NCBI GenBank assembly: GCA_021399345.1
Contig: JAAFKI010000053.1
Coordinates: forward strand, 1 to 35,277
Source of the DNA: Candidatus Heimdallarchaeota archaeon
Lineage (GTDB): Archaea; Asgardarchaeota; Heimdallarchaeia; Heimdallarchaeales; Heimdallarchaeaceae
Direction: 5' to 3'
DNA: 35,277 bases
The notes under the pieces are model-generated. The model did not search any database, was not told where the DNA came from, and was given only the letters and a program-made list of their open reading frames with translations. Positions 1 through 35,277 of this stretch are shown here, piece after piece. Every line of letters begins with the position of its first letter. The stretch's first letter is position 1. The translations under genes and the position numbers were made by a program.

Positions 1-403
1 CAATTTGGTGTTCAACTCTCTTAGAAACTCCCTGTAATGCATCCCGAATTCGATTGGTTTCTGTTGATGCATTTGTCAAATTCAAGTCATTGAAGTATGA
101 GAAAAATAAATTAAGGAAGAAAATATCCCCTCTGTTTTTTAGTAATGTTATCCCTGATCCCTGACTTTCTAAGTTTTCAATGGGTAAGGATGTAAGCTTT
201 AAACCTTCAAGAATGATATTCTTTTCAGTAAAACAGTCAGAAATATTAACATTTTTGAAAAGCTCAAGTAGCTGTTTCTTGATATTTATAGAAGAAATAG
301 CATCCTCTGTTTCCAAGGCTTCAAAGAAGTGAATTGGTAATTCTAATTCCTTTTCCATGATTTCACAAGCAAGAATATTGTAAATATTTCTCGTATCTTC
401 CAT
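1..403 (-). CDS. Partial hypothetical protein (runs off window edge); possibly longin-like
   Basis: Manual translation from ATG at 403: MEDTRNIYNILACEIMEKELELPIHFF...FFLNLFFSYFNDLNLTNASTETNRIRDALQGVSKRVEHQI, open to the edge. AAGGAG RBS upstream. Not in the ORF track. Confidence 0.75.
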   Translation of the reverse strand, partial: MEDTRNIYNILACEIMEKELELPIHFFEALETEDAISSINIKKQLLELFKNVNISDCFTEKNIILEGLKLTSLPIENLESQGSGITLLKNRGDIFFLNLFFSYFNDLNLTNASTETNRIRDALQGVSKRVEHQI

Positions 404-533
404 GCAGAATTCTCCTTATTTTCTACAGACGTTAAATTTTTTTAACTAGTTATAGTATAACATATATAGAATTGAAGAGTTTTTCAACTTTTACATAATT
501 TTCGTAAATTATTGTGAAAACTACAAAAAGAAG

Positions 534-1058
534 CTAATCTTCAGTGATTGAACCTCTTTTAATTGCGATTGTAGCAATTTTCTTGAAAGCTGTATATAGG
601 TTAACTTTGGCTTTAGCAGAGACCTCAAAATATACCGTATTGATGTTTTCAGCATATTGAGTTGCTTCTTCCTTTGAAACCTCTCTAGATTCCTCCAAAT
701 CTATTTTATTACCTATAATTACGACTGGAATATTACCAACAGTTTCCTTTAGTAATTCATGCCAAAAGTCTAGTTTGTTGAAACTTTCTTTTTTAGTTAT
801 ATCAAATACCAAAGCAGCAACAGCAGAACCCATGAAATAGGTAGGCAAGATAGGAAGGAACTTTTCTTGTGATCCCGAATCTCCTATTATTATCCTTATT
901 TCTTGACCCTCAATAGTGGTATTCCAAATAAGGAAATTGGCTCCTAAAGTAGGTTGATGAGAAATTGGAAAAGCGTCTTGAGCTTGTCTTAAAGCAATGG
1001 ATGTTTTTCCCACTCCTGGCTCTCCACAAAGTGAAACTTTGAAGCTCGATTCGGTCAT
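534..1058 (-). CDS. Rab-like small GTPase (Ras superfamily)
   Basis: G1 GEPGVGKTS, G2 PTLG, G3-like DSGSQE, G4 NKID, G5 EVSAK. No C-terminal prenylation cysteines. Confidence 0.93.
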   Translation of the reverse strand: MTESSFKVSLCGEPGVGKTSIALRQAQDAFPISHQPTLGANFLIWNTTIEGQEIRIIIGDSGSQEKFLPILPTYFMGSAVAALVFDITKKESFNKLDFWHELLKETVGNIPVVIIGNKIDLEESREVSKEEATQYAENINTVYFEVSAKAKVNLYTAFKKIATIAIKRGSITED

Positions 1059-1161
1059 TACTTCTAAACATCTCTTTTTCTTACTTTAAAGCATTATTAT
1101 AATCCTAAAGGAGAAAAAGAAAACCATTTATACAGATATTAAAATCACTAGTTGACTGAGT

Positions 1162-1347
1162 ATGTCTGAAAGAGAACAATGCGGAGATTTTGAAATTTAC
1201 CTTGACAACGAGGACTGGTGGGTAATCAAGAATTCAATTTCAGGTACTATTTTAGGTAAATTTTTGAAGAAAGAAGATGCTCTGGATAAAATCGCTGCAT
1301 TCCTTCAGAGTGATGAAGAAAGAACCGAATCCGAATCAGTTTGTTGA
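1162..1347 (+). CDS. Small acidic hypothetical protein (61 aa), coupled to the radical SAM gene
   Basis: ATG start and protein-like composition; stop lies 5 nt before the ATG of the next gene. Confidence 0.6.
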   Translation: MSEREQCGDFEIYLDNEDWWVIKNSISGTILGKFLKKEDALDKIAAFLQSDEERTESESVC

Positions 1348-1352
1348 GAAAG

Positions 1353-2792
1353 ATGAATTTAAATGACTCATGCTTTCGAATAATTAACAAGAACAACAGA
1401 TGCCTCTTGTTAGATTGTTCAACTCAGATTTTCTGGATTTTAGAACCAAACTCAATTCCAAAGGAGCTCTTTAATCAACAGTTGAATTTACAAGTTTTAG
1501 AGAAGAAAATTTTGAGATCTGATAATTCCTATTTGCAAAATTTAAAAGAAAATGTTGAACTCTTAAGAAAATTGAATTTCTTTATTCCGTTGGAGGGAAG
1601 TATCCAGGAAAATAAATCTCATCAAAGTTCAGATATAACTCAGATTTATGTGAATCCATCTTTGGACTGCAATTTGAACTGTTGGTTTTGCTACGCAAAA
1701 GATACAAGAAAGAAGAACAATTCAAAATTAGATTTTGAAGATATAAGCAAAGTAATTCTACAAATTCTGGATTATAAGAAAGAAAACAATTTCTCAGATT
1801 CTATCGGCTTTTCCATTGGTTTTACTGAAGAGTTAACACTCAATTTTCAACTTTTTAAGCGAATTAAAAGTTTTATAGATAAAATAAAGAACCAATACGA
1901 ATTCTCTATATTCCTTTTTTTACCTTCAACAAATTTAATGCAAGTTACAGAGGAGTATGTAGATTTTATCAATAATTACAGGCATCTTACTGTTTCTATT
2001 GATTTAGACAACAAGAATCAAGTTAACAATGTAGTTCAAAACTTGGAGAAATTCAATAGAGATGTTGAAAAACACTTGATCATACCTATTCATTCAAAAA
2101 TCGAAAATATCTATGACATATACACTAGGTTCTCAAATCATTTTGATTATATCTCTTTGAGACCTGTAAGAGTTAAAATAAATTCCAAATATCCCTGGAC
2201 ATTAGAAACACTAGGCAATATTAAGCTGGAAATTTCTAAACTATTTAATAAGCTGCTCTCATTGGATGATGCGAATCTTCTTTCATTTTTTGAAAAAATC
2301 GGCCCAACTGATTATTTTGTGCGATATTTTCATCGGATTATTGAAAGGCAGAAGCTTAATGAAAGATGTCTTGCTGGGAAAACTGCATATGCGATAAATT
2401 CGGTTTTGGAAATATCTCCATGTTCAAGTTTGTCTGATTTTGATGGTTTATCTGTTGAAATCTCTGACTTCAATATTCAAGATACACTTGAAAAATTGAG
2501 AAAAAAAATACCTAATTACAAAGAATCAGAGTGCTCAACCTGTTATATTCAAAGTTATTGTGGTGGTCCTTGTATAGATTGGGTAGTTAAATTAGATGAA
2601 CAAAATCTACTTCATCCAAATAAAATAGAATGTGACTTTAACAAGCACATTGTGGACGAAACTCTATTTTTCATCTCTGATTTGATTGAAAATAGGAAAA
2701 AATTATTTGATTTAATTATCAAAGAAAGAAAATTGAGGAATAGATTAAACTACCCCTTGGATTTTAGTCAGTTTTCGAAGTTTTTTAGTTGA
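1353..2792 (+). CDS. Radical SAM/SPASM-domain protein (peptide/protein maturase type)
   Basis: CNLNCWFC (CX3CX2C); SPASM cysteines CLAG...SPC...CSTC...YCGGPC...C; N-terminal extension. ATG at 1353 preferred over TTG at 1341. Confidence 0.88.
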   Translation: MNLNDSCFRIINKNNRCLLLDCSTQIFWILEPNSIPKELFNQQLNLQVLEKKILRSDNSYLQNLKENVELLRKLNFFIPLEGSIQENKSHQSSDITQIYVNPSLDCNLNCWFCYAKDTRKKNNSKLDFEDISKVILQILDYKKENNFSDSIGFSIGFTEELTLNFQLFKRIKSFIDKIKNQYEFSIFLFLPSTNLMQVTEEYVDFINNYRHLTVSIDLDNKNQVNNVVQNLEKFNRDVEKHLIIPIHSKIENIYDIYTRFSNHFDYISLRPVRVKINSKYPWTLETLGNIKLEISKLFNKLLSLDDANLLSFFEKIGPTDYFVRYFHRIIERQKLNERCLAGKTAYAINSVLEISPCSSLSDFDGLSVEISDFNIQDTLEKLRKKIPNYKESECSTCYIQSYCGGPCIDWVVKLDEQNLLHPNKIECDFNKHIVDETLFFISDLIENRKKLFDLIIKERKLRNRLNYPLDFSQFSKFFS

Positions 2793-2842
2793 ATTCAAAA
2801 AAGCGTAAACTTAACTATTTAGAATCCTATATATAATAACAA

Positions 2843-3014
2843 ATGTTCGTTCCACCAAGAAGACATCATCATCAACAAAACTGCACAATTTGCAATCAAC
2901 AACAGATAATTTCTTCTTCCCTAGGTGTCTGTAAATCATGCAGAGAGATGCTATGAAGTGGCTTCAAGACATCTCAATCAAGTTAATATTGGAAATAAGC
3001 ACTTACTTAGATAA
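2843..3014 (+). pseudogene. Internally deleted remnant of an archaeal PflA-like (COG1180-type) radical SAM gene
   Basis: Frame A, 2843-2956: MFVPPRRHHHQQNCTICNQQQIISSSLGVCKSCREML*. Frame B, 2937-3014: HAERCYEVASRHLNQVNIGNKHLLR*. These resemble the N- and C-termini of that family as I recall them. Confidence 0.7.
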
Positions 3015-3065
3015 TAGCAATTAATAACAAAGGTTTAAATTTAATATTCTAGTGTTTGTTTTGAT

Positions 3066-3266
3066 ATGGATTCTCCTATAATGTTGATCTTAGGTATAGG
3101 ATTATTAACTGTGATTTTAGTATTTTTTGCTCTTCTAGTAATTTTGAAGATCTTAAATTCTGGGATTGAACATTATTGGAAAATTTCTCTTATTATTTTG
3201 ATCATCGCGGCTCTTGTAGGTGCGGGTGTTGGTTTTTTCTTTTTGATCATTAATATTTTTTTGTGA
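3066..3266 (+). CDS. Small two-TM membrane protein
   Basis: Two hydrophobic helices; TATA-like TTTAAA upstream. Confidence 0.7.
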   Translation: MDSPIMLILGIGLLTVILVFFALLVILKILNSGIEHYWKISLIILIIAALVGAGVGFFFLIINIFL

Positions 3267-3284
3267 TCTTCTTGAATTTTTAAT

Positions 3285-3716
3285 CTAAACAATAAGAAAG
3301 AAATGACTTTGGCACAAACTACAATCACTGTTACCTACTCCATTGATAGGTATAATGTTTTTAATTGATGAGAACATGGATGCAATTTGGCATTCATTCT
3401 TTTTCTCTAGGGAAACTCCTATTCCTTCAATTTGTGTTTTTTTTGATTTTGTAACCTGATCAATGTGCCAATGTTTTTTCTTTGTTTTTCTCAAATGTCT
3501 ATGTAATCTAGACGATAACCCACCTGCGCCAAATGCACTTCCAATATAAATATAATAACCCGGTTGCAACTTTACATCTCTCTTTCTAATTTCAATAGAA
3601 ATTTCTGCTTTGATTCTGATGAATAGAATGTAGGTTCCTTGTAAACCTGTTGTAAAATTAATGACTGGACCGGGATTAATATCTATCCCTCTTCTAATTC
3701 TAGCGCTTTCTCCCAA
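3285..3716 (-). CDS. GIY-YIG (Uri/DUF123, COG1833) endonuclease family protein
   Basis: GTYIL...GYYIYIGSA...RLHRH...HWHID...EC...GNSDCSLCQSHF. Start codon uncertain. Confidence 0.88.
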   Translation of the reverse strand: MGESARIRRGIDINPGPVINFTTGLQGTYILFIRIKAEISIEIRKRDVKLQPGYYIYIGSAFGAGGLSSRLHRHLRKTKKKHWHIDQVTKSKKTQIEGIGVSLEKKNECQIASMFSSIKNIIPINGVGNSDCSLCQSHFFLIV

Positions 3717-4720
3717 TAATCTAGTGCTCTTTCTTCTTCTCCAAGATCTTCTGAAATATCTCCAAGCATTCTATATAATCTGGCTTCTGTTTTGCTATAT
3801 CGCAATGCATCTTCTAGATAGGCGTTTGCTTTATCATAGTCTTTCGATGCCCAGGAAAGAGAAGCGAGTGACATTGATGCTTCTAAGAAAGATGAATCTC
3901 TGCTTAAACATTCTTCATAATACCGTATGGCCTCTTCAATATTAGCTAAGGAAGCATAGATGTTTGCCAAATTAAAAAATCCTTGCACATTATCAGGATC
4001 CAATTCAATAACTTTTGAGAAGGAATCTATTGCTTGTATAAAATCTTGTTTTGCTTCCAAAGTCTTCCCTAGTTGAAACCAGGCTTGCAAATTTTCTTCA
4101 TTGATTTTAGTTACTGATCGAAAATAATCTTCAGCTCTGTCATAATTATCTAGATCTAAATAAGTATCTCCAATTTGCATGAGAATTTTTTCATTTTTTG
4201 GGTCGAGTTGCTCAGCTTTCATTAGATTGTTCCAGCTCTCAATTTCGTTTCCCATCTTCTTGTAAATGGTTGACAAAATACTATAGACATCTATATTTTC
4301 TTCATATTCAAGGAAATTTGTAAATGCCTTAGTTGCATCAAAATATTCCCCTATTTCATAATATAAGTCTCCAATCTTATTCCAGAGAAGGTATCGTTTA
4401 GGATCTAATTCGCATATTTTCTTCCATGAAATGAGAACCTGATTCCAGTTCTTCAAACTATAATAGACATCTCCTAGAATCTCTAATGTTTCTAGATTTT
4501 CAGGATTGATTTCAATTGATCGATTAAGATAATTGATAGTAAGTTGTGAATTACCAGTTAGATGATAGATTTTTGCAATGAAATTTAGAAATGTAACTTC
4601 ATTTTCATAATGAGAAACTTGTTTCTCCAAAAGCTTAATAGCTTCCGCAATCTTGTCTTGATCAATCAATCTTTCGACTTCATCAAAGATAGCGTTTAAA
4701 TCATTTTTCTCAAGCATCAA
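3683..4720 (-). CDS. Tetratricopeptide-repeat protein
   Basis: Multiple ~34-aa TPR units, e.g. AWFQLGKTLEAKQDFIQAIDSFSKVIELDPDN. Confidence 0.92.
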   Translation of the reverse strand: MMLEKNDLNAIFDEVERLIDQDKIAEAIKLLEKQVSHYENEVTFLNFIAKIYHLTGNSQLTINYLNRSIEINPENLETLEILGDVYYSLKNWNQVLISWKKICELDPKRYLLWNKIGDLYYEIGEYFDATKAFTNFLEYEENIDVYSILSTIYKKMGNEIESWNNLMKAEQLDPKNEKILMQIGDTYLDLDNYDRAEDYFRSVTKINEENLQAWFQLGKTLEAKQDFIQAIDSFSKVIELDPDNVQGFFNLANIYASLANIEEAIRYYEECLSRDSSFLEASMSLASLSWASKDYDKANAYLEDALRYSKTEARLYRMLGDISEDLGEEERALDYWEKALELEEG

Positions 4721-4822
4721 TATTTAAACAGAAATCTTCCCTTAAGAATATTGCGAAATAATATTTTCCTTGGAACAGAAACACAGAAAATTTTAAGTTC
4801 AACATTGGATTCAGTATTATAG

Positions 4823-5716
4823 ATGTTTCAGGTTATAGCTAAAAGGGATGATGAAGTAGGATATCAGATATCAATTTCAGATTTACCTGCTGAATTATCA
4901 AAGGATTCTATCGTTTTCATGCCTGAACTGTCTACAAAACAACAACACACAAAATATGTTTCTAAATATACTCATACAACGGGTAATGTAATTGTGAAAC
5001 TTGTTAGAAGTGATGGCTTTGATCCTTTCGGAAGGCCAAAGTCATTATCTCACAGCTTGGTAATTCCATCGGAAGAATATAACACCAATTCTTTACTTTA
5101 TTACACTTCTCCTCTTTATCTCACACAGTTGTTCGATGATATTAATCAAGAGGACAAAATTATCTCTCCCGACACATTCAAAAATACGGGAAATAAAATT
5201 CTGGAAAAAATTGATATAACTCTACTGAGGGAAATAATTGTAGCTGTTATGATTGAGCCTAAAGTTACTCTTCTGCCAAATTTAGATGTATTGGGTGTTC
5301 TTGAGCTCTCAAGTTTAATCGACAAAGTTATTCCTTTTGAAGCTTCTTATGACTTTTCACTAATAACTTACTCAGACAAAAGTTGCAATAAATTCCTTGT
5401 TCATAATGTGCTATATTTCTTTGGCAAGGATCAGAAGATTAAGGGAGGAATCAGCTTAAGAAATGTTGGTTCCAAAGTTAGGAAAATAGCTAAAGAAGAA
5501 TCTAGTTATCTTGACCATTTCATTGAAATGATTATCCAAGAAGAGTATGAACAAATCTTGGAAGAACATGCAAAATGGGTAATTGGGAAATATTATAATG
5601 ATCACAAAGATTTACAGAAGTTGTTTACCAGAAGATATCAACTAGATATCCCCTTCTCAAGACGAAACAAGTTTCATGCTCGACTTGTTAAATCTCTAGC
5701 TTCATTCTATAATTAA
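4823..5716 (+). CDS. Hypothetical protein, GAP1-N/M-like or DENN-like
   Basis: 297-aa ORF with DPFGRPKSLSHSLVI and IPFEASYDFSLITYS motifs. The CDS is secure; the function is tentative. Confidence 0.55.
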   Translation: MFQVIAKRDDEVGYQISISDLPAELSKDSIVFMPELSTKQQHTKYVSKYTHTTGNVIVKLVRSDGFDPFGRPKSLSHSLVIPSEEYNTNSLLYYTSPLYLTQLFDDINQEDKIISPDTFKNTGNKILEKIDITLLREIIVAVMIEPKVTLLPNLDVLGVLELSSLIDKVIPFEASYDFSLITYSDKSCNKFLVHNVLYFFGKDQKIKGGISLRNVGSKVRKIAKEESSYLDHFIEMIIQEEYEQILEEHAKWVIGKYYNDHKDLQKLFTRRYQLDIPFSRRNKFHARLVKSLASFYN

Positions 5717-5792
5717 TCTCTTTGCTAATCTATATACTCTCTTTCGAAAATCCTTACAGAATCTACTTGAAAAAAATGTTTTAGATAAAGGT

Positions 5793-5825
5793 AAAAGGAA
5801 AAAAATCTTTGCAGGAAAAGCAAAG
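5793..5825 (-). terminator. Hairpin plus T-tract terminator of the sulfur-relay operon
   Basis: Minus strand reads CTTTGC-ttttcct-GCAAAG followed by ATTTTTTTCCTTTT. Confidence 0.55.
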
Positions 5826-5865
5826 GACTTAGGTTCTGTTTCTGAAGCAGATACCCTTCTTGTTT

Positions 5866-6285
5866 TTATTTAGGTGAGTATTTTTTTCGTACTTCTTCGA
5901 AAACTTCTTTACATTTTTTCTCTGTTAAATTAGAAATTGCAATTTCCATGTTGTGACTTATTTTGTTTATTAGTTCCATTAATTTTGTCTTAAGTTCTTC
6001 AACAGACATGCTAGAGTAAAGATATTTGAAACCTCCTCTCTCCAGGTTTATCTTTGTTTTTCGAACAACACCAATACCCATCAATCTCTGTATAGATCTT
6101 GAGATTGTAGCCCTGTCTTTTGGGATGATTTCAGCAATTCCCTTTATATCAACAGGTTGGATGTTCTTTATACACATCATAATTTCTAATTCATTTTCAG
6201 ATAACGCGTAAGCTGCTTTGATAATTTCAAAGCATGTAATTTCTTGAGATTCAAAGGAAGAAAGAGGGAAGGTCATTGTAATCAA
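5866..6285 (-). CDS. HTH transcriptional regulator (COG3355/TrmB-like)
   Basis: wHTH: IAEIIPKDRATISRSIQRLMGIGVV...GGFKYLY. ATG at 6276 is an alternative start. Confidence 0.85.
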   Translation of the reverse strand: MITMTFPLSSFESQEITCFEIIKAAYALSENELEIMMCIKNIQPVDIKGIAEIIPKDRATISRSIQRLMGIGVVRKTKINLERGGFKYLYSSMSVEELKTKLMELINKISHNMEIAISNLTEKKCKEVFEEVRKKYSPK

Positions 6286-6286
6286 C

Positions 6287-6667
6287 TCAGAAAGTATATG
6301 TTACGTCAGCTTCTAAAGATTCTGTCATCAAGTACATTCCGCCTACAATATCATCGACTTCATCAATAAAATCTTCGCGAGTAAGGTTGTACATATCTAA
6401 AACTGGACTGCAGACAAATATTTTAACTCCAGCTTCTTTTGCTTCCTGAATGGTTTCAAGAAGAGTATTCTCTTTCCCAATTGCTTTTAGCTTGTCAGGT
6501 ACTCCTTTCTTCAAAAGTAAACCAGCTGCCATAGTATAGATTATCTTAGCATCTGCTTCGAGTAAAGCTGCTAAGGTCGCTAAATGAAGAGGGGGTTCTA
6601 ATCTGTCTTTGAACTCTTCTCCATGAGTTACTACAAAAATAACTTTTTGAGTTGACAAGATTACCAC
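6287..6667 (-). CDS. DsrE/DsrF-like sulfur relay protein
   Basis: VIFVVTHG...AKEAGVKIFVCS...IVGG. Confidence 0.85.
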   Translation of the reverse strand: MVILSTQKVIFVVTHGEEFKDRLEPPLHLATLAALLEADAKIIYTMAAGLLLKKGVPDKLKAIGKENTLLETIQEAKEAGVKIFVCSPVLDMYNLTREDFIDEVDDIVGGMYLMTESLEADVTYTF

Positions 6668-7141
6668 CTAAATATACAAAGTAATGTCGGCATCAGAAGC
6701 GAATTCTAGCATAGCTGCAGCGCCACCAACTTCACACTCATCAATGAGGTGTTTTCGCTTGATCTTCATGACATCCATTGTCATTTGACATGCAATTAGT
6801 TTGACACCTGCTTCAATTGATAAATCCATTAGCTCTTGAAGTTTTGCAACATTTGCACCTTTCATCCAGCTTTTCATCATTGCTGTAGCCACATCAGTCA
6901 TACCTGGTAACATACCAACTATTTGTGGTATTGGCATTGGCATTGCTGTTTCTCCAGCAGGAGTTACTTTCAATTTATTCAATTTATTCTTCTTTAACAT
7001 ATTTAAGCCAAAGAAAGTAAAGAAGATACCTACTTCATAATCCATTGCAGCAGCAGTTGAAGCTAATATAAGTGGAGGATAAGCTCCAGGAATATCAGCT
7101 TTTGAAGCTATAATGGCTAATTTTTTCTTTTTTTCTGACAT
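6668..7141 (-). CDS. DsrE2 (DrsE/DsrE/F-like) sulfur carrier
   Basis: AYPPLILASTAAAM...FFTFFGL...GVKLIACQMTMDVM...GGAA. Confidence 0.92.
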   Translation of the reverse strand: MSEKKKKLAIIASKADIPGAYPPLILASTAAAMDYEVGIFFTFFGLNMLKKNKLNKLKVTPAGETAMPMPIPQIVGMLPGMTDVATAMMKSWMKGANVAKLQELMDLSIEAGVKLIACQMTMDVMKIKRKHLIDECEVGGAAAMLEFASDADITLYI

Positions 7142-7154
7142 ATTTTATTCCTCT

Positions 7155-7403
7155 TTATTTTGTTTTTTTGATTATATAGCGAAAAATCCCGTTTTCAGCA
7201 GATTGATCTGCTAATTCATGTCCTGTAGAATTAGTCCAAGCTTTGAAGTCTGCAACTGATCCAGGATCTGTAGAAAGAACTTCTAAAAACTCTCCAATTT
7301 CAATATCTGCTATTGCTTTTTTTGTTTTCAATATAGGCAGAGGACAACTAAGATTCTTTGCATCTAGTGTTTTTGCGATTTTTATTTCTGACATTTTTTT
7401 CAC
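7155..7403 (-). CDS. tusA: Sulfurtransferase TusA family protein
   Basis: LDAKNLSCPLP...TDPGSVADF. Confidence 0.93.
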   Translation of the reverse strand: MKKMSEIKIAKTLDAKNLSCPLPILKTKKAIADIEIGEFLEVLSTDPGSVADFKAWTNSTGHELADQSAENGIFRYIIKKTK

Positions 7404-7404
7404 C

Positions 7405-8547
7405 TTACAAATAGCCTTTAATTAAAGCTTTAAAATATATAATTTTGAATGATTTTTTGAATAGTCCATATAGAAATAAGTTGTGTAAACCAATTTTTAA
7501 TGGCGGATATTTATAGCTGAATACTAACAATAACGATCGACGAAATGATGTTACAACAAAACATACAGTAAAGCCACTATATTTCTTGGTTGGTTCCTTA
7601 CCTTTCAATTCAAGCATCAGATTTTTTATTAATGCTGCAGATGCAAAATGAGCAGCTGCTCCTGATTTGGAAATTGGTAGATTTGTGCAGTCACCAATGG
7701 CATACATATTGTCATGATCGTTTACTTTGAGAGTAAATTTATCTGCAGAAACAAAACCTTCTCTATCTCCTAAACCAGATTCAATAATTAATTTGTGACC
7801 TTTATGCGGTGGTATAAGCACCAACAGATCATAATCAAATTCTTCTCCTTCTAGTGAAATGATTTTACGATTGTTTTTATCAACAGACTCATAATTGAAA
7901 AATTCACCAAATTCGATTCCTCGTTCATCAAAGTTCTTTTGAACTTTTTCAGATACTCGAGGTTCAGGGTATGGACGCATAAGTGGATACAAATATTTTA
8001 TCGTTGTTTTATCTCGTATGTTATTTTGTCGTAGAAATTTTTCTAGTACGAAAGTAAATTCAGCGGGAGCTGGAGGGCATTTATATGGTACTGTAGTTGG
8101 AGATATTACAATTGTACCTCCTTTGAAGTTCTTTAGAGCTTCTCGGAGCTTTATTGTTGCATCTAATAAGTAGAAATGATGTATATTCTCATCATCATAG
8201 GCATTGACACTCTCTACATCCATTTTAGCACCTGTAGCTAAAACAATATAATCATAATGAAGAGTATCTCCGTTTGCTAAAGCGATAGTTCTCTTTTCTG
8301 AATCAATTTTTAATGCTGTGGTACGTAACCAGTTTACTTTGCCGCTTAGAACTTTGTTCATAGGTTTGATGAATTTTGATTGTGGAGTGTTTTGAAATCC
8401 CAAAAAAACGAATTGAGGTTCATAAACATTGATTTCTTTTGGTTCTATTAGAATAACTTTGGCATCTTTTCTGCGCAACTTCTTTGCTAATTTATTCGCA
8501 ACTGAAATTCCAGCGAAGCCTCCCCCAACAATAACGATAGTTTTCAT
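7405..8547 (-). CDS. sqr: Sulfide:quinone oxidoreductase-like FAD-dependent oxidoreductase
   Basis: GGGFAG FAD motif, LATG, YKCPPAP, YAIGD, C-terminal Cys (TVCF). Confidence 0.85.
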   Translation of the reverse strand: MKTIVIVGGGFAGISVANKLAKKLRRKDAKVILIEPKEINVYEPQFVFLGFQNTPQSKFIKPMNKVLSGKVNWLRTTALKIDSEKRTIALANGDTLHYDYIVLATGAKMDVESVNAYDDENIHHFYLLDATIKLREALKNFKGGTIVISPTTVPYKCPPAPAEFTFVLEKFLRQNNIRDKTTIKYLYPLMRPYPEPRVSEKVQKNFDERGIEFGEFFNYESVDKNNRKIISLEGEEFDYDLLVLIPPHKGHKLIIESGLGDREGFVSADKFTLKVNDHDNMYAIGDCTNLPISKSGAAAHFASAALIKNLMLELKGKEPTKKYSGFTVCFVVTSFRRSLLLVFSYKYPPLKIGLHNLFLYGLFKKSFKIIYFKALIKGYL

Positions 8548-8558
8548 TTATTATTCCT

Positions 8559-8798
8559 CTAGTGTAGTTTCTTAACGATATATTTGTCGTGATCATCAAG
8601 GTTGATAATTTCAACTAATTCATGCTTTGCTTTCTTAATCCAGGCAGGAACATCAGTACGGGTTCCTTCATCAGAGCTAAGAAGAGCTATATGTTCGCCT
8701 ACTTCAGCTTGACGAATCATTTTTATAAGCTCCATCATTGGTCCTGGGCAGAAAGAGCCCCTGGCGTCTACTTCTATTGCTATTTCATATTCGGTCAT
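8559..8798 (-). CDS. tusA: Sulfurtransferase TusA family protein
   Basis: VDARGSFCPGPMMEL; GGTGA RBS upstream. Confidence 0.93.
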   Translation of the reverse strand: MTEYEIAIEVDARGSFCPGPMMELIKMIRQAEVGEHIALLSSDEGTRTDVPAWIKKAKHELVEIINLDDHDKYIVKKLH

Positions 8799-8819
8799 AC
8801 ATTCACCGTTGTTTTCGAT

Positions 8820-8870
8820 TATGACACGTCAATGCACATCCGTTTTTAAGCATTTGCTTTTGTATACAAT
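8820..8870 (-). promoter_or_regulatory. Putative promoter/operator of the tusA-sqr operon
   Basis: TATA-like TTAAAAA (8849-8843) flanked by palindromes TTGTATACAA (8860-8869) and TGAC-N2-GTCA (8822-8831). Confidence 0.4.
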
Positions 8871-8953
8871 GGTATTTTACATATTTCTCATGACTGCTAT
8901 TCAGATCTCATTCGTGAATAGAGAAATTAATAAAGTCTAAAGTCCATCTCAAA

Positions 8954-10651
8954 ATGATGAACAAGAGAATTAAAGCCTATTCATTTTTCATTATATTTTT
9001 GATTCTAAACTCACAAAGTCTTACACAGATGATCTCTTCAGCATCTGTTTTTCATCAAGTAAAAGGCGACGATTCTGTTGTTTATAGATGGATATGGGAG
9101 GAGCTCGAAGGTGCTCCTGGAGCAATTAACGGTGAAGATGTTGTTTTTTGGGGAGATAGCTTAGGTCCTTATCACAATTATACAGAACTATCTTCAAAGC
9201 TGATTAACCTTAATTCAACATTTCCAGAATTCATTGATTTATTTTCGATCGGCCAAACCTGGCATGGGAGAGAAATCTGGTGTGTTAAGCTAACTAATGA
9301 AACGGTTACCACCTCTAAAACAGAATATTACATTGTTGGTGAACATCATGCTCGTGAGCTAATTTCAGTTGAGAACTGCCTGTATTTTATCGATAAGATT
9401 ATCTATGAAACAGGCTTTGGTCTATATGAAAATCTTCTGTCTTCAACTGAAATTTATGTTATTCCTATGCTCAATCCAGATGGCCTGTCGATCATGCATT
9501 TTTATCCAGAACAAAGAAAAAACCTTAGACCAATTGATGATGATGGAGATAATGTTACCGATGCTAATCTAGATGGCTTTCTTGATGACGAACTGGAGCG
9601 AATATATTTCTGGAATGATACTTCAAATATATCGGAAATATTGCTAGAAGACCTAGATGGTGATTTATCAATAGCTGAGGATTTACCAGGGGGAGTAGAT
9701 TTAAATCGAAACTATGGTGCATTTTGGAATGGATCAGGTTCTTCCCCTGATGAAATTGATCCGCTTTATAGAGGACCATCGCCTTTCAGTGAAAACGAAA
9801 CTCAAGCTCTTCGTGATTTTATGCAGCAACACTATTTCAATTTTGCTTTAAGCCTTCACAGTGGTATTAGAGCTATAATCCCACCTTGGGGCTACAATGG
9901 TTCTCTACCTTCAAAAGACGAAGCCGAATTTAATGCTTTAATGTTTCAGCTTAAATCCTTGACACTTTTTCCGTATTGGAATGAAACTGCGGGTTATCTA
10001 GCAAATGGTGTATGGGAGGATTATAGTTATCTTTATCATGATATCATTTGTTTTACTTTGGAAGTTTATGAAGCCGTCTGGAATGGGTATTACTTTGATT
10101 ACTTTAACCCCTCAGGAGATGGAATACTTAGTAACTGCGAAAATGTATTCAATGCTCTAGTTTTCATGGCGGAAGGTCCTCAATTAACATATTCAAACAG
10201 CTTACCTTCTATAGAAATCACAAATCCAAGAAGTCCCAACCAGGTTTTCGAAAATTATACGATTAGCTGGTCAATGTCCGATGAAGATGAAGACAGTTTG
10301 AATTGTTCAGTAATGGTATCCCCTGATGGGTACGATTGGATTGTATTGGCAAGTAATCTCATTAACGAAACAAGCTTTTTCTGGGATGTTCATGATTTTC
10401 AACCGGGATCTTATTATCTCAAAGTTGCAGTTTCTGATGGAAAAAATTGGATAACAGATACTGGTGAAGTCAGACTAAATGTTAACAAAGAAGCTGAAGG
10501 ATCCCAATTTGGTTTCTGGTTATTAGCAATTCTGTTTGGAGGGTTAGCTACAATCTTCATATTTTTCAATATCCGTAAACAAAAAGGTGTTAGCAAAGTA
10601 TGGGGCGGAGAACTTTACGAAGATGAACAGATAGAAGAAGGTGAAAAATAG
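8954..10651 (+). CDS. Membrane-anchored M14 zinc carboxypeptidase
   Basis: Signal peptide; HHARE, PMLNPDG, GVDLNRN, FSENET, SLHS, TLE; Ig-like C-domain, TM helix and acidic tail. Confidence 0.92.
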   Translation: MMNKRIKAYSFFIIFLILNSQSLTQMISSASVFHQVKGDDSVVYRWIWEELEGAPGAINGEDVVFWGDSLGPYHNYTELSSKLINLNSTFPEFIDLFSIGQTWHGREIWCVKLTNETVTTSKTEYYIVGEHHARELISVENCLYFIDKIIYETGFGLYENLLSSTEIYVIPMLNPDGLSIMHFYPEQRKNLRPIDDDGDNVTDANLDGFLDDELERIYFWNDTSNISEILLEDLDGDLSIAEDLPGGVDLNRNYGAFWNGSGSSPDEIDPLYRGPSPFSENETQALRDFMQQHYFNFALSLHSGIRAIIPPWGYNGSLPSKDEAEFNALMFQLKSLTLFPYWNETAGYLANGVWEDYSYLYHDIICFTLEVYEAVWNGYYFDYFNPSGDGILSNCENVFNALVFMAEGPQLTYSNSLPSIEITNPRSPNQVFENYTISWSMSDEDEDSLNCSVMVSPDGYDWIVLASNLINETSFFWDVHDFQPGSYYLKVAVSDGKNWITDTGEVRLNVNKEAEGSQFGFWLLAILFGGLATIFIFFNIRKQKGVSKVWGGELYEDEQIEEGEK

Positions 10652-10731
10652 TTTTCTAGCTGTGTAGCTAGCAAATTTTTTAAGTTAAGCAAATAAGATA
10701 TATTAGAGGAAAGGGTCAAAGGGGTTTCAAA

Positions 10732-11874
10732 ATGCATGATCCATTGTATGTAACACTGAAGTATGTTGTGGCAGCAGCTCTATTCTTAGGCTTTTTAGTT
10801 GCTATTTTCTTTGGACGAAGAAGACAAAATCCCTTCTATATTCCTTGGTCTGTTTTTCTGCTTTCTTTTGGTTTATTTCAAGTCATGGATGCACTAAATA
10901 ATCAATTTGGAGTATTTCAGAGAATCGAGGATGGGTTACCGCCAGTAGGTAATGATACACTGCTCTTTCGTATTCTTAATGTTACACAAGCCCTAGCAAT
11001 GATATTTCTTCTTGCAGCAAGTTTAGAACAATCAATGATTGTACCACCAAGAGCAAGCCGAATTATTGCAGCAAGTTTAACTATTTTAGTTCTGTATTTC
11101 ATAGTTATACCTTTAGAAAATACTCTTTTCAGCTTTGGAACTCTCACAATTTCAATTTATGACACAGTGATTACGGAATTCTATGGATTCATTTTCGGAT
11201 TCATTGTAATATGTAGTGCATTGTTATTGATTCCAGTTTTTATTAGATATGTCAAACTATCAGTAATTTCAAAGAACAGAAGGATAAGATGGAAAGCTTA
11301 CATTACTCTACTAGTGTTTTTGGTGTTGATCGGGTTAGCCTTTCTAATGACTGTCCGAAGAAAAATAAGTGAAAATGGGATGAATGAAAATGCTTTTGAT
11401 ATTTTTGAGATAATTTACTCATTTATTGTAGTATTACTTATAGTAATTTATCAGAGTCAATCCGTTTCCCATGGTATTGAAACAATCCTAGTCGTTGATA
11501 AAGAAGGCAATCCTCTCCTAGGTTATTCTCCTTTTAGAAGAAGTAGAATATCTTTTGAAGAGAAAATCATTGCAGCATCAGGATATCTTTCTGGTCTTTT
11601 TCATTTCATCCAAGATTATGTGGCAACTACAGACAAAGAAGAATTCAAAGAAATTAAAACTACTTCATCAACTCTCTCATTTTATGCTGGAGAGAAAATC
11701 TTTATGATTATTCAAACAAAAATCTCTGGCAACCGACTAGATAAATCAGCTAACATGACTCTCACAGAATTAGATGAGTTCTTAGTTGATTTTGAAGCAA
11801 ACAAATTACCGACAGAAAAACAAGTTGATGAGATGATTAATCTGTTAGAGAAAAACTTCTATTTGATTGCTTAA
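10732..11874 (+). CDS. Seven-TM membrane protein with C-terminal longin-like domain
   Basis: Seven hydrophobic segments, then IETILVVDKEGNPLL...AASGYLSGLFHF...FKEIKT, a longin/roadblock pattern. Confidence 0.7.
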   Translation: MHDPLYVTLKYVVAAALFLGFLVAIFFGRRRQNPFYIPWSVFLLSFGLFQVMDALNNQFGVFQRIEDGLPPVGNDTLLFRILNVTQALAMIFLLAASLEQSMIVPPRASRIIAASLTILVLYFIVIPLENTLFSFGTLTISIYDTVITEFYGFIFGFIVICSALLLIPVFIRYVKLSVISKNRRIRWKAYITLLVFLVLIGLAFLMTVRRKISENGMNENAFDIFEIIYSFIVVLLIVIYQSQSVSHGIETILVVDKEGNPLLGYSPFRRSRISFEEKIIAASGYLSGLFHFIQDYVATTDKEEFKEIKTTSSTLSFYAGEKIFMIIQTKISGNRLDKSANMTLTELDEFLVDFEANKLPTEKQVDEMINLLEKNFYLIA

Positions 11875-11918
11875 TTCAAGCACTAAAACTTATATCCTAA
11901 AAATCATATACTTCTTTA

Positions 11919-13235
11919 ATGCTATCCATTGCTTTTGTTCTAGGGACTAGACCAGAAATTATCAAATTAGCGCCAGTTATCCTAGAGGTTGAAAAAAGAA
12001 AAATTAAGCATACTATTATCCATACCGGACAACATTATGATAAGAATTTATCAGATGAAGTATTTGATTCATTAGATATTTGCTCACCTGATATTAATCT
12101 AGATGTTAGAACGAAGGTTCCACATAAACAACTTAGTGAGATGATAGCAAAAATCGGAGAAACTATTCTGGAGTTGAATCCCTCCATTGTACTGTCTGTA
12201 GGTGACACTATAAGCGTACTAGCTAGTTGCTTGGCTTGCGTTCAAAATGAAATTCCCTTTGGTCATATTGAAGCCGGTTTACGGTCATATGATTTTACAA
12301 TGCCAGAGGAAATAAACAGAAGATTGGTTGATCATATGTCTTCGATACTGTTTGCTCCATCAGAAAGAGCAATCCTTAATTTAAATAATGAGGGAATAGA
12401 TCCCAAAAGAATTTATCACACAGGAAACACAGTTATTGATTCTATAAGAATATTTAATGATTTAATCCATGAGAAAAAAACAGACTCAGCTGATAAAATA
12501 TTAGCGGAAATCAAAGAACCTTATGTTTTAACAACAATTCATAGAATAGCAAATGTTGAGAATAGAACAAATCTAGAAGAAATTGTAAAAGCATTAGTAA
12601 GTTATAAGGAACACTCAATAGTTCTCCTTATTCATCCAAGGACAAAGAAGAAACTGGAAGAATATGACCTTCTACAAAAGCTGAGTCAAAATAATAAGGT
12701 TCATCTTTACTCTCCTGTTGAATATCTTTCACTATTAAAACTGTTGAAACATAGAAGATGTTTGTTTGTGCTGACTGATTCAGGTGGATTACAGGAAGAA
12801 GCTTCTTTCTTAAGAAAACCATGTATAACAATTCGTCCTAATACAGAAAGACCAGAAACAGTTGAACAAGAGATTAATTTCTTGGTAAAAACGACAACTG
12901 CACAAATAATAAAAACAATTAAACAGGTTCTTTCTGAGGATTTTGAATATAGATTTAATTCATTTGGTTCTCCATACGGAAAGGGATATGCAAGCCAGAA
13001 AATAATCGATTTAATAGAAGCAAATTATACGTCTCTTTCTTATAAATCACCAGAAAATTATAGATCTGGTTCAAAATCATTTTACATTTTGGAACTAGGC
13101 ACATCTATAGAGAAGGAAGCTATTGAGGAACAATTTCAGTGCCAGTTAATTTCTGCGTTTGATGAAAATGGTTATCCTAAATTGATCAAAGATAAACTGA
13201 AAAAAGGGGATAGAGTTAGGATTTTGAAGGATTAA
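11919..13235 (+). CDS. wecB: UDP-N-acetylglucosamine 2-epimerase (non-hydrolysing)
   Basis: GTRPEIIK, TGQHYD, HIEAGLRS, PEEINR, TDSGGLQEEA, TERPE. Confidence 0.96.
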   Translation: MLSIAFVLGTRPEIIKLAPVILEVEKRKIKHTIIHTGQHYDKNLSDEVFDSLDICSPDINLDVRTKVPHKQLSEMIAKIGETILELNPSIVLSVGDTISVLASCLACVQNEIPFGHIEAGLRSYDFTMPEEINRRLVDHMSSILFAPSERAILNLNNEGIDPKRIYHTGNTVIDSIRIFNDLIHEKKTDSADKILAEIKEPYVLTTIHRIANVENRTNLEEIVKALVSYKEHSIVLLIHPRTKKKLEEYDLLQKLSQNNKVHLYSPVEYLSLLKLLKHRRCLFVLTDSGGLQEEASFLRKPCITIRPNTERPETVEQEINFLVKTTTAQIIKTIKQVLSEDFEYRFNSFGSPYGKGYASQKIIDLIEANYTSLSYKSPENYRSGSKSFYILELGTSIEKEAIEEQFQCQLISAFDENGYPKLIKDKLKKGDRVRILKD

Positions 13236-13236
13236 C

Positions 13237-14226
13237 CTACCAGTCTATTATATCCAATGACTTTAGTAGAACTCTGAAAGCTGCAAAAGTAGCTAATGTC
13301 CAGAATCCTGCAAGAATTATTTCTGACTTAATTTTATGAAGGAATCTAGGGACTATATTTGCAGTAATGATAGCTCCAGCAGCCATAAGAAAAACAATAT
13401 CCCATTGAATAGATGCAGCGGCGAATGTATCTGGTCCAAATATATCGAATGACCTAATTAGAACTGCAAAAGGAGTAGCAAATAGAATTACAAATGTTGA
13501 TGTAGCAGTTGCAATTCCAGCTGGAACACCTAAAGCCATAGTAAGTATTGGGACATAAATTACTCCACCACCAAGTCCAAGAGTAGCACCAACAAACCCC
13601 CCTACAATAGCAATGAAGATTCCAGGGAGTAGTTTTGCTCTGTAATTAAACTTAACTCCCCTCTTATCTTCAAAATTTCTGTAAAAAACAGTTCTTTTCC
13701 ACCAAGGTCTTTGCATTTGTTCTTGGTCACAATCTTCTTCTAAACATTCTTCATCTTCTGGAATCCAACCCTTCCGTTTTTTATTCCATGCTATAAAAAT
13801 CGTAGCAAATTTATATAGAGCTATTGTAATCATTGTTGCTCCAAAGATAATTTGAAAAACATCTTTATTGACATCTTGTGATTTTAACCATTGTGAAAAC
13901 AATGCACCTGAAATAGCTCCAGGTATTGCAAAAATCATAAATCTAAATGCTAAACTATAGTCTATTCTCTTTTCTCTAATATATGAAATAGAACCACTAA
14001 GGGCAGTGAAAATAATTACTCCCAAAGAAGTAGCAGTAGCTGTAGCTCCAAGAAGATTTTCATCAAAGTCTATTTTAGGTAATAACAACCATTTAAAGGC
14101 AATTAGCAATATTGGAACATTCAATAATCCTCCCCCTATACCAAATGTTGGGGAAACAGCACCACTTAGGAGTCCTGCAGCAAAAAGTGCAAGATACGCC
14201 CACCAGGGAAAAAATTCGAACAACAA
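13237..14226 (-). CDS. TauE/SafE family sulfite exporter
   Basis: Duplicated GIGGG/GLGGG...P and ATATS motifs; polytopic membrane protein. Confidence 0.92.
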   Translation of the reverse strand: MLFEFFPWWAYLALFAAGLLSGAVSPTFGIGGGLLNVPILLIAFKWLLLPKIDFDENLLGATATATSLGVIIFTALSGSISYIREKRIDYSLAFRFMIFAIPGAISGALFSQWLKSQDVNKDVFQIIFGATMITIALYKFATIFIAWNKKRKGWIPEDEECLEEDCDQEQMQRPWWKRTVFYRNFEDKRGVKFNYRAKLLPGIFIAIVGGFVGATLGLGGGVIYVPILTMALGVPAGIATATSTFVILFATPFAVLIRSFDIFGPDTFAAASIQWDIVFLMAAGAIITANIVPRFLHKIKSEIILAGFWTLATFAAFRVLLKSLDIIDW

Positions 14227-14342
14227 ATTTTAGCACCTTCTTATTTGAAATTCAAATAGAAGAGTTATTTAAAACTTTAGTGCAAGAACAAATTTAGTTT
14301 GTAGCAGAAATGATTTTAAACTACAAATATATGCTTGTAACA

Positions 14343-15203
14343 ATGAGTTTAGATGATGAATCCTCTTTAGCTGAGCATTTTTTTTCACTTATAGATAAGA
14401 AAACTATTTGGGAATTAGATATGATTTGTTCAATACTCAATATCAATGTTGAAGACTTTACAGGATTTATTAACAAATTTCCAATGGCTTATGGATTATC
14501 AGTACAAGGTAAGAAATTCTATATTACTCCAGAACTAGTGAATGATGCAATAGAGGAGATTAAGCAATCATTTGTAGACTGGTATCAACGAATAGCCCCA
14601 GATGGATTTTCTCAAGTTGTCCAAGCATCAATCCTGAAAAGAAGTGAAAAGGTTCTAAGTGATACTCCTGAGAGAATCTCGTCAAAAATCAAAATTTCTG
14701 TTTATGGAAACAATCATGTTGTAGAAAATGTATTAGATGAATTTCTTTCAAGAGTAGGATTACAACCTTCTTTCGACTATACTGGAGGATATGAGCCTAT
14801 TGATTTTCAGAAAAATATTGGAAATGATATTTATAATTGTCAGTTTATGATGATAAATTATAATAGGGATATGCTCTCATTGGCTAATCTCTTATTTGAG
14901 ATGCCTGAAGCGTTTTTGTTCATCTTTGACCCTCTAGATCAATTACAAATTGACAGATTAGTGAAAATGATTAAAATATTAATCTCAAAGAGAAAAAAAG
15001 ACCTCTTTATCACTTTTCTTGCAAGTGTCAAACCAGATATTTCTCATGACTCTTTGAGTGATGTTGCAAAAACTCTCTCATACTTAGTTGAGTATCTAGA
15101 AGAGAAACCTCATTTCAAAGTATCTTTTGCGATTTTATCATCTACTAATCAAATTGAGAGAAAAATTGCTGATTTAATCCAATCTGCTAGAATGTTATTT
15201 TGA
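14343..15203 (+). CDS. Hypothetical protein: winged-helix-like N-domain plus degenerate small-GTPase-like domain
   Basis: ORF open from 14310; ATG at 14343 likely. C-terminal half follows the Ras-fold strand order but has no P-loop. Confidence 0.55.
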   Translation: MSLDDESSLAEHFFSLIDKKTIWELDMICSILNINVEDFTGFINKFPMAYGLSVQGKKFYITPELVNDAIEEIKQSFVDWYQRIAPDGFSQVVQASILKRSEKVLSDTPERISSKIKISVYGNNHVVENVLDEFLSRVGLQPSFDYTGGYEPIDFQKNIGNDIYNCQFMMINYNRDMLSLANLLFEMPEAFLFIFDPLDQLQIDRLVKMIKILISKRKKDLFITFLASVKPDISHDSLSDVAKTLSYLVEYLEEKPHFKVSFAILSSTNQIERKIADLIQSARMLF

Positions 15204-15962
15204 CTTTAATTTTGTTTTAGGTTTAGATTCAGGTTTAGGTTTTGAGATATATTTTTCTTCAAGATAATCTGCAAGTTTAGGATAATTTCTGAAAGCAGGA
15301 AATAACTGATAAAAACCTGCAGCAAGAAATAAAAGAAAAATACCTGAAAAAGCCATACCTATGTAATTGAGGACATTAGTAATAACGGCATCTGTAATAC
15401 CTTCTTCCAATAATTTAGTTGTAACAATGAAACTAGTTACATATAGGATGTATGCAACTGCTTGAACAAGAAACGCGATAGAAACCAATGGAAGAGGATT
15501 TCTTGGTATAAGTTTTCTGATAAATGCTGTGACAAGATCCCTGTAGAAGAAATAGAAACCTGTAGCTAGTGTTATACAAGATAAAATTAAGATGGAATTA
15601 CCTATGTATACCATAACTAAACTTACTATCCAACGTGTAAGAATCAAAACCAATTGGGCTATGAGTAAAGCGGCACTACCACCAATTATTGTAAATGCTG
15701 TGATTTTCCCTTTTTCCCATTTAACAACTGGATCGTATGTCAAGTTATAAATTCCCCAGCTCATTCCGACAAGGCCCAGAACAATTGGAATATAGAGAAG
15801 ATGCTCTTGCATCCATCCAGGCAGGATCGTATCTAGAAATAAAGCTGTAAGTGCAGCAAGAAGTCCATAAAACAGAAATACCATTACAGAACTATTTAGA
15901 ATAAATTTTGAATGCTGCAGGCGATTAATTCTACTCACCTTCCACTTTGTTTTCTTGTTCAA
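15195..15962 (-). CDS. ~6-TM membrane protein (third of three tandem paralogues)
   Basis: Hydrophobic hairpins ending WGIYNL, TGFYFF, AGFYQL. Confidence 0.75.
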   Translation of the reverse strand: MNKKTKWKVSRINRLQHSKFILNSSVMVFLFYGLLAALTALFLDTILPGWMQEHLLYIPIVLGLVGMSWGIYNLTYDPVVKWEKGKITAFTIIGGSAALLIAQLVLILTRWIVSLVMVYIGNSILILSCITLATGFYFFYRDLVTAFIRKLIPRNPLPLVSIAFLVQAVAYILYVTSFIVTTKLLEEGITDAVITNVLNYIGMAFSGIFLLFLAAGFYQLFPAFRNYPKLADYLEEKYISKPKPESKPKTKLKSK

Positions 15963-16650
15963 TAGTTTTCTCAGTTTCTATTGCGTCTTCTTGTTCTCCA
16001 TTTTGATCTTCAACTATATATCCCCCCACCTGTATCATGTTTGTAATCGATGCTAAGCCAAAAAAACCTAATATTATTAGAAAAGCTGCAAGTAAGAAAA
16101 ATGATAATGAGAGGTTTAAGATCCATAACTCTAGTGACGAAGGATAAATTAGGACATTATACCAATTAATGATGGAGGGAGCTAATAGAATGACCATACC
16201 TAATGGAATATACCATTGCCCCTTTCTAGGGATATAATCATTTTTGTGAAGGGAGTCCAATGTAAATTTGAGAAAGATAAATCCAAAAGTAATTACTAGA
16301 TAATAAGTAATTAGAAAAACTAAATTGAAGTAAATGAAGGGTTTTGTATTCCATTCAGCTTTTGTGCTTACATATGACAAAATTATTCCAACAATTTCAA
16401 TAACTGATGATGTTATAAGAAGAATGCTAGCAATTTTCCATTTTTCTATTTTTCTCAATGATTTTCCAAGTCTTATCAAGCCTATTGAGAAAAGTATTAG
16501 TGTAAAATCAAAAGCTGCATCTATAATTACTACAATAATAAGACTATATTCTGCAAATAATAAACTACTTGCTACTCTCAACATTTGTATTATTGTTAAT
16601 AACCAAGCACTATAAACTAAATGTTTGGCTATATCGATTCTATCACTCAA
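15931..16650 (-). CDS. ~6-TM membrane protein (second paralogue)
   Basis: Hairpins ending IGLIRL, FGFIFL, LGFFGL. Confidence 0.75.
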   Translation of the reverse strand: MSDRIDIAKHLVYSAWLLTIIQMLRVASSLLFAEYSLIIVVIIDAAFDFTLILFSIGLIRLGKSLRKIEKWKIASILLITSSVIEIVGIILSYVSTKAEWNTKPFIYFNLVFLITYYLVITFGFIFLKFTLDSLHKNDYIPRKGQWYIPLGMVILLAPSIINWYNVLIYPSSLELWILNLSLSFFLLAAFLIILGFFGLASITNMIQVGGYIVEDQNGEQEDAIETEKTIEQENKVEGE

Positions 16651-16654
16651 TTTA

Positions 16655-17644
16655 CTAACCTTTCTTCAAATATGGATTAGTTTCTCCACAATCGCCGCAG
16701 AAAGCTGCATCATCATCTAGCTCTAAACCACATTTAACACAAAACATCTTCTTTGGCAAAGTAGAATCTTCGATTAATATTTCTTCAATTGGTTCTTGTG
16801 TTTTAGGAACAGGCTTAACTGGTGGTGGTGGTGCAAGTCCTCCGAATAATCCTCCCCTTCTACCTAGCATTCCTCCTCCTTGTTGTCTAGCTTCAGCCCG
16901 TTGAGCTTTAGCTTCTTCTATTCTTTGAAATAGTTCTTCAGGGATTTTATCCAAAGTTGCAAAAGCTCTTCGTAGATACCAGAAACCTAGCACAATCATG
17001 ACAAGATTCCCCATACTAAAGAAGTATTGAACCCAGAGAAGAATTTGGTATCCTTCTACAATTACTAACTCTTCACCTACATAATACGCATAGGTTTCTT
17101 GAGGAATAATAGTCTCCACAGTCAAATAAATGAATAATAGTGCAAAGCCTATAGGAAGTGAAAGTTGACCTCTATAGATATTTCTTCTTTGAATCGCAAA
17201 ACTATCGACAGCTTTTTTGAGTTGATAGAACCCAAATGTGAAAGCTGCTGCTGAAACAATATATGTGATGTTTACAGGTAGTTGTCTAAAGGGATCTGAA
17301 CTAACCAAAATTCCTACTGAATATAAAATATTTAATATTTTTGATACAAGAAGAACTATAGCTGCTGAACCAACTATTAAACTTGTAAAGAATATGATTT
17401 TGTTTTCTTCTTCCTTATGGAATAAATATAATCCATATGCCAACCATATCACCGCTAGGCTTTGTAATAAATTAAGTGCAATGTCGACATAAACAATTGC
17501 AGGACCACTACCTAGTAAATAAATAAACATACTTACCATCATTGTTAAAACATAAACCAAAGTTGAATTTGTAATATGTTTTCTGGTTGTATTCTTTATA
17601 CCTGATTCTGGTTGTAGCTCTATTTCACCCATCATACTAATCAT
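16655..17644 (-). CDS. ~6-TM membrane protein with C-terminal zinc ribbon (first paralogue)
   Basis: Hairpins ending YGLYLF, FGFYQL, LGFWYL; Gly/Pro-rich linker; FCVKCG...FCGDCG. Confidence 0.82.
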   Translation of the reverse strand: MISMMGEIELQPESGIKNTTRKHITNSTLVYVLTMMVSMFIYLLGSGPAIVYVDIALNLLQSLAVIWLAYGLYLFHKEEENKIIFFTSLIVGSAAIVLLVSKILNILYSVGILVSSDPFRQLPVNITYIVSAAAFTFGFYQLKKAVDSFAIQRRNIYRGQLSLPIGFALLFIYLTVETIIPQETYAYYVGEELVIVEGYQILLWVQYFFSMGNLVMIVLGFWYLRRAFATLDKIPEELFQRIEEAKAQRAEARQQGGGMLGRRGGLFGGLAPPPPVKPVPKTQEPIEEILIEDSTLPKKMFCVKCGLELDDDAAFCGDCGETNPYLKKG

Positions 17645-17736
17645 ACCTTATTAATGTATTATTTAAATTTGTGGAGTTATGATATTTTTGATTCGAGGAA
17701 AAAGGAAAGTATATAAGTACTCCCAAATACTCTTTT

Positions 17737-18306
17737 TTGATGAGACTTTCATCCTCTTTATCACTGGTAGCATGCTTGACGGCGTTCTTAAGTTTATTAA
17801 CACCAGTTTTCTTTGATACAGAAGGATATGCTCTTACTTGGATTGATATTCAAGAATCTCCTCCTCTATGGATTTTTATTATTGCCACTTTCATAGTAGC
17901 TGCTCATGATATCAAATGGTTTGAAGGGATGAAATTTATTCGTAAATCAGATTTCAGATTATTTAGACTTCTTTTGGTTCTTATAGCCTTTTTGATGGCT
18001 TTTGCTATGGAATTGTCTGTTAATGTTCGATTAACTCCTTACATTTTCTGGCAACAGAGTCTTTTCTTCCAATTACCTTACAAATCAACAGTTATGCTTC
18101 AGTATAATATCCTGTATTATGGTTTTCAGAAAGCAATTGTAGAGACCGTTATATTCAGAGCCAGTATAGGGTATCATTTAATTCGTCTCTGTCGATTAAT
18201 TCTGATTTTTGTATTCATCTTCACTATTCTGGAAAAAAGTCCTCGAAAATCAAGGATAACTACAGAACAAGTTTATAGGGATTATCTGGAAAAATCTCCG
18301 CCTTGA
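17737..18306 (+). CDS. Hypothetical membrane protein (~4 TM)
   Basis: 189-aa hydrophobic ORF divergent from the paralogue cluster. Confidence 0.7.
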   Translation: MMRLSSSLSLVACLTAFLSLLTPVFFDTEGYALTWIDIQESPPLWIFIIATFIVAAHDIKWFEGMKFIRKSDFRLFRLLLVLIAFLMAFAMELSVNVRLTPYIFWQQSLFFQLPYKSTVMLQYNILYYGFQKAIVETVIFRASIGYHLIRLCRLILIFVFIFTILEKSPRKSRITTEQVYRDYLEKSPP

Positions 18307-18367
18307 TGCAAATAGTTTTTATTTCAGTTAATTTCTTGGTAAACTAGCAAGAAACAATTTGATAAGC

Positions 18368-19429
18368 ATGTCCTCTCCTTTATTTGTACCATATATAGCG
18401 TTATTAGTTCTAGATGAGGCTGGAATGACTCTAAGATGCACTAATCCTATTCCTGATATCTCAAACGAAGAAATAATGGGCGTTGGAAACTTTTACAGTC
18501 CAGTAGTTTCAGCATCATCTCCTCATCTAGAAATTTATGGCCCCTTACCTATTCCGCATCATGAGAGATATCACTTGTTAATAGTTACTTTCAGAAAGAA
18601 TGATTCATTAGTTCATGATCCACGAACCAAAGATAAAAATGTACTATCTTTTTGTCAATTGCTTATTTTTTATAAAAAAGAATGTGATGAAAAGGTAAAA
18701 TTCGGTCACAGTCAAATATTTACAACTGTAGATGTTTTTCTTCAAGAATTTCAAGATGTTGCTGAGATAAGAGATGAAGAACTGCTCAAATTGAGTGAAG
18801 TGTTAATTGAAAATGTTATTCTTGATGATCAGATAAAATCTAAAAGCATTGAGGACATTGTAAGAGATATCGCTTCACGGTTTAATACAATTCAACAAAT
18901 ATCTCATTTATTAAACCGTAGAACGAAAATCGGAATAATTTCCTCTGATACATTATCATATAATTTGATTATTCAATCACTTTTCCACTTTCAGAACATA
19001 GACTTTATCTATCAGCTAGATCGAAACGAATTCATTACAAGAATTGATACTTACTTCATGAGGATAGTTTTAACTTTGCTTTTTGATCTAGAAATGATTG
19101 AAGGTATAGATTTTTTTAGAGAAATGGATTATTATGTATACATAGCTTCTTGCGAAGAAGAGGGAAGTTGTCAAAAGCATATCGATAACATAGATACCAT
19201 GTTTAAACAAGACAGTAATGCAAAAATCTTTCTTGTGACTACAGAAAGGGCAGAGCAATTATCTTTAGAGAAGAAGAAGTACTTATTTCAAGAAAGTGAA
19301 AATAGAAAAAATCTTAAACTGATGATTTCAGTCGGAGATGTATTTAGAACACTTGACAATGCAATATATCTGATCCTAAGTGATATACTGGAACTGAGAA
19401 AAATCATCCTAAGCCAAAACAAAGGATAG
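18368..19429 (+). CDS. Hypothetical protein: uDENN/longin-like N-domain plus degenerate GTPase-like C-domain
   Basis: LLVLDEAG...IYGPLP...HDPR...QLLIFY, then TKIGIIS...MDYYVYIAS...AKIFLVT. ORF open from 18359. Confidence 0.55.
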   Translation: MSSPLFVPYIALLVLDEAGMTLRCTNPIPDISNEEIMGVGNFYSPVVSASSPHLEIYGPLPIPHHERYHLLIVTFRKNDSLVHDPRTKDKNVLSFCQLLIFYKKECDEKVKFGHSQIFTTVDVFLQEFQDVAEIRDEELLKLSEVLIENVILDDQIKSKSIEDIVRDIASRFNTIQQISHLLNRRTKIGIISSDTLSYNLIIQSLFHFQNIDFIYQLDRNEFITRIDTYFMRIVLTLLFDLEMIEGIDFFREMDYYVYIASCEEEGSCQKHIDNIDTMFKQDSNAKIFLVTTERAEQLSLEKKKYLFQESENRKNLKLMISVGDVFRTLDNAIYLILSDILELRKIILSQNKG

Positions 19430-19473
19430 TATTTTCTAATCTGGACTCTCACAGCAATTAACTGTGCATTTAA

Positions 19474-19650
19474 CCACAACTAATCTTAATGGCTGACAAA
19501 GATTGGTTTACTGACCCAGAGAACTCTAGAAAACTTGCTGAGTTTCACCCAAAATCAGAAGTAGTTAGTTTTGGTGATGCTCATCGAATTATTGTGGATA
19601 ATGAAGATAACATTGTTGAAAACATTCAACGTTTCATCGAAGCAATTTAG
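19474..19650 (+). pseudogene. C-terminal remnant of an alpha/beta hydrolase
   Basis: PQLILMADKDWFTDPENSRKLAEFHPKSEVVSFGDAHRIIVDNEDNIVENIQRFIEAI* aligns with the C-terminus of the 22411-23250 protein. In-frame TAA immediately upstream. Confidence 0.75.
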
Positions 19651-19661
19651 TCTCTCTAACT

Positions 19662-20396
19662 CTAATTCCTGTTAACTCTTTTTTTCATCCAATTTTTTAT
19701 TTCTTCAAAGAGCTGGTATCGACCTGCATCTTTGGGAATGACATGACCACCTTTGTCTATCCAAACTAGAGTTTTATCAGTTGAGTTAACCTTATTGTAG
19801 ATGTATTCAACATGCTTAGAAGGAACACCTGGATCCTTCTTACTCTGAATTACAAGTATGGGTACCTCGATTTTAGGTATTGATTTTTTCACTTCTCTAA
19901 GAAGCTTGTAAAGCTGTTTAATACTTCTTATGGGGTAATACCCATAGCTTTTGTGAGTTGAGAGTGATTCCAGATCTGCCCATCCTTTTTCCCTTGTTTT
20001 ATGCTTTGGATAAATTAAGCCTAGAAAAGGGAATGCAACAATAAAGTACATTCTCCAATCTGGAGACTTATATGGTGCAGCCATTGGTATTATTCCAGCT
20101 AAATCACTATTTCTTGCACCCAATACTAAGGTAATATCTGCACCCATTGAGAGCCCGCAGATATATACTTTCTCAAATACTGCTTTAAGTTCATTTAGCT
20201 TTGCTTGTGCATAGTCTATCCATTCAGTCCAATTGGTTTCATTGAGATCTTCAAGTGATGCTTCATGTCCTGGAAGAGTGATATTTTCAACAAAGTAATG
20301 TTGTTCTCTAAGATATGTAGCTAGAGGTTCCATTTCAAAATGCGTTCCAGTAAAACCATGTATTAAAAGAAAGCTGATTGAAGAAATATCGCTCAT
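19662..20396 (-). CDS. Carboxylesterase/monoacylglycerol lipase (Est30-like alpha/beta hydrolase)
   Basis: LIHGFTG, LPGH, GLSMG nucleophile elbow, catalytic D (KDPGV) and H (GGHV). Confidence 0.92.
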   Translation of the reverse strand: MSDISSISFLLIHGFTGTHFEMEPLATYLREQHYFVENITLPGHEASLEDLNETNWTEWIDYAQAKLNELKAVFEKVYICGLSMGADITLVLGARNSDLAGIIPMAAPYKSPDWRMYFIVAFPFLGLIYPKHKTREKGWADLESLSTHKSYGYYPIRSIKQLYKLLREVKKSIPKIEVPILVIQSKKDPGVPSKHVEYIYNKVNSTDKTLVWIDKGGHVIPKDAGRYQLFEEIKNWMKKRVNRN

Positions 20397-20499
20397 AAAA
20401 AAATAAACAATACTTGATTAATAAAAATTGTTACTCATTTTGAATTTGTATTTATTAGAAAGTAGAAAAACTCAAGAACAAGGAAGAAAATTAACTATT

Positions 20500-21114
20500 G
20501 TGATAGACCCTAGAATTTTCTGGACCTTAATAGGTATTTTTTCCTTTCTAGTTTTCATAAAAGCTATTATTACAATATCCCGTGGAATAAGATATGAATA
20601 TTTGCAAGTTTCAGGTTTTGCTCTACTTATATTATCTTTAACCCTAACTGGTTCATATTCTTATAATTACTATGTAGGAAATGAAGAAATCGTCTACTTA
20701 TCATTGAGTTTAACCTTAGCCCTTCTTTCAGTGGTCCTCATTTTAGCAGGTACTCTATCTTCTAGACGACGATGGATTAGACGAAGAGGGACAGAAAATC
20801 TGAATAGATTCACTAATCTCCTTATCTTTGCTTACATCCGAAATCCAGTATCTTTAGGTCTGATGCTTATTTCAATATCGATGATATTCTATATTCATTC
20901 ATTGTTATCGAATTTACTTGCAGGTTTTGCTTTTTTGGTTTTCATGTTTTCATCGTTTGAAAAAGACACTTTTTTCAAAGAACTGTATGGATATCCATAC
21001 AAAGTATATTCCAAAACAGTTCCAAGATTCAACTTTGTTCATGGAATGATTAAAGCGATTATTGTGAACAAAAAAACTCAAGATGAGAATAGAGGCAACC
21101 TCTTAGATTCGTAA
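20500..21114 (+). CDS. ICMT/PEMT (isoprenylcysteine carboxyl methyltransferase)-like membrane protein, divergent
   Basis: FAYIRNP...LG and FKELYGYPYKVYSKTVPRF. ORF open from 20428; GTG at 20500 is the more plausible start. Confidence 0.7.
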   Translation: MIDPRIFWTLIGIFSFLVFIKAIITISRGIRYEYLQVSGFALLILSLTLTGSYSYNYYVGNEEIVYLSLSLTLALLSVVLILAGTLSSRRRWIRRRGTENLNRFTNLLIFAYIRNPVSLGLMLISISMIFYIHSLLSNLLAGFAFLVFMFSSFEKDTFFKELYGYPYKVYSKTVPRFNFVHGMIKAIIVNKKTQDENRGNLLDS

Positions 21115-21141
21115 GAAGTGGTAATTTGGGCTATTCTTAAT

Positions 21142-21594
21142 TTACTTAATTATATCTGTGAGTATAGCTGGACATATGTCGGTTATCCCCTCAATTGATT
21201 CTATTTTGGACATAAAAGAAGCTAATTCATCATCATCTTCAAACCAACACTCAAGCAAAATCATATGATCGCCATTTGAGGAATAAATTCTTAAAATATC
21301 TGTATCTCGTTTCAGTTTTTGGATAGTAGATATATATCTTTGTGGTGTTGTATCAATACCTATTATAGCCTTAATTCCATATCCAAGCTTTCTAGGATTT
21401 ATTTCAACTGTGTAACCCTGTATAATACCTTCGTTTTCCATACGTTTAACTCGTTTTCGTATAGCTGTTTCAGTAACCTCTAAATCTTTAGCAATTTCAA
21501 CAAAAGTTCTTCTTCCATTGCCCATAAGAATCTTGATAATATCTGCATCTGTAATCTTATTTTTGAGATTTGTATGGTTTGTTAATCGAACCAT
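21142..21594 (-). CDS. Lrp/AsnC family transcriptional regulator (LrpA-like)
   Basis: [29 protein letters not shown]; RAM domain GDHM...ICPAI. ATG at 21594. Confidence 0.93.
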
Positions 21595-21635
21595 GATGAT
21601 TTGATATTCAGAAATATTTATAAAAAGATATTTCT
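21574..21635. promoter_or_regulatory. Divergent lrp/prx promoter with inverted repeats
   Basis: AGAAATAT-ttataaaaag-ATATTTCT (21610-21635) brackets a TATA box; ATGGTTTG-ttaat-CGAACCAT (21574-21594) covers the lrp start. Confidence 0.5.
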
Positions 21636-21654
21636 TCAACAAAATGGCGATAAA

Positions 21655-22323
21655 ATGTCACTTAAAGAGTATGAAGAAACTGGAAAAATCCCACTAATTA
21701 ATACACGATTTCCTAAAATGGTTGTAAATACAACCCATGGTATGAAAAAATTACCAGGTGATTATGAAGGTAAATGGCTTATTCTTTTCAGCCATCCAGC
21801 TGATTACACACCTGTATGTACCACAGAATTTGTTTCTTTTCAGAAACATTTTGATGAATTTCAAACAATGAATGTTGAACTACTAGGTTTAAGCATTGAT
21901 CAAGTGTATAGTCACATTAAATGGGTAGATTGGATTAAAGAAAATCTGGATGTAGAAATTAAATTCCCTATAATTGCAGATCATGGGGAAGTGGCAAGGC
22001 AATTAGGAATGTTACATGCAAAAGGTAGTAGCACAGTACGTGCTGTTTTCATTATAGATCCTAAGATGATTATTAGAGCAATACTTTACTATCCTTCAGA
22101 ACTTGGACGAAATATGGACGAAATAGTTCGTATGATTAAAGGATTGAAAGTTGCATCTAAGCATAACGTAGCTCTTCCCGCTAACTGGCCTCATAACGAA
22201 CTTTTTGGGGATGATGTTATTGTTCCTCCAGCTGGTGATGTAGAAACAGCTAAGAAAAGATTGGAAGATAATTCTATAACCTGTCTTGATTGGTGGCTCT
22301 GCCATAAAAAGAATCCTGAATAG
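21655..22323 (+). CDS. Peroxiredoxin (Prx6/archaeal type)
   Basis: [32 protein letters not shown] at 21655. Confidence 0.96.
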
Positions 22324-22330
22324 ACAATCT

Positions 22331-22351
22331 ATTCTTTTTTTCTTCTTTTTT
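22331..22351 (+). terminator. Oligo-T archaeal terminator after prx
   Basis: TTCTTTTTTTCTTCTTTTTT directly downstream of the stop codon. Confidence 0.5.
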
Positions 22352-22410
22352 GAGAAGAAACTAATTTTTCTTAAGGAAACTCATATAATTCCCTAGTATA
22401 TTTTACACTC

Positions 22411-23250
22411 ATGACTAAAATAGAATACATTCAAACCAAAGATGATCCAAAGATTGAAGTGCGAGTGGCAAAATTCTATACAAAAAATGAGAAATATAAA
22501 TCTCGTCATATAATAATTATTCCAGGTTGGTTAAGCACAATTGATGAATTTAATAAATTAGCTATAAATCTTTCAAATTTTGGTAATATCTATATCTATG
22601 AGCCAAGAGGTTCTGGGAAATATAAAACACCTCATAAAAAGGGATTTTTCACTCCCGATGAATATAATGAAGAGTTAGGAACCATAATTAAAGCTCTCAA
22701 TTTAAATAAGAAAGAGTTTATTCTTTTTGGAAGCTGTTCAGGGGCCTCTCAAGTATTCAATTACTATATAAATGAAAATGGTCTAAAACCAGATTTGATT
22801 GCTGCAATTAGCCCTCAGGAAAAATATAAAACTCCTTTCTGGTTACCCGCTTTAGGTTTGTTGCCCTCCTTTATTATGGGTTTTTTCCAAAAAATGATTA
22901 TTTTCTTCATGAATTTAATGCTGAAATTCAAAAAACCAGAAGAAACACAAAATGTAAGATGGGCTGCAAAGCAGCTGAAAGAGAATGATGCATGGTGTCT
23001 TCGAAGATATGTATTTGAGTTTGTAATCAACTATTCTGTTCAAGGAAGACTAAATGAAATAGATATTCCAATGCTAATGTTTGTGGGAGAAGAGGATTAT
23101 TTCGTTGATCCTGAAACTTCAAAGAAGTTCCTAAATAATGAGAACTCAAAAATTATTGAATTAAAAGCTGATTTCCATAGAATACAAATGGGTAATGAAG
23201 AAATAATGGCTGAGAAATTTAACGAATTTCTTCAAGAACTAGGTAGATAG
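22411..23250 (+). CDS. Alpha/beta hydrolase with G-S-C-S-G nucleophile elbow
   Basis: IIPGW, YEPRGSG, FGSCSG, GEED, FHRI. Confidence 0.85.
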   Translation: MTKIEYIQTKDDPKIEVRVAKFYTKNEKYKSRHIIIIPGWLSTIDEFNKLAINLSNFGNIYIYEPRGSGKYKTPHKKGFFTPDEYNEELGTIIKALNLNKKEFILFGSCSGASQVFNYYINENGLKPDLIAAISPQEKYKTPFWLPALGLLPSFIMGFFQKMIIFFMNLMLKFKKPEETQNVRWAAKQLKENDAWCLRRYVFEFVINYSVQGRLNEIDIPMLMFVGEEDYFVDPETSKKFLNNENSKIIELKADFHRIQMGNEEIMAEKFNEFLQELGR

Positions 23251-23266
23251 TATATTTTTCGAAGCT

Positions 23267-24130
23267 TTATTCTAAAGAAGGAAGTAAGGAAACAATAATT
23301 GTACCCATTCCAGTGTTACTTCCTATAATAGGGGATGCAGAAGTTATGAAATCTCTATTAATATTTCTAGCTTTCTTTAGTTTTTCTGAGATAAATAGAG
23401 CCCCTTTAAAATTCTCAACATGAGAAATCACTAAATCATACTTGATGTTCTCGTCTGTTCCTTTTATTGCAAGTTTCAGTAATTTCCTCAGCATGGCTTT
23501 CTTACTGAAAAATACAGGTATTGTTGATACTAGTTTTCCTGGTCTCTCCATTTGAGCAATGGGTTTAACACCTATTATTTTAGTTAAGTAAAGAATTGAT
23601 TTTGATTTAATTCTTCCTGATTTATAGACGTTATCTAAGGTGTGAAACCCAACATTAAGATAATATTTCTTCTTCAGGTTCTCGATGGTTTTTATTATTT
23701 CTTCTATATTTTTACCCCTTTGAGCTAATTCGGAGATATAAAGCGCCATTAAACCTTGAACACCAGAAGCTGATTCTGTATTAATAACGGTTGTTTTATC
23801 TTCAAACTTTTTAGTTGCAAGTCTATATGCAGAAAATGTTGAACTGCTAAGCTCCTGTGCAACAGAGACACAGATAACATGGTCAAAATTTCCCTTTGCA
23901 AGACTCTCTTCAATTAATTTTAGAAAATCTGATGCTTCTGGATTCGCAGATGATGGAAGGAACTTAGAATCTTTCAGACGCAGATAAAAATCTTCTATTG
24001 AGATATCGACTCCAAGTTTCCATGGTTTTTCTTCGAAGAATACTACATGTGGAACAGATGATATTTGGTACTTTTCCTTTAACTCATTTGGCAAATCTGC
24101 TGCGGAATCTGTTAATACTTTTATTTTCAA
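23267..24130 (-). CDS. DegV (FakB-like) fatty-acid-binding protein
   Basis: LTDSAADLP, SGRI, GVKPI, ISHV, SPIIGSNTG. Confidence 0.92.
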   Translation of the reverse strand: MKIKVLTDSAADLPNELKEKYQISSVPHVVFFEEKPWKLGVDISIEDFYLRLKDSKFLPSSANPEASDFLKLIEESLAKGNFDHVICVSVAQELSSSTFSAYRLATKKFEDKTTVINTESASGVQGLMALYISELAQRGKNIEEIIKTIENLKKKYYLNVGFHTLDNVYKSGRIKSKSILYLTKIIGVKPIAQMERPGKLVSTIPVFFSKKAMLRKLLKLAIKGTDENIKYDLVISHVENFKGALFISEKLKKARNINRDFITSASPIIGSNTGMGTIIVSLLPSLE

Positions 24131-24242
24131 TTAGCTCATTTTAGAATTAAATACTAGTGTAAAAAACCTTTTGGGATAATTAAATCCATAATATGATAGA
24201 TAGAATTCTGAAAATTTATAATGGAGGAGGAGAAATAAAAGA

Positions 24243-26009
24243 ATGTTCGCAATGAAAACTAAGGAAATTATTGATAGTGCTATGGCTAAAACAAAGGCCG
24301 ATATAATCTTACGCGGGGGGAAATATGTTAATGTGTTTACTAGAGAACTTCTTGATGGTGATATCGTTATCACAAGAGGAAAAATAGTTCATGTAGGTCT
24401 TCAAACTGATGAATTTGAGGATGAGAATACAAACATTTTAGATGTAAATGGAAAAATTATTTGTCCCGGTTTGATAGAATCACACATACATATAGAATCT
24501 TCTATGCTAACTTTAACTGAATTTACTAAACTAGTAATAACTCATGGAACAACAGCTGCTGTCATAGATCCTCATGAAATTGCAAATGTTACAGGAGTAG
24601 AAGGAATAAATGTTTTACTGGATGAAGTTAAACAGCAGAAAATCAGATATTTTGTTGAAGCTCCTTCTTGTGTGCCATCTCTTCCTGGATTTGAAACTTC
24701 TGGTAGTGAAATAACCGCAAAAGATATTGAAGAGTTAATGAATAGAGATGAGATTTTTGCTTTAGCTGAAATGATGAATTATCCTGGAGTTTATCTTGGT
24801 TTTGATGAAGTTATTGGTAAAATTGAAGCAGCAAAGAAAGCTAATAAAATGATAGAAGGTCACGCTCCTCTGCTTTCAGGAAAGGAACTTCAAGCTTACA
24901 TAGCATCTGGAATATGTTCAGATCATGAAGCATCATCAATTGATGAAGCTTTAGAAAAACTTCGTCTAGGGATGAAACTTCAAATTAGAGAGGGTTCATT
25001 TGCTAAAGATTTGGTTAATATAATTTCCGAATTAAAAGATTATAAAATAGATACTCGAAATATTCTAATTTCATCTGATGATAGAAATCCAATAGATTTA
25101 CTACAAAAAGGCCATCTTGATTATACTTATCGCCTTCTAATTAATACGGGAATTGATCCTTTGGAAGCTATTCAGATGCTAACAATAAATCCTGCTAGTC
25201 ATCTTAAAGTAGATGATGAAATTGGTAGTTTGGGACCTGGAAAGAATGCAGACCTGATTGTGGTAGATAATTTACAAGAATTCAATGTTGAACTAGTGCT
25301 AATTGCTGGGAAAATTGTGGTAGAAGATGGAAAAATTGATTTTGATTTTGAAAAACCCAGTTACCCAAATTTCATTCTAGACACACTAACAAAACTTCAA
25401 GTTCCAGAAATCGACGATTTAAAACTAAAAATAGCTGATGTAAAAACTGTTAATGTGAAAGTAATTTCTTTAAATGAACACTCCTTAATAACAGACCAAA
25501 AAAAGCACACTTTGAAAGTTGAAAATGGTGTAATTCTTCCTGACTTAGAAAATGACATTTTACCTATCGTTGTTATAAACAGACACTCTGCTGAGCAAAA
25601 AATCGGTAAAGGTTATGTTAAAGGATTGGGAATTAAAGGAGGTGCTATAGCTAGTACTGTTGCACATGATTGTCATCAATTAATATGTGTAGGAACAGAC
25701 TATCCATCTATGTTGAAAGCTATTAAAGCTATTAAAGAATCAAAAGGTGGACAAGTGGTTGTCTTTAAGGATAAAGTAACCATTCTTCCTTTAGAATTTG
25801 CTGGAATAATGAGTACCAAACCTTTTGAGGAAGTTGTTTCAAAGACTCAACGGTTGCACGAATCTTTAGAGGATTTGAAAACAACGATTTCTGAGCCATT
25901 TATGGCACTGGCATTTGTATCCTTGCCAGTAATTCCACATTTAAAAATTACAGATCATGGGTTGATAGATGTAGATACAATGACCAAAGTTTCAGTAATT
26001 GAAGATTAA
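24243..26009 (+). CDS. ade: Adenine deaminase
   Basis: HIHIESS, DPHEIANV, EMMNYPGV, GHAP, DHE, REGS, SDD, VAHDCH. Confidence 0.96.
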   Translation: MFAMKTKEIIDSAMAKTKADIILRGGKYVNVFTRELLDGDIVITRGKIVHVGLQTDEFEDENTNILDVNGKIICPGLIESHIHIESSMLTLTEFTKLVITHGTTAAVIDPHEIANVTGVEGINVLLDEVKQQKIRYFVEAPSCVPSLPGFETSGSEITAKDIEELMNRDEIFALAEMMNYPGVYLGFDEVIGKIEAAKKANKMIEGHAPLLSGKELQAYIASGICSDHEASSIDEALEKLRLGMKLQIREGSFAKDLVNIISELKDYKIDTRNILISSDDRNPIDLLQKGHLDYTYRLLINTGIDPLEAIQMLTINPASHLKVDDEIGSLGPGKNADLIVVDNLQEFNVELVLIAGKIVVEDGKIDFDFEKPSYPNFILDTLTKLQVPEIDDLKLKIADVKTVNVKVISLNEHSLITDQKKHTLKVENGVILPDLENDILPIVVINRHSAEQKIGKGYVKGLGIKGGAIASTVAHDCHQLICVGTDYPSMLKAIKAIKESKGGQVVVFKDKVTILPLEFAGIMSTKPFEEVVSKTQRLHESLEDLKTTISEPFMALAFVSLPVIPHLKITDHGLIDVDTMTKVSVIED

Positions 26010-26062
26010 ATCTTTAAATTCCCATTCATAACATTTTTAATTTCTCTGAATTTATTTGATTC

Positions 26063-26782
26063 ATGACAGAATTACTTTTCCAACGAGATTCTTATCTAAA
26101 AGAATTTGAAGCAAAAATCATTGAAATCATAGAGGATTCAGTAATATTAGATAAAACAGCCTTTGCTCCAAAAGGTGGTGGGTTGACTTCAGATCTTGGG
26201 ACTTTATCATTTGATGATGGAAAGCAATTGGATGTTATTGAAGTTACATCCAAAGGTGGGAAAATTTATCACAAGCTTTCAGCAAATCCAGATAGCAAAT
26301 ATAGCGGAACATCAGTAAAGGGCATTATAGATTGGGAGAGAAGATACAAACAGATGAGGTTACATACAGTTTTACATTCAATTTCTGGCATTCTGTACAA
26401 AAAATATGGTACTACTGTTACAGGCGGTAATATTACTCCTGAGAAGAGTAGAGTAGATTTTGATATTGATCATCTAAGACAAGAACGAATTCAAGAAATT
26501 GAAACTACTGTGAAGAAGATAATAGAGGGTGATCATAAAGTTTCTGTATCATTCTTAGACAGAGAAGAAGCTCTGAAAGACCCAGACTTAATCAGAACAA
26601 AAGTTAATCTAATTCCTGAGAATGTGAAGATATTACGAATTGTAGATATAGAAAATATTGATCGCCAAGCTGATGGGGGAGTTCATGTGAAAAGTACAAA
26701 GGAAATAGGTTCATTTGTTCCTTTGAAAACTGAAAATAGAGGAAAGGACAAGAAGCGATTATACTTCACAGTTAAACCCTGA
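26063..26782 (+). CDS. alaX: Alanyl-tRNA editing protein AlaX (AlaX-M)
   Basis: DSYLKEF, LDKTAF.PKGGG, MRLHTVLH, QADGGVHV. Confidence 0.93.
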   Translation: MTELLFQRDSYLKEFEAKIIEIIEDSVILDKTAFAPKGGGLTSDLGTLSFDDGKQLDVIEVTSKGGKIYHKLSANPDSKYSGTSVKGIIDWERRYKQMRLHTVLHSISGILYKKYGTTVTGGNITPEKSRVDFDIDHLRQERIQEIETTVKKIIEGDHKVSVSFLDREEALKDPDLIRTKVNLIPENVKILRIVDIENIDRQADGGVHVKSTKEIGSFVPLKTENRGKDKKRLYFTVKP

Positions 26783-26881
26783 TTATTTTTTCTAATATTT
26801 TTTTCTGTAGGATTAACCAATAAAGTTAATAATGTGTCCTATTCACGATAAACAAATATACTAGTAAATTAAGTGATATTT

Positions 26882-27847
26882 ATGAAATTGAGCAGACTCG
26901 TCGGTTTATTTACTGTTCTCATAGTTCTAAGTTCTTCTTCTATCAATATGTGGACAGCTTCAGCTCTATATAATCATATTCAGAATAACGAATATGAATT
27001 GAAGGATGATATTACACAATCAATTAATGCTCCTGGAGTTGTCAATATGTCACAATTATATCATTATGAATACCATGAAGATGTTAAAGGAGATGGGAAG
27101 TTCAAATGGAAAGTTGATACATTAGAAAGAACAGATAATTTCCATCTTGCAGAAGGTGATAAAAAATTAAAGACAGGAGATAACGTAATCCTCCTCATTG
27201 GTACTGATCCATCTTTGCAATTAGATCAACCACATTTATGGGCCCTTATATATGTTAACGATGTAATGGCAAGATTTAGTAATTATGCTGAACATGGTCG
27301 TGCCGTTTTCAAGTTTGTTCAACCAATTGGGATTGATCACTGGGATAACTTCACTAACGACTATTATAATTCATCAGTGTTTTTAGACTACTATGAAGCT
27401 AACTACAACTTTACTGATTTCGCAGTAACACATTATAATCAAACATTCTTCTTTAATGAAACAAGTTTTGCTGATTATTTAGATAGATCTCCTTATATTA
27501 ATACAACACTATGGTCTGTACTAGACGATACAATAGTATATACTAACACAATTACCACCGAGACAAATAATGTAACTCAAATCGAGATTACTTATGACAA
27601 AGAGACGGGGTTGGCTAATACAATGGTCTACAGTGCTTCATTCATAAATGGTACTGGACACTTTGCTGGTGTTAACATGTCTTTAATTCGACTTCATGGA
27701 TGGGGGTTGCCGTACACTATTACGACTTGGGTAGTATGGATTCCCATACTTTTGATCACAGTTGGATTAATTGTAGCAATCAGGCTACGCGCTTTCCAAA
27801 GATTAAGACTCTATTTGGAAGCAAGAAAGATAGCTCAAAAGGATTAA
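26882..27847 (+). CDS. Secreted, C-terminally anchored surface glycoprotein
   Basis: Signal peptide, 10 N-x-S/T sequons, C-terminal TM with basic tail. ORF open from 26873. Confidence 0.75.
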   Translation: MKLSRLVGLFTVLIVLSSSSINMWTASALYNHIQNNEYELKDDITQSINAPGVVNMSQLYHYEYHEDVKGDGKFKWKVDTLERTDNFHLAEGDKKLKTGDNVILLIGTDPSLQLDQPHLWALIYVNDVMARFSNYAEHGRAVFKFVQPIGIDHWDNFTNDYYNSSVFLDYYEANYNFTDFAVTHYNQTFFFNETSFADYLDRSPYINTTLWSVLDDTIVYTNTITTETNNVTQIEITYDKETGLANTMVYSASFINGTGHFAGVNMSLIRLHGWGLPYTITTWVVWIPILLITVGLIVAIRLRAFQRLRLYLEARKIAQKD

Positions 27848-28010
27848 GTTTCCTTTTCTTTTCTTTACTTTCATTCTTTTTAATTGTTAATAATGCATTT
27901 TTGTCCAATTTTACCCAATAACGAAAATGTTATATGTTTCTTTAACTGTTTTTTTCTTCCGAAAGAAAAATAATGGAATTTTAATGTAAAATAACCATGA
28001 GTTGATTTTA

Positions 28011-29534
28011 ATGACTACATTAAAAACTAAAAAAGTTGATTTAAAAGTAGAGAGAGATTTTGCTCTCCTAAATGCAGAAACACTTAATGATTTAAAAATA
28101 AAGCATTCTGCAAATGTTAAAGTTAAAAGTGATAGCGGAGAAATTATGTGCGAAGTGATTGCCACTGAAGAACTGATTGAACCAGGTTTTGTTGGATTAA
28201 AAAGTGGAACACTTGAGCTGTTAAATGTGGGGCCAAACAAAAAAGTGAGTGTTTTTGTTCGCAGAAGACCTGCATCAATTGAACATGTTAAGAATAAGAC
28301 GCGAGGAAGTGTCTGGAAAGAGGGAGAAATACGTTCAATTGTTAATGATATATGTAGTGGGAATTATACTGACTTAGAAATATCCATGTTTACCCTCGCT
28401 CAATATTATCTCGGTTTGAATATGGATGAAATTCAATATCTTACAACCTTTATGGCAGAATATGGTACTACACTTGATTTTGAAGAACCAGTTTATGATA
28501 AACATTCAATTGGTGGTATTCCAGGAAATAAAGTGAGTCTTGTAATTGTACCAACTGTAGCAGCAGCTGGGTTACTTATACCTAAAACAAGTTCCAGAGC
28601 AATAACAAGCCCTTCTGGAACCGCTGATACAATGGAAGTACTTTGTGATGTTAACTTTACAGCAGATGAAATATTAGAAATTGCACCTAAAACAAGAGGA
28701 ATGCTAGTTTGGGGTGGAACTTTAGATTTGTCACCTCTGGATGAAATTGTGATTCATAAAGTCGAACAACCATTAGGGATAGATCCTCACAGTCAGATGC
28801 TTGCAAGTATTTTTAGTAAGAAAGTTTCTACTGGAGTGGATCATATGGTTTTAGATATACCTACAGGTATAGGAACCAAAATGCCAACCAAAGAAGATGC
28901 GATCGATTATGCCCATGAAGCTACAGAGTTAGGTAGAAGACTTGGAATTCAAATTGAAGCAGCCTTAAGCTATGGAGAACAACCTCTTGGAAAAGCTGTA
29001 GGTCCAGCTCTTGAAGCGAGAGAAGCTCTTGATGTTATTGAGGGTAAAGGACCAACAAGTGTATTTGAAAAAAGCAGTGAACTTGCAGGAATTCTCTTTG
29101 AATTAGCAGGTATTGCTCAACCTGGTCAAGGTGCTACGCTAGCAGCTGATTATATTACTAAAGGCAAAACCAAGGCCAAAATGGAAGAGATTATAGGTGT
29201 TCAAGGGGGAAATGCAACAATTACAGGAGAAGAAGTAGTTGTTGGCGAATTTACTTCTGATGTATTAGCTCCTAAAGATGGATACATTGTAAAATTATCA
29301 AATTCCGCTATAAAAAGAATAGCAAAAGCTGCTGGAGCACCAAGACATAAAGAAGCTGGAGTTTATCTACATAAGAAGATTGGTGATTTCTGTAAACAAG
29401 ATGAAAAACTGATGACTATTTATTCAAATAGTGAGGGTAGATTAACTGAAGCTCTCAACTTAGCAATGAATCTTAATCCTTACCTACTAGAAGGTATGAT
29501 CATAAAGAGAATTTCTTCTGGTCCAAGAAAATAA
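28011..29534 (+). CDS. AMP phosphorylase (archaeal thymidine phosphorylase family)
   Basis: DKHSIGGIPGNK, PKTSSRAITSPSGTADTMEVL, GPALEA; N-terminal beta-barrel domain. Confidence 0.95.
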   Translation: MTTLKTKKVDLKVERDFALLNAETLNDLKIKHSANVKVKSDSGEIMCEVIATEELIEPGFVGLKSGTLELLNVGPNKKVSVFVRRRPASIEHVKNKTRGSVWKEGEIRSIVNDICSGNYTDLEISMFTLAQYYLGLNMDEIQYLTTFMAEYGTTLDFEEPVYDKHSIGGIPGNKVSLVIVPTVAAAGLLIPKTSSRAITSPSGTADTMEVLCDVNFTADEILEIAPKTRGMLVWGGTLDLSPLDEIVIHKVEQPLGIDPHSQMLASIFSKKVSTGVDHMVLDIPTGIGTKMPTKEDAIDYAHEATELGRRLGIQIEAALSYGEQPLGKAVGPALEAREALDVIEGKGPTSVFEKSSELAGILFELAGIAQPGQGATLAADYITKGKTKAKMEEIIGVQGGNATITGEEVVVGEFTSDVLAPKDGYIVKLSNSAIKRIAKAAGAPRHKEAGVYLHKKIGDFCKQDEKLMTIYSNSEGRLTEALNLAMNLNPYLLEGMIIKRISSGPRK

Positions 29535-29542
29535 GAAAAAAC

Positions 29543-29986
29543 TTAATTCTCTTTTTCTTCCTTTTTCAGAATCATTTTGTTCATATAGAGTGTTTGATCG
29601 AAAAAAGTAATTTCGAATCCTACTTTTGACCAAAATGGCTGTACAAAAGGTGAACAACATAGCTGAATCGTATCTTCTTCTATTACATTATTTATCAGTT
29701 CTTGCGCACATTTGTAACCCATACCCTTTCTTCTCATGTCCTCTCTTACTTCAAAAACATAAATTATCGGACATCCTACAGGTACAAAACCACCTTCAAA
29801 ACCAGGTTCATTAGGAATAACAGCTGTTACAGCAACTAACTCATCTTCAACGAAAAACCCATAGCATTTAATTTGCTCATCAAAGAACATTCTATAAGAA
29901 ACAAAGAAAGGAAATTGGTGACTAGGGACATCATCATAATCAATTATGTGAACTTTCACATCAAATTGCTCTTGATGTTCTTCCAT
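29543..29986 (-). CDS. GNAT family N-acetyltransferase
   Basis: FEVREDMRRKGMG (motif A); FWSKVGF. Confidence 0.88.
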   Translation of the reverse strand: MEEHQEQFDVKVHIIDYDDVPSHQFPFFVSYRMFFDEQIKCYGFFVEDELVAVTAVIPNEPGFEGGFVPVGCPIIYVFEVREDMRRKGMGYKCAQELINNVIEEDTIQLCCSPFVQPFWSKVGFEITFFDQTLYMNKMILKKEEKEN

Positions 29987-30114
29987 TTAATTCACCCTTT
30001 AACCTATTCTAAACAATGTTTCTCCTTTTAATAAAACTATATATGGTACTAGTCTCTTCTAAGCGGAAGATTTTTTATTTAAGTCACAAAGTATATCTCT
30101 GTTGAGGAGAAATT

Positions 30115-31317
30115 ATGTCTGGCTTTGATTATGTAGAAGAAGCAATGTTTGGGAAATCCATTTTCAAAAATGAATCCTCTCTCTATCCTGAGTATGTTCC
30201 ACCAGAGCTCCCAAGAAGAGAAGAGGAGATTAAGAGACTAGCTAGAAATTTCCGATCACTTCTAGGACAAGAAGGGTCATTTTCAGTTAATGTTGCTATA
30301 GTTGGAAATGCTGGAATTGGAAAAACCAATTTGTGTAAATATACTATGAAAAGGTTCGAAAGTACAGCAAATTCAAGGCATATAAATGTAAAATTCTTAT
30401 ATTATAATTGTCATTCTTTCAGAAGCAAGACAGCTATTTTACGTAATGTCCTATCAGAACACTTCCACATTCAATCTAGGGGTTTTAGTGATGAAGAAAT
30501 TCTAGATATGCTAGTAAAACGATTAATCAAAGAAGATATACGATTAATAATCGCTCTTGACGAGGCTAATATGTTGAATTCCGAAGATATTTTGAGTATT
30601 TTCCATGCTGGAGAGTATTTCGGTTCAGAGCAAAGCATGATTTCAACAATAATAATTTCCAGACCTACTGAATGGAAATCTCTTTTGAATGTGCCTTTAT
30701 CTGGGCATATTCACGATCAAATAGATGTTTCTGGTTATTCAAGGGACCAATTGCTGGAAATTCTTGAATATAGATCTAGTATGGCGCTCTATCCCACTTC
30801 TTACTCTGATGAAACATTGAATCTTATTGCGGATATTTGTGCTTCTTCTCAAAATGCAAGACATGGTCTCGAAATTCTATACAGATCTGGAAAACTTACT
30901 GATTTAAAACAAGAGAACTTCATTGTTCCTGATTATATCAGAGCTGCAAAAGCTGATGTTTATCCAGAACTGAGAAGAGATGTTTTATCTGAGCTTAGAG
31001 ATCATGAATTATTAGCTGCTTTAGGTGTTGCGAAAAAACTTTCACTAAAGGGCGTAACATCTACAACTGTTGATGAAGGTTACGACAGTTATCTTTTAGC
31101 TTGTGAGGAACATGAAGAAGAATCACGCGGAAAATCAACTTTCAGATCTGCTATAGAAACCTTAGATAAAGTAGGTGTTATTGGTAAAAGTGTAGGACCA
31201 ATTGAAGAAGGAAAAAGAGGAAGACGTGCTAAAATAACCACTTTTGATATTCCTGCAACTGTTCTTGTAGAGAGAATTGAGAATATATTATCAAAACCAA
31301 GGGATTCGAAAGATTAG
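30115..31317 (+). CDS. cdc6: Orc1/Cdc6 family replication initiator
   Basis: LYPEYVP..LPRREEE, Walker A GNAGIGKT, Walker B IALDEA, C-terminal wHTH (GKRGR). Confidence 0.95.
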   Translation: MSGFDYVEEAMFGKSIFKNESSLYPEYVPPELPRREEEIKRLARNFRSLLGQEGSFSVNVAIVGNAGIGKTNLCKYTMKRFESTANSRHINVKFLYYNCHSFRSKTAILRNVLSEHFHIQSRGFSDEEILDMLVKRLIKEDIRLIIALDEANMLNSEDILSIFHAGEYFGSEQSMISTIIISRPTEWKSLLNVPLSGHIHDQIDVSGYSRDQLLEILEYRSSMALYPTSYSDETLNLIADICASSQNARHGLEILYRSGKLTDLKQENFIVPDYIRAAKADVYPELRRDVLSELRDHELLAALGVAKKLSLKGVTSTTVDEGYDSYLLACEEHEEESRGKSTFRSAIETLDKVGVIGKSVGPIEEGKRGRRAKITTFDIPATVLVERIENILSKPRDSKD

Positions 31318-31320
31318 ATA

Positions 31321-31554
31321 TTAATTGACACAAATCATTGTCATTGAATTCTTTACTCCTTCTAGAATTATATTGTTGTTCAATACTTGATTTTTCAATT
31401 CGTCCATTGTTCCGAATTCAATCTTTACAATTAAATCATAGATACCATACACTGCGTAAACTTCTGTAACTTCTACAATGTGTTTGAGACCCTCTTGAAC
31501 TTTTTCTAACATGCCCGATTGGACGTTTAGAAGGATATAAGCTGCTTGTGTCAT
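31321..31554 (-). CDS. Stand-alone Lrp/AsnC ligand-binding (RAM) domain protein
   Basis: AYILLNV...VYGIYDLIVKIE...GVKNSMTMI. Confidence 0.9.
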   Translation of the reverse strand: MTQAAYILLNVQSGMLEKVQEGLKHIVEVTEVYAVYGIYDLIVKIEFGTMDELKNQVLNNNIILEGVKNSMTMICVN

Positions 31555-31675
31555 TTTCAGAATAGACTCCTTTTACATGACACTTTCGAATGCATTTAAA
31601 AAAACTAACATTGGGACATGTCACTAGAAGAGCAGGAAAAATATTTCTTTTAATAGAGAAAAAAAAGAATAGCAA

Positions 31676-32956
31676 TTATTCTTTTTGAATCTTTAATCTT
31701 GCTTTACAAGCTGGGCAAGTTCCATTTCCAACAACCCATTGATATAGATGGTTTTTATGAAAAGCTATATCACAAGAAGGACATCGTATGATAGTCTCTT
31801 TCTTTGAAATAGTTTGTAAACATATAGAACAAGTAACAGTGATGGCTTCTTTTGTAACTAAATTATAGTTAATGTCTTTTTTCTGGAAATCAACATCATA
31901 AACGAGCTTAGGTGAATATTCAACTTTATTTTTATTCAAACTATGATTTGTTACTCTATTCTTTTTTCTTCTTTGGAAGAGTTTGAATGAAATGAAAACA
32001 CCAGCAAGGTACAATACAGAGAATAATACGATTATTGGATTAGCTGTAAAAAAGGGTGGAGTGTTAGTTTCGATAGAATCATCGATGATTTTCCATTGAA
32101 AAGCTAAGTCAGAATACTTTTTATCAAATGGAATATCTGCAAGATTTTTTGCTCCTGTATTAATAAATAACCTTGCGATATTTTCGGTTTGAACATGATC
32201 ATAAAATAAACTAATTAAAATGTCGTTTTCAGCATTATAATCACTAAAGTTAAAGATTATTTCATACCAATCCCCTTCAGATATCCCCCCATCTATCCCT
32301 ATATTTAACTCTGATACGTCACTTATTGCGAAATTATCAGATTCTGATTTGATAGATGTCTGATTTTCATCAAGAAGATTAAGAGTGTAGTTAGTTGTTT
32401 CAAGGTATCTACTGCCTAAGATTGTAACTAGTTTGTCAATACTCTGGTAATATTCTGCAAATCTCTCTACTCCAAAGAAAAATTGAGGTTCTAAATTAAG
32501 ATTCATGGAATAGGTCCAGATAGGATAAACATCTGATACTGTAAAATTAAATAAACATTCTTCAACATAAAGTGAACTTACTCTAACTCTAATAATTTCA
32601 TAAATTTCCAATCCAGTTGTAAAATAATGTATTCCTGTATCACCATGATTGATTAACCAACTATCGTAAATGGTTTCACTCTGATCTAAGACTAATTGTA
32701 TCATAAGACCATTGTAAGGCCCTTGTATAACACTTCCCCATTCCTGAACAGAAATACTAAATTCGAATACTGCTCCTTCGATAAGAATGAAATACTCACT
32801 GTTGTTATAGGAAGAACTAACTTTAAGACTATAACTTTTATCTACAGCTTTTGTTGTTGTGTCATCAGTGATAACCAATCCATTTGTATGATTTAGTAAT
32901 GTCATGGTTAATGAAAGAGATATAAAAAAAAGAAAGAGAGTTTTTGATTTACTCAT
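31676..32956 (-). CDS. Single-pass membrane protein with cytoplasmic RING finger (putative E3 ligase)
   Basis: Signal peptide, ~280-aa beta-rich ectodomain, TM followed by QRRKKNR, and C-x2-C-x12-C-x2-C-x4-H-x2-H-x3-W-x6-C-P-x-C. Confidence 0.82.
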   Translation of the reverse strand: MSKSKTLFLFFISLSLTMTLLNHTNGLVITDDTTTKAVDKSYSLKVSSSYNNSEYFILIEGAVFEFSISVQEWGSVIQGPYNGLMIQLVLDQSETIYDSWLINHGDTGIHYFTTGLEIYEIIRVRVSSLYVEECLFNFTVSDVYPIWTYSMNLNLEPQFFFGVERFAEYYQSIDKLVTILGSRYLETTNYTLNLLDENQTSIKSESDNFAISDVSELNIGIDGGISEGDWYEIIFNFSDYNAENDILISLFYDHVQTENIARLFINTGAKNLADIPFDKKYSDLAFQWKIIDDSIETNTPPFFTANPIIVLFSVLYLAGVFISFKLFQRRKKNRVTNHSLNKNKVEYSPKLVYDVDFQKKDINYNLVTKEAITVTCSICLQTISKKETIIRCPSCDIAFHKNHLYQWVVGNGTCPACKARLKIQKE

Positions 32957-32960
32957 TTGA

Positions 32961-35036
32961 TCACCGCTTCTTACGTTTTATGAATCCAAGCAAAGCTGTT
33001 AATCCAAGTATGGTTACAAAGATTGGCCAAGACGAAGATTGATAGTAATGATCATGTGTGTCGTACTCATTCTCATTAACAAAGCCTATGTCAATCTCCC
33101 CAACATGATAATCTGCAACAACCAACATCAAAAATTCATCTTCTGTAAGATATACTTCACTACTTTGTTTGTATAGGTAGTCCATACTACTTGCATTGAA
33201 CACATAGATTCCTGTTTGAACCACATATGAATCAGCATAAAATTTGCATTGTTCTGTAGATTCTAAGCTATTGTCTATCTCAAAAAGATAAGCGTCATCA
33301 GCTCCAATATCCACACTTATCTTGTCTCCCAATTCAAGTCTCCGAGGTATTGCATTTGCTATAGTCACTTCTATAATTTCTGAAGAGACCAAAGAGATTT
33401 TTATGGTGTGACTAGCTGGGATTGCAATTACATCATAGTTGGATCCGAGTTTATCTAGAACAATTGAAGAATAAGCTACATCTACTGCTAAGATGTCATA
33501 GGTATCATAGGTATCACCAATAATCATTCCATAGGAATCATTGAATGGATGTCCTGTTAAGCGATAAATAACTCTCTGATTAGGATATAAAACTATCTCT
33601 TTTTTCTTGTTAAAAGGTATTAATGAATACTCATAGATGTTAGAGAAATCAATATTTTGTATCTCGCTAGAAATTCTATTTCCGAGCCAATCCTCAGTAT
33701 AGATTTGATAATACAAAAACTCTGTTTGTTCAGTAAATAGTAAAGATAGACAGTATGAGTCGTTGAATAGTGATGTGGCATTAGCAATAGTCCAAAAAAT
33801 AGCTCTGTCAAATTTATAGTAAATCTCAACAAATGAAACTCCTGTAACATCTTTTATTTCACTCATGATATTTACATACTTCTCATCAGTTAGAAAATCT
33901 TCACCAAAGTAGACCCAAGTATCAATTTCCGGAGGCAAATCGTCCAATAAAACAACAAATGTTTTTTCGATGCTTCTTCTTTCATCTTGATCATTCTGGT
34001 GAGATAATTGAACGGTTATTTTGAAATCCAATTCAACTGCATAGAGTACTATTAATTCTCCAATGATATCTGGAATGTCTGTTGTCTGAGGATATTCAAA
34101 ACCAATTTCAACATAAGTACCTCCTGTTATTTCAGCTCCAGGACGTAACTGGTCAAAAACCTGATTACTCGAACCAGTAGCTGCAATAGTACAAAGTATA
34201 AACCCTTCAACTGCATATTGTTGATAGATATCGTTTAGTTGAGAAGTTGATCTAATGACAGTTCCACCATTATCTACTTCATCAGTAATTAACACTACCA
34301 ATTTAACTGCATCAGTACGCCAATCAAGATTCATCTTAGTAGCATATAATGCGTCACCCCAAGGTTCAGTACCACCATTAGCTGCAGTTTGAGCTAACAC
34401 ACTAACAATATCTTCAACATCGAAAGTGAGGGGAAAGATCAAGCTATCTTCTAGATAGGGATTATAATCAGGATTGCCCCCAAAGAGAACCAAACCTACT
34501 CGGAGATCAGGAACTTCTAAATCGATTTCATCAATAACTCTGATTAATTCGCTAGTTAAAGTTTCGATTTCATCTCCCATAGAACCAGACTGATCAAGAA
34601 CGATGGCCAAATCTAGAGCAGAAGAAACTTCTGCAGTGGATTCTGTAAGGATTGAGTGTTCGTTGGTAATCCATGATTCTCCTATTTCAAGATAATCTTT
34701 AGTAGAATCAGACGGATTTTGTATTGTTCCAAAGTCGTTTGTTTGGGCATAAAATTCCAGAAGATCAAGCTCTTGGTCCGAATTATTTGTTACATTAAAA
34801 CAAACACTAAAAGAATCTCCAGGTAGAGTACTTGGAATGTTATCCGAACGGTAGGACTGCAAGTCTGTTATCATCTCAATTGAGACATTATCTAAAGGAC
34901 TTGTTGTTTCAAGACTTAACTGATTTATAACTGGTGAAAAACTCTCAGTTTTACTAATTACATGCATGATAGGTGTGAATAAACCTACCAGCACAATTGT
35001 GCAAAAAATTATTCCGTTTATTTTCATTTGTATCAA
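32961..35036 (-). CDS. Cell-surface vWA-domain protein with Ig-like domains and C-terminal membrane anchor
   Basis: Signal peptide; MIDAS DQSGS, GGTEP, WRTDAVKLVVLITDE; C-terminal TM with KRKKR. ATG at 35027 is an alternative start. Confidence 0.88.
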   Translation of the reverse strand: MIQMKINGIIFCTIVLVGLFTPIMHVISKTESFSPVINQLSLETTSPLDNVSIEMITDLQSYRSDNIPSTLPGDSFSVCFNVTNNSDQELDLLEFYAQTNDFGTIQNPSDSTKDYLEIGESWITNEHSILTESTAEVSSALDLAIVLDQSGSMGDEIETLTSELIRVIDEIDLEVPDLRVGLVLFGGNPDYNPYLEDSLIFPLTFDVEDIVSVLAQTAANGGTEPWGDALYATKMNLDWRTDAVKLVVLITDEVDNGGTVIRSTSQLNDIYQQYAVEGFILCTIAATGSSNQVFDQLRPGAEITGGTYVEIGFEYPQTTDIPDIIGELIVLYAVELDFKITVQLSHQNDQDERRSIEKTFVVLLDDLPPEIDTWVYFGEDFLTDEKYVNIMSEIKDVTGVSFVEIYYKFDRAIFWTIANATSLFNDSYCLSLLFTEQTEFLYYQIYTEDWLGNRISSEIQNIDFSNIYEYSLIPFNKKKEIVLYPNQRVIYRLTGHPFNDSYGMIIGDTYDTYDILAVDVAYSSIVLDKLGSNYDVIAIPASHTIKISLVSSEIIEVTIANAIPRRLELGDKISVDIGADDAYLFEIDNSLESTEQCKFYADSYVVQTGIYVFNASSMDYLYKQSSEVYLTEDEFLMLVVADYHVGEIDIGFVNENEYDTHDHYYQSSSWPIFVTILGLTALLGFIKRKKR

Positions 35037-35163
35037 GATATCATTATTGTGAGATGTTAATAAATCTTTCTCTCGCGGTTGTTTTTACCCTTTGTACTTC
35101 CGTTCTACTTAAAATATCAAAATTCCGATATATTTATATATTCTTTATATTACTGTATTCTTG

Positions 35164-35277
35164 ATGTCGGAAAAACACTTCGAAAAAATGATTAGTTTAC
35201 TTGAAGAAATAAGTACAAGACTGAAGAATATAGAGGGTAAACTAAACATAGAAGAAACAGCAGTAAAAACTGGTGTA
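35164..35277 (+). CDS. Partial hypothetical protein (coiled-coil N-terminus)
   Basis: MSEKHFEKMISLLEEISTRLKNIEGKLNIEETAVKTGV... open to the window end; TATA-like tracts upstream. Confidence 0.65.
   Translation, partial: MSEKHFEKMISLLEEISTRLKNIEGKLNIEETAVKTGV

Follow-up and report, generated by a model that had tools for sequence, protein, structure and literature searches.

Two co-oriented genes lie on the minus strand of a stretch of DNA from a Heimdall-group Asgard archaeon (Candidatus Heimdallarchaeota; the whole 35,277-nt stretch that we analysed is called the window here), the first encoding a vWA surface protein and the second a transmembrane (TM) RING protein (Table 1). Their orientation and 4-nt spacing (32957–32960) agree with the original prediction, and so does the proposed overlap between a GGTGA ribosome-binding site of the RING gene and the TGA stop of the vWA gene: the minus strand across the junction reads GCGGTGATCAAATG, in which GGTGA(TC) overlaps the stop codon. 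Sites of the GGTGATC type can pair with the 3′ end of archaeal 16S rRNA. In the Heimdallarchaeaceae, 21 orthologous loci preserve this junction: all use TGA as the vWA stop, most with (G/A)GTGA before it, and the RING start either follows 4–7 nt past that stop or overlaps it as ATGA. The vWA gene itself has no Shine–Dalgarno sequence upstream and a TATA-like box ~30 nt upstream. Its ORF as listed (32961–35036) opens with a TTG at 35036; we preferred the ATG at 35027 (MKING...) as the probable start because 21 orthologues begin there. Oligo-T serves as a terminator in archaea, and the T8 run behind the RING gene is likely to be a transcription stop; the two genes would form a single transcription unit.

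Table 1. Features of the vWA/RING locus (positions in the window; aa, residues of the encoded protein).
Feature	Position	Strand	Basis and remarks
vWA surface protein gene	32961..35027	-	688 aa + TGA stop; ORF/translation, Pfam VWA above cut-off
Signal/anchor segment, N-terminal, hydrophobic, aa 1-24	34956..35027	-	Hydropathy max 2.43; helix 3-20 in model
N-terminal beta-sandwich strands, aa 48-128, ahead of vWA domain	34644..34886	-	Model secondary structure
vWA (Rossmann-like) domain, aa 138-331	34035..34616	-	Pfam; whole-genome match 34161-34613; VIA
MIDAS motif D145-Q-S147-G-S149	34581..34595	-	Invariant in 22 sequences
Middle beta-sandwich, aa 333-460	33648..34031	-	Model; predicted docking surface aa 399-416 + 443-453
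Membrane-proximal beta-rich domain, aa 474-651	33075..33608	-	Model secondary structure
C-terminal hydrophobic helix, aa 667-687, + KRKKR end	32964..33029	-	Hydropathy, model
GGTGATC Shine-Dalgarno-like site	32959..32965	-	Overlaps vWA TGA (32961-32963); RING ATG = 32954-32956; sequence
Type-I membrane RING protein gene	31676..32956	-	426 aa + TAA stop; ORF/translation, family alignment
First ectodomain beta-sandwich, aa 36-144	32525..32851	-	Model; predicted docking residues 63-65, 85-87, 98-115
Second ectodomain beta-sandwich, aa 146-266	32159..32521	-	Model secondary structure
Single TM helix, aa 305-334, then basic juxtamembrane RRKK	31955..32044	-	Hydropathy max 2.33; helix 307-334 in model
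Cytoplasmic RING finger, aa 375-423	31688..31834	-	Pfam zf-RING_2
T8 run	31659..31666	-	10-17 nt past RING stop codon; sequence
Divergent spacer, vWA gene/wHTH gene	35028..35163	.	136 nt; AT-rich TATA-like boxes
wHTH-like gene, first 38 codons	35164..35277	+	Cut at contig end; translation matches L082 orthologue

The vWA protein had been predicted to carry a metal-ion-binding head and virtually no cytoplasmic tail. The Pfam VWA profile matches aa 142–290 (E 3.7e-10; 40.7 bits versus a cut-off of 23.8), and in the model (mean pLDDT 82.6) the domain aligns by VIA with vWA domains at Z 18–19 and an rmsd of 2.5–2.9 over 172–194 residues. E221 and T248-D249-E250, also of MIDAS type, are conserved as well. 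The DxSGS motif and D249 are invariant in this putative metal-binding head, and the KRKKR end stands as predicted; at aa 220, where a classic MIDAS has its Thr, the residue varies among the 22 sequences, and it is the adjacent E221 that is invariant. Strands on either side of the domain may form an arrangement like the integrin-β ‘hybrid’ in the model; VIA alignments to integrin β chains cover model residues 97–363, which include these strands on both sides, and other vWA proteins tie with them in Z. W412, Y404, Y440, Y443, D446 and N450 are invariant in the middle sandwich. The hydrophobic N-terminal segment may be cleaved. At the other end a W/F-P…hydrophobic…K/R pattern is conserved in the 22 sequences, and the helix is either a membrane anchor or possibly a sorting signal. 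The Heimdall-CTERM profile (NCBIfam NF045529) gave 11 bits there by hmmscan and 14.9 in the genome search, against a 24-bit cut-off; no protein of the genome passes (best, 19.9), and control genomes also yield weak matches. An Exosortase_EpsH-family gene is found on contig C53, and C-terminal processing of the vWA protein is possible.

Hydropathy and the model (mean pLDDT 75.3) give the partner an N-terminal signal-like helix, an ectodomain to ~aa 300, one TM helix and a C-terminal RING, which together with Pfam bears out the expected ectodomain, single TM and cytoplasmic RING. A wide VIA search matched the first sandwich to jelly-rolls of the GOLD, PirA and collagen-binding types at Z ~10, and Foldseek matched the ectodomain, with weak TM-scores, to tandem β-sandwich ectodomains such as those of SIDT1/2. 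The cytoplasmic part comprises ~90 residues, with the RING on a ~40-residue linker. The finger scores 32.1 bits with zf-RING_2 (cut-off 27.3; aa 375–418), and six orthologues score 30–36 bits. All eight zinc ligands (C376, C379, C392, C395, H400, H403, C414 and C417) are invariant in the family alignment of 33 sequences, as are W407 and P415; I378 is present in at least 90% of these sequences and position 418 (here K418) is mostly K/R. In RING-H2 ligases the corresponding positions (I/V after the first Cys pair, the helix Trp, the last-knuckle Pro and a basic ‘linchpin’) contact the E2.

The canonical cross-brace is C-x2-C-x(9-39)-C-x(1-3)-H-x(2-3)-C/H-x2-C-x(4-48)-C-x2-C. The archaeal finger departs from it in having C-x2-C at ligands 3/4 (CxH in RING-H2), x4 before ligand 5 and His as ligand 6; Ile397 aligns where the canonical pattern has its ligand-4 His. 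Because of this departure, E2 binding by the finger is an assumption. The model has the expected short strands and helix (401–411) at pLDDT ~80–88. Its closest solved relatives are Arkadia (8.7e-07), EL5, RMR1, RNF24, RNF38 and ZNRF1/3, which are active RING-H2 E3s of eukaryotes; several of the matches (RMR1, RNF24, RNF13 and ZNRF3) are membrane-anchored. Alternatively, the finger could be an interaction module without catalytic function. The pair would then simply be a surface structure or adhesin of two chains, anchored by the finger to a cytoplasmic protein or nucleic acid, and no ubiquitin would be transferred. The C2-C2-H2-C2 pattern, whose CxxC second knuckle has PHD-like spacing, fits such a module, and so does a relative's RING-like finger that lacks the HxxH..W signature (family f5, below), showing that E2-type residues are not always retained in this receptor class. 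We nevertheless think it distinctly unlikely, since I378, W407, P415 and the basic residue past the last Cys are conserved at E2-contact positions, the sequences that match best belong to active E3s rather than PHD fingers, and Pfam RING is above its cut-off and PHD below (12.8 bits versus 24). We presume E3 activity for the RING. The genome has profile matches to ubiquitin (2), ThiF (3), UQ_con (4) and zf-RING_2 (18), bearing out the expectation of ubiquitin, E1 and E2; its two ubiquitin operons lie on contigs C123 and C136, far from the pair.

Conservation of the pair in relatives had been proposed as a check, and the pair proved widespread: the RING ectodomain occurs in 23 of 30 family genomes and the vWA protein in 22, always adjacent and co-oriented. 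Wherever one of the two genes is missing from a Heimdallarchaeaceae genome, the other is missing or truncated. The pair is dispensable, since it is absent from four genomes (G011, G012, G018 and G020) and truncated in G016; in G016 and G018 alike, a single deletion took out the vWA gene and cut the RING gene short. Its neighbours encode Orc1/Cdc6, an AsnC-type ligand-binding protein, GNAT, wHTH, a ParA-like ATPase and an uncharacterised protein. Adjacency by itself is weaker evidence than it appears, because Orc1/Cdc6, GNAT and an AMP-phosphorylase-like gene are likewise collinear within the family.

The divergent arm invites a broader reading, in which the pair is one side of a five-gene, family-specific module. 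Beyond the spacer, the wHTH gene continues on contig C18 (it overlaps the C18 start) and is followed by genes for a ParA/MinD-like ATPase and a surface protein of 453 aa with two anchors (unk453), so that this trio directly adjoins the pair across the contig break in the genome of the window itself. Function would then reside at the module level, for instance in placing or regulating a surface assembly or in serving as an accessory island, with ubiquitin signalling as one part. L107 has the whole block intact between outer flanks that both differ; unk453 is absent from all five genomes without an intact pair; and the G016 and G018 deletions both span the vWA gene and the trio. The spacer also contains two copies of a TATCAAnATATC-type motif (35031–35047 and 35111–35141), one at each promoter, which might act as an operator and is conserved in nine orthologous spacers, including that of the rearranged L107 locus. 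Against this, the motif has no significance within the window alone, the co-loss is weak evidence because the two deletions are single events, the arms are ~4.8 kb apart in G019, and families f5, f7 and f19 showed no such trio next to their vWA-partner pairs. We regard a five-gene module as improbable.

The original prediction had called for modelling the two ectodomains and TM segments together. Complex prediction yielded ipSAE values of 0.72, 0.76 and 0.76, with 0.00 for the best control; the mark used is reached by 58 of 80 solved complexes versus 2 of 110 mismatched pairs. Between runs, at least 50% of contacts recur, and the partner pLDDT is at least 77. We know of no solved complex resembling this pair, and the pass is therefore unlikely to stem from a structure already known to the predictor. 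The predicted contact joins the middle β-sandwich of the vWA protein (aa 399–453) to the first sandwich of the RING protein and leaves the MIDAS face free. On the RING side, interface residues are more conserved than the remaining ectodomain (0.56 versus 0.41, a value reached by 1.4% of random residue sets), and W100, D106, H110 and S99-I102 form its best-conserved part. On the vWA side they are not more conserved than other ectodomain residues (0.63 versus 0.59), and homologues of the Loki type, with partners whose ectodomains are unrelated, conserve the docking segment too; the fold, and not the vWA/RING interface, may account for its conservation. That the two proteins do not interact at all, and are neighbours merely through the conserved gene order of an origin-proximal region, would fit the equal collinearity of Orc1/Cdc6, GNAT and other neighbours in 12 loci. 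We consider this highly improbable in view of the conserved 4-nt coupling, the retention of the pair with its 4-nt gap in the rearranged L107 context, the complex prediction with its zero-score controls, and the recurrence of the same layout in other families.

Such recurrence extends beyond the Heimdallarchaeaceae. The ~700-aa vWA-anchor family is present in other Heimdallarchaeia and in Loki-type genomes, with full-length homologues at HMM E-values of 1e-50 to 1e-66 (hhalign 99.95%, 490 columns), and these adjoin single-pass partners in 11 of the 14 loci examined. The same CPxC..HxxHLxxW..CPxC RING variant recurs in the partners of family f7 (hhalign E 9.6e-12); those of f5 have a WD40 propeller, a TM segment and the RING-like finger mentioned above; and the Loki-type f19 partners combine an ectodomain and a TM segment with two wHTH DNA-binding domains. 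These arrangements suggest that the vWA protein serves as a shared co-receptor and its partner as a swappable transducer. A tentative extension, which we think rather unlikely, is a modular Asgard platform in which one conserved, anchored vWA co-receptor docks interchangeable single-pass transducers, with a RING ligase as output in the Heimdall group and a membrane-tethered winged-helix transcription factor in the Loki group. If so, eukaryotic receptor-coupled ubiquitylation would have a prokaryotic forerunner in the RING version, which might feed the Asgard ubiquitin–ESCRT pathway.

The account that we favour, and hold with about even confidence, is that the pair forms one transcription unit for two single-pass surface proteins, whose ectodomains join them in a heteromeric ubiquitin ligase of the receptor type. 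The vWA subunit would present a MIDAS head on a β-sandwich stalk, with its C-terminal helix in the membrane and a five-residue basic tail inside; the second subunit would comprise two β-sandwich ectodomains, one TM helix and a RING-H2-like finger at the cytoplasmic end. The middle sandwich of the former would dock on the first sandwich of the latter, and the RING would recruit an E2~ubiquitin conjugate from among those of the genome. Which cytoplasmic or membrane proteins become ubiquitylated, possibly including the receptor itself, could then shift when the vWA head is occupied or clustered. Both the binding of an external ligand by the head and its effect on ligase output are presumed here, and ‘adhesin’, the term used at first, is a guess. 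The underlying idea of a ligand-binding subunit with a signalling subunit is supported by synteny, the predicted interface and the genome's ubiquitin, E1 and E2, and is strengthened because Asgard vWA homologues adjoin single-pass partners with differing outputs.

In a rival account the RING protein is a dedicated turnover or quality-control factor for the vWA protein instead of a signal transducer. By analogy with RNF43/ZNRF3 or MARCH proteins, which clear client receptors, the RING protein might bind the vWA ectodomain and ubiquitylate the Lys-rich vWA tail or itself. It would in this way set the surface level of the vWA protein, perhaps by delivery to the Asgard ESCRT machinery. The binding prediction and operon coupling fit equally, the vWA tail is K/R-rich beside the membrane in nearly all orthologues, and the ~40-residue RING linker could reach it. 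However, that tail has only five residues and in at least one orthologue contains no Lys (RNRRR, L076), a basic tail is expected anyway by the positive-inside rule, and Loki-type vWA homologues pair with a DNA-binding partner, which signalling fits better. We think the turnover account unlikely, and the receptor-type ligase remains our preferred reading.

Receptor-type transmembrane RING ligases are considered eukaryotic features, as is the regulation of surface proteins through ubiquitin. Among such ligases, ZNRF3 and RNF43 are RING-H2 ligases that work with the co-receptor LGR4/5 and the ligand R-spondin. The archaeal pair resembles them in the order of signal peptide, ectodomain, one TM and cytoplasmic RING-H2-type finger, in placing the ligand-binding function (here predicted) on a second surface protein, and in having the ZNRF3 RING among the matches of its own (E 8.6e-04). 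It differs from them in its host, in its ectodomain, modelled as two jelly-roll-like sandwiches and not as a PA domain, in its partner, a vWA protein from the same operon, and in the CxxC second knuckle and His at ligand 6. PA-TM-RING proteins (RNF13, RNF128/GRAIL and plant RMR1) share the type-I topology and C-terminal RING-H2, with RING matches to RMR1 (At5g66160; 6.8e-05) and RNF13 (0.072). Pfam found no PA domain in the archaeal RING protein, and the fold matches listed are jelly-roll or GOLD-like (Z ~10) with no PA among them, an absence that does not exclude the PA family. To our knowledge, no PA-TM-RING protein has a vWA co-subunit.

Integrin α/β dimers offer a second comparison, as two single-pass chains with short tails. 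The vWA protein is similar to integrin β in its MIDAS vWA domain with β-strands on both sides (headpiece Z 18–19, model range 97–363) and in the invariant Glu beside the usual Thr position; the Z-scores of the vWA model, however, are tied with those of such unrelated vWA proteins as ArnB, TFIIH p44, Rpn10 and ITIH1. Since Pfam detected no PSI or EGF domains in the vWA protein, its partner has no propeller and the predicted contact (aa 399–453) lies outside the vWA domain, we rejected its assignment as an integrin β subunit; moreover, one of the archaeal tails is a RING. Only the f5 relatives join a vWA protein to a WD40 propeller. The vWA-MoxR/Bat systems likewise combine a prokaryotic vWA protein with an adjacently encoded partner (PMC7159879), and the NCBIfam BatA profile matches weakly (21 bits versus a cut-off of 380). 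In contrast to those systems, the Heimdall vWA protein is extracellular and stalked in the model and is paired with a TM-RING; no MoxR AAA+ or DUF58 gene occurs in the neighbourhood, and membership was rejected.

A literature search found no paper describing a vWA/TM-RING pair. The nearest archaeal precedent is Caldiarchaeum subterraneum, whose ubiquitin cascade with a small RING finger E3 can be reconstituted and whose genome also combines an archaeal RING with eukaryote-like ubiquitin, E1 and E2 (PMC5654768). That RING is small, soluble and encoded within the ubiquitin operon (PMC5654768), whereas the Heimdall RING is the tail of a surface protein, far from the ubiquitin operons. We see in the pair a candidate prokaryotic counterpart, open to testing, of the receptor-type ubiquitin ligases of eukaryotes, with a predicted ligase activity: a compact, conserved operon, in the archaeal lineage closest to eukaryotes, that couples a membrane RING to a predicted extracellular metal-dependent binding protein. 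The genome's own ubiquitin, E1 and E2, together with a specific, mutable predicted interface, make the question testable. If active, the pair would mean that cell-surface events were coupled to ubiquitin transfer before eukaryotes, and would provide a minimal system to reconstitute, with natural points of comparison in the related pairs whose partners bind DNA or bear a propeller.

The region between 31676 and 35036 is occupied by two minus-strand open reading frames, which encode a vWA surface protein and a transmembrane (TM) RING protein. According to the original prediction, the genes are co-oriented and 4 nt apart, with a Shine-Dalgarno-type site lying over the TGA stop of the first, and this is borne out in the sequence: the coding-strand junction, GCGGTGATCAAATG, contains the vWA stop TGA, a GGTGATC Shine-Dalgarno-type site and, 4 nt on, an ATG. 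As vWA start, the ATG at 35027, where orthologues begin, is preferred to a TTG at 35036, and the vWA protein is therefore numbered from that methionine. No Shine-Dalgarno-type site was seen before the vWA gene, whose ATG is preceded at a distance of ∼30 nt by an AT-rich, TATA-like box; at the other end, a T8 run at 31659-31666 is found 10 nt past the RING stop. A near-leaderless first gene followed by a Shine-Dalgarno-led internal gene is the layout expected of an archaeal bicistronic operon. One metatranscriptome contig of 242 nt matches within the vWA gene (34081-34319, one mismatch); it is that run's sole match to the pair, none covers the junction, a second RNA run gave no match, and the contig could represent RNA or carried-over DNA. 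A 79-aa TTG-initiated frame at 31436-31675 was taken as spurious, as it has no Pfam match and overlaps the region of a conserved AsnC-type gene. The latter was rejected as a third operon member because it adjoins Orc1 also in genomes without the pair; thus the RING gene is the last of the unit.

Coordinates of the genes, modelled protein elements and related loci
Feature	Location	Strand	Remarks
vWA gene	32961-35027	-	688 aa from ATG at 35027; open reading frame and orthologue starts
RING gene	31676-32956	-	426 aa
AsnC-type ligand-binding-domain gene	31321-31554		77 aa
Orc1/Cdc6 gene	30115-31317		
wHTH-like gene (trio)	35164-35277 (first 38 codons); rest on contig C18 (L115)	+	∼130 aa
ParA/MinD-like ATPase gene (trio)			252 aa
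unk453 gene (trio)			453 aa; TM segments at both ends
Trio orthologue locus	L082:10063-12589		
vWA protein elements (model)	48-128; 138-331; 333-460; 474-651; 667-687		signal helix, then beta strands; vWA; beta-sandwich; beta-rich domain; TM helix
RING protein elements (model)	39-144 and 146-266; 307-334; 375-423		beta-sandwiches; TM helix; RING
Propeller partner loci (family f5)	L120:7985-10321; L119:7980-10307; L126:2884-5206		
Partner genes (family f19)	L118:4139-5533; L116:674-2131		genomes G137 and G135

The RING-protein ectodomain is present in 23/30 other genomes of the Heimdallarchaeaceae and in 0/370 examined elsewhere in the phylum. When 1.84 billion representatives were searched with a profile of this ectodomain, only 18 clusters came back, and 6/6 of the longer ones scanned carry a RING; the ectodomain is confined to this family. 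The synteny anticipated for the pair was found in relatives, which keep the two genes adjacent and co-oriented: the vWA protein occurs in 22/30 family genomes, always encoded directly upstream of the RING gene, and the junction is alike in 21 loci (a TGA stop, usually after GGTGA or AGTGA, with the start 4-7 nt on or overlapping as ATGA). Genes for adenine deaminase, AlaX-like, AMP-phosphorylase-like, GNAT and Orc1/Cdc6 proteins and a small AsnC-type ligand-binding protein are collinear too, so that synteny alone is weaker evidence for the pair. In a more distant relative (locus L107), both outer flanks differ, yet the vWA and RING genes remain neighbours, 4 nt apart. The Orc1/Cdc6 and AsnC-type genes adjoin the operon and are kept family-wide; with a ParA-like gene nearby, this region of the window may be origin-proximal.

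Genomes without one gene of the pair are also without the other. In the close relative G018 (Orc1 97% identical), a single deletion of ∼5.7 kb (L110 = G018:C115), with one end within the RING gene and the other within unk453, removed the whole vWA gene, the greater part of the RING gene and three further genes; its 18-nt microhomology, GATGGTTTTTATGA.., lies at L082:6645-6662 and L082:12367-12384. An independent deletion in G016, which belongs to another genus, took away those three genes, the vWA gene and the signal peptide of the RING protein, and ends near the homologous unk453 position, with ∼72 codons left. Three genomes (G020, G011 and G012) have neither pair gene at the locus, and G029 only seemingly lacks the pair because its contig ends within the RING gene.

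The three further genes form a divergently transcribed trio beyond a 136-nt spacer upstream of the vWA gene. The contig break of the window falls inside the first of them, the wHTH gene, where contigs C177 and C18 overlap. A TATCAAnATATC-type motif lies in the spacer near both promoters and is conserved as far as L107; it is not significant in the window (3 matches versus 2.66 expected), and this putative element is supported only by its conservation across species. All five genes stand together in L107; in G016 and G018 each is either absent or cut short, and unk453 is absent from five genomes without an intact pair. Such a pattern could mean that it is the five-gene module as a whole that carries the function; the trio was not found beside the pairs of other families described below, and we consider this reading quite improbable. 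We treat trio and pair as a candidate family-specific association. A protein-atlas search with unk453 gave only scores <0.9.

The vWA protein had been described as essentially tail-less, in agreement with translation and hydropathy: its N-terminus is hydrophobic, and its C-terminal hydrophobic helix is followed by KRKKR and the stop. Pfam VWA matches aa 142-290 of the printed frame (E 3.7e-10; 40.7 bits versus a cut-off of 23.8). DxSGS (145-149), T-D-E (248-250) and E221 are invariant, and the usual Thr position of the metal-ion site (MIDAS), 220, is variable. The structure model (mean pLDDT 82.6) compares with many vWA domains at Z 18-19. Integrin beta headpieces match its residues 97-363, including strands either side of the vWA domain, and tie in Z with ArnB, TFIIH p44, Rpn10 and ITIH1. 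We read this as a vWA domain that may sit within a sandwich, after the manner of integrin beta, and not as an integrin. Other Asgard 'integrin-like' families have been reported (PMC9258230). A Heimdall-CTERM identity of the C-terminus was rejected, since the score is under the cut-off, which no protein of the genome (G000) reaches, and the profile lacks specificity when applied to control genomes. An Exosortase_EpsH-family gene (46 bits) is located at G000:C53:36485-39279, ∼1.4 kb from a ThiF/E1-like gene.

Hydropathy, Pfam and modelling likewise uphold the proposed partner with an ectodomain, one TM segment and a RING beyond it. An N-terminal hydrophobic segment precedes ∼270 residues rich in N-x-S/T sequons, a single strong TM segment spans aa 305-334, aa 335-426 form the cytoplasmic tail, and the C-terminal zf-RING_2 match scores 32.1 versus a curated cut-off of 27.3 bits. 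In the structure model (mean pLDDT 75.3), VIA comparison likens the first sandwich to GOLD, PirA and collagen-binding jelly-rolls at Z ∼10, barely over the search background, and no PA domain was seen. Foldseek gave generic beta-sandwich matches only (TM score ∼0.2), and an Atlas search chiefly other RING proteins (TM score <0.3). Among 33 RING-family sequences, C376, C379, C392, C395, H400, H403, C414, C417, W407 and P415 are invariant and I378 nearly so. Alignment with Arkadia places Ile397 where the canonical ligand-4 His would stand; the second knuckle is formed instead by C392-x2-C395, and His403 occupies the position of ligand 6. With this departure in mind, a non-catalytic finger has to be weighed; we judge it unlikely. 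The closest solved sequences are Arkadia (8.7e-07), EL5, RMR1, RNF24, RNF38, ZNRF1, ZNRF3 and RNF13, all of them active RING-H2 ligases. The RING gene of G014 (L088:8273-9548) is broken into two frames near an A-run just past the start, and a single in-frame TAA interrupts the copy of G035 (L072); either sequencing errors or decay may account for this.

An interface between the two ectodomains, as the receptor proposal implies, was predicted. For vWA aa 25-688 against partner aa 25-345, each entered as an alignment, ipSAE was 0.72, 0.76 and 0.76, and 0.00 for the best control; the ipSAE mark is attained by 58/80 solved complexes and 2/110 mismatched pairs, counts that are rough because our own alignments were supplied. 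At least 50% of the contacts are common to the runs, with partner pLDDT at least 77. The ectodomains correspond to vWA aa 25-660 and partner aa 27-300. In the predicted contact, the middle sandwich of the vWA protein (399-416 and 443-453) meets the first sandwich of the partner (63-65, 85-87 and 98-115), and the MIDAS face lies outside it. Partner W100, D106 and H110 and vWA W412 and Y443 fall within these segments. Partner interface residues are the best conserved of its ectodomain (identity-to-reference 0.56 versus 0.41; random residue sets reach this in 1.4% of cases), and conservation on the vWA side is not over background. The docking stands at the level of model confidence. We give hardly any credence to the alternative that the vWA and RING proteins do not interact, for which the collinear neighbours would leave room.

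The genome assembly (3.27 Mb, 199 contigs, 88.6% complete) also encodes the ubiquitin machinery on which the proposal depends. Domain matches identified all components: UQ_con (E2; n=4), ubiquitin (n=2), ThiF/E1 (n=3) and zf-RING_2 (n=18); contigs C123 and C136 each carry a Ub/E1/E2 cluster. Ubiquitin is encoded at C123:71543-71755 and E1 at C123:70630-71358 and C136:33997-34893, and the UQ_con matches lie on C110, C136, C184 and C123. The RING repertoire is large (18 matches), and among these and five VWA matches only the present pair lie near each other. Each of three tandem genes at G000:C192:25335-27429 (308-, 319- and 420-aa open frames) finishes with a zf-RING_2 match. The AB_125 orthologue shows 54% identity. 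DNA runs containing the window stretch are labelled as marine sediment, cold seep and seawater metagenomes.

Gene coupling and domain content are observed and vWA/RING docking is predicted; a heteromeric surface receptor with a RING E3 as its transducer chain has, in our estimate, about an even chance of being correct. In such a receptor, the RING chain would recruit an E2 and ligand would control the output. Alternatively, the RING chain might set the turnover of the vWA chain, which we think rather unlikely; the same predicted contact would serve either reading. The pair may be likened to receptor-type transmembrane RING ligases with a co-receptor, a known kind, and a full-text literature search found no description of a vWA/TM-RING pair. 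An E1/E2/RING cascade has been reconstituted from Caldiarchaeum (PMC5654768), and prokaryotic vWA-MoxR systems with RING components are on record (PMC7159879).

Full-length homologues of the vWA protein (∼700-740 aa, signal segment, C-terminal TM), here termed vWA-anchor, are found in f5 (13/22 genomes) and f7 (9/11), two further families of the same class, and in f19 (3/14), a Loki-type family of another class to which a 6.0-Mb single-contig genome belongs. Profile alignment (hhalign) with the f19 protein gave 99.95% probability over 490 columns. An adjacent single-pass partner is encoded in 11/14 fetched loci of these families. No match was obtained between the RING-protein ectodomain and the Loki-type partner (hhalign probability 0.2%), and a motif scan of the other families' partners did not find the docking segment SWLI..GD..H.F. 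Partners in f7 (1005-1020 aa) join a large ectodomain and a TM to a zinc ribbon and a RING of the same CPxC..HxxHLxxW..CPxC variant as here (hhalign E 9.6e-12); one f7 pair lies in L127. Those in f5 combine an extracellular seven-blade WD40 propeller and a TM with a RING-like C4-C(H/D)-C2 finger and zinc ribbon; one alternative f5 partner (1557 aa) has no finger. Within f5, the propeller and TM/zinc-finger parts lie in separate ORFs in G064, and G058 has its partner gene convergent to, not co-oriented with, the vWA-anchor gene. Because the same vWA-anchor stands beside differing partners, it looks like a common subunit, with the partner as the variable transducer. Of the arguments for a sensing role, this arrangement, which reaches past the coordinates of the original prediction, is the strongest. 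In f19, the partner gene follows the vWA gene with a 4-nt overlap in L118, where the vWA gene occupies 5533-7746, and a 45-nt gap in L116; in both loci the single-pass partner carries two cytoplasmic winged-helix domains (HTH_HVO_0163_N and HTH_24) and is thereby a candidate membrane-tethered transcription factor.

Follow-up and report, generated by a model that had tools for sequence, protein, structure and literature searches.

Several eukaryotic membrane ligases, among them the PA-TM-RING proteins (RNF13, GRAIL/RNF128, plant RMR1) and RNF43/ZNRF3, are built in the order signal peptide, ectodomain, transmembrane (TM) helix, basic stop-transfer and RING finger, and they have their E2-contact residues in common with the protein described here. 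In prokaryotes, the Prok-RING domains are binuclear treble-clef relatives of the RING, some of them membrane-associated and tied to Ub-like operons; bacterial Prok-RING families (PF14446 and others) were reportedly described by Burroughs, Iyer and Aravind in 2011.

Asgard archaea have ubiquitin, E1, E2, soluble RING E3s and a ubiquitin-binding ESCRT-I, and ubiquitylated substrates have been proposed to recruit ESCRT (PMC9192718). RING E3s are catalogued among the eukaryotic signature proteins of this group, and an archaeal E1/E2/RING cascade has been reconstituted (PMC5654768; bioRxiv 10.1101/2023.07.25.550441). Activity with E1/E2 was shown for Caldiarchaeum subterraneum srfp (PMC5654768) and for a Helarchaeial RING (bioRxiv 10.1101/2023.07.25.550441). 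In srfp the finger is shifted at ligands 3/4, and an extra Cys ('C3B') was proposed as a ligand (PMC5654768). Both srfp and the RING E3 of the Asgard Ub/ESCRT operons belong, like the RING of this study, to the RING-H2 clade. They are small soluble proteins whose genes lie within ubiquitin operons, whereas the protein described here has a large ectodomain, a TM helix and a His at ligand 6, and its gene lies outside such operons.

We analysed a stretch of 35,277 nt (the window) from a Heimdallarchaeaceae MAG, that is, from a Heimdall-group Asgard archaeon. Near its end a RING gene and a gene for a von Willebrand factor A (vWA) protein lie next to each other (see table). The RING gene probably encodes a membrane-anchored, receptor-shaped RING-type ubiquitin ligase whose ectodomain is most likely paired with the vWA protein. 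With its RING tail and its paired, metal-binding surface protein, the locus offers a testable archaeal counterpart of the eukaryotic receptor-type ubiquitin ligases.

Table. Features of the vWA-RING locus (positions in the window)
Feature	Coordinates	Strand	Remarks
vWA gene, 691 aa	32961..35036	-	upstream of RING gene; Pfam VWA E 3.7e-10
GGTGATC, Shine-Dalgarno-like heptamer	32959..32965	-	overlaps vWA stop; 2 nt before RING ATG
RING gene	31676..32956	-	426 aa, open ORF, stop 31676-31678; predicted single-pass membrane protein, C-terminal RING
N-terminal signal peptide or signal anchor, aa 1-26	32879..32956	-	MSKSK + hydrophobic helix; AF2 helix 3-23, hydropathy peak 6-21
Ectodomain 1, aa 36-165	32462..32851	-	jelly-roll beta-sandwich; AF2 pLDDT 80-90
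Ectodomain 2, aa 173-270	32147..32440	-	second beta-sandwich; AF2 strands 173-266
Transmembrane helix + basic stop-transfer (...FKLFQRRKK), aa 305-330	31967..32044	-	AF2 helix 307-332; KD peak 2.8
Cytoplasmic juxtamembrane linker, aa 340-372	31841..31939	-	invariant Y347, P349, F357, Y364; T368 nearly so (alignment A1); low pLDDT
RING finger, aa 376-418	31703..31831	-	profile match, invariant ligands, AF2 model

The RING gene has 29 homologues, full-length or partial, all from Heimdall-group or Asgard sources; homologues already carry the label "E3 ubiquitin protein ligase", and its distribution is that of one archaeal family. Its neighbours are the vWA gene, a gene for an AsnC-type domain and Orc1/Cdc6. 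We ruled out a eukaryotic contaminant, because the gene order with the adjoining archaeal Orc1/Cdc6 is kept in more than 20 Heimdall-group genomes.

The sequence-only reading had placed the motif CSIC-x12-CPSC-x4-H-x2-H-LYQW-x6-CPAC(K) at the C-terminus, and it is indeed there: C376 starts at 31831, C417 ends at 31706, and the codon of K418 (31703-31705) lies one codon beyond C417. The spacing is C376-x2-C-x12-C-x2-C-x4-H-x2-H-x3-W-x6-C-P-x-C417-K, with x10 between H403 and C414. The ligand pairs are C376 and C379, C392 and C395, H400 and H403, and C414 and C417, accompanied by I378, W407, P415 and K418. All eight ligands, W407 and P415 are invariant (alignment A1, 25 orthologues), and position 378 is I or V among the orthologues.

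The match to zf-RING_2 (PF13639) reaches 32.1 bits against a gathering cut-off of 27.3 (Pfam, E 1.4e-7) and spans residues 375-418, or profile positions 2-44 of 44. Searched with phmmer against the PDB sequences, the protein finds Arkadia (7.9e-7) and 22 more RING-type E3 ligase sequences, mostly RING-H2. Mean pairwise identity among orthologues is 0.73 in the RING compared to 0.36-0.43 in the ectodomain, and the ectodomains of the 25 aligned orthologues share only some 30% of their residues. Based on the above-threshold zf-RING_2 match, the PDB RING E3 matches and this invariance despite diverged ectodomains, the motif is far beyond chance.

The ligand set is C4H2C2, so the identities of canonical C3H2C3 are not those found here. 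When the finger is aligned with Arkadia and EL5, C395 takes the place of ligand 3, Ile397 and H403 stand where His4 and Cys6 are usually found, and the upstream C392 provides the fourth ligand of the same site as C395. Literature on 'C4H2C2' returned the LSD2/KDM1B zinc finger only, which is not a RING class. As for RING-CH/MARCH, RINGv is absent among the Pfam matches at E up to 1, and ligand 6 is His, not Cys. Prok-RING_1 (PF14446) matches residues 374-402, the first half of the finger only, at E 0.0028 and 18.0 bits (cut-off 29.1), and so scores lower on this protein than the eukaryote-type zf-RING_2.

A RING-only AF2 model has a pLDDT of 87.7; AF2 does not model zinc, and the fold is judged on this predicted model. 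A Foldseek check of the C-terminal finger, as the sequence-only reading had proposed, and a VIA search with the same model both gave top-50 rows that are nearly all RING or U-box domains. The matches include RNF165 (5d0i_B, TMt 0.79, rmsd 1.6 A), RNF13 (5zbu_D), HRD1 and the Prp19 U-box (Z 7.2), and the non-RING exceptions are related RING-like fingers (TFIIH p44, cellulose synthase). Sequence and model together indicate that the finger is a genuine RING fold and a variant of the RING-H2 clade.

The His at ligand 6 had been singled out as a departure from RING-H2 and C4HC3 RINGs. It is indeed unlike the eukaryotic classes, but in the host genome it is the norm: 13 of the 18 RINGs of our census carry it. 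The fourth ligands of site 2 are likewise interchangeable in the census (CxxC, CxH or CC). RINGs of the genome and the class share the signature C-P-x-C-x4-H-x2-H-[LIV]-x2-W...C-P-x-C, and most have TM helices. The other membrane RINGs differ from the present one in that they mostly have just an N-terminal anchor or are multi-pass, without a clear large extracytoplasmic domain. One of them (C192:25314-26237) shows a weak second hydrophobic segment. The His at ligand 6 and the interchangeable fourth ligands, both normal in the lineage, help to annotate archaeal RINGs that escape canonical patterns.

Hydropathy, the positive-inside rule and the AF2 helices suggest the order signal helix, ectodomain, single TM helix and cytoplasmic RING, as had been claimed. 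There is a single strong hydrophobic segment, at about 305-327, preceded by 15 residues that contain no K/R and followed by six K/R; this imbalance predicts that the RING lies on the inner side.

In the AF2 model the beta-rich region of the ectodomain extends over 39-266. The first domain resembles PirA (Z 10.3), the Tk-SP jelly-roll (Z 10.0) and the p24 GOLD domain (Z 10.0) in VIA; as modelled, its fold is generic, and we read no function from such matches. For the tandem sandwich, Foldseek matches with E about 1e-4 and low TM-score include the SIDT1/2 ectodomain, the ColG tandem CBD and BcsB, and the full-length model also matches PPC, collagen-binding and generic jelly-roll folds. An ectodomain profile run against 1.84 billion representatives gave 18 matches, all from the same family, with no distant relatives. 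For the AB_125 orthologue the protein Atlas gave no usable feature matches; its structure rows, built on a poor Atlas model, stayed at TM < 0.5. The ectodomain shows no excess of N-glycosylation sequons: it has 5 where 3.1 are expected, and 381 of 2000 shuffles contain at least as many.

The PA fold is alpha/beta. A PA-like ectodomain was rejected: the model shows an orphan pair of all-beta jelly-rolls, and PA-domain families are absent among the Pfam matches at E up to 1. The proposed likeness to RNF13 and RNF43/ZNRF3 accordingly holds for the predicted domain order and fails for the ectodomain. The RING itself is related in sequence to those of AtRMR1 (7bvw, 5.9e-5) and ZNRF3 (9ozx, 5.2e-4; phmmer), and the RNF13 match noted above comes from a RING-E2~Ub structure. 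Unlike the PA-TM-RING proteins, the Heimdall protein has a jelly-roll pair, a C4H2C2 instead of a C3H2C3 finger, its RING at the extreme C-terminus, a vWA partner gene and an archaeal host. Because all of these differ, it is a layout analogue and not a member of that family.

In the vWA protein, an N-terminal signal helix is followed by an extracellular vWA, an extended beta-rich region and a C-terminal TM helix with the tail KRKKR, whose lysines are K687, K689 and K690. Its MIDAS is intact (D148-x-S-x-S152 at 34581-34595), and D148, S150, S152, T204 and D252 are invariant in five orthologues. The dN/dS values are 0.22 for the vWA gene (L009-L010 pair), 0.12-0.22 for the ectodomain of the RING gene and 0-0.14 for the RING, which points to purifying selection throughout. 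Of the 24 related loci with a readable upstream flank, 23 have the vWA gene directly upstream, across genera of one family, and the two-gene unit is flanked by divergent genes. Three features are distinctive of the RING gene: the large ectodomain, this conserved unit with the upstream vWA gene, and the restriction to one family. Literature on Asgard, RING and vWA together gave no match.

The main alternative is a real membrane RING E3 that works independently of the vWA protein, the gene order being merely inherited, with another ligand for its ectodomain and other membrane targets. The closed genome G007 has a RING orthologue and no detected vWA orthologue, so the two genes need not occur together. 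Moreover, the Orc1 and AsnC synteny is conserved as well as the vWA adjacency in this family, so the adjacency could partly reflect shared descent. None of the other RING genes of the genome adjoins a vWA gene, and hhalign finds no domain common to the vWA protein and the ectodomain of the RING chain (probability 0.7%). On the other hand, both genes encode surface proteins, a spacer of 4 nt separates them, and the Shine-Dalgarno-like heptamer reaches into the end of the vWA gene; such a motif is present at only 4 of the 34 starts in the window. Since no 16S 3' end was found in the MAG, the heptamer was matched to the general archaeal anti-SD consensus. In more distant orthologues both proteins also fall to roughly 30-60% identity to the query, whereas the adjoining Orc1 stays at 72-95%. 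One metatranscriptome contains a single 242-nt contig within the vWA gene (34081-34319), which is too little to show that the RING gene is transcribed or that the two genes share a transcript; the metatranscriptome has no contig for the RING gene, and a second RNA run has nothing at either gene. Taken together, we consider independence from the vWA protein rather unlikely, and keep the vWA protein as the most likely partner of the ectodomain.

In the E2-contact set of the finger, the Ile after the first ligand, the Trp four residues past ligand 6, the Pro after ligand 7 and a basic residue after ligand 8 are all kept, as had been read from the motif, and the Trp and Pro are invariant in 29 RINGs, 13 of them paralogues. 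I378, W407 and K418 correspond to the I30/W58/R69 triad of srfp, and these Ile, Trp and basic positions were the ones mutated to probe the reconstituted cascade of Caldiarchaeum (PMC5654768). The linchpin position 418, which aligns with the Arg of Arkadia, is K, with R in two orthologues and N in one.

The genome also encodes candidate partners for such a ligase: two ubiquitin-like genes (one ending GG-L), three ThiF/E1-like genes and four UQ_con genes, two with a catalytic Cys (E2) and two UEV-like, a complement that matches Heimdallarchaeota AB_125 (PMC9192718). These genes for Ub, E1 and E2 are spread over contigs C136, C123, C110 and C53, and the RING gene is outside any Ub-E1-E2(-DUB) cluster. 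The two Cys-bearing E2s are at C136:29488-30018 and C110:14842-15345, an E1 at C136:33997-34893 and ubiquitin at C123:71528-71767. The claim of an E3 ligase in a prokaryote thus gains from the RING fold and from the presence of ubiquitin, E1-like and E2 genes. It is not itself new, because Asgard and Caldiarchaeum RING E3s are already documented and the archaeal cascade has been reconstituted.

Inactive RINGs exist in eukaryotes, for example BARD1 and MDMX. By that precedent the finger could be a non-catalytic, RING-like zinc module without E2 binding, an interaction or dimerisation tail that anchors a surface adhesin complex. Its non-canonical ligand set, a linchpin of Lys (or once Asn) in place of the usual Arg and the position outside ubiquitin operons would fit this reading. 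However, the residues typically missing from inactive RINGs (Ile after the first ligand, Trp, Pro after the seventh) are kept, the dN/dS of the RING is low, and an archaeal RING with a similar shift at ligands 3/4 is active (PMC5654768). We regard a non-catalytic module as improbable. A PHD, FYVE or other treble-clef finger, which would act as a C4HC3 reader of the PHD type or bind lipids, is highly improbable: the first five ligands (C-x2-C...C-x2-C-x4-H) do look PHD-like, but the Pfam matches to PHD (E 0.13, 12.8 bits, cut-off 24) and C1_2 (E 0.025) are far under their cut-offs while zf-RING_2 passes, the Trp stands at the RING position four residues past ligand 6, and neither PHD nor FYVE is among the top 50 rows of Foldseek or VIA, an absence that alone is not proof.

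For the membrane-anchored ligase that we favour, a mechanism can be proposed. The signal helix would place about 280 residues, the two jelly-roll sandwiches, outside; one TM helix followed by QRRKKNR would keep a tail of roughly 95 residues in the cytoplasm. There, cross-brace zinc sites formed by C376/C379/H400/H403 and by C392/C395/C414/C417 would hold the finger, which may bind a ubiquitin-charged, Cys-bearing E2 (one of the two in the genome) through I378, W407, P415 and the linchpin K418. Ubiquitin could then be passed to lysines near the membrane, likely those in its own tail, in the lysine-rich tail of the vWA protein or in neighbouring membrane proteins, and the ubiquitylated targets may enter the Asgard UEV-Vps23/ESCRT or proteasome pathways.

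Outside, the ectodomain would most likely partner the MIDAS-vWA protein, which would be translated from the same transcript. An outside ligand bound by the vWA head might cause clustering and thereby activity of the inner RING; alternatively, the RING chain may control how much vWA protein is present at the surface. The strongest form of this proposal, in which the two proteins make a two-chain surface receptor whose metal-dependent, integrin-beta-like head, on binding a ligand or another cell, switches on ubiquitin ligation inside and so feeds membrane cargo to UEV-Vps23/ESCRT, is tentative, and we hold it to be unlikely as it stands.

A membrane RING with an outward domain and a dedicated surface partner would be a concrete candidate for the marking of Asgard membrane proteins, and one that can be tested using purified parts of a single genome. 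The ectodomain-TM-RING layout, widespread in eukaryotes, also appears in Heimdall-group archaea, joined to an unrelated ectodomain, which points either to independent assembly or to an ancient layout that exchanged its outer part. If the two-chain receptor is true, receptor-coupled ubiquitin signalling and the ubiquitin-dependent down-regulation of surface proteins would be pre-eukaryotic, present in the closest archaeal relatives of eukaryotes.

The reverse-strand open reading frame with a RING finger encodes a 426-residue chain whose C-terminus reads TCSICLQTISKKETIIRCPSCDIAFHKNHLYQWVVGNGTCPACKARLKIQKE, and it is a real, conserved and well-formed gene. Reading the sequence alone had placed a finger at 31706-31831, and C376 to C417 of the pattern C376-x2-C379-x12-C392-x2-C395-x4-H400-x2-H403-x3-W407-x6-C414-P-x-C417-K418 occupy exactly those positions. 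Pfam zf-RING_2 matches residues 375-418 at 32.1 bits (gathering cut-off 27.3 bits), covering 43 of its 44 profile positions. PHD, C1, Prok-RING_1, zf-rbx1 and several zinc ribbons all score far under their Pfam cut-offs. Among all PDB sequences, phmmer finds 23 matches, every one a RING-type E3 ligase and mainly of the RING-H2 class. Arkadia is the best (7.9e-7); the others include EL5, Arabidopsis RMR1, RNF24, RNF38, RNF165/Ark2C, RLIM, listerin, ZNRF1, ZNRF3 and RNF126.

The last 63 residues were modelled alone (pLDDT 87.7), and 16 orthologous and 13 paralogous RINGs were aligned (alignment A4). With the RING-only model, RING or U-box domains make up almost all of the best 50 Foldseek rows. 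For example, RNF165 (5d0i_B) superposes with a TM by target of 0.79 and an rmsd of 1.6 A over 52 columns, and several RING-E2~Ub complexes, HRD1, gp78 and the PA-TM-RING ligase RNF13 (5zbu_D) are also found. An independent VIA search against representatives gives the same picture: nearly all of its rows are RING or U-box domains, among them the Prp19 U-box (Z 7.2), PCGF5, RNF4, APIP6, HRD1 and Pex12. A Z near 7 is modest, as expected at 50 residues, and it is the uniformity of the fold lists that speaks for the modelled fold. The RING fold proposed earlier therefore holds over a non-cross-brace finger at the level of a model, in which AlphaFold places no zinc, and we regard a true RING fold as almost certain. 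Judged by profile, predicted fold and contact residues together, the finger is a RING-superfamily member with a variant set of ligands.

In pairwise alignments to RING-H2 fingers, C395 aligns to ligand 3, Ile397 to the usual His4, H400 to His5 and H403 to the usual Cys6, and W407 keeps its position four residues past ligand 6. Since Ile397 stands at the usual His4, the fourth ligand of site 2 would have to be C392, three residues upstream. We counted 18 RING ORFs in the genome: ligand 6 is His in 13, Glu in four and Cys in one, and the ligand 3/4 pair is C-x2-C in eight, the canonical C-x-H in five and CC in the other five. The departure from the eukaryotic classes that had been noted at ligand 6 is thus real but not exceptional, because His is the usual residue there and the variant is this lineage's normal form. 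C1, C2, the ligand-3 Cys, His5, Trp, C7, Pro and C8 show no variation across the 29 sequences of A4, and the CPxC-x4-H-x2-H signature also occurs in RINGs of other genera of the class.

Searching 5.8 billion proteins gave 29 relatives, every one Heimdall-group or Asgard. By their NCBI names the closest homologues come from Candidatus Heimdallarchaeota or Heimdallarchaeaceae MAGs; the annotation of some already reads 'E3 ubiquitin protein ligase' or 'RING finger domain-containing protein', and that of the AB_125 orthologue 'hypothetical protein'. By six-frame search of 83 class genomes, full-length orthologues are confined to one GTDB family (the window's genus and three other genera), and 82 of the 83 contain RING-only matches, several in each. 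All eight ligands are invariant in 25 orthologues, together with S377, Q381, R391, P393, S394, D396, A398, K401, L404, Y405, W407, P415 and L421, with I378 close to invariant. Averaged over pairs, identity is 0.73 in the RING, 0.43 and 0.36 in the two ectodomains, and 0.31 in the stalk and TM. Five close orthologues give dN/dS values of 0.12-0.22 in the ectodomain and 0-0.14 in the RING (0.02-0.04 for the neighbouring Orc1). These values indicate purifying selection across the whole RING gene, with weaker constraint on the outer part, and show no sign of pervasive positive selection. Near-identical DNA is found in contigs of marine sediment, cold-seep and seawater metagenomes from 11 studies. 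Two orthologues (L019 in G026:C169 and L031 in G005:C2) appear interrupted, one by an in-frame TAA and the other by division into two ORFs (178 and 310 aa); these could be pseudogenes or assembly errors.

Coordinates of the RING gene, its modelled parts, its neighbours and related loci (G000, the window's own genome; G007, a closed sister-genus genome)
Feature	Position	Description
RING gene	31676-32956 (-)	426 aa
N-terminal helix	aa 3-23	full-length AlphaFold model
Two sandwiches	aa 39-266	strands only; pLDDT 80-90, same model
Second helix	aa 307-332	same model
Linker	31841-31939	disordered in same model; between aa 307-332 helix and RING
Beta-beta-alpha unit and final strand	aa 389-411 (unit)	same model
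vWA protein gene	32961-35036 (-)	691 aa; directly upstream of RING gene; Pfam vWA E 3.7e-10
vWA domain	34161-34613	
MIDAS	34581-34595	metal-binding motif of vWA protein
AsnC-type gene	31321-31554 (-)	77 aa; stand-alone Lrp/AsnC ligand-binding (RAM) domain
RING orthologue L054	G007:C1:1202393-1203583	
Ubiquitin operon	G000:C136:29488-34893	in a row: catalytic E2, RING-like protein, Ub-like gene, E1-like gene
Nuclease-helicase	G000:C184:61301-64378	1026 aa; Dna2-like PD-(D/E)XK nuclease + SF1 helicase, terminal RING finger
PCI-RING protein	G000:C169:162920-164989	690 aa
Tandem RING paralogues	G000:C192:25314-28515	three, membrane-anchored

The full-length AlphaFold model (mean pLDDT 72) matches generic jelly-rolls in Foldseek and VIA searches. 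The best Z scores are those of PirA (10.3), the Tk-SP C-terminal jelly-roll (10.0) and p24 GOLD domains (9.3-10.0), and collagenase PPC and collagen-binding domains and the tandem sandwiches of the SIDT1/2 ectodomain are also matched. No PA domain is among the Pfam matches of the chain. An ectodomain-only profile run against 1.84 billion representative proteins gave just 18 matches, all within the same family, so the outer part is, as far as profiles reach, an orphan.

The chain begins with MSKSK and a 16-residue hydrophobic stretch, and has a single strong hydrophobic segment at about 305-327, with no K/R in the preceding 15 residues and six in the following 15 (QRRKKNR). The positive-inside rule therefore predicts a cytoplasmic RING with or without cleavage of the N-terminal helix, in agreement with the sequence-only reading. 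There is one Cys in the ectodomain and six in the tail, each a predicted ligand. In the linker, Y347, P349, F357 and Y364 are invariant and T368 nearly so within an otherwise variable, low-confidence stretch; these residues may form a docking or regulatory motif.

The vWA protein starts with a signal helix, continues with the vWA domain and a long beta-rich stretch, and closes with a C-terminal TM and the final residues KRKKR. Four bases separate its stop codon from the ATG of the RING gene, and the stop codon is straddled by the heptamer GGTGATC, which we take to fit the archaeal Shine-Dalgarno consensus well; of the 34 starts in the window, just four have such a motif. The gene order (Orc1 forward; AsnC-domain, RING and vWA genes reverse) is kept wherever the flanks of an orthologous locus could be read, G007 alone lacking vWA. 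As genes past vWA lie on the opposite strand in five longer stretches, the unit comprises two genes, or three if the small AsnC-type gene is counted, which follows 121 nt after the RING gene on the same strand and is 85-100% identical across the genus. In G007 the RING orthologue adjoins AsnC and Orc1, and the window's vWA query finds no orthologue beside it or elsewhere, so the pairing is usual, not obligatory; two unrelated ORFs (224 and 140 aa) lie upstream instead.

Five full-length vWA orthologues share the MIDAS residues D148, S150, S152, T204 and D252 without exception. In more distant orthologues both surface proteins are roughly 30-60% identical to the query and Orc1 72-95%. No vWA gene lies beside any other RING gene of this genome, and no domain common to the two chains is detectable. 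The only RNA is a single 242-nt contig in one metatranscriptome, on the vWA gene. We hold a functional coupling of the two proteins as a tentative proposal, a little short of evenly balanced.

A profile of the five vWA-protein orthologues has integrin beta-6 beta-I domains as its best, weak PDB sequence matches (E 7e-4 to 6e-3), and the invariant DxSGSMxDE and EPWGDA resemble the integrin beta MIDAS/ADMIDAS region. A close strain (L009, G025:C122) shares 96-98% DNA identity over the greater part of Orc1, AsnC and the RING gene (for the RING gene taken alone, 88-98%) and only 77-86% in the mid-vWA gene (compared over 33000-34450), and differences from a metagenome contig (X1) cluster at 33223-33525. 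The vWA gene thus seems to have a hypervariable or recombined segment.

Orc1/Cdc6 is among the genes neighbouring the RING gene. The 3.27-Mb assembly (199 contigs, 88.6% complete) has four UQ_con genes, two with a catalytic Cys (C136 HPN...C, C110 HAN...C) and two UEV-like with coiled-coil tails. Heimdallarchaeota AB_125 shows the same split (Hatano et al., PMC9192718). There are also two ubiquitin-like genes, one with the end ...KGGL, and three ThiF/E1-like genes. The RING-like protein of the C136 operon is six-TM with Glu at ligand 6 of its finger, and the Ub-like protein there ends STAG; a second cluster, on C123, holds a UEV-Vps23, an E1-like gene and a ubiquitin ending GGL. Elsewhere, the nuclease-helicase finger matches zf-RING_2 (E 1.1e-4), and RING-ended ORFs of 970-1030 aa recur in other class genomes; the PCI-RING protein matches a PCI domain (E 1.9e-7), and its C-terminal RING scores at the Pfam threshold; and the tandem paralogues have in common the finger variant P-C-C-x4-H-x2-H.

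Observed or modelled are thus a surface-exposed double sandwich, one membrane pass and a cytoplasmic RING whose E2-contact set is intact and conserved, in a genome that provides Ub, E1 and two catalytic E2s, beside a tightly linked extracellular MIDAS-vWA partner. The RING would recruit E2~Ub and promote transfer onto nearby lysines of membrane-proximal targets, be it its own tail, the K-rich tail of the vWA partner or other membrane proteins. The products would be read by the UEV-Vps23/ESCRT system or the proteasome, and the ectodomain would control clustering or access, probably through contact with the vWA chain. We consider it likely that the chain works as an E3.

Its action may resemble that of eukaryotic receptor-type TM RING-H2 ligases; lacking a PA or PA-like ectodomain, however, it falls outside that family. 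The proposal of a receptor-like E3 in a prokaryote is partly supported: the RING fold and layout stand; an Asgard RING ligase as such is not new, as Asgard RING E3s are catalogued eukaryotic signature proteins and archaeal E1/E2/RING cascades have already been reconstituted. Our literature search, of incomplete coverage, found no description of a vWA-coupled or ectodomain-bearing archaeal RING. The chain is of moderate interest because it offers a concrete candidate, open to testing, for the E3 acting on membrane cargo that the Asgard ubiquitin-ESCRT picture lacks.
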